DNA of 61,735 nt from Patescibacteria group bacterium (GTDB lineage: Bacteria > Patescibacteriota > Patescibacteriia > UBA2196), in assembly GCA_036845805.1 (NCBI GenBank), contig DAIUDD010000001.1, forward strand, positions 169,594 to 231,328, written 5' to 3'. Shown here in pieces: positions 1 through 61,735 of the stretch (positions are counted from its first letter, which is position 1; each line of letters starts with the position of its first letter). The notes beneath the pieces are model-generated. The model saw only the letters and a program-made list of their open reading frames with translations. It was not told the DNA's origin and did no database searches. Position numbers and translations under genes: made by a program.

Positions 1-113
1 CGTGCAGAAAATCAGCCACGCTGGCCAGCGTTTAGGTGGTATTGTGACACTATTGGCATTGACTGGCTTATGGCTCTTGAAAAAATAAATTCCGCCCCCA
101 AACTCTATTAATT

Positions 114-1046
114 ATGCTGCATCAAAAATCAATTTTTAAAATTTTTTCTTATCTTTTTATAATTGCTATCATCATCTTTTTGGTTTTTTATTTAAAGAAT
201 AATTGGTCAAAAATAACTTTCCCCGAGCTTAAATTTGATTACTTATACCTTATCATTTCTTTTATTCTTTTTGCACTCAGTTTAATTGGTTTAGCGCTTC
301 TTTGGGGTCTAATCCTAAAAAAATTAGAACCAGCAAATACCTTAACTAAACAAAAAATAATTACTATCTATCTGGCCAGTGAATTAGCCAAATACACCCC
401 AGGCAACATTTGGGCCATTGTCGGTCGGGTGCTTTGGGGTAATCAAGCTGGGGCCAGTAAAAAAAATCTTTTGATTAGTTCTTTCTTAGACAGTGTCTTG
501 GCGGCTCTTTCTGTTATTGAACTGGGCGTAATTTTACTTTTCATCGCCTTGGGGAAAAATTGGCCTAATCTTTACCCGCTCGCGCTGGTAGTAATTATTA
601 TTAGTTTAATAATTATTCATCCAAAAATTTTTTATCCTCTTTTTAATTGGTTTTTTAAAAAAATAAAAAAAGAACAAATATTACCAGAAAATTTCATTAA
701 TTATCTTGACATTATAAAAATTAATCTCTTCTACTTTATTGTAGCTATATTTTTTTCTTTATCATTTTTATTTTTTGTCCGTTCTTTTACTGCTTTTCCA
801 ACCCCTGTTAGTCTTGGTTTAATGTCTGCCTTTGCCTTAAGCGCCGGTCTTGGCACTATTGCTCTTTTTGCGCCAAGTGGTCTTGGCGTACGTGAAGGCA
901 TCCTGGTTTTAATTCTTAAAAATTTTCTACCCGCTGCTCTTTCTGTTTTCCTTTCTTTAATTTTTAGAATCTGGCTAACAGTTATAGAAATTTTACTTTT
1001 TTCAATTTTCTGGCTTTATAATTTTTTTACTTCACAAAAAAAATGA
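114..1046 (+). CDS. Lysylphosphatidylglycerol-synthase-like / UPF0104 flippase-like membrane protein
   Basis: Multi-TM 310 aa ORF with KYTPGNIW and APSGLGVREG motifs typical of the family. Confidence 0.7.
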   Translation: MLHQKSIFKIFSYLFIIAIIIFLVFYLKNNWSKITFPELKFDYLYLIISFILFALSLIGLALLWGLILKKLEPANTLTKQKIITIYLASELAKYTPGNIWAIVGRVLWGNQAGASKKNLLISSFLDSVLAALSVIELGVILLFIALGKNWPNLYPLALVVIIISLIIIHPKIFYPLFNWFFKKIKKEQILPENFINYLDIIKINLFYFIVAIFFSLSFLFFVRSFTAFPTPVSLGLMSAFALSAGLGTIALFAPSGLGVREGILVLILKNFLPAALSVFLSLIFRIWLTVIEILLFSIFWLYNFFTSQKK

Positions 1047-2875
1047 TTCTTAAAAAACATTATTCTAATTTTGTTTCCGCACAGACTACAACAATCTTTT
1101 TAAGCGGTTTATTTTTTGTTTTACTTTTTTTAGTTTTTAAATATCTATTAATAGATGCTTACTATTGGCAAAAAACGATCAATTTTATTACTGGTCATAC
1201 AGTCAGTTCTATTGGCCTTAATAAAATAAATAAACTCTATCTCTATCCTTTCAATTATTTCATTTTTTACAGCGGTCTTTTTTTGATTGTTTCAGCCTTG
1301 CTTTTAAAAATTCCGTCAATTATTAATTTTTTTTATTCTTGGCTACAAAAAATTTGGTCCTGGTTTAACAAATTATCTCTTAAACAGTTACTTTTACTTA
1401 TTTTAGGGATTAATCTAATTGGCAAAATATTATTGCTTATATTTACACCCGAACTTAAATTGGCTCACGACGGAGCCGAATATATTGATATTGCCCGAAA
1501 CTTACTTGCTGGTCATGGTTTTATCAGTCGTCTGGTTTATGATTTTACCTTAACCACCTCGGTGCCTTATGCATTAGCGCTTTTTCCACCCCTTTTTCCC
1601 TTTCTTTTATATTTTTCTTTTTCTTTTTTTGGTCCCAATCTTTTTGCTGCCGGACTAATTGGTGTCTGCGCTTCCACGTTAATTCCGGTCCTATTATATC
1701 TTTTAACTAAAAATTTAACCCAATCTAAAAACATCGCCTTAACCGCCGCATTTATTATTACATTTAATCAAATTATTATTGGTTGGAGTACACAAATTTT
1801 AACCGAACTGCCATATACGGTTTTTGTACTATTGTGTTTTATTTTTTTAATCCAAGAGAAAAAAAAATCACCCCTTGGAATTGGGCTTTTTCTGGGTTTA
1901 GCATTTTTAACTCGTTGGCAAGGCGCTCTTCTGCTTTTACCAACTATTTTTATTTTTTATCTTTTTAAGATTAAAAAAGAAAATTTTAAAAAATATTTTT
2001 TAAATTTTTTAATCATCTGTTTTGTGTTTTTAATTATTATTAGCCCTTGGTTAATTAGAAATTATCATGTTTTTGGCACCCCCCTTCACACCAGCCAATC
2101 GACCACTAGTTGGTTAAAAAATTTTCAACCCGGTATTAATTCCCCACAAAATTTTTCACTTATTATTTTAACTAAAAACACTTTTTATAATTTCTCAGAA
2201 TTAATCCGTCAAACACCAACTAAAATAATTGGTCACATTGTTTTATTTATATTAACTCTTAGCGGTCTTGTCATTTCCTGGCGTCAAAATAAAAAACAAT
2301 ATCTATTTATTTATTTTTATCTACTAATTAACTACCTATTCTTTTCTTTTTTTAAACCCCTACCACGCTACCTTTATGCCACCACACCCATCTATGTATT
2401 AATAGCTAGTTTGGGTTTCATAAATCTAAAAAGGATAATTAATAATAATTGGTTTAAAATTATTTCTCTTTTATTAGTCATCACCATGATATTGGGAACT
2501 TATCTGGGCATAAAAACAGCCACCGCTATACCAATTAATGATTATCTGCATCCTAACTCTATGGTTGCTGCTAAACAAGCTGCATTATTTTTTAAAAACA
2601 AAAATGATATAAAAACCATTATGTTTGCCAGTCGCCACCCCAATTATTTGAATTATTATTTACCAGGCACTAACATTGTCTTTTTTCCCTCCACTAATGA
2701 AGAATTTATTTGGGCCATCAAACAATTTGATGTTAATTATGTGGTAATTCCATATTATACCAATCCCCATCATGAACCAACCCATTATGCTCCCAAGATA
2801 ATAGGGGAGTATCAAAATAAAAATTTAATTACAGAAAATCAAGAGTTAGACTTAAAAATTTATAAAATTTGGTAA
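1043..2875 (+). CDS. GT-C fold membrane glycosyltransferase (PMT_2/ArnT-like, family 39-like)
   Basis: Many TM helices; HDGAEY..IARNLL, PPLFP, TELPY, GLAFLTRWQG, SPWLIRNY motifs. Confidence 0.7.
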   Translation: MILKKHYSNFVSAQTTTIFLSGLFFVLLFLVFKYLLIDAYYWQKTINFITGHTVSSIGLNKINKLYLYPFNYFIFYSGLFLIVSALLLKIPSIINFFYSWLQKIWSWFNKLSLKQLLLLILGINLIGKILLLIFTPELKLAHDGAEYIDIARNLLAGHGFISRLVYDFTLTTSVPYALALFPPLFPFLLYFSFSFFGPNLFAAGLIGVCASTLIPVLLYLLTKNLTQSKNIALTAAFIITFNQIIIGWSTQILTELPYTVFVLLCFIFLIQEKKKSPLGIGLFLGLAFLTRWQGALLLLPTIFIFYLFKIKKENFKKYFLNFLIICFVFLIIISPWLIRNYHVFGTPLHTSQSTTSWLKNFQPGINSPQNFSLIILTKNTFYNFSELIRQTPTKIIGHIVLFILTLSGLVISWRQNKKQYLFIYFYLLINYLFFSFFKPLPRYLYATTPIYVLIASLGFINLKRIINNNWFKIISLLLVITMILGTYLGIKTATAIPINDYLHPNSMVAAKQAALFFKNKNDIKTIMFASRHPNYLNYYLPGTNIVFFPSTNEEFIWAIKQFDVNYVVIPYYTNPHHEPTHYAPKIIGEYQNKNLITENQELDLKIYKIW

Positions 2876-2963
2876 ACAAAAAAGCCCTCCGATGCACGTC
2901 AAAGGGCTTTACTATTTAAAATAATTTTTCCTTAATTCATCATTCATTATACATTATACAAAT

Positions 2964-4346
2964 TTACTGTCCGCCACCAGACAAAACAGTTTTGATTGTT
3001 TTTAAAAGAATTGATAAATCTAATAATCCCGAACGATTTTTAATATAATACAGATCATATTGCAATTTCTCTAATGCATCGCTTTCACTGGCTCCGTAAG
3101 GAAAATTAATTTGTGCCCAACCAGTTAAACCCGGTTTAATTAACAATCTCTCATTATAAAAAGGAATTTTTTGCTCTAGTTTAGCAATAAATTCTGGTCG
3201 TTCTGGCCTCGGACCAATAAAACTCATCTCGCCTCGCAAGATATTAATTAATTGGGGAATTTCATCTAATCGTGTTTTTCTCAAAAATTTTCCTACTTTA
3301 GTTACCCGCGGATCATTTTTTTGCGCCCACTGTGGCCCGTTTTCTTCCGCATTTTTATACATTGTACGAATTTTAATTGCTAAAAATTTTTTACCCAAAC
3401 GACCCGTTCTTTGTTGCATAAAGAAAAAAGAACCTTCGCTTTCCATTTTAACAATCAAATAAAGTAGCGGCAAAAGAGGTAAAGACACCAATAAAAATAA
3501 AAATGAAAAAATAAAATCAATAGTTCTCTTCATAATTTCATAAATATTTTTTTGGCTTTCCTTCAAATTTTCTACAAACCATACTTGTCCAATTGAATTG
3601 ATGGGTACTTTGCCGGTAAATTTTTCCACAAATGTTGGTAAATCCCAAAAACTGATCTTTAGTGGCAGACATTCATATAGTTTATTAACCAACTGGGGAT
3701 TTTGATGGGGGTTTAAAGCGGTAATAATGGTTTTTATTTTTTTAATCTTTACCAATCCCGAAAGAGAATGGGGCGGATTAATAATTTCCACCGGGCGCAT
3801 TGTTTCGTCTGGCACCTCATTAGTTGCGCCCTCATTAATAATTCCAACCACCTTTAACCCAAGTTGGGGTGTGGCATTAATTTCTTTAGATAAATTTATT
3901 GTCTGTTCATTCAAACCAATAATTAAAACGTTATTTTGCCAAGGTTTAATTGTCACCAATAAATTAAAAATCTGCCGCCAGGCAATCAATAAAACAATCA
4001 CTATTATTAATTCTAATAGCAAATTAGTTTTCGGTGTAATGCCTGGTTTAATCAGATAAAAAACCGTGATGGCAATACCTGCACACCAAGCCATACCCTT
4101 TAAAATTGTGCTATAAAAAAGATAATTATTGCGCGCCAATTGTAGACTATAAATACCGGAAATATAAAAAATTAATAACCATACTGCAAAAATAAAAGTA
4201 AAGGGCAAAAAATGTTGCGTCCAGCGTTCGGCGATTTCTGATCCTTGATAGCGGAATAATAATGTTAACCACAAAGAAAAATAAAAAATGGCTAAATCGC
4301 CAACTATTAAAATTATCAGCTTTATTTTATTAATCCAATCACTCAT
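2964..4346 (-). CDS. Polyprenyl-phosphate sugar-1-phosphate transferase (WcaJ/WbaP-like)
   Basis: N-terminal TMs and C-terminal KIRTM..DPRVTKVGKFLRKTRLDEIPQ..GPRPERP..KPGLTGWAQ domain. Confidence 0.92.
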   Translation of the reverse strand: MSDWINKIKLIILIVGDLAIFYFSLWLTLLFRYQGSEIAERWTQHFLPFTFIFAVWLLIFYISGIYSLQLARNNYLFYSTILKGMAWCAGIAITVFYLIKPGITPKTNLLLELIIVIVLLIAWRQIFNLLVTIKPWQNNVLIIGLNEQTINLSKEINATPQLGLKVVGIINEGATNEVPDETMRPVEIINPPHSLSGLVKIKKIKTIITALNPHQNPQLVNKLYECLPLKISFWDLPTFVEKFTGKVPINSIGQVWFVENLKESQKNIYEIMKRTIDFIFSFLFLLVSLPLLPLLYLIVKMESEGSFFFMQQRTGRLGKKFLAIKIRTMYKNAEENGPQWAQKNDPRVTKVGKFLRKTRLDEIPQLINILRGEMSFIGPRPERPEFIAKLEQKIPFYNERLLIKPGLTGWAQINFPYGASESDALEKLQYDLYYIKNRSGLLDLSILLKTIKTVLSGGGQ

Positions 4347-4473
4347 ATTGTTTATACGAGTTATAATATAACATTTTTAGCTTTTTGGCAAATTTGATTT
4401 TTTAATCTTACCTTCTTTGCTTTTTTATTCAACTATACTATAATTTATAATATAATTTAAAAACATCAAATTT

Positions 4474-6699
4474 ATGACCCGCGCTCAAGTAGCTTCATAT
4501 CTAAAATACGCCCTACAAGGCGTCTTATATGCATTATTAATTACACCGTTATTAATATCTTCTAAATATCTCTTTCCTTTCATCACCACCAAAACCATGT
4601 TTTTTCGTTTATTGATTGAGCTGGCTGTTTTAATCTATATTGCCCTAGCTTTAATCTCAGAAAAATATCGTCCTAAAATGACACGTCTTTCGTGGTTAAT
4701 AGTAATTTTTGGTAGTTTAATATTTCTGACTGGAATTACTGGTGTTGATTTTTATAAAAGTTTTTGGGGCACCATCGAAAGAGGGGAGGGCTTTCTCACT
4801 TTAGGACATCTCATAATTTATTTTTTGTTATTGGCTTGGACTTTTAAAGAAAAAAAGGATTGGTTATATTATCTAGTCGGCTTATCTTTGGTTGGCTTTT
4901 TTGTTAATCTCTATGGCTTGTTGCAAAGATTAAATGTGGAACATTTTTTTCTTTTTGGTAATATTATTCATTCGGGTGCGGGCCGTCTTTCTGCCACCCT
5001 AGGCAATGCCGCTTTCATGGGCGCTTTTACCTTGGCCCAATTTTTTATCTGTCTTATTCTTTTCTTACAAAAAAAAGAATGGTGGTGGCGTTTGATTTTT
5101 ATTGTCTTTGGTCTATTAGATTTTTTCATCCTTTTTCAGACCCAAACTCGTGGCGCTCTCCTAGCCCTCTTAGCAGTAACTATTATTCTCTCCATATTTT
5201 ACACCTTTAAAGGATTTGATAAAAAAAGAAAAATCATCGGAGCTTCAATTTTAATTTTTGTTATTTTAGTGACTAGTTTTATTCTTTTAAATCGGGGCAG
5301 TAACTGGGTAAAAAACAACAGTACTTTAAATCGCTTGGTTAATATTTCAGCCAAAGATATCACCACCGAATCGCGCCTATTAGCTTGGGATACTTCCTGG
5401 AAGGGTTGGAAAGATCGTTTTTTATTCGGTTATGGCTGGGAAAACTATAACGTTGCTTTTAATAAATATTTTCACGCCGAAATTTTTAAAGATTCTGGCT
5501 CACAGCTCTGGTTTGATCGCGCTCACAATACTATTTTTGATATTGCGGTAGCCACCGGAATTTTTGGCTTAATTTCCTATCTTTCTATTTTTGGCTTGGC
5601 TTTATATCTACTATTAAAAAACAAAAATAAGGATTTTGATTTGTACTTATTATTTGCTGGATTATTATTGGCTCATTTTTTACAAAATATCTTTGTCTTT
5701 GATGTCTTATCAACATATATTATTCTTTTTTCAATATTTGCTATTGTTTCCTTTTTAACAGAACAACAAACCACCTTAATCAAGACTCCTAATCGAACTA
5801 TTAAAAATTTTAACTGGATTATTTTTTTGATTGCCACTATTTTAATTATTAGTGCGGCTTATGTCTTTAATTTCAAACCCATGAAAGCTAATGCTCTTGG
5901 TATTAAAGCCATGATTGCCAATAATTCTGGACAATTTAACAAGGCTATTGAAATATTTAATCAAGCTATTGCACTTGGCACCTATCAAACCATGGAAATT
6001 CGCCAAAAAATGGCCGATAATACCGTTGTTTATGCCAAGCCCCAAAACATGTCACAAAGCGATATGTTTAATAACTTGCAAGCCGCTGCTACTCAAATAA
6101 AAAATAATATCACCGAACACCCGTCAGACGTACAAAATTATCTTTATTTAATGGTTATTAATAATCGTTTGGGTCTGTTTGATCGTAAATTTTACGATGA
6201 AGTTATCGCCCTTGGTGATAAAGCATTAGCTCTTTCCCCAACTCGCCCCCAAATTTATTTCGAAATAGGTCAGGCCAAAATAAGTTTGGGTTTATATCAA
6301 GATGGCATTGATTATTTTAAAAACGCCCTTGCTCAATATCCTGATGCTGTTGAATCACATTGGAATCTAATGGCCGCCTATATTATTGCCAAACAAAATA
6401 AATTAGCAGAAGAAGAATATAATTATTTAGTATCTCGTAATTATAACTTTAACAATGCCGATACTCTAAATCGTCTGATTAATACTTACCTCATGGGTAA
6501 TGACAAGGAAAAAATCGCAGCTATCTTAGAAAAATTAGTAATTATAGAACCAACTGGTTCTAATTATGCTCGTCTAGCTGCTGCTTATCGTGATTTAGGT
6601 AAAAAAGACTTGGCTCGTCAAGCTGTTAAAAAAGCAGTTGAATTAGAACCATCGCTGCAAACTGAAGCTCAAAAATTTCTTGAGCTTTTAAATCAATAA
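4474..6699 (+). CDS. O-antigen-ligase-like (Wzy_C) membrane protein with C-terminal TPRs
   Basis: TQTRGA, RLLAW, GYGWENY, RAHN motifs followed by TPR-like helices. Confidence 0.8.
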   Translation: MTRAQVASYLKYALQGVLYALLITPLLISSKYLFPFITTKTMFFRLLIELAVLIYIALALISEKYRPKMTRLSWLIVIFGSLIFLTGITGVDFYKSFWGTIERGEGFLTLGHLIIYFLLLAWTFKEKKDWLYYLVGLSLVGFFVNLYGLLQRLNVEHFFLFGNIIHSGAGRLSATLGNAAFMGAFTLAQFFICLILFLQKKEWWWRLIFIVFGLLDFFILFQTQTRGALLALLAVTIILSIFYTFKGFDKKRKIIGASILIFVILVTSFILLNRGSNWVKNNSTLNRLVNISAKDITTESRLLAWDTSWKGWKDRFLFGYGWENYNVAFNKYFHAEIFKDSGSQLWFDRAHNTIFDIAVATGIFGLISYLSIFGLALYLLLKNKNKDFDLYLLFAGLLLAHFLQNIFVFDVLSTYIILFSIFAIVSFLTEQQTTLIKTPNRTIKNFNWIIFLIATILIISAAYVFNFKPMKANALGIKAMIANNSGQFNKAIEIFNQAIALGTYQTMEIRQKMADNTVVYAKPQNMSQSDMFNNLQAAATQIKNNITEHPSDVQNYLYLMVINNRLGLFDRKFYDEVIALGDKALALSPTRPQIYFEIGQAKISLGLYQDGIDYFKNALAQYPDAVESHWNLMAAYIIAKQNKLAEEEYNYLVSRNYNFNNADTLNRLINTYLMGNDKEKIAAILEKLVIIEPTGSNYARLAAAYRDLGKKDLARQAVKKAVELEPSLQTEAQKFLELLNQ

Positions 6700-6706
6700 A
6701 ATTTTT

Positions 6707-8917
6707 ATGTTTAAAAAAAAGCTTTTTATACTAATTATTATCTCGCTTATAAATTTAATTATTTATCCGCCTTTTTTAATTTTTTCTCCAGTTGAAGCGG
6801 CCCCTCTTTCTGTTTCTGCCCCCCATCGCCCCGGTGAGTTATTAGTTAAACTAAAAAATAGTTCTGAAATATATAAATTTAAATTTTCCTCAGAACAAGA
6901 ATTAAATGATATAATCAACCTCTATCAAAAAAATAAAGATGTCGAATTTGTCGAACCAAACTATCTTTATCAAACCTCTCTAATACCTAGTGATATTCTT
7001 TTTGATAGCCAGGATTATTTATTAACAATTAAAGCACATCATGCATGGAATTTATATACTGGTAATAATCGAGTTATTATTGCTTTTTTAGATTCTGGTG
7101 TTGACATTAATCACCCAGATTTAAAAAATAATCTCTGGGTTAATAATAAAGAAATACCTTACAATGGCATTGATGATGATGAAAACGGCTACACTGATGA
7201 CATTAATGGTTGGGATTTTACTCTAAATTCTTCTGATCCGCGCCCCAAATTAATTGTTCCTTTTTCTGAAACCGGCATTAAACATGGCACGGTAATTGCT
7301 GGCGTAGCCACCGCCGAAGGTAACAATAAAGAAGGTATTTCCGGCATCACTTGGCGTAGCCAAATTATGTCCTTGCGTGTGCTCGATGGCACTGGTACTG
7401 GCGACACCCAAACAGTAGCTAAAGCCATTGATTATGCTCGTTTGCAAGACGCCCAAATTATCAACCTCAGTTTTGTGGGTGAGGGTTATAGCCAAATTTT
7501 AGAAACTGCTATTAAAAAAGCCAACGAAGCCGGCATCTTAGTGGTTGCGGCTGTTGGCAATGAAGTTCATGATGGAGTCAATATGGATACCAATCCTCGA
7601 TACCCCGCTTGTCACAACGGTCCAAATGGAGAAAATTGGGTTATCGGTGTTGCCTCTGTTGATAAAAATAAACAAAAAGCCAGCTTTTCTAATTACGGCG
7701 CCAAATGTGTTGATATCTCTGCTCCGGGCGTTTCCATTATTAGCTCTGTTTATCACGATGAATTAAATACTGATTTTTCTGATTATTATGAAAGCGGCTG
7801 GACCGGAACCTCGGTCTCTGCACCTCAAATAACTGGCGCCGCTGCCCTTATTAAATCACTCAAACCCAACCTTTCCCTTAAGCAGCTTAAAAATATTATT
7901 ATTAATAGTGCTGATAACATCGATGCTCTAAATCCTGTTTTTGCCAAACAATTAGGTACTGGCTTATTAAATGTCTATCAAGCCATCTCTTTGGCAATTG
8001 ATGAAATTGAACGACCGGACATTGAAGTGCAAAAAATTATTAGCTCACCCATAAAAAACGGCGGTCCTCACGTGCGTATTTTTAAAAAAACACAACTAGA
8101 ACAACAATTTTTTGCTCACGATGAAAAATTTCGCGGCGGCGTTTCAGTAACCGGCGGCGATATTAATGGTGATGGCCAAAAAGAAATTATAGCTGCTCTC
8201 GGAAGTGGTACTTATCCTTGGATAAAAATATTTCAGGAAGATGGCACTCTTAAAGACAAAATTATTGCTTTTGATGAAAAATTTCGCGGCGGCGTTGAGG
8301 TCGCTTTGGGTCATCTAGACGATAAACCTGGATTTGAAATCATTGCCGTGCCACAAAGTAACGGCGGCCCACACATCAGAATTTTTAATGGCCAAGGCCA
8401 GCTTATTACTCAATTTTTTGCTTTTGATAAAAAAGAACGCACCGGTTTAAATGTCGCCACTGGTGATATTAATGCTGATGGTTTGGATGAAATTATTGTT
8501 GCTCGCAAATCAGGCCTTTCAGAAGTTAAAATTTTTAATCTAAATGGCCAGCTTATTAACACTTTTAAAATTGATCAAAAAAAGCGCCTTACAAATTTTA
8601 ATCTTGCCACCGGGGATATTAATGCCGATAATCAAACAGAAATAATTTTTAGTTCTTTAAATAATTCACAAATTAAAATTTTTACCTCTCAAGGCCAGCC
8701 CCTCTTAGAATTTTATCCCAATGGTAAATGGGGTGGGGGAGTTACGGTCAGTACCGGAGATATCGACGGGGACGGTGCGGTTGAAATTATCACTGGCAAC
8801 AATTCTGGCGGAGAACCATTAGTTAAAACCTTTAACACCTTAGGTCAACTAAAAAATCAATTCTATGCCTATGATAAAAAATTTCGCGGTGGTGTTAATG
8901 TAGAAATAATTAAATAA
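6707..8917 (+). CDS. Secreted subtilisin-like S8 peptidase with C-terminal FG-GAP-like repeats
   Basis: Catalytic DSGVD, HGTVIAG, GTSVSAP; repeated GDINxDG.EII and FRGGV units. Confidence 0.9.
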   Translation: MFKKKLFILIIISLINLIIYPPFLIFSPVEAAPLSVSAPHRPGELLVKLKNSSEIYKFKFSSEQELNDIINLYQKNKDVEFVEPNYLYQTSLIPSDILFDSQDYLLTIKAHHAWNLYTGNNRVIIAFLDSGVDINHPDLKNNLWVNNKEIPYNGIDDDENGYTDDINGWDFTLNSSDPRPKLIVPFSETGIKHGTVIAGVATAEGNNKEGISGITWRSQIMSLRVLDGTGTGDTQTVAKAIDYARLQDAQIINLSFVGEGYSQILETAIKKANEAGILVVAAVGNEVHDGVNMDTNPRYPACHNGPNGENWVIGVASVDKNKQKASFSNYGAKCVDISAPGVSIISSVYHDELNTDFSDYYESGWTGTSVSAPQITGAAALIKSLKPNLSLKQLKNIIINSADNIDALNPVFAKQLGTGLLNVYQAISLAIDEIERPDIEVQKIISSPIKNGGPHVRIFKKTQLEQQFFAHDEKFRGGVSVTGGDINGDGQKEIIAALGSGTYPWIKIFQEDGTLKDKIIAFDEKFRGGVEVALGHLDDKPGFEIIAVPQSNGGPHIRIFNGQGQLITQFFAFDKKERTGLNVATGDINADGLDEIIVARKSGLSEVKIFNLNGQLINTFKIDQKKRLTNFNLATGDINADNQTEIIFSSLNNSQIKIFTSQGQPLLEFYPNGKWGGGVTVSTGDIDGDGAVEIITGNNSGGEPLVKTFNTLGQLKNQFYAYDKKFRGGVNVEIIK

Positions 8918-8931
8918 TAACTAATAAATAT

Positions 8932-9945
8932 ATGTCTCAAACATTTTATCCCTCCGGTAAACCCAACGTCTTGATTACTGGCGCGGCCGGTTTTATTGGC
9001 TCTCATTTAGCTGAAGAACTCTTAAAAAATAACCACGTAATTGCGGTTGATAATTTTATTACTGGTTCTGTTAAAAACATTGATCCTTTACTTCAAAACC
9101 AAGATTTTGAATTTATTAAACACGATTTAACCGAACCTTTAGATTTTACCAAATTTCCCGAATTAAAAAAATTCAAAGCCGAGTTACAAGGTGTTCAAGA
9201 AATATATCATTTGGCTTGTCCTACTTCGCCCAAAGAATATAATAAATTTCCCCTGGAGACCTTAAAAGCTAATTCTCACGGTACTCTAAATGCCCTAGAA
9301 TTAGCCAAGCAGTATAAAGCTAAATTTTTATTTTTATCATCTTCGGCTATTTATGGTGAAAATTCTACTTCGGAACCAATTAAAGAAGATAACCGTGGCA
9401 ACGTTAATCCTATCGGCCCTCGCTCTTGTTATAATGAAGGTAAAAGGTTTGGTGAAAGCTTGGTTATGAATTACCATCTTAAATATGGTTTAGACACAAA
9501 AATTGCTCGCGTCTTTAATACCTATGGACCGCGCATGAAAATTGATGATGGTCGTATGTTGCCAGATTTTATTATTTCCGCGCTAAAAAACAACCCTCTC
9601 ACTATCTATGGCACCGAACAAGATGCTGGTAGTTATTGTTATATTGATGATATAATTGAAGCTCTCATTCGTTTAATTAAAAGTGAAATTAATACTCCCG
9701 TTAACATTGGCAGTATGCACGCCATGCGTTTTGTAGAAGTAGCTAAATTGATTATTGAATTAACCAATTCTTCTTCTAAAATTAAATTAACCGCGCCATT
9801 GCCATATACTGCTTCTCAGCTTATTCCAGACATTACTTTGGCTAAAGAATCTCTTGATTGGTTTCCCATAGTTTCCTTTGAAGATGGCCTCAAACGAACC
9901 ATTGAAGACATGCGCGTACATTTAAGAGAATATGACTCCATTTAA
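8932..9945 (+). CDS. NAD-dependent epimerase/dehydratase, UDP-glucuronate decarboxylase-like
   Basis: TGAAGFIGSHL, YHLACP.SP, RSCYNEGKR, ARVFNTYGPRM. Confidence 0.85.
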   Translation: MSQTFYPSGKPNVLITGAAGFIGSHLAEELLKNNHVIAVDNFITGSVKNIDPLLQNQDFEFIKHDLTEPLDFTKFPELKKFKAELQGVQEIYHLACPTSPKEYNKFPLETLKANSHGTLNALELAKQYKAKFLFLSSSAIYGENSTSEPIKEDNRGNVNPIGPRSCYNEGKRFGESLVMNYHLKYGLDTKIARVFNTYGPRMKIDDGRMLPDFIISALKNNPLTIYGTEQDAGSYCYIDDIIEALIRLIKSEINTPVNIGSMHAMRFVEVAKLIIELTNSSSKIKLTAPLPYTASQLIPDITLAKESLDWFPIVSFEDGLKRTIEDMRVHLREYDSI

Positions 9946-9996
9946 TAAAATCAATAATTATATCTAATATTAGCCAATTTTAATAAATAATCTAAC

Positions 9997-10043
9997 TTAT
10001 CCACAGTTTTACTATTGACAAAAATTTTAATCCATGCTATAAT
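9997..10043 (+). promoter_or_regulatory. DnaA box plus consensus sigma70 promoter
   Basis: TTATCCACA 9997-10005; TTGACA 10015-10020, 17-nt spacer, TGC-TATAAT 10038-10043. Confidence 0.7.
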
Positions 10044-10100
10044 AATTTATTAATATTTCAGAAAAATAAAATTTGAACTTTAATAAAAAATATATTTTTT

Positions 10101-10362
10101 AAGAAGAGAGATATAACTTGGGTGATAACATAATTTTTATATTGTGTTATTACCTAATAAAATAAGCGGTGGTTGAGCTTTCTCTTCTCATCGCTTATTT
10201 TATTTATCTTACTTGTCATTCCCGATCTAATCGGGAATCCAATTCTTATAATTACTTTTTTTCCTTCACTTTTCTAGAGAAGAGAGATCATCACTGGTTT
10301 ATTAATCTATAATTATTTTAACCAGTCACCGCCTTTTTCTCTAGAAGTGTGAAAGAAAAAAA
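10101..10362 (+). ncRNA. Candidate structured non-coding transcript of two related hairpin units
   Basis: No + strand ORF after a consensus promoter; AGAAGAGAGAT repeated at 10102 and 10278; 14-15 bp stems. Confidence 0.3.
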
Positions 10363-10368
10363 TTTTCA

Positions 10369-10845
10369 TCATTCATAAACCAACAAATTAATATCGTAAA
10401 ACGAGTTTGGGACGACAATATAAATAAATTTTTTCGCAGAAATGGAGATTAGTCGCAACCTTGATAAGGAATAATCCGGTGCAAACTTGATTAACTCCTT
10501 TGACTGGTTGCTCGGCGAACTTTCTTTTCTAAAGATAAGTTTGCCCCTATTGAGCATGGGTATTGGTGCGCTTTCTCTAGTCGCATCAATGCTAATCTCC
10601 AGTTCTGTGGAAAAAATAATAAGAAAGAGCTATAATATAATTGCCAAAAGTTGTGGATATGTTCTTTTGTAAATCCAACCGTTAGGTTTAACAGTAACTT
10701 TGGCCTCAAAAAGCTGCCTACCAAATCTGAACCCCGAAGACAACAAAAAAATCTCTCTTCTCAAAGTTCTGATAACTATCAGGACAAAACGTCTCTGGAG
10801 TTCATGGTCGGCAGCTTTTTGATTTATTTTTTTAAAAGTCATCAT
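10369..10845 (-). pseudogene. Hypothetical 158-codon frame interrupted by one TAG (10630-10632)
   Basis: ORFs 10630..10845 and 10369..10557 share a frame and the 24 codons between them are open. Confidence 0.3.
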
Positions 10846-10925
10846 AACAAAAAACCCTCTTTTGATTGTCTCAAATAGAGGGTTTTGTTAAATGTTGGTT
10901 AGCTCCATAAAGTCGCTCCTCTAAT

Positions 10926-11108
10926 TTATTTTTCTCCCCTGAAACGATAACCAATTTTCAAAGGATTTCGGTAAGTACCGCCATAAGCACCAGAAAATCT
11001 TTTATCCGGTACCTTTTTCTTGCGTCTATGCGGTGGCAAATAGTGATAAATTAAAAATTCTACCCGCTTCCGCATCAAACGCCCGCGAGAAATGTTTTGC
11101 CTGCACAT
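10926..11108 (-). CDS. Small very basic protein (60 aa)
   Basis: AAGGAGGTG Shine-Dalgarno just upstream of ATG 11108, directly after the prmC stop. Confidence 0.5.
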   Translation of the reverse strand: MCRQNISRGRLMRKRVEFLIYHYLPPHRRKKKVPDKRFSGAYGGTYRNPLKIGYRFRGEK

Positions 11109-11123
11109 TTTCACCTCCTTTCT

Positions 11124-12113
11124 TTAAAGGTGCTGCTTATATTTTATCATAATCAAACGATTTTGGCCACTTAAATCTTTTTTAAATTCAATTTTTGCCA
11201 ATGGTAAATATTTTTTGATTAACTTACTAATGCCCAATTTTTGCTCTGGGCCAATTTCTAAAAAGATAACCACACTTTTAAATTTGGAAATTGTATCTTG
11301 TTTCTTGGAAATTAATTCTTTTATTTGTTTTAATAACCTTCGATAATATTTTAACCCATCTTTACCAGCCAACAATGCCCGTGAGGGTTCAAATTTTAAA
11401 TTTTGATAATTTTTTTTATAAATACTCTCTGATAAATAAGGAAGATTGGCAGTCAAAATAATTGATTTATGATTTAAGAATAATGATTTAGAAATATTTT
11501 CCAATAAATCACTTTTAATAAATTTAATTTTTTTATCAACATTATGTAATTTGGCATTATTTTTTGCCACTGCCAAAGTTTTATCAGAAATATCTATTGC
11601 TAAAATCTTAAATCTTAAATTATAAATCTTAAATCTTTTTATTAAAGTTATTGGTATGCATCCACTGCCAACTCCTACATCAATAATCAGACAATCCTGA
11701 CACTCTGATACTTTGACGCTTTGACACTCTGACACTACATTATCCACCATCAGTTCTGTTTCTGGTCTCGGCACCAGCACTTCTTTATTAACTAAAAATT
11801 TCAAGCCATAAAATTCTTTATAACCTAAAATATATGCCACTGGTTCACCCTTAACCCGCTGTCTAATCATTTTTTTATATTTTAGTTCTTGGTTATTAGT
11901 TATTTTCTTTTCTGGATGTGCATAAAGAAAGGCTCTATCAATCGACCCCCTCTCCTTAAGTGAAAAACCGCCAGTGGCAGATTGAACGAAAGGGTTGGGG
12001 TGAGGTTTATTTAAAACTTCACTTAACAAAATCTCTGCATCTAAAACAGGCGAAACACTGTCCGCCTGTTTTAAAATTTCTCTTGCCCACATTAATACTT
12101 GGCCTATTGTCAT
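11124..12113 (-). CDS. prmC: Release factor glutamine methyltransferase, with repeat-derived insertions
   Basis: GEPVAYILG..FYG, VLVPRPETE, DVGVGSGCI, NLPY; downstream of prfA. Confidence 0.95.
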   Translation of the reverse strand: MTIGQVLMWAREILKQADSVSPVLDAEILLSEVLNKPHPNPFVQSATGGFSLKERGSIDRAFLYAHPEKKITNNQELKYKKMIRQRVKGEPVAYILGYKEFYGLKFLVNKEVLVPRPETELMVDNVVSECQSVKVSECQDCLIIDVGVGSGCIPITLIKRFKIYNLRFKILAIDISDKTLAVAKNNAKLHNVDKKIKFIKSDLLENISKSLFLNHKSIILTANLPYLSESIYKKNYQNLKFEPSRALLAGKDGLKYYRRLLKQIKELISKKQDTISKFKSVVIFLEIGPEQKLGISKLIKKYLPLAKIEFKKDLSGQNRLIMIKYKQHL

Positions 12114-12134
12114 ATATGATGTAAATTAAATCAA

Positions 12135-13178
12135 TCAGACATCTGCTTTTTTCAAACTCTCAATTATTTTACCTATCCCGCCATCCATAATAGTTGTCAA
12201 ATTGTGCCACGATTCTTTAATTCGATGATCAGTCACCCGATCTTGCGGAAAATTATAAGTTCGAATTTTTTCACTTCTGTCCCCAGTGCCAATTTGTGAT
12301 TTTCTGTCCGCCGAAATTGCTTGCCGTCTTTTTTCTTCTTCTTGTGCTAGCAGCCGCGAACGCAACACTTGCATTGCCTTTTCTTTATTTTGCAGTTGTG
12401 ATCGTTCGTCTTGACACGACACTACTAAACCGGTCGGTAAGTGGGTGATGCGTACTGCTGAATAAGTGGTATTAACCGATTGCCCGCCATGTCCGCCAGC
12501 ACAAAAAGTATCTATTTTTAAATCCTTAGCATTAATTTCTACATCAACCTCGTCTGCTTCCGGTAAAACCGCTACGGTCACCGCCGAAGTATGTACGCGT
12601 CCGGCTTTTTCGGTTTCTGGCACCCGCTGCACCCGGTGCGTGCCGCTTTCATATTTCATCAAACCATAAACATTTTGGCCATTGATTTCAAAAATTACTT
12701 CTTTAAAACCGCCAATCCCAATGCGGTTACTATCAATTAGTTTAACTTGCCAGCCCATCCGTTCGGCAAACCTTGAATACATCCGAAACATTTCTGCAGT
12801 AAATAAAGCTGACTCATCACCACCGGTGCCCGCCCTAATTTCCACAATCACGTCTTTTTTATCTAACGGATTTTTTGGTTGAAAATATTCTTGTAAAAAT
12901 TTCTGCTTTTCTTTTATTATTTTTAAAATTTTTTCTTTTTCTTCCTCGGCCAATTTTAATAATTCTCTATCTTTTTCTGTGGCCAATATTTTTTCATTCT
13001 CTGCCATTTTATTTTGCCATTTTTTTTCTTCTTCCAATACTAACAAAACCCCTTTTAACTCACTATATTCTTTTGATAAGGCGGTATACTTTTTAATGTC
13101 AGCTAAATTTTCCTTATTTTGTAAGCTTATTTCCAAGTCTTTCAGTTTATTTTTTAAATTTAAAATTTTTTCTTCCAT
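12135..13178 (-). CDS. prfA: Peptide chain release factor 1
   Basis: [12 protein letters not shown] (PxT), RIRAG-like [24 protein letters not shown]. Confidence 0.98.
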
Positions 13179-13283
13179 AAAAATTAATATTAATCTTCAT
13201 AATTAATAAATTAAGTTTATCACCATAATTAAATAACAAATTAAAAACCCGCTCCATCAGTTAAGCGGGTTTTTAAAAAATAG

Positions 13284-13583
13284 TTATTTTTCTTTTTTTA
13301 TTACTGTGTCACCGGTTGCTCGCGCCACTCTTTTTTGTTTCAATTCACGTCTTTTGGTGTTTTTTCCTTTTTTACTAGCATCTTTCTTAGCTGCTCGAGT
13401 TTCAAATTTTTCTACTCTTCTGGCGGTGTCTACCAATTTTTGTTTACCCGTAAAAAATGGATGACAAGCCGAACAAATCTCCACCTTAATTTCTGGCAAG
13501 GTTGAACCCACGGCAAAAACATTGCCACAAGCACAAGAAACCTTAGCCTCAGGATAATATTTGGGGTGAATATCTTTTTTCAT
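13284..13583 (-). CDS. rpmE: 50S ribosomal protein L31
   Basis: [23 protein letters not shown]. Confidence 0.97.
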
Positions 13584-13836
13584 ACAATAAAAATTGACTA
13601 CACAAGATTAATGTTAAAAGCAATAAAATTAAGTAACAACAAAATTACTATATCACTAACATTATTCTATGTCAAATATTAATTGTCAATCATTAAATTT
13701 TATTCGGTCTTGCCTTATTTTTTATTTATGTTATACTAAAAAACACTAATTAAAACACATGTCACTGGATTAATCGGCTCTCCTGTTTCTAAAAGCCTGA
13801 TTAAAAAGAAAGTGACAGCGGATTAAGGAGAAAAAT

Positions 13837-14550
13837 ATGACTATTCCAACCGAAAAAGAATTAATGCGGGCCGGAGCACATTTCGGCCACAAACCAGCCA
13901 GTTGGCACCCAAAGATGGCTGATTTTATTTATGGGCAAAAAAACAATGTTCACATTATTAATCTTACTAAAACAAAAGAACAATTGACTTTGGCACTTAA
14001 TATCATCAAAGAAACCGCCGCTCATGGCGAACAAATTTTATTAGTTGGTACCAAAATTCAAGCCCGTGATATTATTAAAAAATACGCTCTCGACTCTAAC
14101 ATGCCCTATATTATCGAGCGCTGGCTCGGCGGCACGCTAACCAATTTTAAAGTTATTAATGGTTTGGTAAAAAAATTGGAAAAACTAGAACAGCAAGAAG
14201 CCGCTAATGATTATGAAGAAAAATATACCAAAAAAGAACGCCAAGAATTTTCTTTAACTATGGAAAAATTACGTTTCTTAATTGCCGGCATTAAAAATAT
14301 GCAAAAATTACCCGCCTTGATTTTTGTTGCTTCTGCTCGTGAAGAAAAAACTGCTTTGCAGGAAGCGTTAAAAATGAAAATTTCCACAATCGCTATTTGT
14401 GATACCAACGCTGATCCATCTAATATCGACTATCCCATTCCAGCCAACGATGATGCTTCTAAAACTCTAGAATTGATCATCGGGCTCGTTGCCGAAGCAA
14501 TTAAAGATGGCCAAAAAGAATTATTGTCTACGGCCAACTCCACTAATTAA
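13837..14550 (+). CDS. rpsB: 30S ribosomal protein S2
   Basis: GAHFGH, RWLGGTLTN, DTNADP, IPANDD. Confidence 0.98.
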   Translation: MTIPTEKELMRAGAHFGHKPASWHPKMADFIYGQKNNVHIINLTKTKEQLTLALNIIKETAAHGEQILLVGTKIQARDIIKKYALDSNMPYIIERWLGGTLTNFKVINGLVKKLEKLEQQEAANDYEEKYTKKERQEFSLTMEKLRFLIAGIKNMQKLPALIFVASAREEKTALQEALKMKISTIAICDTNADPSNIDYPIPANDDASKTLELIIGLVAEAIKDGQKELLSTANSTN

Positions 14551-14562
14551 TAAAACAAAAAT

Positions 14563-15150
14563 ATGATCGATGCGCAAACTATACAAAAATTACGTCAACT
14601 TACTGGTGCCGGCATGATGGATGCTAAAAAAGCACTAACTGATGCTAATGGCGATGAAAATAAAGCTTTAGAAATACTTCGTTTAATGGGGCAAAAAATT
14701 GCGGCCAAAAAACAGCAAGAAAGAATTGCTAAGGATGGTTTGATTGAAGCCTACGTCCACATGAATGGCAAAGTGGCTGCTTTGGTTATGCTGGCCTGTG
14801 AAACAGATTTTGTTGCTAAAAATTCAGAATTTAAAACATTGGCTCATGATCTCGCGATGCAAACAGCCGCCATGAACCCTCTCTATATTTCCTCTGATGA
14901 TGTCCCAGAAGAAATTATTAATCAAGAAAAAAAAATATACGAGGAAGAGCTAAAAAATGATCAAAAACCATCAGAAATTAAAGAAAAAATTATTAACGGC
15001 AAACTCGAAAAATATTTTAGTGAAATCTGTTTGTTATCACAAAAATTTATTAAAGATGACAAACAAACTATCAAAAATCTAGTTGATTCATATACGGCCA
15101 AATTGGGCGAAAAAATAGAAATAAAAAAAATTGTTCGCTTAGAGATATAA
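14563..15150 (+). CDS. tsf: Elongation factor Ts (short form)
   Basis: LRQLTGAGMMDAKKAL, CETDFVA; follows rpsB. Confidence 0.97.
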   Translation: MIDAQTIQKLRQLTGAGMMDAKKALTDANGDENKALEILRLMGQKIAAKKQQERIAKDGLIEAYVHMNGKVAALVMLACETDFVAKNSEFKTLAHDLAMQTAAMNPLYISSDDVPEEIINQEKKIYEEELKNDQKPSEIKEKIINGKLEKYFSEICLLSQKFIKDDKQTIKNLVDSYTAKLGEKIEIKKIVRLEI

Positions 15151-15197
15151 ATTAAATTCCATGCCCAAAAAAGTGCTCAGACTTAAATTTAATTTTC

Positions 15198-15989
15198 ATG
15201 AAAATAGCTGAAATACAATTTACACCGCTCTCAAAAACTTATTGGTTTAATCCAGAAAATCATAATTTTAAAATCAATGATCAAGTAATTGTCAAAACAG
15301 ATCTCGGTACTGAAATTGGTAAAATTATTAATTTTAAAGAAATTAATGAAGCTGATTCCGAAAACGAAATCAAACCAATTATTCGTAGGGCTAATAAAGC
15401 AGATCTAGATAAAATTACCGAACGTCTAAAAAATAAAAATCACGACCTTGAAATTTGTCACCAAGTTATTACCACGCATCAATTAGACATGAAAATAATT
15501 GATCTTTATTATTCTTTCGATGGTGGCCGTCTAACAATTTATTTTACTGCTGAAGGCCGCGTTGATTTCCGACAACTAGTTAAAGATCTAACCCACACTT
15601 TTCAAAAATCAATTAGATTATATCAGATTGGCGTGCGCGATGAAGCTCGTTCTTTGGGCGAAATTGGCTCCTGCGGAAAAAAACTTTGTTGTAAAACTTT
15701 TTTGTCTGGTAAAATAAATCAAATTTCTTCTAATTATAGTGTTTCTCAACAAATAGCCCATCGGGGCAATGAACGTCTAACTGGTGTCTGCGGCCGTCTT
15801 AAATGTTGCTTAAAATTTGAACAAGAATTATACGAAGAATTAAGTAAAAAATTACCGGCCATCGGTTCAACTATCAATACGCCACAAGGTAAGGGCAAGG
15901 TTCTTTCCTGGCAAGTCCTTAAGCAAACAGTTGAAGTTGAATTAATCAAAGACCAAAGTATTATCACTGTTTCTATAGATAATAAATAA
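15198..15989 (+). CDS. PSP1-domain protein (RicT/YaaT-like)
   Basis: FTAEGRVDFRQLVKDL, IGVRDEA, CGKKLCC, CGRLKCCL. Confidence 0.9.
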   Translation: MKIAEIQFTPLSKTYWFNPENHNFKINDQVIVKTDLGTEIGKIINFKEINEADSENEIKPIIRRANKADLDKITERLKNKNHDLEICHQVITTHQLDMKIIDLYYSFDGGRLTIYFTAEGRVDFRQLVKDLTHTFQKSIRLYQIGVRDEARSLGEIGSCGKKLCCKTFLSGKINQISSNYSVSQQIAHRGNERLTGVCGRLKCCLKFEQELYEELSKKLPAIGSTINTPQGKGKVLSWQVLKQTVEVELIKDQSIITVSIDNK

Positions 15990-16065
15990 TCCCGTTTTCC
16001 ACGGGATTTTTTAAATTGACAAAATCAGGCTCTATCATCTAAAATTAAAGCACAAAACAAGCTTT

Positions 16066-17073
16066 ATGTTTATTAAAAAAATTGGCATTGATTTAGGCAC
16101 TACCTATACCCTGGTATACTTGCCAGGTAAAGGTATTATTATTAACGAGCCGTCGGTTGTTGCTTTATCTGTGGTTGATAAAAAGGTTTTAGCTGTCGGT
16201 GATGACGCCAAAGAAATGATTGGCCGTACTCCCGACACCATTATTGCTCAGCGTCCACTTAAAGAAGGTGTCATTGCTGATTACAAAACCACCGAAGCCA
16301 TGATTCGTTATTACATCAATAAAGCTTTGGGTGGTGTTCGTTTTTTTCGGCCAGAAGTTATGGTGGCTGTACCCGCTGGTATCACCTCCACTGAAAAACG
16401 AGCCGTCATTGATGCTACGCTAGCTGCCGGCGCTAAAGCCGCCTATATTATCAAGGAACCAATTGCCGCAGCGATTGGCGCCAATGTGCCGATTGGCTCA
16501 GCTTCTGGACACATGATTGTTGATATGGGGGGTGGCACTTCCGAAGTCGCCGTTATCTCTCTTGGTGGTATTGTTGCCAACACTTCAGTTCGTATTGGCG
16601 GCAACAAATTAGATTATGCTATTCAAGAATTTACTCGTAAAAGATATAACTTAGCAATTGGCGAACGTACAGCCGAAGAAACAAAAATAGAAATTGGTTC
16701 TGCTATGTATTTAGAAGAACCATTAAGGAGAGATGTTAAAGGACGCGACCTGGTTTCTGGTCTACCTAAAATAATTGAAATGACTTCTGATGATATTACC
16801 GAAGCTATTAAAAACGAACTTGAGGGCATTGTTAGTGCTGTAAAAAATGTTTTACATAAAACACCGCCCGAACTTTCAGCTGACGTTATGGATAAAGGTA
16901 TGGTTCTTTCTGGCGGCACCGCCCTATTGCGTAATATTGATAAACTTCTCGGTCAAGCTACTGGCGTACCGGCCTATGTGGCCGATGAGGCGCTTTTGTG
17001 CGTGGCTAAAGGCACTGGCATCGCCCTTGATAATTTAGACGCTTATAAGCGTTCGCTTCTAGCCACTAAGTAA
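16066..17073 (+). CDS. mreB: Rod shape-determining protein MreB (stand-alone paralog)
   Basis: IGIDLGT, NEPSVVA, VDMGGGTSE, GGTALL. Confidence 0.95.
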   Translation: MFIKKIGIDLGTTYTLVYLPGKGIIINEPSVVALSVVDKKVLAVGDDAKEMIGRTPDTIIAQRPLKEGVIADYKTTEAMIRYYINKALGGVRFFRPEVMVAVPAGITSTEKRAVIDATLAAGAKAAYIIKEPIAAAIGANVPIGSASGHMIVDMGGGTSEVAVISLGGIVANTSVRIGGNKLDYAIQEFTRKRYNLAIGERTAEETKIEIGSAMYLEEPLRRDVKGRDLVSGLPKIIEMTSDDITEAIKNELEGIVSAVKNVLHKTPPELSADVMDKGMVLSGGTALLRNIDKLLGQATGVPAYVADEALLCVAKGTGIALDNLDAYKRSLLATK

Positions 17074-17150
17074 AAAATTCAAAATTCTAAGCACAAAATT
17101 CGAAAAAATATTTTTTCGAATTTCGAATTTAGAATTTCGTGCTTAAACAC

Positions 17151-18197
17151 ATGGTTTACCTAATCATTCTCGTCTGGAATGGCCTTAAATATTTACCACG
17201 GCTTTTTCATGATCTGGAAAATTTAGCTTATCCGCCAGAAAAAATAAAAATTATCGCCCTTGATTCTAATTCTACTGATGGTTCTAGAGAATTTTTAGAA
17301 AAACTTAATTTGCCCAACTTTTCTTTAATCGAATTAGAAAAAAATTTTGGTTTTGCTTTAGGCAACAATATTGGCATGCAATACGCCCTGGCTCATGGCG
17401 CCGATTATCTTGTTTTGCTTAATCAAGATATCAGTGTTGAACAAAATTTTTTAACCGAGCTAGTCGATAAAACAAAAACCGATCCTAAAATTGGTGTTGT
17501 TCAACCGTTAATTTTATATTATCAAAATCACCAAGAAATAAATTCCTGTGGTAACGAACTTCATTACCTCGGCTATGGCTGGACTAATGGCAACCACCAA
17601 AAAATCAATAACTCTCCCCAATTAACATCCCTTGAAGATATTACTTACGCCTCTGGCGCTGCTGTCTTATATACCGCTTCCATGTTAAAAAAAATTGGTC
17701 TTTTTGATAAAAAATATTTCTCTTATCATGAAGATTCTGATTTATGTTTACGTGCTCGTTTGCAAGGCTATAAAATAGTTTTAGCCACAAAATCAGTTGT
17801 TTATCATGATTATCATTTTCCCACTCAAAAAAATCCACAAAGATATTTTTGGATGGAAAAAAATCGTTTATATTTAATTTTAAAATTTTATCAATGGAAA
17901 ACTTTATTTTTAATTTTACTCATGGAATTAATTATGTCTTTTGGCCAGTTACTTTTTAGCCTTAAAAATGGTTATTTTTGGCAATTTATTAAATCACGAC
18001 TTTGGCTTCTGTGGCATTGGTTTGAAATTATGACTGAAAGAAAAATTATTCAGGCTCAACGCCAAATAGGGGACAAAGAGCTTCTAAAAAACTTCCAGGC
18101 AGAAATTCGTTTTCAAGAAACTAAAAATTTTTTATTAGATAAAATTGGCAATCCACTAATGAAATGGTATTGGCAAATTATTAAAAAATTAATTTAA
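17151..18197 (+). CDS. Glycosyltransferase family 2
   Basis: DSNSTDGS, NFGFALGNN, LLNQD, YHEDSDL; start moved to ATG 17151. Confidence 0.9.
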   Translation: MVYLIILVWNGLKYLPRLFHDLENLAYPPEKIKIIALDSNSTDGSREFLEKLNLPNFSLIELEKNFGFALGNNIGMQYALAHGADYLVLLNQDISVEQNFLTELVDKTKTDPKIGVVQPLILYYQNHQEINSCGNELHYLGYGWTNGNHQKINNSPQLTSLEDITYASGAAVLYTASMLKKIGLFDKKYFSYHEDSDLCLRARLQGYKIVLATKSVVYHDYHFPTQKNPQRYFWMEKNRLYLILKFYQWKTLFLILLMELIMSFGQLLFSLKNGYFWQFIKSRLWLLWHWFEIMTERKIIQAQRQIGDKELLKNFQAEIRFQETKNFLLDKIGNPLMKWYWQIIKKLI

Positions 18198-18249
18198 ACA
18201 TTAAAACATAAAAAAATTTGCTTTAATGTTCTGGTGCTTTAATGCTTTC

Positions 18250-19398
18250 ATGAAAATTCTCATCATCCACGATCGTTTTATGTTTCGGGGCGGAGCCGAA
18301 CGCCTAGTTTTGATTATGGCTAAAGGACTCGGTGCTGATATCTGCACTGGATTTTGGAGCGATAGTGAATGTTATCCCAAAAGTGAAGTGCCCCACAAAT
18401 TATTTGTCCTGGGCAACCCCTCCCAAACCAGCGGCTGGCGCTATCTCAAGTTCCAGTGGCTTTTTTATTTCAAAACCAAATTTATCCGCGATTACGACTT
18501 GGTGATTTTTTCCGGCAATAATTGTTTGTCTGCGGCTCACAATGTTCGTCCGGGTGTAAAAAAAATATTCTATTGCCACACCCCAGTCCGCCACGCTTTT
18601 GACTTAAAAAATTATTATTTAAAAAATAAAGTTTGGTGGAAAAGAATCATTCTCTGGTGTGCTATTCCTTTTAGCCGTTTGGTTTACCAATGGGGATTTA
18701 ATCAGATGGACACCGTTATTGCCAATTCAAGAAATGTCCAAGATCGGATTAAAAAATACTTAAACCACAATTCTATTGTTGTTTGGCCACCAATTCAGAC
18801 TGACAAATTCCAATGGCTAGGACAAGGTGATTATTATTTATCTTTTTCCCGCGTTGACAAACTAAAAAGAGTAGGGGATGTGGTGCGTGCTTTTCAAAAA
18901 ATGCCCGATAAAAAATTAATTATCGCTTCAGCTGGTGATGATTTTGAAAATGTTAAAAAATTAGCCACTGGCTATAATAATATTAAAGTTATTGGCTGGG
19001 TTGATGATAAACAATTAGCTGAGCTTGTTGGACACTGCATTGCCTCAATCTATGTTCCGATCAACGAAGATGCTGGCATGACGCCCTTGGAATCAATGTC
19101 AGCTGGCAAGCCGTGTATTGGTGTTTTTGACGGTGGACTTAAAGAAACTATTATTGATGAAAAAACTGGTAAATTTATTTCAGCGTCCCAAGTCCTCCCC
19201 TTACCAAGGGAAGGTGCAGGGGGGGTTAATGAACAATTTATTGAAGATATTATCAAAGCGGTAGAATGGCTCACGCCAGAGACTGCCCTCAAAATGCGCG
19301 CTGGCTGCGAAGCCCAAGCTAAAAAATTTAGTGAAGAAAGATTTATTGACAGTATAATACAAATTACTAATCAATACGAATATACAAATAAAAAATAA
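18250..19398 (+). CDS. Glycosyltransferase family 4
   Basis: GGAERLV, YCHTP.R, EDAGMTPLESMSAGKP; start at MKILIIHD. Confidence 0.9.
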   Translation: MKILIIHDRFMFRGGAERLVLIMAKGLGADICTGFWSDSECYPKSEVPHKLFVLGNPSQTSGWRYLKFQWLFYFKTKFIRDYDLVIFSGNNCLSAAHNVRPGVKKIFYCHTPVRHAFDLKNYYLKNKVWWKRIILWCAIPFSRLVYQWGFNQMDTVIANSRNVQDRIKKYLNHNSIVVWPPIQTDKFQWLGQGDYYLSFSRVDKLKRVGDVVRAFQKMPDKKLIIASAGDDFENVKKLATGYNNIKVIGWVDDKQLAELVGHCIASIYVPINEDAGMTPLESMSAGKPCIGVFDGGLKETIIDEKTGKFISASQVLPLPREGAGGVNEQFIEDIIKAVEWLTPETALKMRAGCEAQAKKFSEERFIDSIIQITNQYEYTNKK

Positions 19399-19405
19399 AA
19401 ACAAT

Positions 19406-19786
19406 ATGGATAAAAAGGTTATTTATCCTGAATTAAGTTATAAAATAGTCGGTATTTTATACTCTGTTTTTAATAATCTGGGTTATGGTTATCAAGAAAA
19501 ATATTATCAACGTGCCTTAATAAAAGCTTTTACTAACGAGCATTTAAATTTTAAAAGCCAATTATATGCTAAATTAAAATATAAAGATGAAAATATTGGT
19601 TTTTATTTAGCCGATTTTTTAATTGAAAATAAAATAATTTTAGAAATAAAAGTTGGTGATCATTTTTCCCAGCAATACATCACTCAAACCTTTGCTTATC
19701 TAAAAGCAACAAAATTAAAACTAGCCATTTTAGCCCATTTTACCAATAAAGGAATCATTTTCAAAAGAATCTTAAATCTATATTAA
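19406..19786 (+). CDS. GxxExxY protein (PD-(D/E)XK-related)
   Basis: LGYGYQEKYY (G-x-x-E-x-x-Y), ADFLIENKIILEIK; 126 aa. Confidence 0.92.
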   Translation: MDKKVIYPELSYKIVGILYSVFNNLGYGYQEKYYQRALIKAFTNEHLNFKSQLYAKLKYKDENIGFYLADFLIENKIILEIKVGDHFSQQYITQTFAYLKATKLKLAILAHFTNKGIIFKRILNLY

Positions 19787-19825
19787 AATTGGTATATTTG
19801 TAAATATTTGTAATTCGTATTAATT

Positions 19826-20980
19826 ATGACTATCGGTGTCGATGCTTCACGTAGCATCTCAAAAATCAAAAAGACTGGAGTAGAAAAAGTGTCAGACGAA
19901 TTGCTGGGGGAAATTAAGAAATTAAGAAATAAAGAAATTAAGGGACAGGAAATTAATTTTATTTTTTACACTCCAGAAAAAATTGACTGGTTGCCAGAAC
20001 AAAACCAGCGGATTTTGAAATGGCCGTTTAAATTCTTTTGGACGCAAATCCGCCTCGCTTTTGAATTAATTTTACATCCGCCGCAGGTGGTGTTTTTTCC
20101 CGTCCACGCTTTGCCATTATTATTGCTTTTCCTGCATTACTCATTACGCATTACTCGTTACTATCGTATTATTCACGACATTGCTTTTAAGAAACAACCC
20201 CGACTATATTCTTTTAAACAGAAATTAATTCTCAATCTTGATTTATGGCTAGCTAAAAAGTTATGTGCCAAAATTTTTGTCCCAACCCAAGCGGTAAAGA
20301 ATGATTTATTAAAATATGCCAAAATTAACTCTGACAAAATTATCATCACTCCTTGGGGCTATAAAATACGGAATTATGAGTCTGGAATTACCCGCCTGAC
20401 ATCACCTGCTGGCGAAGCCAATGGCGGACAGTTGAATTATGGAGAAAAAAAGAAACAGATTCTCTATCTCGGTCGAGTGGAAGAAAAAAAGAATATTAAT
20501 AATTTAATCAAGGCTTTTGGGATATTTCATACCACACACCCGGATTACAAGTTGATTTTAGCGGGCAAAATTGATGAAGAATTTAAAAAAAACCATAATT
20601 CATTATTCATAATTCATAATTCAATCGAATTTCTGGGTTTTATTAGTGAAGAAAAAAAATACGAACTTCTCCGCGAATCCGCCGCTCTTGTTCTTGTCTC
20701 CAAAGAAGAAGGCTTTGGCTTTCCAATTTTAGAGGCCTTTGATTTTAGCCTGCCAGTTCTTGCTTCAGATATTCCAGTTTTAAAAGAAATCGGTGGCGAT
20801 GCCTGTCTGTATGCCGACCCCAATTCTCCTCTAGCCATTGCTGATAAATTAGAAAAAATTATTACTGATGAAAAACTACAGACAGATTTAATCATCGCCG
20901 GCCACGAACGACTCAAAAATTTTGACTGGCCAAAGACCGCGGAAAAAATATTAACTGAAATTTGTAACTCCGACCTTTAG
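19826..20980 (+). CDS. Glycosyltransferase family 4, with repeat insertions
   Basis: IGVDASR, LGRVEEKKN, EGFGFPILEAF. Confidence 0.9.
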   Translation: MTIGVDASRSISKIKKTGVEKVSDELLGEIKKLRNKEIKGQEINFIFYTPEKIDWLPEQNQRILKWPFKFFWTQIRLAFELILHPPQVVFFPVHALPLLLLFLHYSLRITRYYRIIHDIAFKKQPRLYSFKQKLILNLDLWLAKKLCAKIFVPTQAVKNDLLKYAKINSDKIIITPWGYKIRNYESGITRLTSPAGEANGGQLNYGEKKKQILYLGRVEEKKNINNLIKAFGIFHTTHPDYKLILAGKIDEEFKKNHNSLFIIHNSIEFLGFISEEKKYELLRESAALVLVSKEEGFGFPILEAFDFSLPVLASDIPVLKEIGGDACLYADPNSPLAIADKLEKIITDEKLQTDLIIAGHERLKNFDWPKTAEKILTEICNSDL

Positions 20981-21054
20981 GTCGGATTTTTAGTTTTGAC
21001 TATCTCGTCTTAAAAATGCTAAAATTTAAATAATTTAATTAACAGTATTATTTC

Positions 21055-22059
21055 ATGTCTAAAACCACCAAAACCATTATTTTTTTGATTATTATTTTTC
21101 TTATTATTCTTGTCGGCTTTATCATCTATCAAATCTATGTGCCTACTAATTTTTCAGGTGAAAAAGAATTTGTAATCGCCAGAGGAGAAAGTCTTAATCA
21201 AATCGGCCGTCATTTAGTATCTGAAAAAATAATCAAATCGCAGTTGGCCTTTGAATTTTATATCTATCTCGCTGGTCTAGAATCTTCTCTTCAAGCTGGT
21301 AATTATGTGCTAACTCCTATGAATATTGCCAAGTTGGCCACTACTTTTTCTGTTGGTAAAGTTGATAACGAAATTACTCTCACCCTTACTGAAGGGCAAA
21401 CAATAAACGACTTAGCTGATGTTTTATTACAAAATAAAATCATCGCCAACAAAAAAGATCTACTTGAATTGACAAAAATCAATAATTTTAAAAATGATTA
21501 TGATTTTCTGAAAGATATTCCAGAAAACAATCTAGAAGGTTTTTTGTTTCCGGATACCTATTTAATCTACAAAGATGCGTTATCTGAAGATGTTGTCAAA
21601 AAAATGCTAGATAATTTTAGTATCAAAATAACCCCCTTTCTCTTAACCGAAATAAAAGCTCAGGGTAAAAATCTTTATGAAATTTTAATCATGGCTTCTA
21701 TTTTAGAAAAAGAAGTCCAAACAGAAAATGATATGAAAATAGTGGCTGGAATCTTGTGGAAAAGATTAGATGCCAATATGGCTCTACAAGTTGACTCTTC
21801 ATTAAAATATATCATCGGCGGCGGCAACCCCAGTTTAACACTCAACGAATTACAAATAGATTCGCCATACAATACTTATAAATACCGCGGCTTACCGCCA
21901 ACCCCGATTGGCAATCCTGGTCTTTCTGCTATTCGGGCCGCCATCTATCCCAAAACTTCTGATTATTGGTTCTACCTTTCAAATCAAGAATCCAAGGAAA
22001 CAATCTTTTCTAAAACATATCAAGAACACGAAGCTGCCATTAATCAGCACCTCCGCTAA
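21055..22059 (+). CDS. mltG: Endolytic murein transglycosylase
   Basis: N-terminal TM, LEGFLFPDTY, ASILEKEV, YNTYKYRGLPPTPIGNPG. Confidence 0.95.
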   Translation: MSKTTKTIIFLIIIFLIILVGFIIYQIYVPTNFSGEKEFVIARGESLNQIGRHLVSEKIIKSQLAFEFYIYLAGLESSLQAGNYVLTPMNIAKLATTFSVGKVDNEITLTLTEGQTINDLADVLLQNKIIANKKDLLELTKINNFKNDYDFLKDIPENNLEGFLFPDTYLIYKDALSEDVVKKMLDNFSIKITPFLLTEIKAQGKNLYEILIMASILEKEVQTENDMKIVAGILWKRLDANMALQVDSSLKYIIGGGNPSLTLNELQIDSPYNTYKYRGLPPTPIGNPGLSAIRAAIYPKTSDYWFYLSNQESKETIFSKTYQEHEAAINQHLR

Positions 22060-22064
22060 AAAAT

Positions 22065-22952
22065 ATGCTTGTCTTTAAATCTGTCCTTTTAGTTTATAAT
22101 CATAAATCCGGTTTAAAATTGGGACCCAAATTTATTAATTTAATTCATAAAAAACTAACTCGCCAATTTCACCAAATAGAAACTTATGAAATAAAAGATT
22201 GGTCTGGGGAAATTTTTGAAAAATTTAAAAACAAAAACATTGATTTAGTGGTCGCCCTTGGCGGCGATGGCACGCTTAACACCTGCGCTAAACTTATTCT
22301 TGATTTTTTGCCAAACGCTGGCTTAAAAATAATTCCTGCCGGCTCCACTAATGTTTTGGCCCGCAGTCTAAATTTACCGCGTTCCTTAATAAAAAATATT
22401 AATAGCTTGGATAAAATAGGGGAGTGGCAACAAATAAAAATTGATGTTGGTGTTTTAAATGACAATTATTATTTTTTAGACGCGGTCATTATTGGCTATT
22501 TAGCTAAAGTTATTAATGCGACCGGCCAAAAATTAAAAAACTTATTTGGCTTTGGCGGCTATCTAATTAATTTTTTGCGTCATCGCAAACCACAAGCAGA
22601 AAATTTTACTATGACAATAAATGATAAAAAAATTTCTACCACCGCTAGCACCATTATTATTGCCAACACACTAAATATCTTGGGCTTTACTCCGCGCCAT
22701 AAATCAGATTTTACCGATGGTTTTTTAGAAGTAATGTTTATGGCTTATAATTCTTTTACTAAATTTTTATTCAGCGTCTGGCATTTCTTTTTTTCCACTA
22801 AAAAAGTAACGCGCCTGAGGGGTCAAAAAATAACCATTGCTCCTTTAGATATTTTTTCTCATCCTATTCAAATCGATGGCGATCCGATCACCAAAATTAA
22901 CCCGCCCTACCAAATTACCATCAGCCCCCAAGCTCTCAAGATCTGGCGATAA
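22065..22952 (+). CDS. Diacylglycerol kinase family lipid kinase
   Basis: GGDGTL, PAGSTNVLARSL, IQIDGD. Confidence 0.9.
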   Translation: MLVFKSVLLVYNHKSGLKLGPKFINLIHKKLTRQFHQIETYEIKDWSGEIFEKFKNKNIDLVVALGGDGTLNTCAKLILDFLPNAGLKIIPAGSTNVLARSLNLPRSLIKNINSLDKIGEWQQIKIDVGVLNDNYYFLDAVIIGYLAKVINATGQKLKNLFGFGGYLINFLRHRKPQAENFTMTINDKKISTTASTIIIANTLNILGFTPRHKSDFTDGFLEVMFMAYNSFTKFLFSVWHFFFSTKKVTRLRGQKITIAPLDIFSHPIQIDGDPITKINPPYQITISPQALKIWR

Positions 22953-23065
22953 TATTTAAATATTATAAAAATCTATAATTTCTTTCTCCATTATTTCTTA
23001 ATTTCTCTATTTCTATGTTTTTATTTGACTTCTTTTTTAAACCTGTTATAATTAATCCACAACTA

Positions 23066-23170
23066 ATTCCCAAGACTGCGGGTCTAAAAATAAATCCTGC
23101 ATAGGAAAATAATATTTGGCTTATTTAAGCCAATCTTTACTCGCAGTCTACCCCACCAGTAGATTTTTTT
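23066..23170 (+). promoter_or_regulatory. L10 leader-like autoregulatory 5' UTR
   Basis: AGACTGCGG/TCGCAGTCT stem and TAAATCCTGCATAGG upstream of rplJ, then hairpin plus T-run. Confidence 0.55.
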
Positions 23171-23210
23171 ATTTAAAATTTAAAATTAAAAATTTAAAAT
23201 TGTTATATAT

Positions 23211-23729
23211 ATGCCCAAAACCAAAGCTCAAAAACAAAAAGTGCTCGACACTGTTAATCAAAAAATTGGTCAATCAAAATCAATCATTTTTTCCACCTTT
23301 GAAAAACTGCCAGTAAATGATGACTTTGCTTTACGCCAGGAACTTAAAAAAGAAGGCGCCAATCATGAAGTTGTTAAAAAAACCCTGCTTAATAAAATTC
23401 TGGCTGATAAAAATATTACTGATTTAAAAATTGAAGATTTGCGCGGCAATATCACTGTCACTACTTCCCCAGATGAAATTGTTGGCGCTAAAATTTTAGC
23501 CAAATTTATTAAAAACAAAGAAAATTTCAAAATTATTGGCGGGATGCTAGAAAACAAATGGCTCAATGCCGAAAATATCATTGCTTTATCAAGATTGCCT
23601 TCCAAAGACGAATTGATTGCCAAGACTATTGGCACTATTAAAGCTCCGCTCGGTGGTTTAGTTAATGTCTTAGCTGGCAATCTGCGCAATTTAGTCAATG
23701 TCTTAAATGCTCTTAAAGATAAAAAATAA
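23211..23729 (+). CDS. rplJ: 50S ribosomal protein L10
   Basis: LRQELK..VVKKTL, LSRLPSKDELIA; precedes rplL. Confidence 0.95.
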   Translation: MPKTKAQKQKVLDTVNQKIGQSKSIIFSTFEKLPVNDDFALRQELKKEGANHEVVKKTLLNKILADKNITDLKIEDLRGNITVTTSPDEIVGAKILAKFIKNKENFKIIGGMLENKWLNAENIIALSRLPSKDELIAKTIGTIKAPLGGLVNVLAGNLRNLVNVLNALKDKK

Positions 23730-23809
23730 TTAATAATTAATTATATAATCTGTAATCAGTAACCAATAATCAATTCACTAATTACAAATTACTGATTACT
23801 CATAATTCT

Positions 23810-24217
23810 ATGTCAGAAGAAAAAAAAGAAATTCAAATTCCAGCCAAATTTCAATCTTTGGTTTCCGAGATTGAAAAAATGTCTGTTCTAGATCTTTCCG
23901 AATTAGTCAAAATTCTGGAAGAAAAATTTGGCGTTTCTGCTGCCGCCCCTGTAATGATGGGGGCCGTTGGCGCCCCTGGCGCTCAAGCTGAAGTCCAAGA
24001 AGAAAAAACCGACTTTACTGTAGAATTAGCTGCCGCTGGCGATAATAAAATCGCTGTAATTAAAGTGGTGCGTGAATTAACCGAAATGGGCTTAAAAGAA
24101 GCCAAAGATCTCGTTGAAGGTGCACCTAAGGTTTTAAAAGAACACGTAAAAAAAGAACAAGCCGAGGAAATGAAAAAGAAACTAACCGAAGCTGGCGCCA
24201 CGGTTAATTTAAAATAA
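23810..24217 (+). CDS. rplL: 50S ribosomal protein L7/L12
   Basis: [35 protein letters not shown]. Confidence 0.98.
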
Positions 24218-24291
24218 AATTTTGTTAATTTTATTTTATTTAAAACAACCGCTTTAAACGGTTGTTTTAAAATTATATTGATCACTGCTTG

Positions 24292-26343
24292 TTAATTATT
24301 TTCCCAATCAAACCGATAAATTTTCTTTCCGTCAGTAAAACAAACAGCGTTTACCATTATGCCGATACTCTTAGCTTGTCTCAAGTTTTCATTAATAAAC
24401 TGTTTTTGTATGTTGCCATTTTTATCTGATACAATCAGCCGTTGATTATCAGCGTCTAATATATAAATTAAGGAAATATCACTATTGGTTTCGATTAAAA
24501 TATTTTTTCCTAACGGTTTATCCAATTTTAATAACTGAAAATTTTCACTTTTTCCCTTAAATAATTTTATAACTTCTCCCTCTTTCGCTAACCAAATATT
24601 ACCATCAATGGCCATATCCTTAACTCCCAATAATATTTCTTTTTTGACTTCGTACCAACTTACCACTTCTGGAGCATCGCCCCAAGGGTTGTTAACCTTA
24701 ACTAAAAATGGCTTATTATTATCTAGGGCATAAATTCTATCATTATAAACGATGAATTTAGTAGCCGTGCCATTCAAAACCACATTAATTTTTTTAAACT
24801 CCCCCAAAATATTTCTCAACCAAAAATTATTATCTTGATCCTGACAAACAAATTGGCTTTTTTGATCAAAACCACAAATATTTATTTTGTCTTGTCGCCA
24901 AATTTCTTTTGTTGCATTATCAACTACCTGATACATTACGCCCAGATTAGTTAAAGCGTAAATATTATCCTTATCAATCATTATCTGATTAACCTGTTGT
25001 TCACCGGTTAAAAATAAATCTATTTCATTTTCTAATCCAATTTGATAAATATTATTAATTTTGTTCCACAAATTTAATACCTCAATTTGTTTTTTTTCTA
25101 ATTCCATTCGCCATTCTTCTGGCGTCTTAGTGGTTAAATTATTGCTTATCAATTCTTTGGCTACTGTCAAAAACTCCGTAGCCTTTTCTTTATCATTATA
25201 AATTAAAGCTGCTTCTGCTGCCGTTTTATTATCAGCCACCTCTCTAAAAATTTGCTGATAAAAATCAGACACTTTTACCTTATCTTGGTGCCATCTTAAA
25301 TATGCTACGCTACCGCCAATAGCTATAATTAAAACAATAATCACTATTAACAATAATTGACGGTTCTTAATCGAATTTGTTATTGTCTTTCCAATTAGGC
25401 CCCAAAAATTGGTAATTAAATTTTTAATTTTTTTAAAAATCTTAGCCGTATCTTTTTTTTCTTTTATTTGTGGTAATTTTAAATTTTTTGTCTCTTTTTT
25501 ATCGTCCTTGCGCCGATGTCGCCAAAAAAATAATAATCGTACAATTTTTTGAATATTAGGCCAAACAGATGCTGTCAGCGTTCTGCCCGTTCTTTTTTCC
25601 AAATTATCCAGCTGCTGCATTGATTCCCGTGAACCAAACCATTCTTCCAAATATTTACGGTTATCAACTTTGTTTTTTTCAATTTCTAATTCTACCCCAG
25701 AAGCTTTTAAAATAATACCGTTAATTAACGGCACATGTGCGCTTTCTTGTAGCAGGTTTTTAAAATGTTCGCTCGCCTGATCCGCATTTAATTTACTAAG
25801 CACTTCTCTTATTTTTTCCAAAGAAAAAAAATCAAACAAATTGTAATTAGCAAAAATAATTGCGTCTCCCGGTAAAATTTCTCCGCTAGTAATTTGCGTT
25901 AAGATTTTATCCTCTAAAGAAAACTGATTAGCTGCTAAAATAGAATTAATTTTTTTATTTCTCACTAAATAACCAGAGAAATGCCCGCTATTACTAAAAA
26001 CCAAAACATCATCAGCAATCACTCCCACCAAAATATTTACTTTCTGCAGCCACAAAGCTGGCTTATTAAAAAAATCAAACCAAGCTTGATTAATTTGCTG
26101 GCAAACCGTCTCTAAGGAACTTTCCACATTAGGCACTGGCGAGGCATAATAAGTTTTTTCTGCCCAATCAATAAATTCTTTAATTTTTTCTTTTAATCCT
26201 TTCTCCCGCGATTCAACGCTAATCATTATAAAAAAATGACCCAGGCCGGATTCTTCTGATTCTTCGTTATTCGCCACAAAAATCTCCGTTGTTTGTGACG
26301 GTTTAATTGGTTCTAAAAAAATTTTTGCTATATTTTCCACCAT
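24292..26343 (-). CDS. Single-pass membrane protein: degenerate PP2C-like N-domain, TM, beta-propeller-like C-domain
   Basis: PP2C-like strand pattern near SNSGHFSGYLVR and GDAIIFAN; one TM; DMAIDGNIW NHL-like unit; start moved to ATG 26343. Confidence 0.55.
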   Translation of the reverse strand: MVENIAKIFLEPIKPSQTTEIFVANNEESEESGLGHFFIMISVESREKGLKEKIKEFIDWAEKTYYASPVPNVESSLETVCQQINQAWFDFFNKPALWLQKVNILVGVIADDVLVFSNSGHFSGYLVRNKKINSILAANQFSLEDKILTQITSGEILPGDAIIFANYNLFDFFSLEKIREVLSKLNADQASEHFKNLLQESAHVPLINGIILKASGVELEIEKNKVDNRKYLEEWFGSRESMQQLDNLEKRTGRTLTASVWPNIQKIVRLLFFWRHRRKDDKKETKNLKLPQIKEKKDTAKIFKKIKNLITNFWGLIGKTITNSIKNRQLLLIVIIVLIIAIGGSVAYLRWHQDKVKVSDFYQQIFREVADNKTAAEAALIYNDKEKATEFLTVAKELISNNLTTKTPEEWRMELEKKQIEVLNLWNKINNIYQIGLENEIDLFLTGEQQVNQIMIDKDNIYALTNLGVMYQVVDNATKEIWRQDKINICGFDQKSQFVCQDQDNNFWLRNILGEFKKINVVLNGTATKFIVYNDRIYALDNNKPFLVKVNNPWGDAPEVVSWYEVKKEILLGVKDMAIDGNIWLAKEGEVIKLFKGKSENFQLLKLDKPLGKNILIETNSDISLIYILDADNQRLIVSDKNGNIQKQFINENLRQAKSIGIMVNAVCFTDGKKIYRFDWENN

Positions 26344-26463
26344 AGATATTAACCTTTTTATTATATCAATATTCATCAGCTCTGCCAAATTTTGACAAAC
26401 CATTAAAAGCTCTTTATAATTAAACTGTGGAAAAATATTTAAATCAAAAAATAAAAATAAAAT

Positions 26464-27276
26464 ATGAATCAAAATCAATTAATTGAGCTCAAACAATATA
26501 TTGAAACCGCCGAAATCGCCATTAATCAAGCCAAAGACATGATTGATTTGTTGGGCGGTAATGAAAAAAATCTTAACAAAATCGCCAAAAAAAGAGCCCG
26601 TGCTCTTACCCCGCTTTCAGAAGATAATGATACTAAAAGCATTGAAGGTGTTTTCAACGGCCAACACATGATTGGCACTGATGGCAAAGAATATAGCATT
26701 CCGGCTAATTATGCCTCCAAGTCAAAATTGGTCGCTGGTGATCAGATGAAATTGACCATCCAGCCAGACGGTACTTTTATTTACAAACAAACAAAGCCCA
26801 TTGAACAAGAACGCTTAACCGGGACTATTATTACCACTGAAGATGGTTATGCTGTTATTTCGGGCGATGGTCGAAAATTTAATGTCTTAACTGCTTCTAT
26901 TACCTATTTTAAAGGCCAGCCAGGCGACACGGCAGTCATTTTGGTGCCAGTTGATTATCCTTCTCTCTGGGCTGCTGTAGAAAATGTAATAAAAAAAGTT
27001 AATAACGAATCAGAAACCAATCTTACCCAACCAACTCTTGAAGCTCCACCAGAAGAAATGTTGCCACCAGTTAAAACTAACCTTCTGGAAACCGAAGAAC
27101 ACGAAGAATTGCCCTCGGGCGAATTAAAAAATAATCCGTCACCAACTTTTGAAAATTTTACTAATGATCAATCTCTTTCTACTCCTGATCATAATCAAAA
27201 AATAACAGCCCCAAAAATCAATGACTCCGCTTCCAATGAATTAGATATTGTTTCTGATGATTTGGAAGATTTATAA
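26464..27276 (+). CDS. Hypothetical protein with acidic low-complexity tail
   Basis: 270 aa ORF; IEGVFNGQHMIG..YASKSKLV.GD core resembles a CPR-conserved protein (from recall). Confidence 0.7.
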   Translation: MNQNQLIELKQYIETAEIAINQAKDMIDLLGGNEKNLNKIAKKRARALTPLSEDNDTKSIEGVFNGQHMIGTDGKEYSIPANYASKSKLVAGDQMKLTIQPDGTFIYKQTKPIEQERLTGTIITTEDGYAVISGDGRKFNVLTASITYFKGQPGDTAVILVPVDYPSLWAAVENVIKKVNNESETNLTQPTLEAPPEEMLPPVKTNLLETEEHEELPSGELKNNPSPTFENFTNDQSLSTPDHNQKITAPKINDSASNELDIVSDDLEDL

Positions 27277-27388
27277 AAAATCTTTTCTTATTTATAAATT
27301 CTTACAGCTATCAAGAGGGCTGTATTTTTTTTAAAAAAATGCTATAATAAAATCGGATTTCAAATTTGAAATTTATAATTTTAATTTA

Positions 27389-28156
27389 ATGTCACGCATT
27401 ATTTCTGTAGTTAATCAAAAAGGCGGGGTAGGGAAGACCACCACCGCTGTCAATCTGGCCGCCTATTTGGCGCACTTAGGTAATTTTGTTTTATTGGTTG
27501 ATTTGGATCCACAAGCCAATGCCACCTCTGGCGCTGGTATTGATCATAAAAACATTTCTGCTGGACTTTATGAAGTTTTAATGGGGCCTTATGGTTTACG
27601 TCAAGTATCCTTACCACTCGAACCACTGGGCTTAAAAATAATTCCCACCAATCAAAATCTAGCTGGCGCTAATATTGAATTAGCCAACGCCCCCCAGCGT
27701 GAATATCGCCTGCATCAAGAATTATTAGAAATTCGCCATGATTTTGATTATATTATTATTGATTCACCACCATCGCTTGGCCTTTTAACTATTAATGGTT
27801 TAGTAGCCGCTGATGACATTTTAATTCCAGTGCAGTGTGAATATTATGCCCTTGAAGGTTTGGGCCAGCTTCTAAATACCGTCAGTCTAATTAAAGAGCA
27901 CCTTAAACCAGATCTTAATATTTTAGGCGCGGTTATGACCATGTATGACGAACGTAACAAATTGGCTAAAGAAGTTTTTAATGAACTTTATCACTATTTC
28001 CCTAATAAAATTTTTCGCACCGTCATTCCAAGAAATGCTAAATTGGCCGAAGCGCCATCATTTGGCAAACATATTTTGCACTACGACCCTGCCGGCCGCG
28101 GGGCCAAAGCCTATGAACGCCTTGCCCGTGAATTATTAGCATACACTAAACATTAA
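27389..28156 (+). CDS. parA: Chromosome partitioning ATPase ParA/Soj
   Basis: NQKGGVGKTT, DLDPQANAT, DSPPSLG, LAEAPSFG. Confidence 0.97.
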   Translation: MSRIISVVNQKGGVGKTTTAVNLAAYLAHLGNFVLLVDLDPQANATSGAGIDHKNISAGLYEVLMGPYGLRQVSLPLEPLGLKIIPTNQNLAGANIELANAPQREYRLHQELLEIRHDFDYIIIDSPPSLGLLTINGLVAADDILIPVQCEYYALEGLGQLLNTVSLIKEHLKPDLNILGAVMTMYDERNKLAKEVFNELYHYFPNKIFRTVIPRNAKLAEAPSFGKHILHYDPAGRGAKAYERLARELLAYTKH

Positions 28157-28217
28157 CCATAAAATGTGAAAAATTAAAAAATGAATTATAATTATCTTAA
28201 CATGTTTTATAAATTTT

Positions 28218-29132
28218 ATGTCAATTCCAAATACTAAAACTCTTGGCCGAGGCTTGTCTTCTTTAATCGGTGGGCAAAACAATTCAACCAACACGCCCAA
28301 TATCAATTTTAATAATACCGAAGTGCCATATTTGCCTAAAATAAAACGCGGTAATGCTAATCAAATTTTATCTTTACCAATTAATCAAATTAAAACCAAC
28401 CCCTATCAGCCGCGTGAATCTTTTGAGGAAATTTCTCTGCAAGAATTAACCGCTTCCATAAAAGAGCATGGCATTTTACAACCGCTCTTAGTTACCCAGA
28501 CTCTGGCTGGCGAATATGAATTAATTGCTGGCGAAAGAAGATTAAGAGCTGGCAAACTGGCTGGTTTAAAAGAAGTTCCGGTTATTGTGCGCTCAGCTAA
28601 AGAATTAGAGAAATTAGAATTATCTCTCATTGAAAATATTCAGCGCCAAGACTTAAACCCAATTGAAAAAGCGGAAAGTTATAAAAAACTACTGGAAGAA
28701 TTTGGTCTTTCGCATGATGAGGCTGCCCGGCGCTTAGGTATTTCTAGATCACAATTTTCTAATACCCTGCGTTTATTAAGTTTGCCCCCAGACATCCAGC
28801 AAGGTCTCTCTAACTATAAAATTACACTTGGTCAAGCCAAAGTAATCTTAGAAGTAAAAGACGATCAAAAACGGGAGCAACTGTATCGTCGCGCTATTCA
28901 AACTGAGTTAACTGTTTCTGATATAAAAAAAGAAGCTGATAAAATTAAAGTTAAAAGTTATTCGCGGGAAATAAAAAAAGACCCCTTTTTAAGAGAGCTC
29001 GAATTGCGCTTGCAAGAAAAACTTAATACCAAAGTCATGATAAAAAAACGCGGTTCCTGGGGTGGTATAATAGAAATTGAATATTATTCTGATGAAGAAT
29101 TAAAAAATCTTATTACTGAATTAGTTGATTAA
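28218..29132 (+). CDS. parB: Chromosome partitioning protein ParB/Spo0J
   Basis: NPYQPR, GILQP, AGERRLRA, ENIQRQDLNPIE, HTH. Confidence 0.97.
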   Translation: MSIPNTKTLGRGLSSLIGGQNNSTNTPNINFNNTEVPYLPKIKRGNANQILSLPINQIKTNPYQPRESFEEISLQELTASIKEHGILQPLLVTQTLAGEYELIAGERRLRAGKLAGLKEVPVIVRSAKELEKLELSLIENIQRQDLNPIEKAESYKKLLEEFGLSHDEAARRLGISRSQFSNTLRLLSLPPDIQQGLSNYKITLGQAKVILEVKDDQKREQLYRRAIQTELTVSDIKKEADKIKVKSYSREIKKDPFLRELELRLQEKLNTKVMIKKRGSWGGIIEIEYYSDEELKNLITELVD

Positions 29133-30601
29133 TTTTTATTAAAAAATCTAAAAATATTCAACCGGCTTTCTTTGTTAAAGAAAGCCTTTATTTTATTTTT
29201 CGCCAAATGGGTTTGCGCGATGTTTAACCACCCTTCAGCCGGCCCGTGCCGATTTTTATCAATAATTATTTCCACCACATCACCACTCTTTAAGGCATGG
29301 CCCAGAGTCGCAATTTTATCGTTAATCCTGGCTCCCGCACATTTATTACCAACGTCTGAATGAATGTGATATGCAAAATCAATCGGTGTAGCGCCTTCTG
29401 GTAAATCAATTACATCGCCTTTGGGCGTAAAAACAAAAATACGATTCTTAAAAAAATCTAATTTTAAACTATTCAAATATCGTTTAGGAGTAACGTTTCT
29501 ATTTTGTTCTTCCAATAATTCTTGCATCCATTTTAATCTTTCTTTGGTTAATTTGGCATACTCTGATCCAAACTCTTTATAACCCCAATGAGCGGCAATA
29601 CCCAACTCTGATTCTTGATGCATCTTTTCTGTTCTAATCTGAAACTCAGTAATTCTGCCTTCTGGGCCAAAAACAGTCGTGTGCAGTGATTGGTAACCGT
29701 TTGGTTTGGGTTGAGCAATGTAATCTTTAATTCTACCTTTCACTGGCGCCCATAACTTATGAATATGCCCTAATACCTGATAACAATCATCAACCCCACT
29801 AACAATAATTCTTAATGCCACCAGATCATAAATCTTATCAATATCCATTTCCTTGCGCAACAATTTTTGATATAAAGAATAATACCTTTTAGCTCGGCCT
29901 TCAATTAAAACCAAACTAACATCGGAATTTTCCACTAATTCTTTTTTAATGATTTTAATAACCTGATCTGTAAATTTCTTTTGTTCTTCATATCTCTTTT
30001 TTGAAATCTGTAACACCCATTTATATTCTTCCGGATAAACATAGGGAAAAGATAAATCTTCTAATTCACCTTTAATTTCTTCCATGCCCAAACGATTGGC
30101 AATGGGAGCATATATTTCTAAACTTTCTCGAGCAATACGTTGCTGTTTAACGGGTGGCAGGGCATAAAGTGTTTTTAAATTATGGATCCGATCAGCAAAC
30201 TTAATAAACACTACTCGTACATCCTCGGCAATTGCCACAAACATTTTACGCAAATTCTCTGCATATCTCTCTAAACCGCGATATTTAATTTTTCCCAATT
30301 TTGTCACCCCCTCTATCAAATGGGCCACCTCTTCGCCAAAATCTTTTTCTATTTGATCTAAAGTTCTATCAGTCTCTTCTGGCACATCATGCAACAAGCC
30401 AGCAATAATAGTAGCCAAATCCAAGTTATATTCTGCCAATTTATAGGTTGTTTCCAACGGGTGTTGCAAATATTCCTCGCCACTCGATCTCTTTTGGCCC
30501 CGATGGGCTTCTTCTGCCATATCATATGCCAAACGCACCAAATCTAGATCTGCCTTTGGATTATTTTTCTTTATTAATTGAATAATGCGATCTATGGTCA
30601 T
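29129..30601 (-). CDS. RelA/SpoT homologue (HD, synthetase, TGS), C-terminally short
   Basis: ADRIHN, YAPIANRLG, KDYIAQPKPNGYQSLHT, VFTPKGDVIDLP. Confidence 0.95.
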   Translation of the reverse strand: MTIDRIIQLIKKNNPKADLDLVRLAYDMAEEAHRGQKRSSGEEYLQHPLETTYKLAEYNLDLATIIAGLLHDVPEETDRTLDQIEKDFGEEVAHLIEGVTKLGKIKYRGLERYAENLRKMFVAIAEDVRVVFIKFADRIHNLKTLYALPPVKQQRIARESLEIYAPIANRLGMEEIKGELEDLSFPYVYPEEYKWVLQISKKRYEEQKKFTDQVIKIIKKELVENSDVSLVLIEGRAKRYYSLYQKLLRKEMDIDKIYDLVALRIIVSGVDDCYQVLGHIHKLWAPVKGRIKDYIAQPKPNGYQSLHTTVFGPEGRITEFQIRTEKMHQESELGIAAHWGYKEFGSEYAKLTKERLKWMQELLEEQNRNVTPKRYLNSLKLDFFKNRIFVFTPKGDVIDLPEGATPIDFAYHIHSDVGNKCAGARINDKIATLGHALKSGDVVEIIIDKNRHGPAEGWLNIAQTHLAKNKIKAFFNKESRLNIFRFFNKN

Positions 30602-30732
30602 ATATTAAATATAGCACTTATAAAGCTTTATTTGTAGAGTTAACAAAAATCGATGAACTAAAAAACCTTGTTTTATCCATTAATTTATCTTTTAAATACC
30701 TGATTTTTGGGTTAAAATACTAAATTACCAAC

Positions 30733-30776
30733 TGTGGATAACTTATCTTGACATTTTATGTTTTTTTTGCTATAAT
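30733..30776 (+). promoter_or_regulatory. DnaA box plus consensus sigma70 promoter
   Basis: TGTGGATAA 30733-30741; TTGACA 30748-30753, 17-nt spacer, TGC-TATAAT 30771-30776. Confidence 0.7.
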
Positions 30777-30815
30777 TTCTTATTCTAAACTAAAATAATA
30801 AATTTATCCAAACAT

Positions 30816-32027
30816 ATGATTAAAATAGCTTTTATTGGCCAAAAGGGAATTCCTGTTTCTCAAGGCGGCGTAGAAACACACGTGGAAGAACTTTCTGTTC
30901 GGCTTGCTAAAATTGGACACGATGTCATTGTTTATACCCGAACCCCTTGGGTACCAAAAGAATATAAAAAATATGAGCAAGTGCACCTAATTAGCCTGCC
31001 CTCTTTAAAGACTAAAAATCTTGATGCTATTACGCACTCTTTTTTAGCTGTTTTCCATGCTATTTTTAAAGAAAAAGTAGATATTATTCATTTTCAAGGT
31101 GTTGGTCCTTCTCTTTTGTCTTGGTTACCAAAAATATTAAGCCGTAAGACAAAAGTGGTTGCCACTGTTCACTCTGCTGATTGGGAACACCAAAAATGGA
31201 GTTTTTTCGCCAAAAACATGCTAAAATTGGGTGCTCGTTTTGCCTGCCTTTTTGCTGATGATGCCATTGCTGTTTCTCGCAGTTTACAAAATTTCTGCCT
31301 CGCCAATTATCGTGGCGCTGCTACCTATATTCCCAATGGTGTCTCTATCCCCGAAAAAAACAATGCACAATCAGAAAAAATTCTTAAAGCTTTCAATCTA
31401 GAAAAAAACAAATATCTCTTAGTAGTTTCTCGTCTTGTTAAACACAAAGGCATTCATTATCTTATTGAAGCTTTTAAAGATATTAAAAGTAACAAAAAAT
31501 TTGCCGCTTACAAGCTGGTAATTGTTGGTTCAACTGCCTTTACCGAAGATTATCAAAAATTTTTATTAACCTTGACGCGCGGCCGCTCCGATATTGTTTT
31601 TACTGGCGTACAAACTGGAGCCAACCTAGACGTCCTGTTTCGTCACTCCTATCTTTATGTTCAACCGTCTGAATCAGAGGGTTTATCAATAGCTATCTTA
31701 GAAGCTATGTCCTATGGTAAAAGTATTTTGGTTTCCAATATTCCAGAAAATTTTGAATTAATTTCTGGTAACACAGAAACTGGAGCTGTTGGCTTCGATT
31801 TTGAAAATAAAAACGTTATCGACTTAACTAAAAAAATAATCCATCTTTTAAACGAGCCTCGATTGGTTCACCAGGTTGGTCTAAAAGCAAAAAACTATGT
31901 TCGTCTTTATTATAACTGGGAAGAAATAACTTACCGAACCGAAAAAATTTATCGTAATATTATCAAAATTAAAGATAAGTTAAAACAAGCCAAATCGCGC
32001 CTCTTGGTTATCGAACAAAAAGCTTAA
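30816..32027 (+). CDS. Glycosyltransferase family 4
   Basis: GQKGIP..GGVETHVEEL, SRLVKHKG, SESEGLSIAILEAMSYG. Confidence 0.92.
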   Translation: MIKIAFIGQKGIPVSQGGVETHVEELSVRLAKIGHDVIVYTRTPWVPKEYKKYEQVHLISLPSLKTKNLDAITHSFLAVFHAIFKEKVDIIHFQGVGPSLLSWLPKILSRKTKVVATVHSADWEHQKWSFFAKNMLKLGARFACLFADDAIAVSRSLQNFCLANYRGAATYIPNGVSIPEKNNAQSEKILKAFNLEKNKYLLVVSRLVKHKGIHYLIEAFKDIKSNKKFAAYKLVIVGSTAFTEDYQKFLLTLTRGRSDIVFTGVQTGANLDVLFRHSYLYVQPSESEGLSIAILEAMSYGKSILVSNIPENFELISGNTETGAVGFDFENKNVIDLTKKIIHLLNEPRLVHQVGLKAKNYVRLYYNWEEITYRTEKIYRNIIKIKDKLKQAKSRLLVIEQKA

Positions 32028-32135
32028 TTTCAACTTAAAAACTCCGTGCTAATAACGGAGTTTTTAAGTATTAGACAAAACAAAAAAATGATGTTAAATT
32101 GGTAGTTGAAGTTATTCTATTTTTAATTACCCAAT

Positions 32136-33176
32136 ATGTTTAAAAATTTACTCGGCAAATTCTCCTATGATCTGGGTATTGATCTAGGCACTTCTAACAC
32201 CTCTGTTTATGTCAAAAGCAAAGGTATTGTTGTTAACGAACCATCGGTCGTAGCTATTAATAACAAAAATCAACAAATTGTAGCTATTGGTGAAGAAGCC
32301 AAAAAAATGATTGGCAAAAATCCCGCCCATATTTCTGTGGTTAGACCCTTAATGGATGGTATTGTTTCTGACTTTGAAGTCACTGAAAAAACATTAAAAT
32401 ATTTTGTTGATCGCGTTCACCGTGAATCTTTTTTATCAGCTCCTCGACCCCGAGTAGTAATCGGCGTTCCTTTGGATATCACTGAAGTAGAAAGAAAAGC
32501 GGTCGAAGATGCTGCTCTTTCTGCCGGTGCCAGAGAAGTTTATATTATTGAAGAACCGCTGGCAGCTGCGATTGGTGCGCGTTTACCAATCACCGAAGCA
32601 ATCGGTAATATGATTATTGATTTTGGTGGCGGCACTACTGAAATCGCCGTTATTTCTTTGTCTGGCGTAGTTAGTTCCAAATCATTAAAAATTGCCGGCT
32701 CGGAATTAGACTGGGATATTATCAATTATGTCCGCGAAAAATATAATCTTTTTGTCGGTGAAAATTCGGCCGAAAACATTAAACACTATATTGGTTCAGC
32801 ATATCCTTTAGCTGAAAAAATGGTTATGGAAATCCGTGGCCGCGATCTTTATACCGGTCTACCACGAGCTATTAAAATAACCGATGAAGAAATCCGCTAT
32901 GCCCTTTCTAAAACCATTAATATTATCGTTGACAATATTAAATCTACTGTTGAAAATACGCCCCCCGATTTGGTTTCCGAAATCTATGAACGCGGCATGG
33001 TTCTGTGTGGTGGCGGCGCCCAATTAAAAGGCATCGAACGTTTAATTTTAAACGAAACAAAAATTCCCACTAAAATAATAGATGATCCCGCCACGGCCGT
33101 TGTCCGCGGCACCGGTATTGTCCTAGAAGATATAGAAAAAATGAAAGATTTGTTAATAAACATTAGTAAAGAATAA
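32136..33176 (+). CDS. mreB: Rod shape-determining protein MreB (mreBCD)
   Basis: GIDLGTSNT, IDFGGGTTE; followed by mreC and mreD. Confidence 0.95.
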   Translation: MFKNLLGKFSYDLGIDLGTSNTSVYVKSKGIVVNEPSVVAINNKNQQIVAIGEEAKKMIGKNPAHISVVRPLMDGIVSDFEVTEKTLKYFVDRVHRESFLSAPRPRVVIGVPLDITEVERKAVEDAALSAGAREVYIIEEPLAAAIGARLPITEAIGNMIIDFGGGTTEIAVISLSGVVSSKSLKIAGSELDWDIINYVREKYNLFVGENSAENIKHYIGSAYPLAEKMVMEIRGRDLYTGLPRAIKITDEEIRYALSKTINIIVDNIKSTVENTPPDLVSEIYERGMVLCGGGAQLKGIERLILNETKIPTKIIDDPATAVVRGTGIVLEDIEKMKDLLINISKE

Positions 33177-33179
33177 AAC

Positions 33180-33986
33180 ATGAAAAAATCTTTATCTAAA
33201 AATTATTTCTTCCAAACGGGTTTAATAGTCATCTTGATTATAATTGCCCATTATTTATCTATCTCAAAGCCTCTGGAAAATCTATTAATTTTTATTAGCT
33301 CTCCTCTTCACAGCCTGGGTTTCGATTGGGGTCATAACGTGGAAAAAAAAATAAACCCCCTGTTCAACAAAGTAAATCTGGCAACCGAAAACGCATCCTT
33401 AAAAAATAAAATTAGTGAGCTAGAAAAACAACTCTCTGATTTAAAAATATTTATTGAAGAACAAAATTTAATTAATGCTCAAAATTCTTATCTTCAAGCA
33501 CAAAAAATTAACTTCGTTAATGCACAAATAATAGCCAAAAGTTATGAAAACAATCCCTTTATTTACCTAATTAACCGTGGTGAAAAAGACGGCATTAAAA
33601 CTGGCATGGCAGTGGTTAACGAAAATGGCGCGGTCATAGGAAAAATTATAAAAACTAATCACAGCCAATCGTTTTTTCTACTCATAATCAGCACCGCCAG
33701 TCGATTAAGTGCTTCTTTGGCTGGTCAAAGCCAAACCTCTGGTATTGTAGCAGGCACTCACAACATTTCATTAGAATTAATCTATTTACTAAAAAACTCT
33801 ATTATTAAAACCCAAGATCTAATTGTCACTTCAGGACAAGATAATTATATTCCACCCGGTTTAATTATTGGGGAAGTAGGAGCTATTGTCGATGAAAAAA
33901 AAGATATTTTTAAAAGTGCCGAAATTGTTTCTCCGGCTAATTTTAAAAACATAAAAACGGTTGCTGTTATTTTAAGTAAAGAATAA
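33180..33986 (+). CDS. mreC: Rod shape-determining protein MreC
   Basis: TM, coiled coil, INRGEKDGIKTGMAV, VTSG..PPGLIIG. Confidence 0.9.
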   Translation: MKKSLSKNYFFQTGLIVILIIIAHYLSISKPLENLLIFISSPLHSLGFDWGHNVEKKINPLFNKVNLATENASLKNKISELEKQLSDLKIFIEEQNLINAQNSYLQAQKINFVNAQIIAKSYENNPFIYLINRGEKDGIKTGMAVVNENGAVIGKIIKTNHSQSFFLLIISTASRLSASLAGQSQTSGIVAGTHNISLELIYLLKNSIIKTQDLIVTSGQDNYIPPGLIIGEVGAIVDEKKDIFKSAEIVSPANFKNIKTVAVILSKE

Positions 33987-33988
33987 AT

Positions 33989-34492
33989 ATGTTAAAAAAA
34001 ATATTATTTAATTTTGCTCTGGCTTTTTTAACTTTTATTTTTAGTCAGATCATCATTGTTATTGATTGGCGTCTTAATCTTTGGCCGGCTTTAATAGCCT
34101 ATTTATTAATGATTTTTGGATTAGAAAAAAGCTTTCTCTGGTCGCTAAGCGCCGGTTTTCTTTTTGGTCTGTTTTCAATTTTTCCTTTTGGCCTACACCT
34201 GATTATCATGTACTTCGTTGTTACTATTTTATATCTGCTGACTAAAAATTTCCTCACCAATCGTTCCTTTATGTCTTTCGTGGTTCTTTCCATAGTTTCC
34301 AGTCTTTGTTTTCAGGGTTTAATATTTCTAAGCGAAAAAACCCTTGTCTCATTTAAGTTGCTAGACAAAATTTTAACATTTAATTTTTATGATCTTTTTA
34401 TTTATTTAATGGCCAATATTATTTTTATAATTATCGCTTTTCTTATTACTCTTAAATTTACTCGCCGTCTATCAGCAAGCGTAATCGAATAA
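33989..34492 (+). CDS. mreD: Rod shape-determining protein MreD
   Basis: Hydrophobic 167 aa ORF after mreC; GFLFGLFS..PFG. Confidence 0.75.
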   Translation: MLKKILFNFALAFLTFIFSQIIIVIDWRLNLWPALIAYLLMIFGLEKSFLWSLSAGFLFGLFSIFPFGLHLIIMYFVVTILYLLTKNFLTNRSFMSFVVLSIVSSLCFQGLIFLSEKTLVSFKLLDKILTFNFYDLFIYLMANIIFIIIAFLITLKFTRRLSASVIE

Positions 34493-34537
34493 AAAACGAG
34501 TTTAAAAACTCGTTTTTTGTTTCTCTTAATCTGTGAT

Positions 34538-35608
34538 ATAATTATTATATTAACCAATATGATATTTAATAATCTTGTTAAAAAAATAGAAAAACAAAAA
34601 CTTATTGGCCGTGGTTGCAATAATTTTCCAGTAGCTGCCAAATGGCAAACCGTTAAAAAATCAGCCAAAGAAAAATTTGTTATTTGCAATGTTTCCGAAT
34701 CAGAACCAGGTGTTTTTAAAGACAAATACATTTTAGAACGTTGGCCCGAACAAGTTATTACCGGCATGGGTTTAGCTATGAAAAACATTGGTGCTACTAA
34801 AGGTTTTATTTATCTTAATCCAGAATACTATCAGCAATTTAATGATTATCTAGTGCCAGAGATCGAAGTCCAAAAATTAAATATAGAAATTTATCAAAAA
34901 CCGCTGCATGATTATATCGGCGGTGAAGAAACCGCGCTTTTAAACGCTCTGGAAGGTCGACGTATAGAACCAAGACTTAAACCACCCTTCCCCACCACTA
35001 ATGGTTTTGAAAATCAACCCACCCTTGTTAATAACTGCGAAACTTTTTATGCTGTCTATCTGATCAGCAAAAACCAATATCAACATACTAGATTTTATTG
35101 TCTCTCCGGCGCCAATTTTAAAGCAGAAGTTAAGGAATTGCCTCTAAAAATCACGGTTAAAAAAATGCTGGAAAATTTTGGTCACAAACCCAACCCTAAA
35201 TATTTTTATCAAGTTGGCGGTGGCGCCGCTGGTTTTTGTTATAATTATCGTCAGCTTAATCGACCTTTTGACGGTATTGCTTCGGTTATAATTCATCAAA
35301 TTGATACGCCAGAAAAAGATTTAATTATACACTGGGCAAATTTTTTTGCCCACGAATCCTGCGGGCAATGTGTGCCTTGCCGCGAAGGCACTTATCGTTT
35401 AAAAATAATTTTAGAAAATTATTATACTAAAGGTATTATGGATCAAAAAATTTTTGATGATCTTATTTTTAGTTTACAAAATACCAGTTTCTGCCCCTTA
35501 GGTAAGATTTCTGCTAATGCTATTTTAAGCTATTGGAGAAATGTTAAAAAACCAATCACCAAAGCCCGAGATACGATTTCCAAACAAAATTTAAATTCCA
35601 AATTATAA
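34538..35608 (+). CDS. NuoF/HydB-like flavin and [4Fe-4S] NAD(H)-binding subunit (minimal)
   Basis: GRG..FP..KW, CNVSESEPG.FKD, YIGGEETALL, KPPFP, ESCGQCVPCREG..CPLG; exact start uncertain (34517-34559). Confidence 0.88.
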   Translation: MIIILTNMIFNNLVKKIEKQKLIGRGCNNFPVAAKWQTVKKSAKEKFVICNVSESEPGVFKDKYILERWPEQVITGMGLAMKNIGATKGFIYLNPEYYQQFNDYLVPEIEVQKLNIEIYQKPLHDYIGGEETALLNALEGRRIEPRLKPPFPTTNGFENQPTLVNNCETFYAVYLISKNQYQHTRFYCLSGANFKAEVKELPLKITVKKMLENFGHKPNPKYFYQVGGGAAGFCYNYRQLNRPFDGIASVIIHQIDTPEKDLIIHWANFFAHESCGQCVPCREGTYRLKIILENYYTKGIMDQKIFDDLIFSLQNTSFCPLGKISANAILSYWRNVKKPITKARDTISKQNLNSKL

Positions 35609-35659
35609 TTACTAAGATATTTTTAATCTTGTGTCTTGGAAATTATTAGTAACTATTTT

Positions 35660-37669
35660 ATGCCTCAAATAAAATTATCTATTAATAATAAAGAATATAC
35701 CGCCGAACTCAACGAAACTATTTTAGATGTCGCTTTACGTGAAAATATTTTTATTGCTCATCTGTGCAAACACCCGGATCTAAAAATCCAAGGCAATTGC
35801 CGTTTATGTCTAGTCGAAATCGATGGCCTTGGCCTCACCACCGCTTGCTCTACATTAGTTAAAGAAGGATTAAAAATAAAAACAGAAAGTCCAAAAATTG
35901 AGCGCGCCCGTAAAACCAATTTAGAATTAATTTTTTCCGAACACATTGAAAAATGCTCCACCTGTCTCTATCAAGACAACTGCGCCATTCTTAAATACGC
36001 GAAAAAATTTAATCTTAATATTGCCCGCTTTCCTGATCGCAAAAAAAATTATCCAGTTTGGCAATTTGGCGATAGTATCCAATTTGACAGTTCCAAGTGT
36101 ATTGATTGCCGCAACTGTGTGGAAGTCTGCCAAAAACAAGCTTGCAATTTCTATGAAATTTCCGAAAGGGGAGTAGAAACAATTGTCAAACCCAAAGGCA
36201 CTGCCTTAATTAATTGTCACCCTAATTCACCAGAAGACGAAGAAGGATCTTGTATAAATAATGCTAATGACGACAATAATATTGTCGATGCACTAAAAAA
36301 TAATTCCGATAAATTCGACTGCACCTATTGTGGTCAATGCGTTGTCCATTGTCCCGTGGGCGCCATTTCCGGCGTACCCCACCTTGGAAGTGTTGAAAAA
36401 CTCTTACAAAATAAAGACGATAAAATTTTAATCGCTGAAATTGCTCCCTCAATTCGCGTTTCTATTGGCGAAGAATTTGGAGTTGAACCTGGTAAAATTA
36501 TGACTGGACAATTGGCCGCCTCAATAAAATCTATGGGTTTTGATTGGGTGTTTGATGTTAATTTGGGTGCTGATTTTACCACTTATGAAGAAGCCAAGGA
36601 ATTGGTTGGCTGGCTTAATTCCGGTAAAAAACGCCCCATGTTCACTTCCTGCTGTCCTGCCTGGGTTAAATTTGTAGAATTTTATTATCCTGAATTTATT
36701 AATCATTTGACCACGGCTAATTCACCACACATGTGTTCTGGTCCAATTATTAAAACCTATTTTGCCAATTATCTTAAGGTCGATCCGCGTGATATTGTGG
36801 TTGTCTCCATCATGCCTTGCACCTCCAAAAAACACGAAATTAATCTTGATACCCACACCATTGATTTGGGTTGGTGCTTAGAAAGATTAAATTTGCCTAA
36901 TTTAAAAACTATTTGTCCGGATAGAAAAAATTTACAAGGCATTAAAATTAAAGCGGTCGATTATGTTTTAACCACTCGCGAATATGCCCATCTTTTGCAT
37001 AAACATAAAATCGATTTACCTAATTTAAAACCGCAAGATTTAGATTTGCCTTTGGGAGTTTATTCTGGTGCCGGCGCAATTTATGGCGCCTCTGGTGGCG
37101 TCATGGAATCAGCCCTAAGGAGCGCGGACTATTTTTTCCGAGTTATGGATGAAGTTGGTTCGCTTGATCCGGTTATTAACGGAGAAAATTATGAATTAAA
37201 AAATAAACGCTTTTCCAAATTAGAACGTTCGCGCGTTGAATTTAAAGAGGTTAGAGGACAAGCAGGCATAAAAAGTGCGGAAATCAAAGTGGGTAATAGA
37301 AAACTAAAAATAGCTGTGGCTAATGGTTTGGGTAATGCGGAAAAAATATTAAAAGATTTAAAAAATAATAAAGTTAATTATGATTATGTAGAAGTTATGG
37401 CTTGCCCCGGTGGTTGTGTTGGCGGTGGTGGACAACCAATTCCTACCAATGCCCAAATACGTGCTAAAAGAGCAGCGGCAGTTTATGAAATTGATAAAAA
37501 TTTACCGATTCGCACGGCGCATGAAAACCCCAGTGTTCTGGAAGTTTATCAAAAATATTTTAAAGGCGACGAAGATTTAATTGAAAAAATTTTACATAGC
37601 AAATTTAAACAACAAGAACGCGAAGGATTTTGTGTCATTTCCAACTCGATTGGGAATCCAGAAAAATAA
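35660..37669 (+). CDS. hydA: [FeFe]-hydrogenase catalytic subunit (group A) with N-terminal FeS domains
   Basis: H-cluster motifs TSCCPAW, MPCTSKKHE, EVMACPGGCVGGGGQP; 2Fe-2S, HxxxCxxCx5C and two CxxCxxCxxxC motifs. Confidence 0.93.
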   Translation: MPQIKLSINNKEYTAELNETILDVALRENIFIAHLCKHPDLKIQGNCRLCLVEIDGLGLTTACSTLVKEGLKIKTESPKIERARKTNLELIFSEHIEKCSTCLYQDNCAILKYAKKFNLNIARFPDRKKNYPVWQFGDSIQFDSSKCIDCRNCVEVCQKQACNFYEISERGVETIVKPKGTALINCHPNSPEDEEGSCINNANDDNNIVDALKNNSDKFDCTYCGQCVVHCPVGAISGVPHLGSVEKLLQNKDDKILIAEIAPSIRVSIGEEFGVEPGKIMTGQLAASIKSMGFDWVFDVNLGADFTTYEEAKELVGWLNSGKKRPMFTSCCPAWVKFVEFYYPEFINHLTTANSPHMCSGPIIKTYFANYLKVDPRDIVVVSIMPCTSKKHEINLDTHTIDLGWCLERLNLPNLKTICPDRKNLQGIKIKAVDYVLTTREYAHLLHKHKIDLPNLKPQDLDLPLGVYSGAGAIYGASGGVMESALRSADYFFRVMDEVGSLDPVINGENYELKNKRFSKLERSRVEFKEVRGQAGIKSAEIKVGNRKLKIAVANGLGNAEKILKDLKNNKVNYDYVEVMACPGGCVGGGGQPIPTNAQIRAKRAAAVYEIDKNLPIRTAHENPSVLEVYQKYFKGDEDLIEKILHSKFKQQEREGFCVISNSIGNPEK

Positions 37670-37809
37670 AAAATAATTACTTTGTCATGCTGATCCCGCA
37701 GTCGCGGGATCAGCATCTCTCTACCACAAGATTAACCGGTGTCTTGAGATCCCCAAACACCTGCCCGCAACGCTCTCGCTTGCAAGGCGAGCGGAAATTC
37801 GGGATGACA
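37633..37809. repeat. Cluster of TGTCAT...ATGACA REP-like palindromic elements with a nested hairpin
   Basis: Left arms at 37633 and 37683; right arm 37746-37809 with an insert at 37759-37794. Confidence 0.75.
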
Positions 37810-37828
37810 AAATTAAAATAATAATCTT

Positions 37829-38071
37829 ATGAACAACAAAACCAAACTCGAAATCTTAAAACAAATCTCTGCTCTCGCTTCAGCCGGCCTAGGCTTAGTG
37901 GCAGCTTTAGCTTGGAACGAAGCCATCCAAACTCTTTTTGCCTCTGTCTTTGGCAAACAATCGGGTTTGATTGCCATGTTTGTCTACGCCATTTTAATTA
38001 CTATTATTGTGGTTATTATTTCCATGCAACTTGGCAAACTTACAGAAAAATTAAAAAATGACGAAAAATAA
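37829..38071 (+). CDS. Small two-TM protein (DUF5654-like)
   Basis: GLGLVAALAWNEAIQ motif. Confidence 0.8.
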   Translation: MNNKTKLEILKQISALASAGLGLVAALAWNEAIQTLFASVFGKQSGLIAMFVYAILITIIVVIISMQLGKLTEKLKNDEK

Positions 38072-39365
38072 AATTTTTGTCAATATGCCATATTTACCTT
38101 CAATCAAATCAGCTAAAAACTTAAAAAATAAAACCGTCTTAGTCAGGTGTGATTTTGATGTACCCATCGACAATACTCAAAACTCAAATAGCAATACACA
38201 AAAAAAGAAAATAAAAATAAAAGACGACTCGCGATTAAAAACCTGTATTCCAACCATAGAATATTTACTTAAAAAACAAGTTAAGCAAATTATTTTAATT
38301 GGCCATCTTGGCCGACCAAAAGGACAAATTGTGCCTGAATTAAGTTTAGCACCAGTAGCCGAACATCTAGAAAAACTTTTAAATTCTTCTTTTTGTCATT
38401 CCCGCGAAAGCGGGAATCCCGTGGCAGACAAACTAAACATTAATTTTATAAAAAATGTAGATAATCTTAATAAAGAGATCCTGAAACAAGTTCAGGATGA
38501 CAAAAAATTGGTGATGATCGAAAATCTCCGCTTTAATCCTGGCGAGGAAAAAAATGATAAAAATTTTGCCAAACAACTCGCTTCACTAGCTGATATTTAT
38601 ATTAATGAATCCTTTGCTAATTCCCATCGTAATTCTGCATCAGTTGCTATTATTAAAAAATATTTACCATCTTATGCTGGTTTAAACTTAGAAGCTGAAA
38701 TGAAAAATCTTACCGCAGTTTTGCAAAAACCCAAAAAACCTTTTGTAGCCATTATTGGCGGCGCCAAAATTGAAACTAAACTGCCGGTTATTAATCAATT
38801 TTTAAAAACAGCTAATTATGTTTTAGTTGGCGGCGCAGTCGCTAATGATTTTTTATTAGCACAAGGAAAGGAAGTGGGGGAATCGCTTGTTGATAAAGAC
38901 TATATTGACGAAGCAAAAAAAATATTAAAGAAATTAAGAAACAAAGAAATAGAGAAATTAAGGGATAAAAAAAATAAAATTAAAAATTACAGATTACAGA
39001 TTACAGATTACGGATTACTTTTACCAACAGATTTTATTTGGCATAAAAACAAAATTTTAGACATTGGTCCAAAGACGATAAAAAAATATTGTGCTATAAT
39101 AAAATCAGCTAAAACCATTGTTTGGAATGGTCCCATGGGTTATTTTGAAGATAAAAAATTTGCTAAAGGCACCAACGAAATTGCCAAAGCAATTTTAAAT
39201 AGTAAAGCTCAAGCTGTTATTGGTGGTGGCGAAACAGGAGAATCTATAAAGTCAAAAGTAAAAAATCAAAAGTCAAAACAAAAGAAAAATATTTTTATAT
39301 CAACCGGTGGTGGCGCCATGTTGGAATTTTTAGGTGGTGAAAAATTACCCGGACTAAAAAAATAA
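38058..39365 (+). CDS. pgk: Phosphoglycerate kinase, with repeat insertions
   Basis: HLGRP, ENLRF, GGAKI..K, WNGPMG.FE, STGGGAMLEFL. Confidence 0.95.
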   Translation: MTKNKIFVNMPYLPSIKSAKNLKNKTVLVRCDFDVPIDNTQNSNSNTQKKKIKIKDDSRLKTCIPTIEYLLKKQVKQIILIGHLGRPKGQIVPELSLAPVAEHLEKLLNSSFCHSRESGNPVADKLNINFIKNVDNLNKEILKQVQDDKKLVMIENLRFNPGEEKNDKNFAKQLASLADIYINESFANSHRNSASVAIIKKYLPSYAGLNLEAEMKNLTAVLQKPKKPFVAIIGGAKIETKLPVINQFLKTANYVLVGGAVANDFLLAQGKEVGESLVDKDYIDEAKKILKKLRNKEIEKLRDKKNKIKNYRLQITDYGLLLPTDFIWHKNKILDIGPKTIKKYCAIIKSAKTIVWNGPMGYFEDKKFAKGTNEIAKAILNSKAQAVIGGGETGESIKSKVKNQKSKQKKNIFISTGGGAMLEFLGGEKLPGLKK

Positions 39366-39374
39366 TAATTTTAT

Positions 39375-40676
39375 ATGAACACTAATATTAAAACTATCAT
39401 TGCTAGAGAAATTTTAGATTCGCGCAGTAATCCCACCATAGAAACAGAAATCACTCTCGACTGTGGACTAAAAGCCAAGGCCTCGGTACCTTCTGGCGCT
39501 TCAACTGGCATTCATGAAGCTTTGGAACTTCGCGATCATAATAAAAAAAGATATCATGGTCAAGGCGTTTTAAAAGCTTGTGAAAATGTTAACAAAAAAA
39601 TCGCCAATTATTTAAAGGGTGGGGAGATTTTTAATCAAGAAAAAATTGACAATTTAATGCTTAAACTAGATGGCACTAAAAACAAAGCCAAACTTGGCGC
39701 CAATGCTATGCTTTCTGTTTCGCTTGCCGTTGCTCGCGCCGCTTCGCTCGCCAAAAATAAAGAATTGTATGAATACTTAAATTCAATTTACACATTACCC
39801 ATTACTCGCTACGCATTACCCACCCCCATGTTCAACATCTTTAATGGCGGCGCTCATGCCGATTCCAATGTTAACATTCAGGAATTTATGATTATTCCTG
39901 CCGGCCTTAAAAAATATTCTGATCAACTACGCGCTGGCTCGGAAATTTTTCATAGCCTTGGAGTTGTTTTGAAAAAAAATAATTTGGACACCGATGTGGG
40001 TAATGAGGGTGGCTATGCCTGTAATGTTAAAAAAACGGAAAAAATTTTTGATTTAATTATGGAAGCGATAAAACTTGCTGGCTATAAAGCCGGCAAAGAA
40101 ATATTTTTAGGTCTTGATGCTGGCGCTTCAGAATTTTATGATAAAAAATCTAAAAAATATAATTTAAAATTAGAGCAAAAAAAAATAAACGCCGAAAAAT
40201 TAATTAATTTATATAATTCTTGGTTAGCCAAATATCCCATAATTTCTCTTGAAGACCCACTAGCCGAAGACGATTTCTCTGGTTGGCAACTCCTTTCTAA
40301 AAAAATTAAAAAATCCAATTACACATTACCCATTACACATTACACATTACTCCTCGTTGGCGACGACCTTTTCACTACCAATACTGAAAGATTAAAAAAT
40401 GGTATAGAAAAAAACTTGGCCAATGCAGTTATTGTCAAACCCAATCAAATCGGCACTCTAACCGAAACTTTTAATTTTATTAAATTAGCTAAAGAAAATA
40501 ATTATAAAATAGTTGTCTCTCATCGCTCTGGCGAAACTAATGACGATTTTATTGCCGATTTAGCAGTTGCTGTCAATGCTGATCTTGTTAAATTTGGCGC
40601 GCCGAGTAGGGGAGAGCGCGTAGCTAAATACAACCGCCTTCTCGCCATTTCCAATGATCCTGAATTTAAAAATTAA
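39375..40676 (+). CDS. eno: Enolase
   Basis: REILDSR.NPT, PSGASTG, VGDDLF, SHRSGET, ERVAKYNRLL. Confidence 0.97.
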   Translation: MNTNIKTIIAREILDSRSNPTIETEITLDCGLKAKASVPSGASTGIHEALELRDHNKKRYHGQGVLKACENVNKKIANYLKGGEIFNQEKIDNLMLKLDGTKNKAKLGANAMLSVSLAVARAASLAKNKELYEYLNSIYTLPITRYALPTPMFNIFNGGAHADSNVNIQEFMIIPAGLKKYSDQLRAGSEIFHSLGVVLKKNNLDTDVGNEGGYACNVKKTEKIFDLIMEAIKLAGYKAGKEIFLGLDAGASEFYDKKSKKYNLKLEQKKINAEKLINLYNSWLAKYPIISLEDPLAEDDFSGWQLLSKKIKKSNYTLPITHYTLLLVGDDLFTTNTERLKNGIEKNLANAVIVKPNQIGTLTETFNFIKLAKENNYKIVVSHRSGETNDDFIADLAVAVNADLVKFGAPSRGERVAKYNRLLAISNDPEFKN

Positions 40677-40731
40677 AAATTTAAAATTATTTTAAAATTT
40701 GTACTTTAAAATTTAAAATTTTAAAAAAAAT

Positions 40732-41697
40732 ATGTCTTGGTTTGCCATTGCCATAATTGCTTATTTTCTCAATGCCATTGCCATGGTCATTGATAAAACT
40801 TTATTAAAAAAAGAAATCCCCAACCCCGTAGTCTATGTTTTCTATATTGCTCTTTTGGGCGCAATTTTAATACTTTTAATTCTACCTTTTGGTTTAACAA
40901 TACCCAATACCACCACTTTAATTATTGCGCTCATTTCCGGCGTTGTTTTTATTGCTGCTTTAATCTTAATGTTTCAAGCACTAAAAAAAGACGACGCCAC
41001 CCGCGTCACCTCTATGGTCGGCGGCCTAACGCCAATTTTTGTCTTTATTTTTGCTTGGTATCTGCTTGAAGAAAAATTCACTTCCCATCAACTGGGGGCC
41101 ATTATTCTCCTTATTATTGGCTCTCTTTTAATCGCTCTTGATTTTGAAGAACGCGGCCTTTGGCCTTGGATCGAAAAAAAAATGGGTTTTGCTAAAAATA
41201 TTTCTTTACCTTATTTAAGAAAAATAATTTGGTTCGCTTTACCCTCAGCTGCTCTTTTTGCTATTTCTTCTATTACTGCTAAATATGTTTACCAAAACAC
41301 CAGTTTTTTACCTGGCTTTATCTGGACCAGGGCCGGTTCTCTTTTGGCTGTTATTTTTTTATTATTATTTCCTAATAATTGGCATGCTGTTAAGGAAAGT
41401 TTTAAAAAAAACAAAGAAAACAAATCCGCCACAAAAAAAACTGGCGGCCGATTTCTCTTTGGCCAAGCTTGTGGTGGTGCTTCGGCACTCTTGCAACAAT
41501 ACGCTATTTTTTTAGGTTCCGTCGCCTTGGTTAATGCACTACAGGGGATACAATACGCCTTTGTCTTTTTAATTGTCATCATCTTAACATTTATCGCGCC
41601 CAAAATTCTAAAAGAAAATATTACCCGTTTAGTCTTAATCCAAAAAATTACAGCTATTTTACTCATTAGCGTTGGTCTCTATTTAATTGCTCTCTAA
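40732..41697 (+). CDS. EamA/DMT family transporter
   Basis: About ten TMs in two similar halves. Confidence 0.8.
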   Translation: MSWFAIAIIAYFLNAIAMVIDKTLLKKEIPNPVVYVFYIALLGAILILLILPFGLTIPNTTTLIIALISGVVFIAALILMFQALKKDDATRVTSMVGGLTPIFVFIFAWYLLEEKFTSHQLGAIILLIIGSLLIALDFEERGLWPWIEKKMGFAKNISLPYLRKIIWFALPSAALFAISSITAKYVYQNTSFLPGFIWTRAGSLLAVIFLLLFPNNWHAVKESFKKNKENKSATKKTGGRFLFGQACGGASALLQQYAIFLGSVALVNALQGIQYAFVFLIVIILTFIAPKILKENITRLVLIQKITAILLISVGLYLIAL

Positions 41698-41700
41698 TTT

Positions 41701-42699
41701 ATGCGCTTTAAAAAATCAACTCATTATAAAATTTTTTTTATCATTATTTTTATTTTTATATTTTTTCTCATTATTAGCACCTGGAACTTTAATGCTCGAG
41801 AAATAAAATGGGGGATTACCTTTAGTAAAAAACACGCTGCCGAACTTGGTCTTAATTGGTGGGAGGTCTATGACCGCGCCCTTAATGAACTTGTTTTTAT
41901 AAAAACCATCCGTTTACCCATCTACTGGCCAGAAGTGGAAAAAAATCCAGGTCAATATGATTTTACCGAATACGATTGGATGATTAAAGAGGCGGAGAAA
42001 AAAAATATTGAAATTATGCCTGTTTTGGGTCGCCGAGTACCGCGCTGGCCCGAATGTCATACTCCAACTTTTTATCAAGCTCTAACCGAAGCAGAAATTA
42101 AAACACATATTTTAAATCTCCTAACTGCCGAAATTAATCATTTTAAAAATTTTAATAATATCAAAAAATGGCAAATTGATAATGAACCTTTTGCTGATTT
42201 TTTTGGTGAATGCCCAATAGGCGATATAAACTTAGTAAACGAAGAAATTAACCTTGTTAAATCACTAGACACCCGCCCAATTGTTATTACTGAATCTGGT
42301 GAACTTTCTAATTGGCTTAAAGGCGCCAAACTGGCCGATATTTTAGGTGTCTCGATGTACCGTCAAACTTGGAATAAAAATTGGGGCTGGTTTAATTATC
42401 CTCTGCCCCCCGCCTACTATTTTTTTAAAACTCAAATCAATAAACTTCTGACGCCGATTAAAAAAATAATCAGTACTGAACTGCAAGTTGAACCCTGGGC
42501 TAAGCACAATGACATGAAAAATATGACGCTCTTTGACCAATATTACACTATGGATTTAAATCAAATAAAAAGTAACCTTAAATTTGCCAAAAAATCTGGC
42601 TTTGACGAAATTTATCTTTGGGGTATAGAATGGTGGTGGTGGCTAGGTGTTAAACACAATAACTGGACTTATTGGGAATATGGTAAAAACTTAAAATAA
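41701..42699 (+). CDS. Membrane-anchored clan GH-A glycoside hydrolase-like protein
   Basis: RLPIYW.EVE..PGQYDF, putative acid/base NEP and nucleophile TELQ. Confidence 0.7.
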   Translation: MRFKKSTHYKIFFIIIFIFIFFLIISTWNFNAREIKWGITFSKKHAAELGLNWWEVYDRALNELVFIKTIRLPIYWPEVEKNPGQYDFTEYDWMIKEAEKKNIEIMPVLGRRVPRWPECHTPTFYQALTEAEIKTHILNLLTAEINHFKNFNNIKKWQIDNEPFADFFGECPIGDINLVNEEINLVKSLDTRPIVITESGELSNWLKGAKLADILGVSMYRQTWNKNWGWFNYPLPPAYYFFKTQINKLLTPIKKIISTELQVEPWAKHNDMKNMTLFDQYYTMDLNQIKSNLKFAKKSGFDEIYLWGIEWWWWLGVKHNNWTYWEYGKNLK

Positions 42700-42742
42700 A
42701 ATTTAATAAAAAAAATCACAATTAACCAACGTTGGAGGAAAC

Positions 42743-42862
42743 ATGGCTCAAAAAATTACCACAAAGGAAATTTTGGAAATCATTAGATTTTTTTTAAAAA
42801 AGGTCTATTGTCTTCCTCCTAAACCTCGCCAAAGGGGTAGTCAAAAAATAATTTTCTATTAG
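42743..42862 (+). CDS. Unannotated 39-aa basic small protein
   Basis: GGAGG-AAAC-ATG; MAQKITTKEILEIIRFFLKKVYCLPPKPRQRGSQKIIFY; terminator follows. Confidence 0.5.
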   Translation: MAQKITTKEILEIIRFFLKKVYCLPPKPRQRGSQKIIFY

Positions 42863-42870
42863 CCCCTTCC

Positions 42871-42908
42871 GCCGTCTTTAGTTCTTAAAAGACGGCTTTT
42901 TTATTTTT
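42871..42908 (+). terminator. Intrinsic terminator
   Basis: GCCGTCTTT/AAAGACGGC stem then T-run. Confidence 0.7.
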
Positions 42909-42952
42909 CTAAAAAGAGGTATAATAAATTTGACTGTTTAAAACTTAAAAAT

Positions 42953-44938
42953 ATGGCCAACCTGGACCACCTAGAAGAAAAAATAAAAAAAGAAGCTCTC
43001 GAACTAGAAGAGCTGGTCGGATTTAAAAAAAAGCCCTGGTATAAAAAAATACACCTCTGGTTAATTTTTATTTTTTTTATTATTATTTTTGGTATCGCTC
43101 TGTTATATTTTATCTATTGGCGCCCATTACAAAATTCCATTAATCTAGCCATTCAAACACAAAATTATTTTCAACAAGCGCAAGAAAACCTCATGCGCGG
43201 TGATTTTATTCAAGCCAGAAACGCAATCGAAAAAGCACAAGCTAGTTTAGCTTCATTAGATAAAAACGTTAATAAATTAAATTCTCCCCTAATGGCTGGC
43301 TACCTAAAAAATCAATACGACGGAATCAAAAACTTGATCTCCGCTATCGATACCTTCAGTCAGGGGCTTTATCTCTTAACCAACCTCTCCCATGACGTTT
43401 TGTGGGGCAAAGACAACACTGCACCTAACAGCTCGCTTGTCTTAACCGCTGCCAAAAGACAAGAAATACTTAAAAGATTTGTAGAAGCAGCGCCGCAATT
43501 AAATGGCGCCAAAGCCCAAATTAATTTGGCTTTATTAAAATTACAAACCGGACCAGAATCTCTCCACCCTAAATTACAAGAATATTATCTCACCCTTAAG
43601 ACCAAGCTAGTAATTTTGCAAAGTTTTTTAATTAAAGCTCAAGGATTAGCCGAAATTCTGCCAGAAATGTTGGGTCTTGGGCAAGAAAAAACTTATCTAT
43701 TTTTACTCCAAAACAACCACGAGTTGCGACCTACCGGCGGTTTTATCGGCACGGTCGGTATTATTAAAATAAAAAACGGTGAATTAACCCATACCGAAAC
43801 TTCTGATGTCTACGATTATGATAAATTTGCCATTAACAAAATAAAAAACGCCCCGCCAGCACCTTTAAAAAAATATTTAAAAATTAATGAATGGTATCTA
43901 AGAGATAGTAATTGGTCAGCTGATTTTCCGACCGCTCTTAATGACATTGAAAAACTATTCCACAGTGAAGTCGCTTTTTCCAACGGTAAAATTAAAGATC
44001 AAAAATTTGACGGCATTATTGCCATTACCCCTAAAATAATCACTGATATTTTAGGTATTTTGGGAGCAATAGAAGTTGATTCCTTTATTTTTAACCAAGA
44101 TAATTTTGTTGACCAACTACAATATTTAGTTGAAGTTGGTTTTCAAGAACAAAATGTTCCTTACTTTCAAAGAAAAAACATCGTTGGTCACCTCACGGAA
44201 AAAATTGTCAAAAAATTAGAAAATATTAATTTAAATAATTTGGTAGATATTGGTAAAGCTGTTTTTAATAATTTAAACCAAAAACATATTATTATCCACA
44301 GCAAAAAACCCGTCATTCAAAATTTAATCGCCCAAGAAAATTGGGCTGGAAAAATTAACGAAACTCGCGATGATTTTATTTATGTTGTTGATGCTAATTT
44401 AGCCGCTCTTAAATCAAACCAATGTGTTGATCGTCAAATAAAATACTCTTTTGAACCGCTCACTGATCAAATTAAAGCGCGCTTAGACATTACTTATATT
44501 AATAATTGCACTTTTACCTGGCAATCTACCCGCTATCGTACCTATACCAGAGTCTATCTGCCACTCGGTTCCAAATGGATTTCTACCGCTGGTTCGATGG
44601 ATATGGATCGCTCTCCTAAACCCGGCACTACCGATATTTATGAAGAAAATAATAAAACAGTTTTTGGCACCTTCATTGCGGTAGAACCAAAAAAAACCGG
44701 CACACTCTCTTTTAATTACTATCTACCAGACTATTTAACTAAAAAGATACTAAGTGGCGAAGAATATCGTCTCTATGCTCAAAAACAACCTGGCACCTTT
44801 AACAATCAATTAATCTTAAATCTTAATTTTAACAATCCTATTAAGTTTTCTGAACCACTCGTCACTAATCTTGCCCCAAACTCTTACCAATTTAAAACCG
44901 ACTTGGAAATCGATCGCGACATAAAAATATCATTTTAA
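42953..44938 (+). CDS. DUF4012-like membrane-anchored protein
   Basis: YLFLLQNNHELRPTGGFIG, LRDSNWSADFP, Y.LYAQKQPG. Confidence 0.85.
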   Translation: MANLDHLEEKIKKEALELEELVGFKKKPWYKKIHLWLIFIFFIIIFGIALLYFIYWRPLQNSINLAIQTQNYFQQAQENLMRGDFIQARNAIEKAQASLASLDKNVNKLNSPLMAGYLKNQYDGIKNLISAIDTFSQGLYLLTNLSHDVLWGKDNTAPNSSLVLTAAKRQEILKRFVEAAPQLNGAKAQINLALLKLQTGPESLHPKLQEYYLTLKTKLVILQSFLIKAQGLAEILPEMLGLGQEKTYLFLLQNNHELRPTGGFIGTVGIIKIKNGELTHTETSDVYDYDKFAINKIKNAPPAPLKKYLKINEWYLRDSNWSADFPTALNDIEKLFHSEVAFSNGKIKDQKFDGIIAITPKIITDILGILGAIEVDSFIFNQDNFVDQLQYLVEVGFQEQNVPYFQRKNIVGHLTEKIVKKLENINLNNLVDIGKAVFNNLNQKHIIIHSKKPVIQNLIAQENWAGKINETRDDFIYVVDANLAALKSNQCVDRQIKYSFEPLTDQIKARLDITYINNCTFTWQSTRYRTYTRVYLPLGSKWISTAGSMDMDRSPKPGTTDIYEENNKTVFGTFIAVEPKKTGTLSFNYYLPDYLTKKILSGEEYRLYAQKQPGTFNNQLILNLNFNNPIKFSEPLVTNLAPNSYQFKTDLEIDRDIKISF

Positions 44939-45198
44939 TTTTTTCTGACTAAATATTATTTTGACAATATTTTTATTTCTGCAAGATTAAAATCCGCTCT
45001 TTAGAAATACTATCAACAGAACCACTTTAAAAAATAGAAAAATACATAAGGTGCTGCGGTGCTAACCGATCTTCCTTTGTCTGTCTTGTTAGTGGCTCAC
45101 TATTTTTATAGGCCGAAAAGACTAAAAATCAATTCGGTCTTTTTTTATAATTAAATTGCCAAAAACACAAAAATTCAGTAAAATTAAAACACAATTAT

Positions 45199-47022
45199 AT
45201 GACCGATAATATCAGAAACTTCTGCATCATTGCTCATATCGATCACGGCAAATCCACGCTGGCTGATCGCCTTTTAGAATTTACCCATACAGTCGAACAA
45301 AGAAAGATGAAAGAACAAATTTTAGACACCATGGATTTAGAACGCGAACGCGGTATTACTATTAAGCTTCAACCAGTCAGAATGGACTACCAAAATTATA
45401 TTCTGAATTTAATTGACACCCCTGGTCATGTTGATTTCACTTATGAAGTCTCGCGTTCACTCGCCGCGGTGGAAGGTGCTCTACTTTTAGTTGATGCCAC
45501 TCAAGGCATTCAAGCGCAAACCCTGGCTAATTATCATCTTGCCCAAGAACAAGGTCTAACCATTATTCCAGTTATCAATAAAATTGACTTGCCCTCCGCT
45601 CGGATTAAAGAAACAGCACAAGAATTAATTGATTTATTACACTGTTCCGCCACCGACATTGTTATGGTCTCCGGAAAAACAGGGCAGGGAATTGAAGAAT
45701 TATTAAAGACCGTTATTAATAAAATTCCGCCGCCACAGATTAAAAACAATCATTTGCAAGCCTTAATTTTTGATTCCATTTATAACGACTATAAAGGCGT
45801 AGTTGCCTATGTTAGAATTTTTGGTGGTGAAGTTAAGATGGGCGACAAAATTCATTTTATTGGCACCAACAAAACCAGTGAAATTTTGGAAGTCGGATAT
45901 TTCAAGCCACAATTTGTCAAAAGCGCGGTTTTAAAAACCGGTGAGATTGGTTATCTCATTTCTGGTATTAAAGACCTGTCTTCCTGTCGAGTTGGTGACA
46001 CAATTATTAATCACGATCAAATTCCAAATCAAAAAAATTTAACCCTGCCCGGCTATAAACAAATTAAATCCATGGTTTTTGCTGGCTTCTTCTGTAAAGA
46101 AGGCATTGAATATGTCGATTTGCGTGAAGGTTTGGAAAAAATAAAATTAACTGATGCCTCTTTATTTTTTGAACCAGAACATTCGCCAGCCCTTGGACCG
46201 GGTTTTCGTTGTGGTTTTCTTGGTCTGTTACACATGGAAATTATTCAAGAAAGATTAAGCCGTGAATATCAGTTAGACCTAATTGTCACCACCCCAAGCG
46301 TGGCCTATCAAATAAAAAAGAAAAATAACACCAACTATCTTATTATTCACTCGCCGCAAGAATTACCCAACAGCGGTGAAATAATAGAAACGCTGGAGCC
46401 GTGGGTTAAAGTTAGTATTATTACTCCTAAAGATTATCTCGGTAATTTAATGTCTTTAATGACCGAAAAAAGAGGTGTTTATCTTAATACCGATTATTTT
46501 TCTCATGATTCAGCGCGTTTAATTTTACACTACGAAATGCCCTTGAGTTCCGTCTTGACTGATTTTTATGATAAGCTTAAAAGCTCGTCCTCTGGCTATG
46601 CTTCGCTTAATTATGAATTAATCGGTTATCGTTCCTGTCAGGTTGAGAGATTAGACATTGTCATTGCAGAAGAAAAAGTTGATGCCCTGGCCACCATTGT
46701 TTATCAAGATGAAGCCTACCGCGTCGGCCGTAAAATTGTGGAATCATTAAAAGAAGTTCTACCGCGTGCCATGTTTGAAATTAAAATTCAAGCCGTTTTA
46801 GGTTATCAGGAACAAAACGCTAATAAAGGAGGGAAAATAATTGCCTCCGAAAGAATTCCGCCCATGCGTAAAGATGTGACTGGTTATCTTTATGGGGGAG
46901 ATATTACTCGTAAAAGAAAACTTTTGGAGAAACAAAAAAGAGGGAAGAAAAAAATGCGTGCTCTGGGCAAGGGTCGAGTTGACATACCCACTACCGCTTA
47001 TTTATCGGTCTTAAAAAGATAA
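45199..47022 (+). CDS. lepA: Elongation factor 4
   Basis: IRNFCIIAHIDHGKSTLADR, GFLGLLHMEI, RKDVT..LYGGDITRKRKLL. Confidence 0.98.
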   Translation: MTDNIRNFCIIAHIDHGKSTLADRLLEFTHTVEQRKMKEQILDTMDLERERGITIKLQPVRMDYQNYILNLIDTPGHVDFTYEVSRSLAAVEGALLLVDATQGIQAQTLANYHLAQEQGLTIIPVINKIDLPSARIKETAQELIDLLHCSATDIVMVSGKTGQGIEELLKTVINKIPPPQIKNNHLQALIFDSIYNDYKGVVAYVRIFGGEVKMGDKIHFIGTNKTSEILEVGYFKPQFVKSAVLKTGEIGYLISGIKDLSSCRVGDTIINHDQIPNQKNLTLPGYKQIKSMVFAGFFCKEGIEYVDLREGLEKIKLTDASLFFEPEHSPALGPGFRCGFLGLLHMEIIQERLSREYQLDLIVTTPSVAYQIKKKNNTNYLIIHSPQELPNSGEIIETLEPWVKVSIITPKDYLGNLMSLMTEKRGVYLNTDYFSHDSARLILHYEMPLSSVLTDFYDKLKSSSSGYASLNYELIGYRSCQVERLDIVIAEEKVDALATIVYQDEAYRVGRKIVESLKEVLPRAMFEIKIQAVLGYQEQNANKGGKIIASERIPPMRKDVTGYLYGGDITRKRKLLEKQKRGKKKMRALGKGRVDIPTTAYLSVLKR

Positions 47023-47150
47023 TAATTTGCTTAATTTATTCCTCTCTGCTACCAATTTTCTTACTCTGCAATCAATAAACAAAATTTAATTGTCTTTGTT
47101 TAAAAATAGCCTTATAATTAAATCTAACACAAACTAATTTATCACAGCTT

Positions 47151-47237
47151 ATGAAGTCTCGTAAATTAATTAAAATCTTTTGGATTATTATCTCAATTTT
47201 TGTTATTATTTCCATGCTCGCTTGGATTGCGGTATAA
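47151..47237 (+). CDS. Unannotated 28-aa single-TM peptide
   Basis: MKSRKLIKIFWIIISIFVIISMLAWIAV: basic N-terminus then hydrophobic helix. Confidence 0.5.
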   Translation: MKSRKLIKIFWIIISIFVIISMLAWIAV

Positions 47238-47326
47238 TTCTTAATATTTAATTTTGAATTTTAAATTTTATTGTTTCAAAATTAAATATTAAAAAATTGA
47301 AAATTATTTTAAAATTTTGAAAATTT

Positions 47327-48016
47327 ATGCCCTTCTACTCTTCCCATCTTCGTGATGGCGAACAAATTATTGCCATTATCCGTCGTCACTGGTTAACTAT
47401 TTTGCCACAGATTATTATTTGTGTGCTTTTATTTTTTATTCCTTTCTTTTTTATGTTTCCGCTCTTTGATTTAGGCACTATCGGTCAAATAATTTTTTCC
47501 TTGCTTTTGGGTATTGCTTTTTTATATCTCATTAAATTATCTATTTTAACCTATTATAACTGTTTGATTATCACCACTAAAAGAATCATTGACTTTCATC
47601 AAAAAAAATCTCTGGAACGAAAAGTCCAAGAGGCCGATTTTTTAGATATTGCCGATGTTTCTTATCAAATCAAAGGATTATTTCAAATTCTTTCTCGTTC
47701 TGGCAATTTAATGATCAAATCTAAAAATTTCGGTGCTGAACCAAATATTGTCATTGTTGGCATTAAAAAACCAATGCAGATTCAAAATTTAATCATTGAT
47801 TTAAAAAAATTAGCCGAGGAAGAAAATAAAATTAATAACAATCGTCATCAAGTTCAAGCATCATACCGTGAAATTTTACAAAAAATAAAAGCCGATATTG
47901 GACCAGATGGCGTCAAAAAATTATTAAGTAATCTCGAATCTACCACCGCCGATCAGACAGATAAAGATAAAAATAAAAATAATAAAAACGATATTGATTT
48001 AGAATTTTTAAAATAA
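47327..48016 (+). CDS. Membrane protein with bacterial PH-like domain
   Basis: IRRHW, two TMs, IITTKRIIDFHQK..DIADVSYQIKG. Confidence 0.7.
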   Translation: MPFYSSHLRDGEQIIAIIRRHWLTILPQIIICVLLFFIPFFFMFPLFDLGTIGQIIFSLLLGIAFLYLIKLSILTYYNCLIITTKRIIDFHQKKSLERKVQEADFLDIADVSYQIKGLFQILSRSGNLMIKSKNFGAEPNIVIVGIKKPMQIQNLIIDLKKLAEEENKINNNRHQVQASYREILQKIKADIGPDGVKKLLSNLESTTADQTDKDKNKNNKNDIDLEFLK

Positions 48017-48090
48017 ATTTTTTATTTAAATAAAAAATTTTATCCCAAGTCCTTATTTATCAAAACCAAAAATCTCATTCTGTTTTTTCT

Positions 48091-48465
48091 ATGCGTCACA
48101 TCCACCACACCACTAATTATTTTTCTACCAAGACATTATTTTGGCTCTTGTGCTTAATATTTTTATTTACCTCTTTTGCTATTTATAAACAACTTAATCG
48201 TCAAAAACAAATTGATCTAAGTAACGAAAAAATAAAAAATGACATTGTTCAATTAGAAGCACAAAATAAAGAATTAGAACAATTAATTGCTTATTTTAGT
48301 AGTTCGGAATTTGTGGAAAAAGAAGCCCGCGAAAAACTCAACATGGCCAAACCCGGTGAAAAAACCCTGGTTATCACTCAAGACAAAAACACAATCATAA
48401 ATAATCAAGAAAAAAAACAAACCTCTAATCCCCTTGGTTGGTGGCAATATTTTTTTGGTAAATAA
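48091..48465 (+). CDS. Septum formation initiator (FtsB/DivIC-like)
   Basis: TM, coiled coil, EKEAREKLNMAKPGE. Confidence 0.85.
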   Translation: MRHIHHTTNYFSTKTLFWLLCLIFLFTSFAIYKQLNRQKQIDLSNEKIKNDIVQLEAQNKELEQLIAYFSSSEFVEKEAREKLNMAKPGEKTLVITQDKNTIINNQEKKQTSNPLGWWQYFFGK

Positions 48466-48513
48466 ACTGAATAATTATTATAACTCTGAACTTTAATTCA
48501 GATATAAAGTAAC

Positions 48514-48588
48514 GCGGGTATCGTATAATGGCTATTATGTATCCTTCCCAAGGATAAAATACGGGTCCGATTCCCGTTACCCGCTCCA
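48514..48588 (+). tRNA. tRNA-Gly(CCC)
   Basis: GCGGGTA/TACCCGC acceptor, TATCC-TTCCCAA-GGATA arm, encoded CCA; T-loop TCCGATT is non-canonical. Confidence 0.9.
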
Positions 48589-48611
48589 CAATAAAAATTA
48601 ATTTTAAAAAT

Positions 48612-48923
48612 ATGTTAAATTCTAAATTTATTATGCGTGGTCTTATGCACAGTCTCTTAGTGATTCTATACATTGCCCTAGTTGCCTGTATTATGTCTAA
48701 TGCTGAACACTGGTTTGGCCAAATGAATGGCGCCATTGGTGCTTCTGCATTTTTACTTTTATTTGTCTTATCTGCTACCATTGTTGGTAGTTTGGTTTTA
48801 GGTAAGCCACTTTTACTTTATCTTGAAAATGAAAAGAAAAATGCTTTGACTTTGTTTTTTTATACTGTCACTTGGCTTTTTGTCTGGTTGATATTATATT
48901 TTATAATCCTGGCAATTATATAA
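48612..48923 (+). CDS. Small three-TM hypothetical protein
   Basis: 103 aa hydrophobic ORF, LLLFVLSATIVGSLVLGKP. Confidence 0.75.
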   Translation: MLNSKFIMRGLMHSLLVILYIALVACIMSNAEHWFGQMNGAIGASAFLLLFVLSATIVGSLVLGKPLLLYLENEKKNALTLFFYTVTWLFVWLILYFIILAII

Positions 48924-48930
48924 TTTAACC

Positions 48931-49199
48931 GCCACCTTAGCTCCGCCGCATTTTGCGGGGCAAGCAACTGGCCCGCCCGCAACGCCTCGCAAGCTCGGCT
49001 TGCGTGGCAGGCGAGTAGCCTCTGGCCCTACGGGCCATATGCTAGGGAGGGAGCAACGGTATCGCCCGCCTGCCAAAGCCATCTTAGCTCAGCTGGTAGA
49101 GCAACGCATTCGTAACGCGTAGGTCGTCGGTTCAAATCCGACAGATGGCTCTGGCGGGCAGGTAAACCAAGGTTCCCGGTTCAAGCCCGGGAGGTGGCT
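48931..49199 (+). pseudogene. Split outer tRNA-Thr enclosing hairpins and a complete tRNA
   Basis: GCCACCT/AGGTGGC acceptor, GCTC/GAGC D stem, CCCGG-TTCAAGC-CCGGG T arm; inserts 48944-49050 and 49065-49162. Confidence 0.7.
49078..49150 (+). tRNA. tRNA-Thr(CGT), intact, nested
   Basis: Full cloverleaf; ACGCA-TTCGTAA-CGCGT anticodon arm; GTCGG-TTCAAAT-CCGAC T arm. Confidence 0.93.
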
Positions 49200-49230
49200 T
49201 TTATAAAAAATAAAAAATCATAAAACTTTT

Positions 49231-50097
49231 ATGTCAATACCCAAATTATTACTTTATTACTTTATTACTTTATTACTTATTTCTTCTTATCATTCTGCTC
49301 ATGCTGCCGAACTTTCCACTTCCACTCCAACGACCACCGACCAAATAAATCCGGTTATCACCGAACCTTGGACAAAATACGAATCTATCCACGCAATTGA
49401 TAATAATATTAACAATTATTATTATCTTAATAATGGCCAAAATAATTTTTCTATTTATATTAAAAAAGAAACCAGCGCGCAAAATTTAAATCTGGTGCTA
49501 CGTGAACTTGGTTATAACTGGATTCCAACTGGTCCAACAATTGATGAAAAAGGCAATCAAACCAATTTGGAAAGGATTTCTTTTGCTTATGAATATGATT
49601 TCATTAGCGACCAAAAAATCAGACCATTTGCTTTACCCATTACTTTAAATTTCAAAACAGATATTCTTTATGATATTCACGGCAACACCGATATGCGCCG
49701 CAAAATTATTCACTATTGGGACAAAGGCAGGGGAGTCTGGCGCCCGCTGCCAACTGTCACTGATTTAGCGCACAATATTGCTGCCGCGCGAACTTATTTA
49801 CCCTATAGTATTCTTGCTGTTTTTATGGCGCAAAACGAATTTGATGCTTATGCTTCTTGGTATCCAGACTCACTCACGCCTAGTTCAAAATATAACGGTG
49901 CCTCCAATAATTATAAAATTGGCACTTATGTTAAGGTTTGCCGTTTAGATAATCTGGCAAAATGTGTTAAAATTAAAATAGTTTCTACTGGTCCTTATGT
50001 TGATAACCGCATTGTGGATCTAACCAAAACTGCTTTTCAAACCATTGGTAATCCCGGCGGCGGCATTGTCGGCGTCAGAGTTATCCCGGTCAAATAA
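49231..50097 (+). CDS. Secreted protein with C-terminal RlpA-like double-psi beta-barrel
   Basis: Signal peptide; YASWY..GTYVKV..TGPYVDNRIVDLTKTAF. Confidence 0.75.
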   Translation: MSIPKLLLYYFITLLLISSYHSAHAAELSTSTPTTTDQINPVITEPWTKYESIHAIDNNINNYYYLNNGQNNFSIYIKKETSAQNLNLVLRELGYNWIPTGPTIDEKGNQTNLERISFAYEYDFISDQKIRPFALPITLNFKTDILYDIHGNTDMRRKIIHYWDKGRGVWRPLPTVTDLAHNIAAARTYLPYSILAVFMAQNEFDAYASWYPDSLTPSSKYNGASNNYKIGTYVKVCRLDNLAKCVKIKIVSTGPYVDNRIVDLTKTAFQTIGNPGGGIVGVRVIPVK

Positions 50098-50175
50098 GTT
50101 TAATTTTTCTCCTTTATACTCTTAAATCTTAAATCATAAATCTTACCTCTAAAATTTTGTCCCTTAATTTCTTAT

Positions 50176-50229
50176 TTTCTGGTTGCTTCAGCAACCATCC
50201 CGCCGTGGCGGGATGAAAGCAGAGCTTTC
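50176..50229. repeat. 54-nt twin-hairpin element, copy 1
   Basis: GGTTGC-TTCA-GCAACC plus CATCCCGCC-GT-GGCGGGATG; second copy at 51952. Confidence 0.8.
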
Positions 50230-50255
50230 AATTTCTTAATTTCTTTATTTCCTTT

Positions 50256-50936
50256 ATGATCGAATTTCGTAATGTCACCAAAATCTATGAGCCCAATGTT
50301 CACGCGCTCAATCACGCCACTTTCCATATTAAACCCGGGGAGTTTGTTTTTTTAGTAGGCCAATCGGGCACTGGCAAAACCACTGCTGTCCGTCTTTTAA
50401 TTTCCGAAGAAAAAGTTAGTAATGGCCGGATTATCGTTGGCGGCTGGGACATTACTCATATTCGCCGCAAACATATTCCACTTTTACGTCGCCAAATTGG
50501 CGTGGTTTGGCAAGATTATAAATTATTACCCAAAAAAACAGTTTTTGAAAATGTGGCCTTTGCTTTAGAAGTTTCTGGCGCAGAAAAAGAACGTATTCAA
50601 AAAATTGTGCCACAGGTCTTAAAAATTGTCGGCTTGCAAGATAAAACCAATCGTTACCCAACGCAGCTTTCTGGTGGTGAGCAACAAAGAGTTTCCATTG
50701 CCCGTTCGCTTGTCCATCGCCCTAAAATTTTAGTCGCCGATGAACCAACGGGAAATCTTGACACCGTTAACACCCGCGAAATTATAGATATCCTGCAAAA
50801 AATAAATGAATTCGGCACTACTGTTCTTCTGGTTACGCACAACCGAGAAATTGTTAACTCTCTAAAAAAAAGAGTTATTACATTAGAAAAAGGTCTAGTT
50901 ATTTCTGATCAAGAAAAGGGCCGCTATATGTTATAA
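50256..50936 (+). CDS. ftsE: Cell division ATP-binding protein FtsE
   Basis: GQSGTGKTT, RRQIGVVWQDYKLL, LSGGEQQRV, ADEPTGNLD. Confidence 0.95.
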   Translation: MIEFRNVTKIYEPNVHALNHATFHIKPGEFVFLVGQSGTGKTTAVRLLISEEKVSNGRIIVGGWDITHIRRKHIPLLRRQIGVVWQDYKLLPKKTVFENVAFALEVSGAEKERIQKIVPQVLKIVGLQDKTNRYPTQLSGGEQQRVSIARSLVHRPKILVADEPTGNLDTVNTREIIDILQKINEFGTTVLLVTHNREIVNSLKKRVITLEKGLVISDQEKGRYML

Positions 50937-50995
50937 GTTAAATTTTACTTTATCTCTTAAATTTGATTTTTTAATTTTGAATTAATATTATTCCC

Positions 50996-51913
50996 ATGTT
51001 TCTTCTTTCTTTAACTCGCATTATCCGTTTTGCTTTGCAAAACTTCTATCGAAACATCTGGCTTTCATTGGTCACCATAACCATTATAGTTTTAACTTTA
51101 TTATCTCTTACCTCTCTTATTATTCTTAATGCTGGCGTTAATCAAACCATTATCACTGTCAAAAACAAAATTGATGTTTCATTATATTTTACGCCCAATA
51201 TTGATACCGAGACCGTCAGTTTAATTAAAGAACAAATTGGTAAATATGCTACTGTCGCCGAAGTAAATTTAATCAATGCCACTCAAGCTCTAGAAAAATT
51301 TAAAAACGCTCACGCCAATGATTCAACCATTAAGGAGGCTCTTAATCAACTGGAAACAAATCCTTTGGGGCCAACCTTGACGATCAAAGCTAAAAATGCT
51401 AATTTATATCCACAAATTTTAGAACAAATTAAAAAAGACAAGTTAGATACTCTCGCCGAGGAAATTGATTATGATGATAATAAATTAGTCATTGAAAAAT
51501 TGTCAGTCATTGGTCAAAAAATTAAAAAGGTTGGTTTTATCATCAGCATTGTCTTTACCATCATTTCTTTACTCGTGGTTTTTAATACTATCCGTATTGG
51601 AATTTATACGCATCGAGAAGAAATAAACATTATGAAACTGGTTGGCGCAGAAAATTGGTTTGTCCGTTTGCCATTTTTATTCGAGGGCGCGCTCTATGCT
51701 TTTATCGGTTGTTTATTTTTTTGGTTAATCTTTTATCTCGCCGTCAGTCTTATTCAACCCTTTCTTTCTAGTTTCTTAATTGATATCAATTTTAATATCA
51801 TGTCATATATTTGGGATCATTTTATTTATATTTTCGGCTTTGAATTAATTTTAATGATCGTGCTTAATACCATTTCCGGCTTTGTCGCGATTAGCAAATA
51901 TCTGCGCACCTAA
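50996..51913 (+). CDS. ftsX: Cell division permease FtsX
   Basis: Four TMs; NTIRIGIYTHREEINIMKLVGA..PFLFEG. Confidence 0.95.
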   Translation: MFLLSLTRIIRFALQNFYRNIWLSLVTITIIVLTLLSLTSLIILNAGVNQTIITVKNKIDVSLYFTPNIDTETVSLIKEQIGKYATVAEVNLINATQALEKFKNAHANDSTIKEALNQLETNPLGPTLTIKAKNANLYPQILEQIKKDKLDTLAEEIDYDDNKLVIEKLSVIGQKIKKVGFIISIVFTIISLLVVFNTIRIGIYTHREEINIMKLVGAENWFVRLPFLFEGALYAFIGCLFFWLIFYLAVSLIQPFLSSFLIDINFNIMSYIWDHFIYIFGFELILMIVLNTISGFVAISKYLRT

Positions 51914-51951
51914 TAAAAATTTTGTTTTTCCAGTATTTCTTAATTTCTTTA

Positions 51952-52005
51952 TTTCTGGTTGCTTTAGCAACCATCCCGCTATAGCGGGATGAAAACAGGG
52001 CTTTC
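51952..52005. repeat. 54-nt twin-hairpin element, copy 2
   Basis: Direct copy of 50176-50229 with a compensatory stem change. Confidence 0.8.
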
Positions 52006-52025
52006 TGTTTCTTTATTTCTCATAT

Positions 52026-52096
52026 TGCGGGGTCGTCTAGCGGTAGGACATCAGGTTTTGGTCCTGATTACCGGGGTTCGAATCCCTGCCCCGCAG
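52026..52096 (+). tRNA. tRNA-Gln(TTG)
   Basis: TGCGGGG/CCCCGCA acceptor, TCAGG-TTTTGGT-CCTGA arm, TTCGAAT T-loop. Confidence 0.93.
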
Positions 52097-52164
52097 AAAA
52101 TAAAAATCAGCTTGGGCTGTTTTTTATTTTGACTTTTTTCCTCTAAACAGAGATAATTAAATAT

Positions 52165-52356
52165 ATGCTCTGTGCCCAAACCGGAAATCTTAAACATTGT
52201 CCGTGCACTTATCCCAATTGCGACAAAAAGGGGAAATGTTGCGAATGTTTAAAATATCACCTAGCTAGTCAAGAATTACCAGCTTGTTGTTTTAATCAAA
52301 AAACCGAAAAAACTTTTGATCGCTCTTTTAGTCGTTTTATTATTGATCATCAATAA
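52165..52356 (+). CDS. Small Cys-rich protein (DUF6485-like)
   Basis: CPCTYPNC..KGKCCECLKYH...LPACCF. Confidence 0.75.
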   Translation: MLCAQTGNLKHCPCTYPNCDKKGKCCECLKYHLASQELPACCFNQKTEKTFDRSFSRFIIDHQ

Positions 52357-52359
52357 TTT

Positions 52360-53109
52360 ATGCCTGCCTTTTATAAAAAATCATTTCTGTTTGATCCAGA
52401 AAAAAAGGAACCTTTTCGTTTATCACGAACTAAATTAGAATTATTTATTAATTGTCCCCGCTGTTTTTATTTAGATCGCCGGCTTGGTATTAGCCGGCCG
52501 TCTGGTCCACCTTTTACTTTAAATTCGGCCGTAGATAAATTATTAAAAAAAGAATTTGACATTCATCGCGCCAAAAGCACCACTCATCCTTTGCTTAAAA
52601 ATTATCATCTTGATTTAGTGCCTTTTAACCATGAAAAAATTAATGAGTGGCGCGAAAATTTTGTTGGCGTTTCTTTTTTGCACCAAGCCACTAATTTAAA
52701 TATTTTCGGCGCCATTGACGATCTCTGGACTGATGGCAACGAACTCTATGTAGTTGATTATAAATCCACCAGTAAAAACGAAGAAATAACCGAGCTCAAT
52801 AGCGACTGGCATGAGGCATATAAACGGCAAATGGAAATCTACCAATGGCTTTTGCGCCATAATGATCTTAATGTTTCTGATACTGGCTATTTTGTTTATT
52901 GCAACGGCAATACCGATAAAGAAGCGTTTGACGGCCGCCTAGAATTTGATTTAACTTTAATTTCTTATCATGGCAATGACTCTTGGGTCGAACCAACTAT
53001 TATTAAAGCACATGAATGTTTAATCTCTACAAAAATTCCTGCTCCCAATAAAGAATGCGAATATTGTAACTATATTACTTCGCTTGAAAAAATAAATAAA
53101 AAAATATGA
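52360..53109 (+). CDS. PD-(D/E)XK nuclease (Cas4/RecB-like), stand-alone
   Basis: SRTKLE..CPRCF, GAIDD, VVDYKS, QMEIYQW, C-terminal CEYC. Confidence 0.85.
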   Translation: MPAFYKKSFLFDPEKKEPFRLSRTKLELFINCPRCFYLDRRLGISRPSGPPFTLNSAVDKLLKKEFDIHRAKSTTHPLLKNYHLDLVPFNHEKINEWRENFVGVSFLHQATNLNIFGAIDDLWTDGNELYVVDYKSTSKNEEITELNSDWHEAYKRQMEIYQWLLRHNDLNVSDTGYFVYCNGNTDKEAFDGRLEFDLTLISYHGNDSWVEPTIIKAHECLISTKIPAPNKECEYCNYITSLEKINKKI

Positions 53110-53348
53110 AAAGACTTCTCACCTCCCAACTCATCTTATTATTAATCGGCACACTTTTTGCCTGGACTAATTTTATTATTGAATTAATTCATTGGCTTAA
53201 CCAAACCACTAACCAGCTTGGCTGTTTTACTGCCACTAAAAACCCATTTTTGACTCCCTGCTTTTACGGCGCCATATTTTTTACTCTGGCCTTTATTTTA
53301 AGCGTTATAAGTGTCAAAAAATTTACTCATATTGAAGACAAAAAATAA
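53106..53348 (+). CDS. Small two-TM protein with a Cys pair
   Basis: 80 aa; GCFTATKNPFLTPCFYGAIFF; overlaps the upstream stop. Confidence 0.6.
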   Translation: MKRLLTSQLILLLIGTLFAWTNFIIELIHWLNQTTNQLGCFTATKNPFLTPCFYGAIFFTLAFILSVISVKKFTHIEDKK

Positions 53349-53394
53349 AAAACAAAAATACTTGACAAATCATACAGATTTACTTATACTTACA

Positions 53395-53527
53395 AATAAG
53401 TTGTGTCTGACCCAGCTAAGACGCGACTTTGACACACAACGCTGAGCTGGTTTTCTCGGTCAGCTTTAACAGCCGACCGATCATGCTTCACAGCGGAGAT
53501 GCAACCCAATGCACTCCGCTTTTTTAT
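53395..53527 (+). ncRNA. Candidate small structured RNA with its own promoter and terminator
   Basis: TTGACA-17-TATACT (53362-53390); pseudoknot-capable stems; AGCGGAG/CTCCGCT-T7 terminator. Confidence 0.5.
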
Positions 53528-53742
53528 TTTATAAAATTATCTTTTGTGTTTTACTTATTACATATTACAAATTATTTATTACACATTATAAGTTTTTCCC
53601 TTACTTTCTCTATTTCTTAATTTCTTATTTTCTTAAACTTTGACTTTTCCTCCACAAAATGAAATAATTATCTTGTTTTATTAATCTTTAATTTTGACTT
53701 TATTTTTAAGATTTGACATTTGAATTTCGAGTTCATAATTTT

Positions 53743-54798
53743 ATGTCCTTCCAAATCGGCATTGTTGGTTTGCCCAACGTTGGCAAGTCAACCCTTTTCA
53801 AGGCCCTAACAAAAAAACAAGTTGATGCTGCTAATTATCCTTTTTGCACTATTGATCCCAATGTTGGTGTGGTGGCAGTACCAGACCAAAGGCTAGACCA
53901 ATTAGCCAAGGTTTCTAATTCTGAAAAAATTATTCCGACTACCATTGAGTTTGTTGATATTGCCGGCTTAGTTAAAAACGCTCATAAAGGCGAAGGGCTT
54001 GGCAATCAGTTTTTGGCACACATCCGCGAAGTTGATGCGATTATTGAAGTTGTCCGCGAATTTAAAGATGAAAATGTCATTCATGTGGAAGGTTCAGTTG
54101 ATCCCAAGCGCGACCAAGACATTATTCACTTAGAATTAATTATGGCTGATTTGCAAACCATCACAAAAAGAATTCACTCGGCTGAACATGAAGTAAAATC
54201 TGGTGATAAAGAAGTGATAAAATTATTAAACATTCTGCAATCTTTAAAAAATACTTTAGATCAAGGCAAATTGGCCAGCGAAGCTAATTTAACCGAAGAA
54301 GAAAAAAAATCGATTAAAGAACTTTCGCTTTTAACTCTAAAACCAATTATTTATGTCAAAAACATTGATGACACTTTGACGCTTGACACTCTGACACCTG
54401 ACACTATCGCCATCAATGCCAAATTGGAAGCCGAATTAGCCGAACTTAAAGATGAAGAATTAAAAGATTATCTTAAAGAATTAGGCATAGAAAAAACCGG
54501 CCTTGATAAATTAATTGTGGCCAGTTATAATATTCTTGATTTAATTACTTTTTTAACTTCCGGCCCTAAAGAATCGCGCGCCTGGACCATTCAAAGGGGG
54601 ACCAAAGCGCCGGAAGCCGCTGGTGTTATTCATACTGATTTTGAAAAAAATTTTATTCGCGCTGAAGTTTGTAATTGGCAAGATTTTGTTAAATTAGGTG
54701 GCGATGCCGGCGTCAAAGAAAAAGGCTTAATGCGTCTGGAAGGTAAAGATTATGTGATGCAAGATGGTGACACAGTATATTTTAGAGTCAATACTTAA
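53743..54798 (+). CDS. ychF: Ribosome-binding ATPase YchF
   Basis: GIVGLPNVGKSTLF, DIAGLV..GEGLGNQFL, APEAAGVIHTDFE; start at MSFQIG. Confidence 0.97.
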   Translation: MSFQIGIVGLPNVGKSTLFKALTKKQVDAANYPFCTIDPNVGVVAVPDQRLDQLAKVSNSEKIIPTTIEFVDIAGLVKNAHKGEGLGNQFLAHIREVDAIIEVVREFKDENVIHVEGSVDPKRDQDIIHLELIMADLQTITKRIHSAEHEVKSGDKEVIKLLNILQSLKNTLDQGKLASEANLTEEEKKSIKELSLLTLKPIIYVKNIDDTLTLDTLTPDTIAINAKLEAELAELKDEELKDYLKELGIEKTGLDKLIVASYNILDLITFLTSGPKESRAWTIQRGTKAPEAAGVIHTDFEKNFIRAEVCNWQDFVKLGGDAGVKEKGLMRLEGKDYVMQDGDTVYFRVNT

Positions 54799-54927
54799 TT
54801 AAAAATAATCAAGAAACAAGATACAATTTCCAAATAAATTTCAAACCTCAAATTTCAATTACTAAATTTTTTGGTTATTGATTATTGTTTGGAAATTGGA
54901 ATTTGTATCTTGGAAATTTATTACTTT

Positions 54928-55530
54928 ATGTCTCATCCCAAAACAGAACGCACCTTAGTTTTAATCAAACCCGATGGTGTGCAGCGCTCGCTCATTGGTG
55001 AAATAATTCACCGCTTAGAAAGAACTGGCCTTAAACTGGTGGCTGCTAAATTTATTATGGCCACCAAAGAGCAGGGCTATGAACATTATAAAAAAGAAGA
55101 AGATTGGCTCGAAGAAAAAGGCGCCAAAAGAATTACCCAAAGGCAAGCTGAAGGTAAACCAATTGAAAAATCAGCCCGTGAATATGGCCTCGATATTGTT
55201 AATGCTAATGTCAGTTTTATTACTGCTGGTCCAATTGTGCCGATGATCTGGGAAGGAAATAAAGCGGTGGGTATTATTAAAAAAATTGTCGGCGGCACCG
55301 AACCTTTAACTTCCGACGTCGGCACAATCAGGGGCGATTTAACTATGGATTCTTATGATATTTCGAATTTAGACGAACGTTGCGTCCGTAATCTTATTCA
55401 TTGCACCGATGATCCAAAAGAAGCCGCGCGTGAAATAGCGATTTGGTTTAAACCAGAAGAAATTTTAAATTATCGTCTTCTTAATGAAGCTATTCTCTAT
55501 GATATTAATCTAGATGGCATTAAAGAATAA
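54928..55530 (+). CDS. ndk: Nucleoside diphosphate kinase (long form)
   Basis: ERTLVLIKPDGVQR, GTIRGD, RNLIHCTD; start at MSHPK. Confidence 0.93.
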   Translation: MSHPKTERTLVLIKPDGVQRSLIGEIIHRLERTGLKLVAAKFIMATKEQGYEHYKKEEDWLEEKGAKRITQRQAEGKPIEKSAREYGLDIVNANVSFITAGPIVPMIWEGNKAVGIIKKIVGGTEPLTSDVGTIRGDLTMDSYDISNLDERCVRNLIHCTDDPKEAAREIAIWFKPEEILNYRLLNEAILYDINLDGIKE

Positions 55531-55630
55531 TTTCTTTCTCCTTAATTTTAATCTCTTTTTTTTCTTGACACTTTGACACCGGACACTCTGACACTTATTT
55601 TGACCGCTCTCCCTAAAACTGTTATTATAA

Positions 55631-55866
55631 AAGCGCCTCGCAGAAACCATTTTCCTCAATCATTTCTACAACCATTTCTCGTTGGAAAACATATTTTGCC
55701 GCTCTTCTGGTTAGACCAGGGAATGCCAATGAGTTTTCCCGCGATCATTATCACGGCCTTTGGTTTGCCCGGACTCGGATTTACTAAGTCTGCGGCAAAA
55801 CACTGGCCAGATCCGTTTCTTAAACGGAATTGATTGTTGTGATTTTGTCATCCTGCGGGGTGTTTT
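55631..55866 (+). ncRNA. Candidate ~235-nt rod-like structured RNA (6S-like?)
   Basis: TTGACC-17-TATTAT promoter; 5'/3' closing stem; inner TTTTGCCGC/GCGGCAAAA stem. Confidence 0.35.
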
Positions 55867-55876
55867 AATTATTTAT

Positions 55877-56163
55877 CGGGGTGTCGTATACCGGTAGTAC
55901 GCGTCCATGGGGGTTGAAGCGATTAGCTTCAACGGGCGAGGAGGTTTGCCTGTGGCAAACCACCACAAGCCCAGGCTTTTATTTTTTATTTCGGGCTATA
56001 GCGCAGTTGGCTAGCGCGCATGCATGGGGTGCATGAGGTCGGCAGTTCAAATCTGCCTAGCCCGAAAGAAAAAATAAAAGATGTAGACGGGGTTCACCCT
56101 GCACCATAAAGGTGCATGGTAGCCCTAAACCTTTATGGTTTAGGACAATTCACCGCACCCCGA
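55877..56163 (+). pseudogene. Split outer tRNA-Pro enclosing hairpins and a complete tRNA
   Basis: CGGGGTG/CACCCCG acceptor, GTAT/GTAC D stem, CGTCC-ATGGGG; inserts in anticodon and T loops. Confidence 0.7.
55992..56065 (+). tRNA. tRNA-Pro(GGG), intact, nested
   Basis: Full cloverleaf; CATGC-ATGGGGT-GCATG arm; GGCAG-TTCAAAT-CTGCC T arm. Confidence 0.93.
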
Positions 56164-56179
56164 TAAAAGTGTAGAATGA

Positions 56180-56346
56180 GGGTGCATGAGGGTTTAAAAG
56201 ACACACTGTGTCTTTTAAACCAGTTCAAATCCGGCTACCCCGATAATTAAGACATTAAAATTATAGATCGGGTTCACCTTGCACCATAAAGGTGCAAGGT
56301 AGTCCTAAACCTTTATGGTTTAGGGCAATTCCCCGCACCCCGACCA
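56180..56346 (+). repeat. Two further tRNA-Pro 3'-half fragments with hairpin inserts
   Basis: TTCAAATCCGGCTACCCCGA ending 56243; near copy of 56084-56163 at 56264-56346 ending ACCA. Confidence 0.7.
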
Positions 56347-56384
56347 ACTGAAAGAAAACAAACTTATGGTTTGTACTACTTATT

Positions 56385-56960
56385 ATGCCACCTAATCTAA
56401 TCTGCCAAGATAAAACCGACGAAGACTTGGTTTCCTTGACACTTAAAAATAATGATTACTTTTCTTGTCTGATGAGCCGCTATGAACAGCGACTTTTGTT
56501 TTATATTATCCGGCTCTCCGGTTTTAAAAAAGATGAAGCGGAAGATGTTCTGCAGGAAACATTTATCAAAACTTTCTATCATTTAAGTGATTTTGACAAA
56601 AAACTTAAATTTTCTTCCTGGCTTTATCGAATTACCCATAACGAAACCATTAATGCATTGAAAAAAAAGAAAAGTAAAATAATTATTAACTTAACAACCG
56701 AAGATTGGCAAAACATTGCCACTAAAAACAATCTCAAAGAAGAAATCGCGGCAAAAATTAATCAAGAAAAAATTAAACAATTAATTAACCACCTGGAACC
56801 AAAATATCAAGAAGTTATAATTTTAAAATTTTTAGAAGATTATAGTTATGAAGAAATTTCAGATATTTTGCAAAAACCAACTGGCACTATTGCGACCCTG
56901 CTTAATCGCGCTAAAAAAAAATTAAAACAAGAATTTATAAAAATTAATTTTACCTATTAA
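56385..56960 (+). CDS. ECF RNA polymerase sigma-70 factor
   Basis: AEDVLQETF, KFSSWLYRITHN, YSYEEISDIL..GTIATLLNRAKKKL. Confidence 0.93.
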   Translation: MPPNLICQDKTDEDLVSLTLKNNDYFSCLMSRYEQRLLFYIIRLSGFKKDEAEDVLQETFIKTFYHLSDFDKKLKFSSWLYRITHNETINALKKKKSKIIINLTTEDWQNIATKNNLKEEIAAKINQEKIKQLINHLEPKYQEVIILKFLEDYSYEEISDILQKPTGTIATLLNRAKKKLKQEFIKINFTY

Positions 56961-56965
56961 CTTAT

Positions 56966-57694
56966 ATGATAGTCCAAGATCGGGTCCTCAGAAAAATTAA
57001 ACAAGAAAAAATAAAACCGTTGCCACCAACCATCTTTTTAATTAAACGAGTTGCTTTTTGGTTTTTAACCATTCTTTCATTTTTGTTGACCGCTCTTATT
57101 ACTTCTCTGGTTATTTTTTTATTAGCTAATCAAGATTGGGATATCTATCAAAAATTTACTTCCCATCAAACCTTATTCCTTTTTTGGGTTTTGCCATATT
57201 TTTGGCTAATTATCTGGTTTATTTTTATCTGGTCACTTTATTACAACTACCGCCACACCAAATATGGCTATCGCACTAAAATCAGCCAACTTACGATCTT
57301 TTCTTCTACATTGATTTTAATATTCGGCTATACTTTTTATTCTTTTGGCTGGGGTTATAAAATAGAAAATTACTTTTTTCAAAAATCAAATTTTTATAAC
57401 CAAATCAACAATAACCGTCTAATATGGGACAACGCTACTAAAGGACTCTTGGCTGGACAAATCATTAAAACAGAAAAAAGCCAAATTATTTTAAAAGATT
57501 TAAAAAATAAAGAATGGCAAATTATTTTTAATCAATTGGATACCAATAGTAATTTAATACCTGGGCAAAAAATAAAAATAATTGGCCAACCAGTTGACTC
57601 GCAAACATTTTTTGCTTCCGAAATAAGAAATTGGTGCGGTTGTGGCGGCTGTCTTGAAAGTAATAATCTTTGCGCCAATGGCTGTAATCATTAA
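56966..57694 (+). CDS. Membrane protein (possible anti-sigma) with beta domain and Cys-rich tail
   Basis: Three TMs directly after the ECF gene; ends WCGCGGCLESNNLCANGCNH. Confidence 0.65.
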   Translation: MIVQDRVLRKIKQEKIKPLPPTIFLIKRVAFWFLTILSFLLTALITSLVIFLLANQDWDIYQKFTSHQTLFLFWVLPYFWLIIWFIFIWSLYYNYRHTKYGYRTKISQLTIFSSTLILIFGYTFYSFGWGYKIENYFFQKSNFYNQINNNRLIWDNATKGLLAGQIIKTEKSQIILKDLKNKEWQIIFNQLDTNSNLIPGQKIKIIGQPVDSQTFFASEIRNWCGCGGCLESNNLCANGCNH

Positions 57695-57781
57695 AATTGA
57701 AAGAAAAAAAATTGAAAGAAAAAACAAAATTTTGATGTATTATTATAATGAGGCCTCTCATTTATAATTAAAACTATTTTT

Positions 57782-58015
57782 ATGAATAAACTCTGGTATT
57801 TTGGCGGCTTATTAACTTTTATCGTTGCCGCTGTCGTCGTTATTGGCGCCGTTAACGCTTCTGACAATAAAAATTTGCCGGCAACAGAAAAAAGCTCTAC
57901 CCCAACAGTCCAAACTAAAAGCTGTGGTTGCCAGGTTAAATCTCAATGTGGCGGCACTTGTCAAGCCAACAACTGTCAATGCGGTTCTTCTTGTGCCATG
58001 AATCAAGCTAAATAA
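57782..58015 (+). CDS. Exported Cys-rich small protein (7 Cys)
   Basis: Signal peptide; SCGCQVKSQCGGTCQANNCQCGSSCAM; terminator at ~58027-58056. Confidence 0.65.
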   Translation: MNKLWYFGGLLTFIVAAVVVIGAVNASDNKNLPATEKSSTPTVQTKSCGCQVKSQCGGTCQANNCQCGSSCAMNQAK

Positions 58016-58078
58016 AAAATATTTTTAAAAACCCTGCCATTAAAGCAGGGTTTTTATATTATATTTATTTTTTTGCGT

Positions 58079-58258
58079 TCACTTTGTCATCTTTTTCTTC
58101 AATGTTCTAATACAACGGGTGCAAACATTTTTCTGTTTGCCATCAATGGTCTTTTTTTGTAAATTTAAATATTGCCGACGTAAAGTTTTAATCTGAGAAT
58201 GAGATCTGGTTTGAGACCGCTGTGAACCGCGACCACAAATATCGCAACGAGTAGCCAT
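58079..58258 (-). CDS. rpmB: 50S ribosomal protein L28
   Basis: MATRCDICG..SHS.IKTLRRQYLNLQ..VCTRCIRT. Confidence 0.93.
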   Translation of the reverse strand: MATRCDICGRGSQRSQTRSHSQIKTLRRQYLNLQKKTIDGKQKNVCTRCIRTLKKKMTK

Positions 58259-58415
58259 AAAATTTAAAAATGACAAATGTCAAATAATTAATTGCAAAAA
58301 TAGTATAACATGATAGAATAATAAAAGCAAGGAGTTATTGAAATCCTAAATTCTAAACTCGAAATCCAAAAAAATTTTCGAATTTCTAATTTAATTATTC
58401 GAATTTTTAATATTT

Positions 58416-59003
58416 ATGTCTGATCTTATCTTTTTTCTCTTTATTATTATTGGTGCTATTATCCATGAATATGCTCACGGCTGGACCGCTGACAAACTAG
58501 GGGATCCAACCGCCAGAAACGCCGGCCGTTTAACTTTAAACCCATTGGCCCATATTGATATTTTTGGCACCATTATCTTACCATTTCTAATGGTCCTAAG
58601 TTTTGGTTCAGCTTTTGGTTATGCCAAACCCGTGCCCTATAATCCCTATAACTTGCGCAATCAAAAAATCGATCCGGCTCTAATTGGTCTTTCTGGCCCT
58701 CTTTCTAATTTAATTCTTGCACTTATTTTTACCCTAATTATTCGTCTCTCTCCTTATTCTACTCTTAATTTAATCCTAAGTCTTGGTGTTTTGGCTAATT
58801 TAGCTTTATTAATCTTTAACCTAATTCCCATTCCACCCTTAGATGGCTCAAAATTACTTTATGCGCTTCTGCCCGCCGATTCCTGGCGCCTCAAAGCATC
58901 ATTAGAAAAATATGGTATTTTCATTTTAATCTTCTTTATTTTTTCCCTATCGCGCCTCATCAGTCCTTTAATTTTCTGGTGCTACCAACTATTAATGCCC
59001 TAA
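58416..59003 (+). CDS. Site-2 protease, M50 family
   Basis: HEYAHG, NPLAHID, AGP-like LSGP, NLIPIPPLDG. Confidence 0.93.
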   Translation: MSDLIFFLFIIIGAIIHEYAHGWTADKLGDPTARNAGRLTLNPLAHIDIFGTIILPFLMVLSFGSAFGYAKPVPYNPYNLRNQKIDPALIGLSGPLSNLILALIFTLIIRLSPYSTLNLILSLGVLANLALLIFNLIPIPPLDGSKLLYALLPADSWRLKASLEKYGIFILIFFIFSLSRLISPLIFWCYQLLMP

Positions 59004-59157
59004 AAAAAGAAATTCCTTGCCTTTTTTATTTTTCCCTTTATTTCTTAATTTCTAATTTCTTTATTTCTTATCTTTTGACATTTGACATCCTTTAATTTAT
59101 AATCTATAATCATATTAATGCTTTTTATAAAGCTTTTTTTGTAAACTTTTAATATCT

Positions 59158-59577
59158 ATGCCAACTATTAGTCAATTAATTAAAAAGGGACGTTCTTCCA
59201 AAAGCAAAAAAACCAAAACACCGGCTTTGCAGTCAACCTTGAACGCCTTAAAAAGAACTAGCCGCGAACTGCCCAAGGGTTCGCCTTTTAAACGTGGCGT
59301 CTGCCTTAAAGTCACTACTAAAACGCCAAAAAAACCTAATTCTGCCTTAAGAAAAATAGCCCGTGTACGTCTTTCTAATGGTCAAGAAGTTACTGCCTAT
59401 ATTCCCGGCGAAGGTCATAATTTGCAAGAACACTCCATTGTTATGCTGCGCGGTGGCAGAGTAAAGGATTTGCCCGGCGTGCGCTATCATATTGTCCGTG
59501 GCCGTTATGACACTCAAGGCGTGGAAAACAGAAAACGCGGTCGCAGCTTATACGGTGTTAAAAGAGGTAAAAAATAA
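59158..59577 (+). CDS. rpsL: 30S ribosomal protein S12
   Basis: [23 protein letters not shown]. Confidence 0.99.
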
Positions 59578-59663
59578 ACTTCTATGTTTATTTTCTATGT
59601 TTAAAAATTAAAAATTGAAAATTATTTTAAAATTTAAAATTAAAAATTCAAAATTTGAAAGTT

Positions 59664-60137
59664 ATGCGTGGTAAACCAGCACCCAAAAAATCAATCCAAC
59701 CCGATCCTAAATTCAACCGCCTTGATATCGCTAAATTTATCAACTATATTATGCAGCGCGGCAAAAAAACAGTAGCTCAAAAAAACATCTACCGCGCTTT
59801 TGAAATTATTCAAGCTAAAGAAAAAAAAGATGCCCTGCAAGTTTTTGACCAAGCGATTAAAAAAGTCGGGCCTAGTGTGGAAGTACGTGGTAAACGTGTT
59901 GGCGGCGCTAATTATCAAGTGCCTTTCCCTGTACGTGATGACCGCCGCTTCACCTTAGCCTGCCGCTGGATTTTAACTGCTGCCAAAGCGCTTAAAGGCA
60001 AGCCCTTGGCCGAACGTCTGGCCCAAGTTCTGATTGATTCCTCTAATGGTGAAGGTCCGGCTGTTAAAAAACGCGAAGATGTCCATCGTATGGCCGAAGC
60101 TAATAAAGCTTTTGCCCATTTTGCCAAATTCGGCTAG
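59664..60137 (+). CDS. rpsG: 30S ribosomal protein S7
   Basis: RVGGANYQVP, HRMAEANKAFAH; start at ATG 59664. Confidence 0.97.
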   Translation: MRGKPAPKKSIQPDPKFNRLDIAKFINYIMQRGKKTVAQKNIYRAFEIIQAKEKKDALQVFDQAIKKVGPSVEVRGKRVGGANYQVPFPVRDDRRFTLACRWILTAAKALKGKPLAERLAQVLIDSSNGEGPAVKKREDVHRMAEANKAFAHFAKFG

Positions 60138-60296
60138 TTTTTACGTTAAACAAAAATTGAACTGCTTCAATTTTTGTAGCAAAAACGAACACTTTGTTAT
60201 CCTGCCTTGGTGGGATCAAGGTGACCTACACTTTAAAACTTTAAAATCAATTTCTATTTAGAATTTAAAATTAAAAATTTAAAATTTTTTTTATTT

Positions 60297-61735
60297 ATGC
60301 CCCGTGAATATTCCTTAGAAAAAACTCGAAACATTGGCATTATGGCCCATATTGACGCTGGTAAAACCACCACAACCGAGCGTGTTTTATTTTACACTGG
60401 TAAAAAACATAAAATTGGCGAAGTCCACGAAGGCGAAGCCGAAATGGACTGGATGGACCAGGAAAAAGAACGGGGGATTACTATTACTTCGGCTGCCACG
60501 ACCTGTTTTTGGAAAGATCACCGTATTAATATTATTGATACTCCCGGCCACGTCGATTTTACTGTCGAAGTTGAAAGATCACTACGGGTACTTGATGGCG
60601 CGGTGGCTGTTTTCGATGCTTCCCAAGGGGTGGAACCACAATCTGAAACTGTTTGGCATCAAGCCGAAAAATATCAAGTGCCGCGCATTTGTTATGCTAA
60701 TAAAATGAAAAAATTGGGCGCAGACTTTTATATGACTTTAAATTCTATTAAAAGCCGTCTCACCGACAAAGCCGTTGCTATCCAATTGCCCATTGGCATG
60801 GACAGTACTTTTGAAGGCATGATTGATTTAATAGAAAAAAAGGCCTATCATTTTGAGGGTACCCGCGGCGAACAAGTTGTAGAAATTCCCGTGCCCGAAA
60901 ATATGACTGCGGAAGTAAAAAAATATCATGATCTAATAATTGAAAAAGTGGCCGAAACCGATGAAAAATTAACTCACAAATATTTAAATGGCGAAGAAAT
61001 AACAATTGAAGAAATTAAAAAAGCCCTGCGCGCCGCAGTAATTAAAAATGATTTATTTCCAGTGATGTGTGGTGATGCTTTGGATAATAAAGGCATTCAG
61101 TTGGTTTTAGACGCTGTTGTGGAATATTTACCCGCCCCGACCGATATTCCCGCCATTATTGGTTTTGAACCAGGCAAAGAAGAAAATAAAATTGAAAGAC
61201 ATGCATCAGATACAGAACCATTTTCTGGTTTGGCTTTTAAAATTGCTACTGACCCTTATGTTGGTACTTTAACATTCTTTCGAGTTTATTCTGGCACTGT
61301 CAAAGCTGGCAGTTACGTTTATAATTCCACTTCTGGTCAAAAAGAAAGATTTGGACGTCTTTTAAGAATGCACGCCAACCACCGTGAAGATGTGGAAGAG
61401 GTCTATGCCGGTGAAATTGCCGCCGCTGTTGGTTTAAAAAACACCACTACTGGTGATACGCTTTGCGATGAAAACCAACCTATTATTTTAGAAAAGATTA
61501 TCTTCCCCGAGCCTGTCATTCAAATTGCGATCGAACCCAAAACAAAAGCTGACCAAGAAAAAATGGGGTTGGCTCTTCAAAAACTGGCTCAAGAAGATCC
61601 CACTTTTAAAATATCAACCGACGAAGAAACATTAGAAACCATCATTGCGGGTATGGGTGAATTACACTTGGAGGTTTTAGTGGAAAGAATGCGCCGAGAA
61701 TTTAGTGTTGATTGTAATGTTGGCGCCCCGCAAGT
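60297..61735 (+). CDS. fusA: Elongation factor G (partial, runs off the window)
   Basis: [50 protein letters not shown]; absent from the ORF track because it has no stop in the window. Confidence 0.97.

Follow-up and report, generated by a model that had tools for sequence, protein, structure and literature searches.

An uncultured ultra-small (CPR) bacterium carries a complete tRNA-Pro gene on a long helix, and that helix stands within the split remains of another tRNA-Pro gene. The window, by which we mean the whole stretch of DNA that was analysed (61.7 kb out of a contig of at least 722 kb), had already been given a preliminary description, which claimed that a split tRNA-Pro encloses an intact tRNA-Pro(GGG) in its anticodon loop and that a further insert, at 56096-56146, interrupts the outer gene. 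When we re-read the sequence, every nested tRNA string listed there was where it had been placed, and the claim itself was borne out, both genes being tRNA-Pro(GGG) and the intact one lying between the two parts of the other (Table 1). Against intact homologues (...CGTCC ATGGGG T GGATG TAGA...), the outer anticodon loop is broken directly after G37; the further insert is there and lies in the T-loop; and the two genes are indeed different tRNA types, the D arm being GTAT/GTAC in the outer gene and GCGC/GCGC in the inner one. The likeness that had been noticed to a tRNA-Thr locus in the same window also stands, because the architecture of the two is the same.

Table 1. Parts of the tRNA-Pro nest and of its immediate surroundings (positions are those of the window)
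Feature	Positions	Strand	Remarks
Promoter-like site	55845-55872	+	TTGTCA, 16 nt, AATTAT; consensus scan only, 9/12 matches; just upstream of outer 5' end
Extra copy of outer acceptor 5' strand	55856-55862	+	CGGGGTG; can pair with 56333-56339, the 3' end of the second 3'-part copy
Outer tRNA-Pro(GGG), 5' part (positions 1-37)	55877-55912	+	CGGGGTG TC GTAT ACCGGTA GTAC G CGTCC ATGGGG; acceptor 5' strand, D arm, anticodon-stem 5' strand, loop AUGGGG
Hairpin hp1	55913-55933	+	GTTGAAGC GATTA GCTTCAAC; inserted directly after G37
Conserved core	55934-55975	+	GGGC GA, hp2 (GGAGGTTTGCC TGT GGCAAACCACC, A.A mismatch), ACAA GCCC AGG
Bridging helix, left arm	55976-55991	+	CTTTTATTTTTTATTT; extends inner acceptor stem
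Inner complete tRNA-Pro(GGG)	55992-56065	+	discriminator A present, CCA not encoded
Bridging helix, right arm	56066-56080	+	AAGAAAAAATAAAAG
Outer 3' part a	56081-56095	+	ATG (remnant of 41-43), TAGA (variable loop), CGGGG (T-stem 5' strand), TTC (T-loop 54-56)
T-loop insert, two hairpins	56096-56120 and 56121-56146	+	51 nt
Outer 3' part b	56147-56163	+	AATT (T-loop 57-60), CACCG (T-stem 3' strand), CACCCCG (acceptor 3' strand), A73
Partial copy of inner-type tRNA, anticodon to 3' end	56180-56243	+	interrupted by a 31-nt perfect palindrome, 56191-56221
Second copy of outer 3' part, with both T-loop hairpins	56264-56343	+	right half of a tandem duplication of ~180 nt

The inner gene is the only conventional tRNA gene at the nest. 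It scores 62.2 bits with the Rfam model RF00005 (gathering threshold 29), and ARAGORN calls it as tRNA-Pro(ggg) at 55991-56066. The 12-bp inverted repeat that had been described around it is real and proves to be part of something longer: 23 nt on each side (55976-55998 and 56058-56080) are complementary at 96%, taking in the inner acceptor stem itself. Among 252 tRNAs compared, pairing of the flanks over 9 bp or more was confined to nested ones. The nest region as a whole folds far better than shuffled sequence (z = -11.2).

The outer pieces derive from an intact kind of tRNA gene, which they match up to G37 and then again from G40/A41 on. The 20-mer GGTAGTACGCGTCCATGGGG from the outer 5' part was found in at least 119 metagenome stretches, and of its 122 metagenome matches 115 fall within an intact tRNA-Pro(GGG) called by ARAGORN, with 67 distinct tRNA sequences among them. 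The 3' pieces are collinear with intact genes too (...ATG TAGA CNGGG TTC / AATT ... CACCCCGA): the window reads AGATG TAGA CGGGG TTC at 56079-56095, parallel to ...GGATG TAGA CCGGG TTC... of the homologues, and AATT CACCG CACCCCG A at 56147-56163. A resemblance of this kind is beyond chance, and the source of the pieces is a widespread CPR-type tRNA-Pro(GGG). Three loop insertions interrupt the gene, and nucleotides 38-39 are absent at the junction. The outer acceptor stem pairs at 7/7 positions and extends to a perfect 12-bp repeat (TTTATCGGGGTG with CACCCCGATAAA); the T stem pairs at 4/5, with one G.A mismatch.

Could so odd an arrangement be an accident of assembly, or the scar of a mobile element? 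Sequences from different ENA/JGI assemblies (L001, L002, L005, L006, L007 and L008; six or more independent assemblies in all) match 55400-56500 of the window at 99.9-100%, and their sole difference over this stretch, at position 55495, lies outside the nest. Because independent assemblies agree, misassembly, a concern already raised in the preliminary description, is ruled out. As for mobile elements, integration into tRNA genes classically takes place in the anticodon loop or the T-loop. The nest might then be the debris of an attachment site, and one could point to its tandem partial 3' copies and to the order of tRNA 5' fragment, mobile element and tRNA in Caldiarchaeum (PMC3293823). What separates the fragments here, however, is 80-170 nt of structured, RNA-like sequence with no element body, and one 5' part and one 3' part flank a complete gene, with no direct repeat of one half. 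Neither integrase, transposase nor RNA-repair genes were found near the nest among the window proteins scanned, and a Pfam scan of window ORFs of at least 110 aa gave no recombinase, RtcB or EndA-type gene. The tandem 3' copies are a local 180-nt duplication. We regard debris of this sort, or an artefact, as highly improbable and largely refuted.

The ~180-nt duplication had been overlooked in the preliminary description, as had the additional CGGGGTG at 55856-55862 and a nearer partner for the anticodon stem, GGGCG at 55934-55938 in the core, which can close the outer anticodon stem in an alternative way. The second copy of the outer 3' part is 86% identical to the first over 95 nt. The palindrome inside the partial inner-type copy belongs to the A-tract/stem/T-tract type that is found where genes end in the window and may therefore be a terminator. 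Beyond this locus, the T-loop hairpin sequences of the window have no copy elsewhere in the window or in the other loci examined, and viral contigs scanned for the core and for the T-loop hairpin gave zero matches. For the non-tRNA stretch 55913-55975, Rfam offered nothing meaningful at E up to 10, and a covariance model of hp1 plus core matched only the window and two related loci (L014 and L057) in ~630 kb of related DNA. We considered a small ORF of ~20 codons across the core (GGAGG ... GTG) and rejected it, since its start codon is lost in L057. A by-eye count of G.U against A.C pairs, as a guide to RNA-level or DNA-level palindromes, yielded too few informative pairs.

The same nest occurs in L014 at the same locus, upstream of a sigma / anti-sigma / L28 / M50 / S12 / S7 block, and the distance between the two is large: 38% of 4-fold sites are shared, and synonymous sites are saturated. 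Identity is 84-100% for the outer exon blocks, 93% for the core (39/42 nt) and 52% for hp1. The outer 5' part is identical at 33 of 34 comparable nucleotides, its loop nucleotides (D-loop CGGTA, AUGGGG) unchanged; outer 3' part a is identical at 14 of 15. Structure is conserved along with sequence, and in places instead of it. Four stem base pairs of hp1 have changed with all 8 pairs retained, hairpins with other stems occupy the hp1 position in L057 and L035 as well, and hp2 in L057 shows three compensatory base pairs while keeping the A.A mismatch. The L014 bridging helix, 10 bp of unrelated sequence, stands in the same place as that of the window, and a single, different hairpin (CCTGCCTGCCGGCAGGCAGG) sits at the same insertion position in the T-loop. 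The inner tRNA is identical at 69/74 nt with compensatory T-stem changes, which, together with its score of 62 bits, suggests that the inner gene is functional. Window and L014 share the junction loss (38-40 in L014), the T-loop insertion point and a rare acceptor/8-9 variant; the marks of T-stem decay are lineage-specific and not common to both. L057 and L035 have the 5' part and hp1 (L057 the core too) with no outer 3' part. Synteny walks turned up no further Pro nest in L009-L012 (GTDB sigma-factor relatives), in L142-L146 (methyltransferase relatives) or on contigs P0005, P0002, P0003 and P0007.

That L057 keeps the 5' portion by itself brings to mind a different kind of RNA: the outer 5' part, hp1 and core might together form a cis-acting leader, a mimic of the tRNA-Pro anticodon arm or an attenuator, that controls the downstream tRNA-Pro(GGG), the outer 3' part being incidental. 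In three lineages a unit of tRNA 5' part, 37/38 hairpin, GGGCGAGGAG-hp2-CACCACAAGCCCAGG and U-run precedes a complete tRNA-Pro(GGG), with or without the outer 3' part; its conservation reaches into loop nucleotides, and the core, which the U-run follows, contains CCCA, complementary to the UGGG of the anticodon loop. But in window and L014 alike the U-run serves as an arm of the bridging helix, the Thr and Gly nests share the architecture without the core, and a leader of this kind would have neither precedent nor Rfam family and is represented by three sequences only. We think it a long shot.

Nesting is a recurrent condition and not a peculiarity of one proline gene. We found it for Pro, Thr, Gly and Val, with other nested CPR loci in L014, L036, L077, L133, L113, L024 and L062 and a 5' copy only in L035, L057 and L044. 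Across nests the inserts always fall in loops and never hit stems, and the Thr and Gly nests follow the same general plan without the Pro-type core. In most cases inner and outer gene have the same anticodon (Pro-GGG in GGG, Thr-CGU in CGU, Gly-CCC in CCC); in L036, a structurally perfect outer Pro-UGG gene surrounds a Pro-CGG gene. Some of the hairpins have wider relations as well: the L014 T-loop hairpin and the Thr/Gly terminal helix (GGCGGGCAGG) are of a palindrome type present in many CPR loci, and the hairpin CCCCGTAAA..ACGGGGCA occurs three times in L148.

How, then, do nests come about? The window and L148 have the same Thr gene in nested form, whereas L152 and L150 (the latter the sister of L148, with 91% amino-acid identity) have it intact. 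Both Thr nests interrupt the gene at one and the same nucleotide (35/36), and their terminal helices agree at 18/20 nt. Because presence and absence thus alternate at one nucleotide position between sister lineages, nests arise by insertion; on the four-taxon tree the Thr nest calls for two gains or two precise losses. The outer Thr gene of L148, despite three inserts, is 1 nt away from the intact gene of its sister. In L147, a closer relative, the 3' part of the outer Thr gene is apparently absent, so a shell, it seems, can also be lost. The Gly nest is common to L148 and L150; between them, identity amounts to 87% for the shell, compared with 62% at 4-fold sites, and to 28/28 nt for the T arm.

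It is possible, if on balance unlikely, that the shell is inert debris, left behind by a mobile tRNA cassette that inserted recently and independently in each lineage, and that its conservation merely records earlier selection on the resident tRNA. The resident type is extremely conserved across CPR, as the spread of the 20-mer tells us, the Thr nest is polymorphic between sisters, and outer genes run the whole range from perfect (L036) to decayed (L133, L113, L024 and the Gly gene of L148); the lineage-specific T-stem decay of window and L014 and the apparent loss in L147 would also be expected of debris. The likeness of window and L014 could have come from recent independent insertions into a highly conserved resident gene, and no selection on the shell would therefore be required. 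(The Thr nest of L148 shows that independent insertion of this kind does happen.) Harder to accommodate are the features that window and L014 have in common, namely the locus, the junction loss, the T-loop insertion point and the rare acceptor/8-9 variant. That the bridging helix still pairs, although its sequence is unrelated, implies that the two have been diverging under constraint for a long time; the Gly nest is older than the split of L148 and L150, and its shell has diverged by about one-third of what 4-fold sites have; and the internal tandem duplication of the window is 14% diverged, so the window nest is not very young.

Could the outer gene, on the contrary, still be a gene? That is, could its three inserts (the 37/38 hairpin, the tRNA-bearing insert and the T-loop hairpins) be spliced out by an undescribed bacterial route to yield a second functional tRNA-Pro(GGG)? 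The preliminary description had made it a test whether removal of its two inserts leaves a sequence recognizable as a tRNA, and here the outcome was mixed. With its boundaries and 120 neighbouring variants, ARAGORN called none of the 121 excised outer sequences; the exact construct gave no call at the default setting and one of undetermined type only, at -ps80. A different parse, with three inserts, is called as tRNA-Pro(GGG) at the default threshold. In it C55933 and GGGCG (55934-38) are taken as positions 38-43, a 20-nt hairpin body (55913-55932, part of the 21-nt hp1) is the only anticodon-loop insert, and the inner tRNA falls in the variable region. The call tells us what could form and is not evidence of a product. 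Outer Thr genes of the window and L148 and the outer Pro(UGG) of L036 are also called once their inserts are removed; ARAGORN's own intron mode (-io) returned mostly chimeras of neighbouring tRNAs.

Such calls favour splicing, as do the contrast between conserved exon-like blocks and variable inserts confined to loops, the bridging helix that is kept in structure and not in sequence (as in archaeal split and intron-bearing tRNAs), the perfect UGG gene around a CGG gene in L036 and the near-intact outer Thr of L148. Yet no splicing signal that we recognize is present. Rfam's Intron_gpI, which should detect the conserved P3-P9 catalytic core, gave no match at the gathering threshold or at E up to 10, and a search of the Pro and Thr regions at that same limit returned no known RNA family, ribozyme or group I intron. 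The last base of the 5' exon is G (ATGGGG/G), not the U that group I introns use for the U.G pair in P1, and without the inner tRNA the insert is only ~90 nt long. By inspection, no BHB motif (two 3-nt bulges on opposite strands with a 4-bp helix between them, at the exon-intron junctions) is present at the junctions of the window Pro and Thr nests or of L036, L014 and L148; the junction helix emerges straight from the loop, with internal loops of 6x0-1, 4x3, 4x7 and 3x4 nt. Further evidence against splicing comes from the relatives. The L014 outer gene is called by ARAGORN only at a relaxed threshold, its anticodon stem contains a C.U mismatch and its T stem is irregular, L057 and L035 lack the outer 3' part altogether, and the outer Gly anticodon stem is broken in L148 and L150. 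Efficient splicing, moreover, would not lead one to expect the same-anticodon bias, and a second tRNA-Pro(GGG) would be redundant. In its boldest form the idea would be that CPR bacteria harbour an unknown class of mobile, helix-flanked tRNA inserts, some with a whole tRNA, that home to defined positions in the anticodon, D- and T-loops and are removed by a pathway that is neither group I nor BHB, so that one locus gives two mature tRNAs. We consider splicing quite unlikely, and this extension of it equally so.

The explanation that we prefer, tentatively and at something short of even confidence, is that a helix-flanked tRNA cassette inserted into a resident gene and functionally replaced it, the remains of the resident gene persisting as a constrained, co-transcribed shell that is not re-spliced. 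A resident CPR-type tRNA-Pro(GGG) would have been split by a structured cassette whose long helix ends in a complete tRNA-Pro(GGG) that came with it, and the inner gene would have taken over decoding, the outer one no longer decoding and not being rejoined. Transcription from the promoter-like site would run through the outer pieces and the inner tRNA together, the former making up a 115-nt leader and a trailer (the consensus scan found no such site between it and the inner tRNA). Pairing in the outer acceptor stem with its 5-bp extension, and in the bridging helix, would fold leader and trailer into a tRNA-shaped shell, from which RNase P and 3' processing would free the inner tRNA. The shell would be under constraint at the RNA level because the inner gene needs it for transcription, folding and end formation, and its pairing would keep the paralogous halves from mispairing. 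Of all this, the sequences show the anatomy, the descent from an intact tRNA type, the repeated origin by insertion and the conserved, covarying shell; co-transcription, release by RNase P and 3' processing, the lack of rejoining and the scaffold role are inferred from them. Replacement fits better than splicing, in our view, because most nests are same-anticodon and no known bacterial or archaeal splicing signal is present.

Several observations sit uneasily with parts of this scheme. A pure scaffold leaves the identity of the outer 5' loop nucleotides in L014 unexplained, the promoter call is a weak consensus match, L147 appears to do without the 3' part of its outer Thr gene, and the UGG outer gene around a CGG inner gene in L036 is awkward for simple replacement unless another UGG gene lies elsewhere.

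Why should any of this matter? Bacterial tRNA genes have been held to be structurally uniform, self-splicing group I introns being the only notable deviation according to a 2014 review (PMC4033280). Here a bacterial tRNA gene carries another complete tRNA gene, and hairpin inserts besides, in its loops. Independent assemblies reproduce this layout, a deeply diverged relative has kept it, and it is found for at least four amino-acid specificities. We found no report of it in the literature on nested or interrupted tRNA genes in CPR/Patescibacteria. Since standard tRNA finders miss the outer genes, CPR tRNA inventories may be wrong. If the shell is only a scaffold, it would be a natural counterpart of the engineered tRNA scaffold, and a paralogue would have taken over a gene from within. 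Should the outer tRNAs be matured, there would be an undescribed bacterial route of tRNA splicing, with a bearing on the long debate over the origin of split and intron-bearing tRNAs.

No known kind of bacterial tRNA intron matches the nest. The group I introns of bacteria (in cyanobacterial tRNA-Leu and tRNA-fMet and in alpha- and beta-proteobacterial tRNA-Ile and tRNA-Arg) likewise cut a tRNA gene beside its anticodon, but the window insert has no ribozyme core or Intron_gpI match, and its last exon base is G. Another parallel is offered by the archaeal tRNAs that are split or have multiple or non-canonical introns, cut at BHB motifs by EndA and joined by RtcB, in which inserts occupy the anticodon loop (37/38 included), the D-loop and the T-loop of one gene, a complementary helix holds the halves together, and exon-like blocks are conserved and inserts variable. 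Here, by contrast, the host is a bacterium, the junctions are by inspection helix-in-loop without BHB, no EndA or RtcB was seen among the window ORFs scanned, the insert holds a complete tRNA, and the outer product is putative. In Caldiarchaeum subterraneum, a tRNA gene has been disrupted by a mobile element (Sugahara et al. 2012, PMC3293823), and there, too, the 5' fragment of a tRNA precedes a complete tRNA with the same identity, its presence varies between close genomes, and insertion or recombination is the proposed origin. That case, however, is archaeal, with BHB-type tRNA introns and 1.8 kb of intervening DNA with a recombinase; the intervening DNA of the nest is 80-170 nt, structured, protein-free and bacterial.

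The idea of one functional RNA housed in another has its own precedents. The intron of archaeal tRNA-Trp encodes a box C/D guide RNA, and the processing stems of rRNA operons enclose RNAs; in these, as in the nest, an intervening sequence houses a functional RNA or a long processing helix carries one at its end, but the cargo of the nest is a full tRNA with the specificity of its host gene, and the helix directly extends the acceptor stem of that cargo. In the engineered tRNA scaffold, an RNA is set into the anticodon arm of a tRNA body, whose tRNA-like ends give processing and stability. This artificial construct has the very arrangement that we propose for the shell, except that in the natural nest the D-loop and T-loop of the shell are interrupted, too.

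Can a tRNA gene that sits inside another tRNA gene be taken at face value? The Pro nest (by nest we mean a complete inner tRNA gene, with its flanking helix, inside a split outer gene, whose pieces we call the shell) lies in an 850-nt non-coding gap between ndk and a sigma factor gene. The surrounding bacterial chromosome segment has a GC content of ~34%, carries housekeeping genes (among others lepA, ftsE/ftsX, ychF, ndk, an ECF sigma factor gene, rpsL/rpsG, mreB/C, parA/B, relA/spoT, prfA, rpsB, tsf, pgk and eno), and its nearest protein relatives are annotated as Patescibacteria or candidate phyla radiation (CPR). ARAGORN and Rfam find a single conventional tRNA in the gap, the inner tRNA-Pro(GGG) (62.2 bits), flanked by a 23-nt inverted repeat of 96% complementarity that lengthens its acceptor stem by 16 bp. 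The outer acceptor strands pair at 7/7 positions, extended to a perfect 12-bp repeat, and the region folds better than its shuffles (z = -11.2). All sequence strings quoted in the preliminary description are in place. Six contigs from separate ENA/JGI assemblies match positions 55400-56500 at 99.9-100%, with a sole SNP, in ndk, which excludes a misassembly. The original observation is confirmed, its interpretation supported in part. The tRNA-in-tRNA locus is real and reproducible and has been retained in evolution.

The non-coding stretch from ndk to the nest also folds better than shuffles (z = -3.2 on the + strand, -4.2 on the - strand), holds two promoter-like sites, and has no match in Rfam; it may be another small RNA. 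Elsewhere in the window, two ORFs have no Pfam match.

What, then, is the outer gene? A 20-mer from its 5' part (GGTAGTACGCGTCCATGGGG), scanned against JGI metagenome contigs, matched at least 119 stretches; among the 122 matches listed, 115 lie within uninterrupted tRNA-Pro(GGG) genes called by ARAGORN (67 distinct sequences), with the common pattern CGGGCTG TA GTAT ACCGGTA GTAC G CGTCC ATGGGGT GGATG TAGA CCGGG TTCGATT CCCGG CAGCCCG A. Sequence comparison places the outer gene in this type. It breaks directly after G37, lacks nucleotides 38-39 and resumes at G40/A41; a second break separates C56 from A57 in the T-loop. The inner gene belongs to another tRNA-Pro(GGG) type, whose D stem is GCGC and whose variable loop has 5 nt. 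By comparison with intact homologues, the proposal of an intact tRNA in the anticodon loop of a split tRNA-Pro holds historically. Whether the excised outer gene scores as a tRNA depends on the parse: ARAGORN calls none with the boundaries first proposed or with 120 neighbouring variants, and does call one with an alternative, three-insert parse. Here, C55933 and GGGCG follow the hairpin body of hp1 (the first hairpin), and GGGCG, which lies within the inserted block, can pair with CGTCC as its nearer anticodon-stem partner; the outer 5' part joined to C + GGGCG + TAGACGGGGTTC + AATTCACCGCACCCCGA is called as tRNA-Pro(GGG) at the default threshold, with hp1 as a 37/38 insert and the inner tRNA in the variable region. 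Such a call tells of an RNA that could form, not of whether the cell produces it. Neither a group I core (Rfam search) nor a BHB motif (by inspection) was found in the nest, and true splicing of the outer tRNA by an unknown route, which that parse would suit, seems to us unlikely.

Among the closest relatives of the sigma factor, fetched with their flanks, is the locus L014, whose sigma factor is 64% identical to the window's and is followed by the same gene order (anti-sigma, L28, M50, S12, S7). L014 shares the Pro nest: the outer 5' part, which here has an additional hairpin in its D-loop, is the same, as are the core (G(U/G)GCGAGGAGG-hairpin-CACC(A/G)CAAGCCCAGG), the inner tRNA type and the 3' pieces; a hairpin stands at 37/38, a helix flanks the inner tRNA, and the T-loop has a hairpin where the window has its T-loop insert. 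At the four-fold degenerate sites of six shared genes, identity is 38%, which is saturation; it is 92% and 100% in the outer 5' blocks, 93% and 84% in the outer 3' blocks, and 93% in both the core and the inner tRNA. hp1 is 52% identical, yet keeps 8/8 pairs; the bridging helix, unrelated in sequence (16 bp vs. 10 bp in L014), retains its pairing; and the T-loop inserts are unrelated. In a third lineage (L057/L103), the 5' part, hp1 and the core precede a complete tRNA-Pro(GGG) that is of the outer type; hp2 (the core hairpin) has three compensatory pairs and keeps its A.A mismatch, and the outer 3' part is absent. Across ~630 kb of related DNA, a covariance model of hp1 plus core had matches in these three lineages alone.

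Features of the nests and their surroundings (window positions unless a locus is named)
Feature	Position	Detail
ndk	54871-55530	
Promoter-like sites	55573; 55600	
Non-coding stretch	55595-55845	
Promoter-like site	55845-55872	TTGTCA, 16 nt, AATTAT
Outer Pro 5' part	55877-55912	36 nt
hp1	55913-55933	21 nt; 20-nt body 55913-55932
Core	55934-55975	GGGCG at 55934-38
Short frame	55940-56014	
Bridging helix	55976-55991 / 56066-56080	
Inner tRNA-Pro(GGG)	55992-56065	
Outer Pro 3' pieces	56081-56095; 56147-56163	
T-loop insert	56096-56146	two hairpins
Tandem duplication	56027-56163; 56180-56343	~180 nt
Palindrome	56191-56221	31 nt
Sigma factor gene	56385-56960	
Similar hairpins	13241; 24239; 32033; 58026	
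ORFs	24292-26478 (-); 26464-27276 (+)	728 aa; 270 aa
Intact tRNA-Gly(CCC)	48514-48588	
Thr nest	48931-49199	outer tRNA-Thr(CGU)
Thr D-loop insert	48944-49049	106 nt, GC-rich
Thr helix	49065-74 / 49153-62	10 bp
Inner tRNA-Thr(CGU)	49078-49150	between G35 and U36
Gly nest	L148:9503-9730; L150:1838-2056	
CCTGCCTRCC-type palindromes	L014:3276-3295; L011:3847; L099:4418; L141:6836; L142:4099; others	
CCCCGTAAA...ACGGGGCA hairpin	L148:9508-9540, 9756-9784, 12648-12690	
T-loop hairpins	L133:9898-9913; L148:9949-9969	TCCGCCAGTTGGCGGA; TCCGCCAGATGCGGA...
Pro nest	L036:4836-5022	outer tRNA-Pro(UGG), perfect stems; split G35/G36 by 15-bp helix bearing tRNA-Pro(CGG)
Double or triple Pro nest	L077:950-1300	two or three Pro genes
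CAU nest	L062:1844-2060	CAU-anticodon (Met/Ile2-like) 5' part and matching 3' acceptor strand around helix-flanked tRNA-Val(CAC)

The Pro nest belongs to a recurrent CPR phenomenon, that of helix-flanked inserts in tRNA loops. The window's Thr locus shares its architecture, as the preliminary description held; its outer T arm is intact, and the outer gene minus inserts is called by ARAGORN. Further nests were spotted by eye among the fetched loci: L133 has Pro(GGG) in Pro(GGG) with a T-loop hairpin, L113 and L024 have additional Pro nests, and L035 and L044 have 5' copies only. The L062 nest, a CAU gene around tRNA-Val, means that nesting is not restricted to same-anticodon pairs, and the UGG genes of L036 and L077, if sole copies in their genomes, would require splicing. 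Among the 252 tRNAs in all loci, flank pairing of at least 9 bp that extends the acceptor occurs in nested tRNAs only.

How did such nests arise? Compared through gene order (lepA, divIC, tRNAs, RlpA-like, ftsEX, tRNA-Gln), the Thr nest of L148 is orthologous to the window's and shares its break point to the nucleotide (35/36); the terminal helices (CTCGCCTGCC / GGCGGGTAGG vs. CCCGCCTGCC / GGCGGGCAGG in the window) are identical at 18/20 nt. The same tRNA-Thr is uninterrupted in L150, a sister of L148 (91% amino-acid identity, 62% at four-fold sites), and in L152, a nearer relative of the window, which on the four-taxon tree calls for either a pair of gains at one site or a pair of precise losses. 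The Gly nest, common to both sister lineages, occupies the orthologue of the window's intact tRNA-Gly(CCC) and holds a D-loop hairpin and a helix-flanked inner tRNA-Gly(CCC), its 3' terminal helix likewise GGCGGGCAGG; the L014 T-loop hairpin is that GC-rich palindrome in an "empty" version, which is also found in many CPR intergenic regions. The recurrence of nests, the presence and absence of the Thr nest, and the common terminal-helix palindrome together point to origin by insertion of helix-flanked cassettes into tRNA loops. A Pfam scan of window ORFs of 110 aa or longer found no recombinase encoded near the nest.

Many CPR contigs have, in their intergenic DNA, palindromes of the form CCTGCCTRCC GG YAGGCAGG. 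These resemble the Thr/Gly terminal helix (CCCGCCTGCC ... GGCGGGCAGG) and may be a repeat family with a tRNA as occasional cargo. The hairpin CCCCGTAAA...ACGGGGCA occurs in both outer-tRNA D-loops of L148 (Gly and Thr) and once in its intergenic DNA; the window's Thr D-loop insert likewise begins with a ...GCGGGGCA hairpin. Similar T-loop hairpins interrupt outer Pro in L133 and outer Thr in L148, which are different organisms.

Is the shell constrained or decayed? Several features argue for constraint: the window/L014 block identities, far above the four-fold background; the bridging helix, hp1 and hp2, which change while keeping structure; the placement of all inserts in loops and none in stems (window, L014, L133, L148); and the slow change of the Gly nest, older than the L148/L150 split, whose shell is 87% identical against 62% at four-fold sites (28/28 in T arm and variable loop). 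The L148 Gly acceptor changes are two C-to-U transitions that give G.U pairs, plus one C.A mismatch. Against full tRNA function of the outer genes count the loss of nucleotides 38-39 (38-40 in L014), mismatched T stems and an interrupted T-loop, the Gly anticodon stem broken in both L148 and L150, the missing 3' part in L057 and L035 (and, apparently, of outer Thr in L147), and the same anticodon inside and out in most nests, as expected if the inner copy compensates for outer loss. Recent independent insertions would also leave outer pieces that look "conserved", given how little the resident tRNA type varies across CPR; that young nests exist is shown by the Thr nest of L148. For the window/L014 nest, the common locus, junction, T-loop site and divergent-but-pairing bridging helix argue for great age, short of proof. 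Inert debris, which the losses would fit and the kept structures would not, is in our view a somewhat unlikely account of the outer halves.

The likeliest of the readings, toward which we lean tentatively, is that the outer halves stay separate and serve as a constrained shell made up of leader and trailer. A promoter-like site lies directly upstream of the outer 5' end, a consensus scan found none inside the nest, and a 31-nt palindrome follows it. The nest would yield a single transcript of ~350 nt, whose outer halves would pair via the acceptor stem, its 5-bp extension and the bridging helix, and from which RNase P and 3' processing would release the inner tRNA. The Rfam search found no family for the nest beyond tRNA itself, and we think a tRNA-mimic regulatory leader a distinctly improbable role for the outer part.

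The tandem duplication takes in the 3' half of the inner tRNA, the right arm of the helix, and the outer 3' part together with its two T-loop hairpins. Copy 2 is 86% identical to copy 1 over 95 nt; its hairpins pair at every position (hairpin 1 perfect, hairpin 2 with one G.U), and those of copy 1 have one mismatch each. The perfect palindrome (GGTTTAAAAGACACA C TGTGTCTTTTAAACC), inside this partial tRNA copy, is of an A-tract/stem/T-tract type that occurs at gene ends across the window, likely as bidirectional terminators; similar TTTAAA-ended palindromes occur in the L014 D-loop and in L133. A GGAGG in the core precedes GTG and a ~20-codon frame into the inner tRNA, kept in L014; its start is absent in L057, and it is probably not a gene.

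According to a 2014 review (PMC4033280), bacterial tRNA genes are uniform but for one significant deviation, group I tRNA introns. In our full-text literature search, of incomplete coverage, nested or interrupted tRNA genes of CPR bacteria were nowhere described; an earlier description is possible. The Pro nest falls outside the group I, BHB and att-scar classes by the tests that define them, and att-site debris or an artefact is a very improbable source of its outer part, the six contigs agreeing as they do. Among its nearest analogues are the archaeal multi-intron and split tRNAs, the mobile-element model of tRNA disruption in Caldiarchaeum (PMC3293823), and the bacterial group I tRNA introns.

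Follow-up and report, generated by a model that had tools for sequence, protein, structure and literature searches.

We found the tRNA-Pro locus of this Patescibacteria genome to be, with a probability of about 0.7, a multi-layer scar around one working gene, produced by replacement, duplication and hairpin insertions, with the three 3′ pieces as non-functional relics. The resident gene at the site was an O-type tRNA-Pro(GGG) with encoded CCA, both ends of which still abut the native flanks. With its T- and A-rich arms, an I-type tRNA-Pro(GGG) now separates O-type position 36 from position 40 and provides the function. The displaced O-type 3′ stump has a mobile twin hairpin in its T-loop, between C56 and A57; of a second I-type copy the 5′ part is gone, and a hairpin of another site-specific family has been added. 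The window, by which we mean the whole stretch of 61,735 nt that was analysed, belongs to a CPR-type genome of 773 kb (G000, 13 contigs with repeats), and the locus is internal to its 231-kb contig C1, among ychF-like, ndk-like, sigma factor and membrane protein ORFs. Its features are as follows.

55877 to 55912, plus strand: O-type tRNA-Pro(GGG) 5′ part, positions 1-36 through the anticodon GGG, directly after the native upstream flank.
55913 to 55933, plus strand: hairpin hp1 (G TTGAAGC GATTA GCTTCAA C) at the 3′ edge of the O-type anticodon loop, inserted in the O-type gene.
55934 to 55975, plus strand: conserved M module, in which GGGCGAGGAG leads into a hairpin of 11 bp (with an A-A mismatch) and CACCACAAGCCCAGG follows; the match to G022 runs over 117 nt at 80% identity.
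55976 to 55990, plus strand: T-rich arm, pairing with the A-rich arm at 56066-56080 and lengthening the inner acceptor stem (inverted repeat I2; MFE fold).
55991 to 56066, plus strand: intact I-type tRNA-Pro(GGG), no encoded CCA (ARAGORN; Rfam tRNA 62.2 bits, E 4e-11).
56066 to 56080, plus strand: A-rich arm and spacer from the inner tRNA to copy 1; the junction (A-rich spacer, then ATG TAGA C) is also found in G006.
56080 to 56163, plus strand: copy 1, O-type positions about 40-73, no CCA (GATG TAGA CGGGG TTC[insert]AATT CACCG CACCCCG A).
56096 to 56146, no strand assigned: 51-nt twin hairpin of copy 1, with C56 and A57 of the T-loop on either side and one mismatch in each stem.
56176 to 56243, plus strand: copy 2, equivalent to positions 32-73 (the 3′ half) of another I-type tRNA-Pro and collinear with the inner gene.
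56191 to 56221, no strand assigned: copy 2 hairpin of the GTTTAAAAG...CTTTTAAAC family, with 15-nt arms and a 1-nt loop (inverted repeat I4).
56260 to 56346, plus strand: copy 3, the original O-type 3′ end with its CCA (positions about 40-76), running directly into the native downstream flank.
56276 to 56326, no strand assigned: twin hairpin in copy 3, stems fully paired (one G-T).

The inner gene is the only functional-looking tRNA gene with a GGG anticodon in G000, and a search of 55600-56500 against Rfam at E ≤ 10 matched it alone, with no group I intron and no other family. Inverted repeat I2, which includes its acceptor stem, spans 23 nt at 96% complementarity, and the T-rich arm is paired in the MFE fold. 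Since the sole promoter-like site at the locus sits upstream of the outer 5′ part, transcription of the inner tRNA probably runs through that part. The outer 5′ part itself matches intact O-type genes of four relatives (G001, G021, G022 and G020), and the sequence downstream of copy 3 (ACCA-ACT.AAA) resembles the flanks in G001, G003, G006 and G009. The motif YACCCCGA occurs four times in the 61.7-kb window, each time within the 470-nt locus; one of the four is the minus-strand reading of the outer 5′ end.

In line with the original prediction, the three pieces end in CACCCCGA (to 56163), TACCCCGA (to 56243) and CACCCCGA plus CCA (to 56346), and each can pair with the outer 5′ CGGGGTG (55877-55883), at 7/7 positions, with six Watson-Crick pairs and one G-T, and again at 7/7. 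Likewise, GGGTGCATGAGG is common to copy 2 and the inner tRNA, and copies 1 and 3 form a direct repeat 180 nt apart (95 nt, 86% identical). The description of all three as tRNA-Pro 3′ halves holds for copy 2, which is of the inner type and covers positions 32-73, but not for copies 1 and 3, which are confined to positions about 40-73/76 and comprise, besides the last part of the anticodon stem, the TAGA variable loop, T-arm and acceptor strand. The O-type T-arm sequence is CGGGGTTCAATTCCCCG; a second T-arm sequence is GGGGTTCGAATCCCC. In copy 2, which has the acceptor strand TACCCCG, a hairpin takes the place of TCGG where the variable loop meets the T-stem; this hairpin is present and perfect, with measured arms of 15 nt against the 14 bp reported earlier. 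Copy 1 is an older duplicate of copy 3. The two differ at 13 of 95 positions and their spacers by indels, the tRNA-like segments of the stumps being better preserved than the spacers, which could reflect gene conversion or some function.

The same divergence bears on whether the tandem copies could have come from mis-assembly of a metagenome bin, through collapsed or falsely duplicated repeats or a strain mixture. A 13-contig assembly with repeats would be the setting for such an artefact, but false duplication yields identical copies, so the 14% divergence between copies 1 and 3 disfavours it. Moreover, the locus is internal to a 231-kb contig, the junction of tRNA and stump is found independently in G006, and two further loci (L060 and L056) independently show tandem stumps with the same twin hairpin. 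We regard mis-assembly as exceedingly improbable.

The element carried by copies 1 and 3 is sharply defined. As had been noted before, the 51-nt inserts lie exactly between TTC and AATT and are identical at 47 of 51 positions, and each folds into two hairpins, at -25.3 and -32.2 kcal/mol (range -25 to -35); the twin pattern has a chance expectation of 0.00 in the window. A single long hairpin formed from the complementary cores was considered and rejected, being far less stable at -14.1 kcal/mol. Both hairpins of the twin have the apical motif ACC-ATAAA-GGT, in opposite orientation. The twin is thus an inverted doublet of one hairpin motif, a pseudo-symmetric mobile element, and therefore looks alike on both strands. 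Its loops are complementary because of this doublet structure; the earlier description as kissing-loop capable is formally right, in that ATAAA and TTTAT are complementary, but this is not evidence for kissing.

A search for the insert elsewhere bore out that it is a dispersed element. Within G000 there are three twin sites only, the Pro locus, C2:169470 and a half copy on C9; in other genomes and metagenomes the twin was found at 13 loci. Counted as independent copies there are 12, in at least nine genomes, every one of them in a loop of a tRNA copy, either after T(T/C)C in the T-loop or in the anticodon loop CTTCGGA of tRNA-Arg(TCG) (12/12). Relative to the tRNA, four of these insertions run one way and eight the other. 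The lower stems covary (CCATG/CATGG, CCAGG/CCTGG, CCTTG/CAAGG), and the tRNA copies that bear the twin elsewhere are always truncated on one side. Locus L060 has tandem twin-bearing 3′ stumps after a tRNA-Ser in an arrangement like that of the Pro locus, and both it and L056 are independent of the latter. The C-R dinucleotide at the point of insertion is ambiguous as to a 2-bp target duplication (CR), which would have spoken for a staggered GIY-YIG cut: the window favours duplication, L058 favours plain insertion between C56 and R57, and the CG sites are all compatible with either. We found no published description of this twin hairpin element family in the literature searched.

The other hairpins of the locus also recur. 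At the position of hp1, G022 and G020 have a hairpin of other sequence with intact pairing. The M module, with a covarying hairpin, was found in G020, G022, G028 (five copies), G129, G216, G247 and G263, each time next to tRNA fragments; its AAGCCC had suggested a twister- or pistol-like ribozyme, which was set aside as the module has no Rfam match at E ≤ 10. Hairpins of the GTTTAAAAG...CTTTTAAAC family also occupy this tRNA position, preceded by GAGG and followed by GGTTCAA, in G020 and in a pseudo-tRNA-Val of G016.

Could the outer pieces instead still act at the RNA level, as a multi-intron or split tRNA from which the inserts are removed, with three alternative 3′ ends and kissing loops that gather the parts? 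When hp1, a 143-nt middle block and the twin are taken out (construct D), ARAGORN calls a tRNA-Pro(GGG). It does so too for the outer 5′ part joined through TG to copy 1 minus its insert, and thus accepts this pair after the addition of 2 nt, or the borrowing of 12 nt from the M module. The fold of the whole locus is very stable (-217 kcal/mol, z = -11.4) and pairs copy 3 with the outer 5′ end, and the ATAAA and TTTAT loops are complementary. Nevertheless, 2 nt are missing from the outer gene, no tRNA is called when the insert is left in place, and every T-stem is mismatched: copies 1 and 3 have one mismatch each, that of copy 1 (G-A) being kept in the accepted construct. Constructs of the outer 5′ part with copy 3 or copy 2 fail. 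Copy 2 and the outer 5′ part as one former gene were indeed rejected, for the GCATG of the copy 2 anticodon stem has no pairing partner in the outer CGTCC and ARAGORN finds no tRNA; the inner 5′ part with copy 2 minus its hairpin does give a tRNA-Pro. A search of G000 for an EndA-type tRNA splicing endonuclease (PF01974) gave nothing at E ≤ 1, with the archaeal controls found, Rfam gave no group I intron signal, and the hairpins are not bulge-helix-bulge motifs. The homologous 5′ element of G020 has no anticodon-stem pairing, and the one-sided truncation of twin-bearing copies elsewhere speaks against the idea as well. Further, the occurrence of the twin in both orientations is expected of insertion at the DNA level, not of an RNA signal; the stability of the fold is a trivial consequence of five perfect hairpins and a tRNA; and a second tRNA-Pro(GGG) is unnecessary beside a complete one. 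The alternative 3′ ends raised by the original prediction are therefore not supported, and a role at the RNA level seems to us scarcely credible.

The relics reading gains from comparison of the site across five genomes of one family with a common upstream flank, the synteny of the locus being on the upstream side only. The relatives have the O-type gene only, the I-type only, or the I-type plus an O-type 3′ stump. At this site G009 has nothing but an I-type gene with CCA; G003 an I-type gene and an I-type 5′ fragment split by a hairpin; G001 an O-type gene with CCA and a 5′ fragment split by a hairpin; and G006 an I-type gene, an A-rich spacer and an O-type stump from position about 40, with CCA. 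The stump of G006 carries a different 20-nt palindrome at the T-loop site where G000 has the twin. G000 and G006 could have gained the I-type gene independently. Synteny by way of the downstream sigma-factor gene was tried and abandoned, as no tRNA precedes the orthologues of that gene in G009, G007 and G005.

Duplicated tRNA 3′ ends are a textbook signature of integrase-mediated insertion, and the locus might accordingly be read as a stack of attL and attR sites left by islands or prophages that repeatedly entered the tRNA-Pro 3′ end and were later deleted. Such an origin would account for the duplicated ends and for an outermost copy with CCA and native flank. However, a search of G000 for tyrosine recombinases (PF00589) found only two, on contigs C9 and C10, and none on C1; no remnant of an island lies in the 80-180 nt that separate the copies; there is a 5′ fragment as well; and copies 1 and 3 are of another tRNA-Pro type than the intact gene. 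Like architecture is seen at many tRNAs beside GIY-YIG genes, not integrases, and we consider att relics very unlikely. The proposed record of repeated integration events thus stands in the sense of leftovers of successive DNA events, with relatives at different stages, but not as integrase att duplications.

Instead, the surroundings of other twins and tRNA fragments point to a small nuclease. Of the 12 independent twins, 4-5 have a UPF0213-type GIY-YIG ORF 10-30 nt downstream, with the intact cognate tRNA after the ORF; at the loci examined, no twin copy was seen downstream of such an ORF. In G000, 16 extra tRNA fragments adjoin their cognate genes, and five of six UPF0213-like ORFs are within 140 nt of a tRNA and co-oriented with it. 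Among 24 relatives the figure is 18 of 31 within 200 nt, all co-stranded; of the 16 ORFs that are followed by a tRNA, 14 are preceded by hairpin-split cognate fragments, and the segments of these fragments are 100% identical to the intact tRNA. The candidate nuclease (G000:C2:169541-169798) is a UPF0213-like protein of about 85 aa with a single domain, which matches the PDB UPF0213 proteins 1ywl and 1zg2 and, against NCBIfam, gives only sub-threshold matches to group I intron endonucleases. The Pro locus has hairpin-interrupted partial tRNA copies beside an intact gene (one 5′ and three 3′, each with loop hairpins), and no GIY-YIG ORF is among its surrounding ORFs, so that its link to these elements is by analogy with the other twin loci. 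A second small GIY-YIG type in G000 is flanked by TGTC-type hairpins and is distinct from the UPF0213-like type.

The UPF0213 family is found across bacteria and has solved structures; to our knowledge it has no known function, and we know of no demonstration that its members cut the DNA of tRNA genes or move hairpins. Our full-text literature search found nothing relevant on tRNA-targeting GIY-YIG/UPF0213 elements or hairpin-split tRNA fragments in CPR. Y1 (RAYT/IS200-like) transposases are hairpin mobilisers and are also present in G000. A RAYT as mover of the twin was rejected, since the RAYT-like Y1 gene of G000 (G000:C1:62241-62720) is flanked by another repeat family, the GTAAC-tagged TCCGAAC-TTTA-GTTCGGA. 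Tentatively, and at somewhat less than even odds, the twin would be the non-coding, REPIN-like partner of a clade of UPF0213 GIY-YIG proteins of about 85 aa, in an undescribed hairpin-guided mobile system that recognises the tRNA T-arm as folded single-stranded DNA, inserts after T54-T55-C56 and survives only beside a spare tRNA copy; it may drive tRNA turnover in Patescibacteria, with the Pro stumps as its fossil record.

As a tentative series of events, one tRNA-Pro(GGG) type would have been replaced by another, and the twin hairpin would have inserted once. A block of I-type tRNA, spacer and stump, about 180 nt long and with the twin already inserted, was duplicated in tandem, most likely because the repeated 3′ ends of the tRNA recombined unequally; copy 1 came of this, as did the block that copy 2 now represents. 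A hairpin of the second family would have inserted as well. The replacement and the hairpin insertions may stem from Patescibacteria selfish elements, composed of small UPF0213-type GIY-YIG genes and cognate hairpins, whose targets would be the loop-coding DNA of tRNA genes, probably in single-stranded or cruciform form. Insertions would last only if an intact copy of the tRNA remains next to the disrupted one, and hairpins would accumulate in dead tRNA copies, which would keep the target motif (G-G-T-T-C/R, the stroke marking the insertion point) under no selection. That dead copies keep the motif and escape selection would explain why, at one and the same T-loop site, the stump has one hairpin in G000 and another in G006.

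It is also conceivable, if unlikely, that the split copies are kept for a role, as decoy or immunity sites against the nuclease, as homology arms for homing, or as leader or processing signals. The conservation of the tRNA-like segments above that of the spacers would fit such a role, as would the full identity of the relatives' fragments to intact tRNAs, the pairing of the hp1 and M hairpins, held by compensatory changes between families, and the placement of the sole promoter-like site. Yet copy 1 has stem mismatches in both of its hairpins and in the T-stem, and states vary among the five genomes of the family, some of which have no fragment at all; hairpin covariation is equally expected of mobile hairpins that need their fold for recognition, and recent duplication or gene conversion explains the identity of the fragments.

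If the locus is a scar of this kind, tRNA-like debris next to tRNA genes in ultra-small bacteria is neither noise nor a set of split or spliced tRNAs, but holds a history of selfish elements of tRNA loops. It would also mean that in these reduced genomes tRNA genes can be replaced in place by other alleles, which matters for tRNA phylogeny and for the tRNA complements of metagenome bins. The Pro locus offers a clean insertion site (after the T-loop TTC), a defined 51-nt element and a candidate enzyme elsewhere in G000, and so makes the question of UPF0213 function directly testable; a hairpin-directed, loop-specific nuclease could be useful in biotechnology, as Ssn enzymes are.

Several known systems share part of this architecture. 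Integrase att insertion likewise leaves direct repeats of a tRNA 3′ end downstream of a functional tRNA, the outermost being the original end; here, in contrast, there is no integrase on the contig or island, and there are a 5′ fragment, another tRNA type and loop hairpins. Archaea have multi-intron, split and permuted tRNA genes, and the split tRNAs are similar in being interrupted at the anticodon loop and the T-loop with their pieces separated, whereas the Pro locus has missing nucleotides and broken stems, with no splicing endonuclease or bulge-helix-bulge. REP/REPIN doublets are mobilised by RAYT, and IS200/IS605 elements move by hairpin-guided single-strand transposition. Like a REPIN, the twin is a non-coding inverted hairpin doublet, strand-symmetric, with a short specific target motif and stem covariation; REPIN repeats flank their cognate RAYT, however, while the twin flanks a GIY-YIG gene and targets tRNA loops. 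In atp6 of Allomyces macrogynus, mobile endonuclease ORFs reportedly create hybrid mitochondrial genes (Paquin, Laforest and Lang, 1994). There, too, an incoming replacement copy leaves the gene functional and the displaced piece as a downstream pseudogene, although the target is a protein-coding organelle gene and hairpins and tandem stacking are lacking, whereas here a whole tRNA was replaced and the stumps were colonised.

The free-standing GIY-YIG homing endonucleases of T-even phages are alike in being encoded by small genes next to tRNAs: SegB belongs to the T4 tRNA gene cluster, and its cutting of tRNA-gene DNA, mostly with 2-nt 3′ overhangs, drives copying of the nuclease gene and its flanks (PMC2330249). 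SegB has a DNA-binding extension and is not known to leave hairpin-split tRNA copies or to have cognate hairpin elements. The nucleases considered here are, by comparison, single-domain UPF0213-like proteins of about 85 aa encoded in cellular genomes, none of them at the Pro locus. Ssn enzymes (GIY-YIG, cd10448) are nucleases for single-stranded DNA that recognise linked, genome-dispersed NTS/SRM hairpin repeats (PMC11893778); the resemblance would lie in the tie of a single-domain GIY-YIG nuclease to hairpin-forming repeats. The Ssn paper makes no mention of tRNA and no claim of SRM mobility (PMC11893778), and the nuclease associated with the twin hairpin is, by contrast, UPF0213-like.

The genome under study, G000, is of Patescibacteria (CPR) type (773 kb on 13 contigs, about 35% GC). 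The window covers C1:169594-231328, and its positions 55877-56346 contain one complete tRNA gene, a tRNA-Pro(GGG) called by ARAGORN and scoring 62.2 bits in Rfam, with four tRNA-Pro-like pieces around it. Two sequence types of tRNA-Pro(GGG) exist among the relatives, O-type (CGGGSTG-GTAT-ACCGGTA-GTAC-CGTCC-ATGGGGT-GGATG-TAGA-CSGGG-TTCAATT-CCCSG-CASCCCG-A) and I-type (CGGGCTA-GCGC-AGTTGGCTA-GCGC-CATGC-ATGGGGT-GCATG-AGGTC-...-TTCAAAT-...), by which the parts of the locus are identified as follows:

55877-55912: outer 5' piece, O-type positions 1-36
55991-56066: inner gene, intact, I-type
copy 1, ending at 56163: O-type positions about 40-73/76, preceded by TGTAGA (anticodon-stem end and variable loop); two-hairpin insert (twin hairpin) at 56096-56146
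copy 2, ending at 56243: I-type positions 32-73
copy 3, ending at 56346: same O-type positions and TGTAGA as copy 1; carries CCA; twin hairpin at 56276-56326

All features originally described are present in the sequence, and the observation is thereby confirmed. The three downstream ends, CACCCCGA (56163), TACCCCGA (56243) and CACCCCGACCA (56346), are each complementary to CGGGGTG at 55877, as had been claimed, and the only four YACCCCGA sites of the window all fall in this locus. Copies 1 and 3, said to share an insert 180 nt apart, form a direct repeat of 95 nt (86% identity, spacing 180 nt); their inserts, 51 nt each between TTC and AATT, agree at 47 of 51 positions and fold into two hairpins each (-25.3 and -32.2 kcal/mol). 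Copy 2 has GGGTGCATGAGG and CAGTTCAAATC in common with the inner tRNA and bears the hairpin described, which is perfect and measures 15 nt per arm. When joined in silico, the outer 5' part, two missing nucleotides and copy 1 were called as tRNA-Pro(GGG) by ARAGORN without the insert, and not called as a tRNA with it; the inner 5' part and copy 2 without its hairpin gave a tRNA-Pro, and the outer 5' part with copy 2 gave no tRNA call. The locus fold is highly stable (z = -11.4), as expected from five perfect hairpins and a tRNA. Promoter and terminator scans yielded no signal over background, and the sole promoter-like site close to a tRNA start lies immediately ahead of the outer 5' piece. Apart from the inner tRNA, Rfam has no match at the locus, group I introns included, and we found no tRNA splicing endonuclease in G000 and no integrase on contig C1. 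The inner tRNA-Pro lies between a T-rich and an A-rich run (55976-55998, 56058-56080), which together lengthen its acceptor stem into a helix of 23 nt (96% complementary); relative G006 forms a weaker such helix, in which its native upstream flank takes part. A 51-aa ORF at 55881-56036, spanning tRNA fragments and the inner tRNA, is almost certainly spurious.

The finding at this locus is real, and what it represents is a scar, not a device. One tRNA-Pro type was replaced in place by another, followed in the record by a single twin-hairpin insertion at C56/R57, a single tandem duplication, one more site-specific hairpin insertion, and decay after these insertions and the duplication. The upstream flank adjoining the outer 5' end is common to G001, G006 and G009, and the downstream flank adjoining copy 3 with its CCA resembles flanks in G001, G003, G006 and G009. 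Since both outer ends adjoin native-type flanks, the O-type gene was the former resident, now interrupted by about 350 nt of other material. The original prediction had called for a comparison of the locus across strains; made within G000's own family, it revealed one locus in five states in five genomes, the syntenic sites outside G000 being:

G009: only an I-type gene, with CCA
G003: I-type 5' fragment broken by D-loop hairpins, then an I-type gene
G001: 5' fragment interrupted by hairpin sequence, followed by an intact, CCA-bearing O-type gene
G006: I-type gene without CCA, A-rich spacer, then a CCA-ended O-type stump from position about 40

At the exact T-loop position of the G000 twin hairpin, the G006 stump bears a 20-nt palindrome, CCTGCCTGCCGGCAGGCAGG (locus L011, 1609-1628). 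G000 and G006 have the junction of I-type tRNA and O-type stump in common, with different T-loop hairpins, so hairpins enter stumps already dead. A tRNA-Gln fragment in G024 has the same perfect palindrome in its anticodon loop, and G000 has it once; besides L011, its sites comprise G000:C10:6201, L117 and L125.

The region 55992-56163 is collinear with 56164-56346 from the anticodon loop onward: a tandem duplication copied the unit of I-type tRNA, spacer and O-type stump after the twin hairpin had inserted. Since then the copies have come to differ by 14%; the T-stem and both hairpin stems of copy 1 contain mismatches, and copy 3 has a different T-stem mismatch. The second I-type copy (copy 2) lost positions 1-31, and its TCGG is replaced by a GTTTAAAAG...CTTTTAAAC-family hairpin; G020 and a pseudo-tRNA-Val of G016 have this family at the equivalent tRNA position, between GAGG and GGTTCAA.

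As an element, the twin hairpin is mobile and targets tRNA loops specifically. The search for it elsewhere, also part of the original prediction, found further G000 sites (C2:169470-169519, and a single hairpin on C9) and, by exact-pattern scan, eight loci in other genome bins and five metagenome contigs. Each of the 12 independent insertions interrupts a partial tRNA copy, either behind T(T/C)C in a T-loop or behind TTC in the tRNA-Arg(TCG) anticodon loop CTTCGGA, and both orientations occur (4 vs 8). The lower stems covary across genomes. Both hairpins of the twin have the apex ACC-ATAAA-GGT in opposite orientation, making the element pseudo-symmetric; the loops are therefore complementary, as noted, but the inverted common apex suffices to explain this and the proposed kissing is not needed. 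Flanks are mostly CG...CG, with CA...CA in the window (T-loop TTCAATT) and CG...CA at L058, so that duplication of C56-R57 and plain insertion at C56/R57 are indistinguishable. At C2/L061, L053, L055 and L050 a small GIY-YIG ORF comes within 10-30 nt after the twin hairpin and is itself followed by the intact cognate tRNA, and at L051, L054, L056/L060 and L058 an intact tRNA, a spacer and a twin-bearing T-arm stump follow in window-like order, with a tandem array of such stumps at L060. The stumps of L056 and L060, both from metagenome bins, stand after tRNA-Ser genes; their left junction, GTAGAC-GGGG-TTC, is O-type tRNA-Pro sequence (compare window 56082-56095) and their right side tRNA-Ser sequence. 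Some stumps are hence chimeric, as if the twin hairpin had brought one flank along or copies had recombined. A RAYT-like Y1 transposase was considered as agent and rejected: the gene is present, but its flanking repeats are of a different family. This RAYT/IS200-like gene (G000:C1:62241-62720, outside the window) has several GTAAC-tagged hairpins (TCCGAAC-TTTA-GTTCGGA) on its flanks and forms a separate hairpin-repeat system of G000.

On the 5' side, O-type position 36 is followed by a 20-nt hairpin and then a module of GGGCGAGGAG, hairpin and CACCACAAGCCCAGG (window 55934-55975; consensus GGGCGAGGA(G/C), hairpin, (G/C)ACC(G/A)CAAGCCC(A/C)GG), whose 11-bp hairpin has a conserved A-A mismatch and a covarying stem. 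In G022, from another family, the intact O-type gene is preceded by a counterpart of the entire 5' element (80% identity) in which both hairpins show compensatory changes; G020 has the element too. About 8 of the 401 genomes in this class carry the module (loci L012, L023, L028, L066, L086, L091, L093, L094), with at most five copies each, usually in downstream stumps of tRNA-Glu or tRNA-Gly with an inverted T-loop copy on one side and a direct T-loop 3' part on the other.

Similar fragments occur elsewhere in G000 and in its relatives. G000 has 45 tRNA genes, 18 with encoded CCA, and 16 extra tRNA fragments, nearly all adjoining their cognate gene. Six of its eight small GIY-YIG ORFs belong to a single type (MxYxYIL...YxGxT...KxST...REKxxK), and a tRNA gene is 14-138 nt away from five of the six. 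Fragments at these GIY-YIG loci are tRNA copies with GC-rich hairpins within or replacing the regions of the D-, anticodon and T-loops; the Lys locus has CCA on its hairpin-bearing 3' stump and none on the intact gene. That tRNA-Lys(TTT) array (G000:C7:24850-25700, outside the window), broken by a run of N, comprises at least two upstream pseudo-copies with D-stem and anticodon-stem strands replaced by TCCGCC...GGCGGA hairpins, then the intact tRNA, a GIY-YIG ORF and the CCA-ended 3' stump with its T-loop hairpin. A second nested locus in the window (48931-49199) has an intact tRNA-Thr(CGT) between inverted repeats CCCGCCTGCCA/TGGCGGGCAGG, set within an outer tRNA-Thr full of hairpins; the 3' end of this outer tRNA-Thr, GGTTCCCGGTTCAAGCCCGGGAGGTGGC, follows at 49170-49199. 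Among PDB proteins, the nuclease adjoining the twin hairpin matches those named UPF0213, a family of small GIY-YIG proteins. Such small ORFs are found in 24 of 31 relatives; of the 31 relatives' ORFs examined, 18 have a tRNA no more than 200 nt away, always co-oriented and in 15 cases immediately downstream. Hairpin-interrupted cognate fragments, with segments 100% identical to the intact gene, stand upstream of 14 of 16 relatives' ORFs with a downstream tRNA. The C2 nuclease has its closest relatives at L102, L103 and L104 (57-64% identity); ahead of each of these, too, a TTCR loop is split by one or two hairpins, of differing sequence at L104.

Tentatively, with a probability of about 40% and by analogy, we suggest that UPF0213-type GIY-YIG nucleases with their cognate hairpins may be the agents. 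They would act on tRNA DNA coding for loops, probably as folded single strands; selection would keep insertions out of intact tRNA genes, and dead copies, retaining the target, would accumulate hairpins. The element family is common within the clade and apparently undescribed so far: full-text literature searches returned no description of tRNA-loop-targeting hairpins or UPF0213 cassettes. The nearest described systems they identified are the homing endonuclease SegB of T4 (PMC2330249) and the Ssn family of GIY-YIG nucleases, which cut adjacent to hairpins in single-stranded DNA (PMC11893778), and it is to this cutting that we liken the proposed agents.
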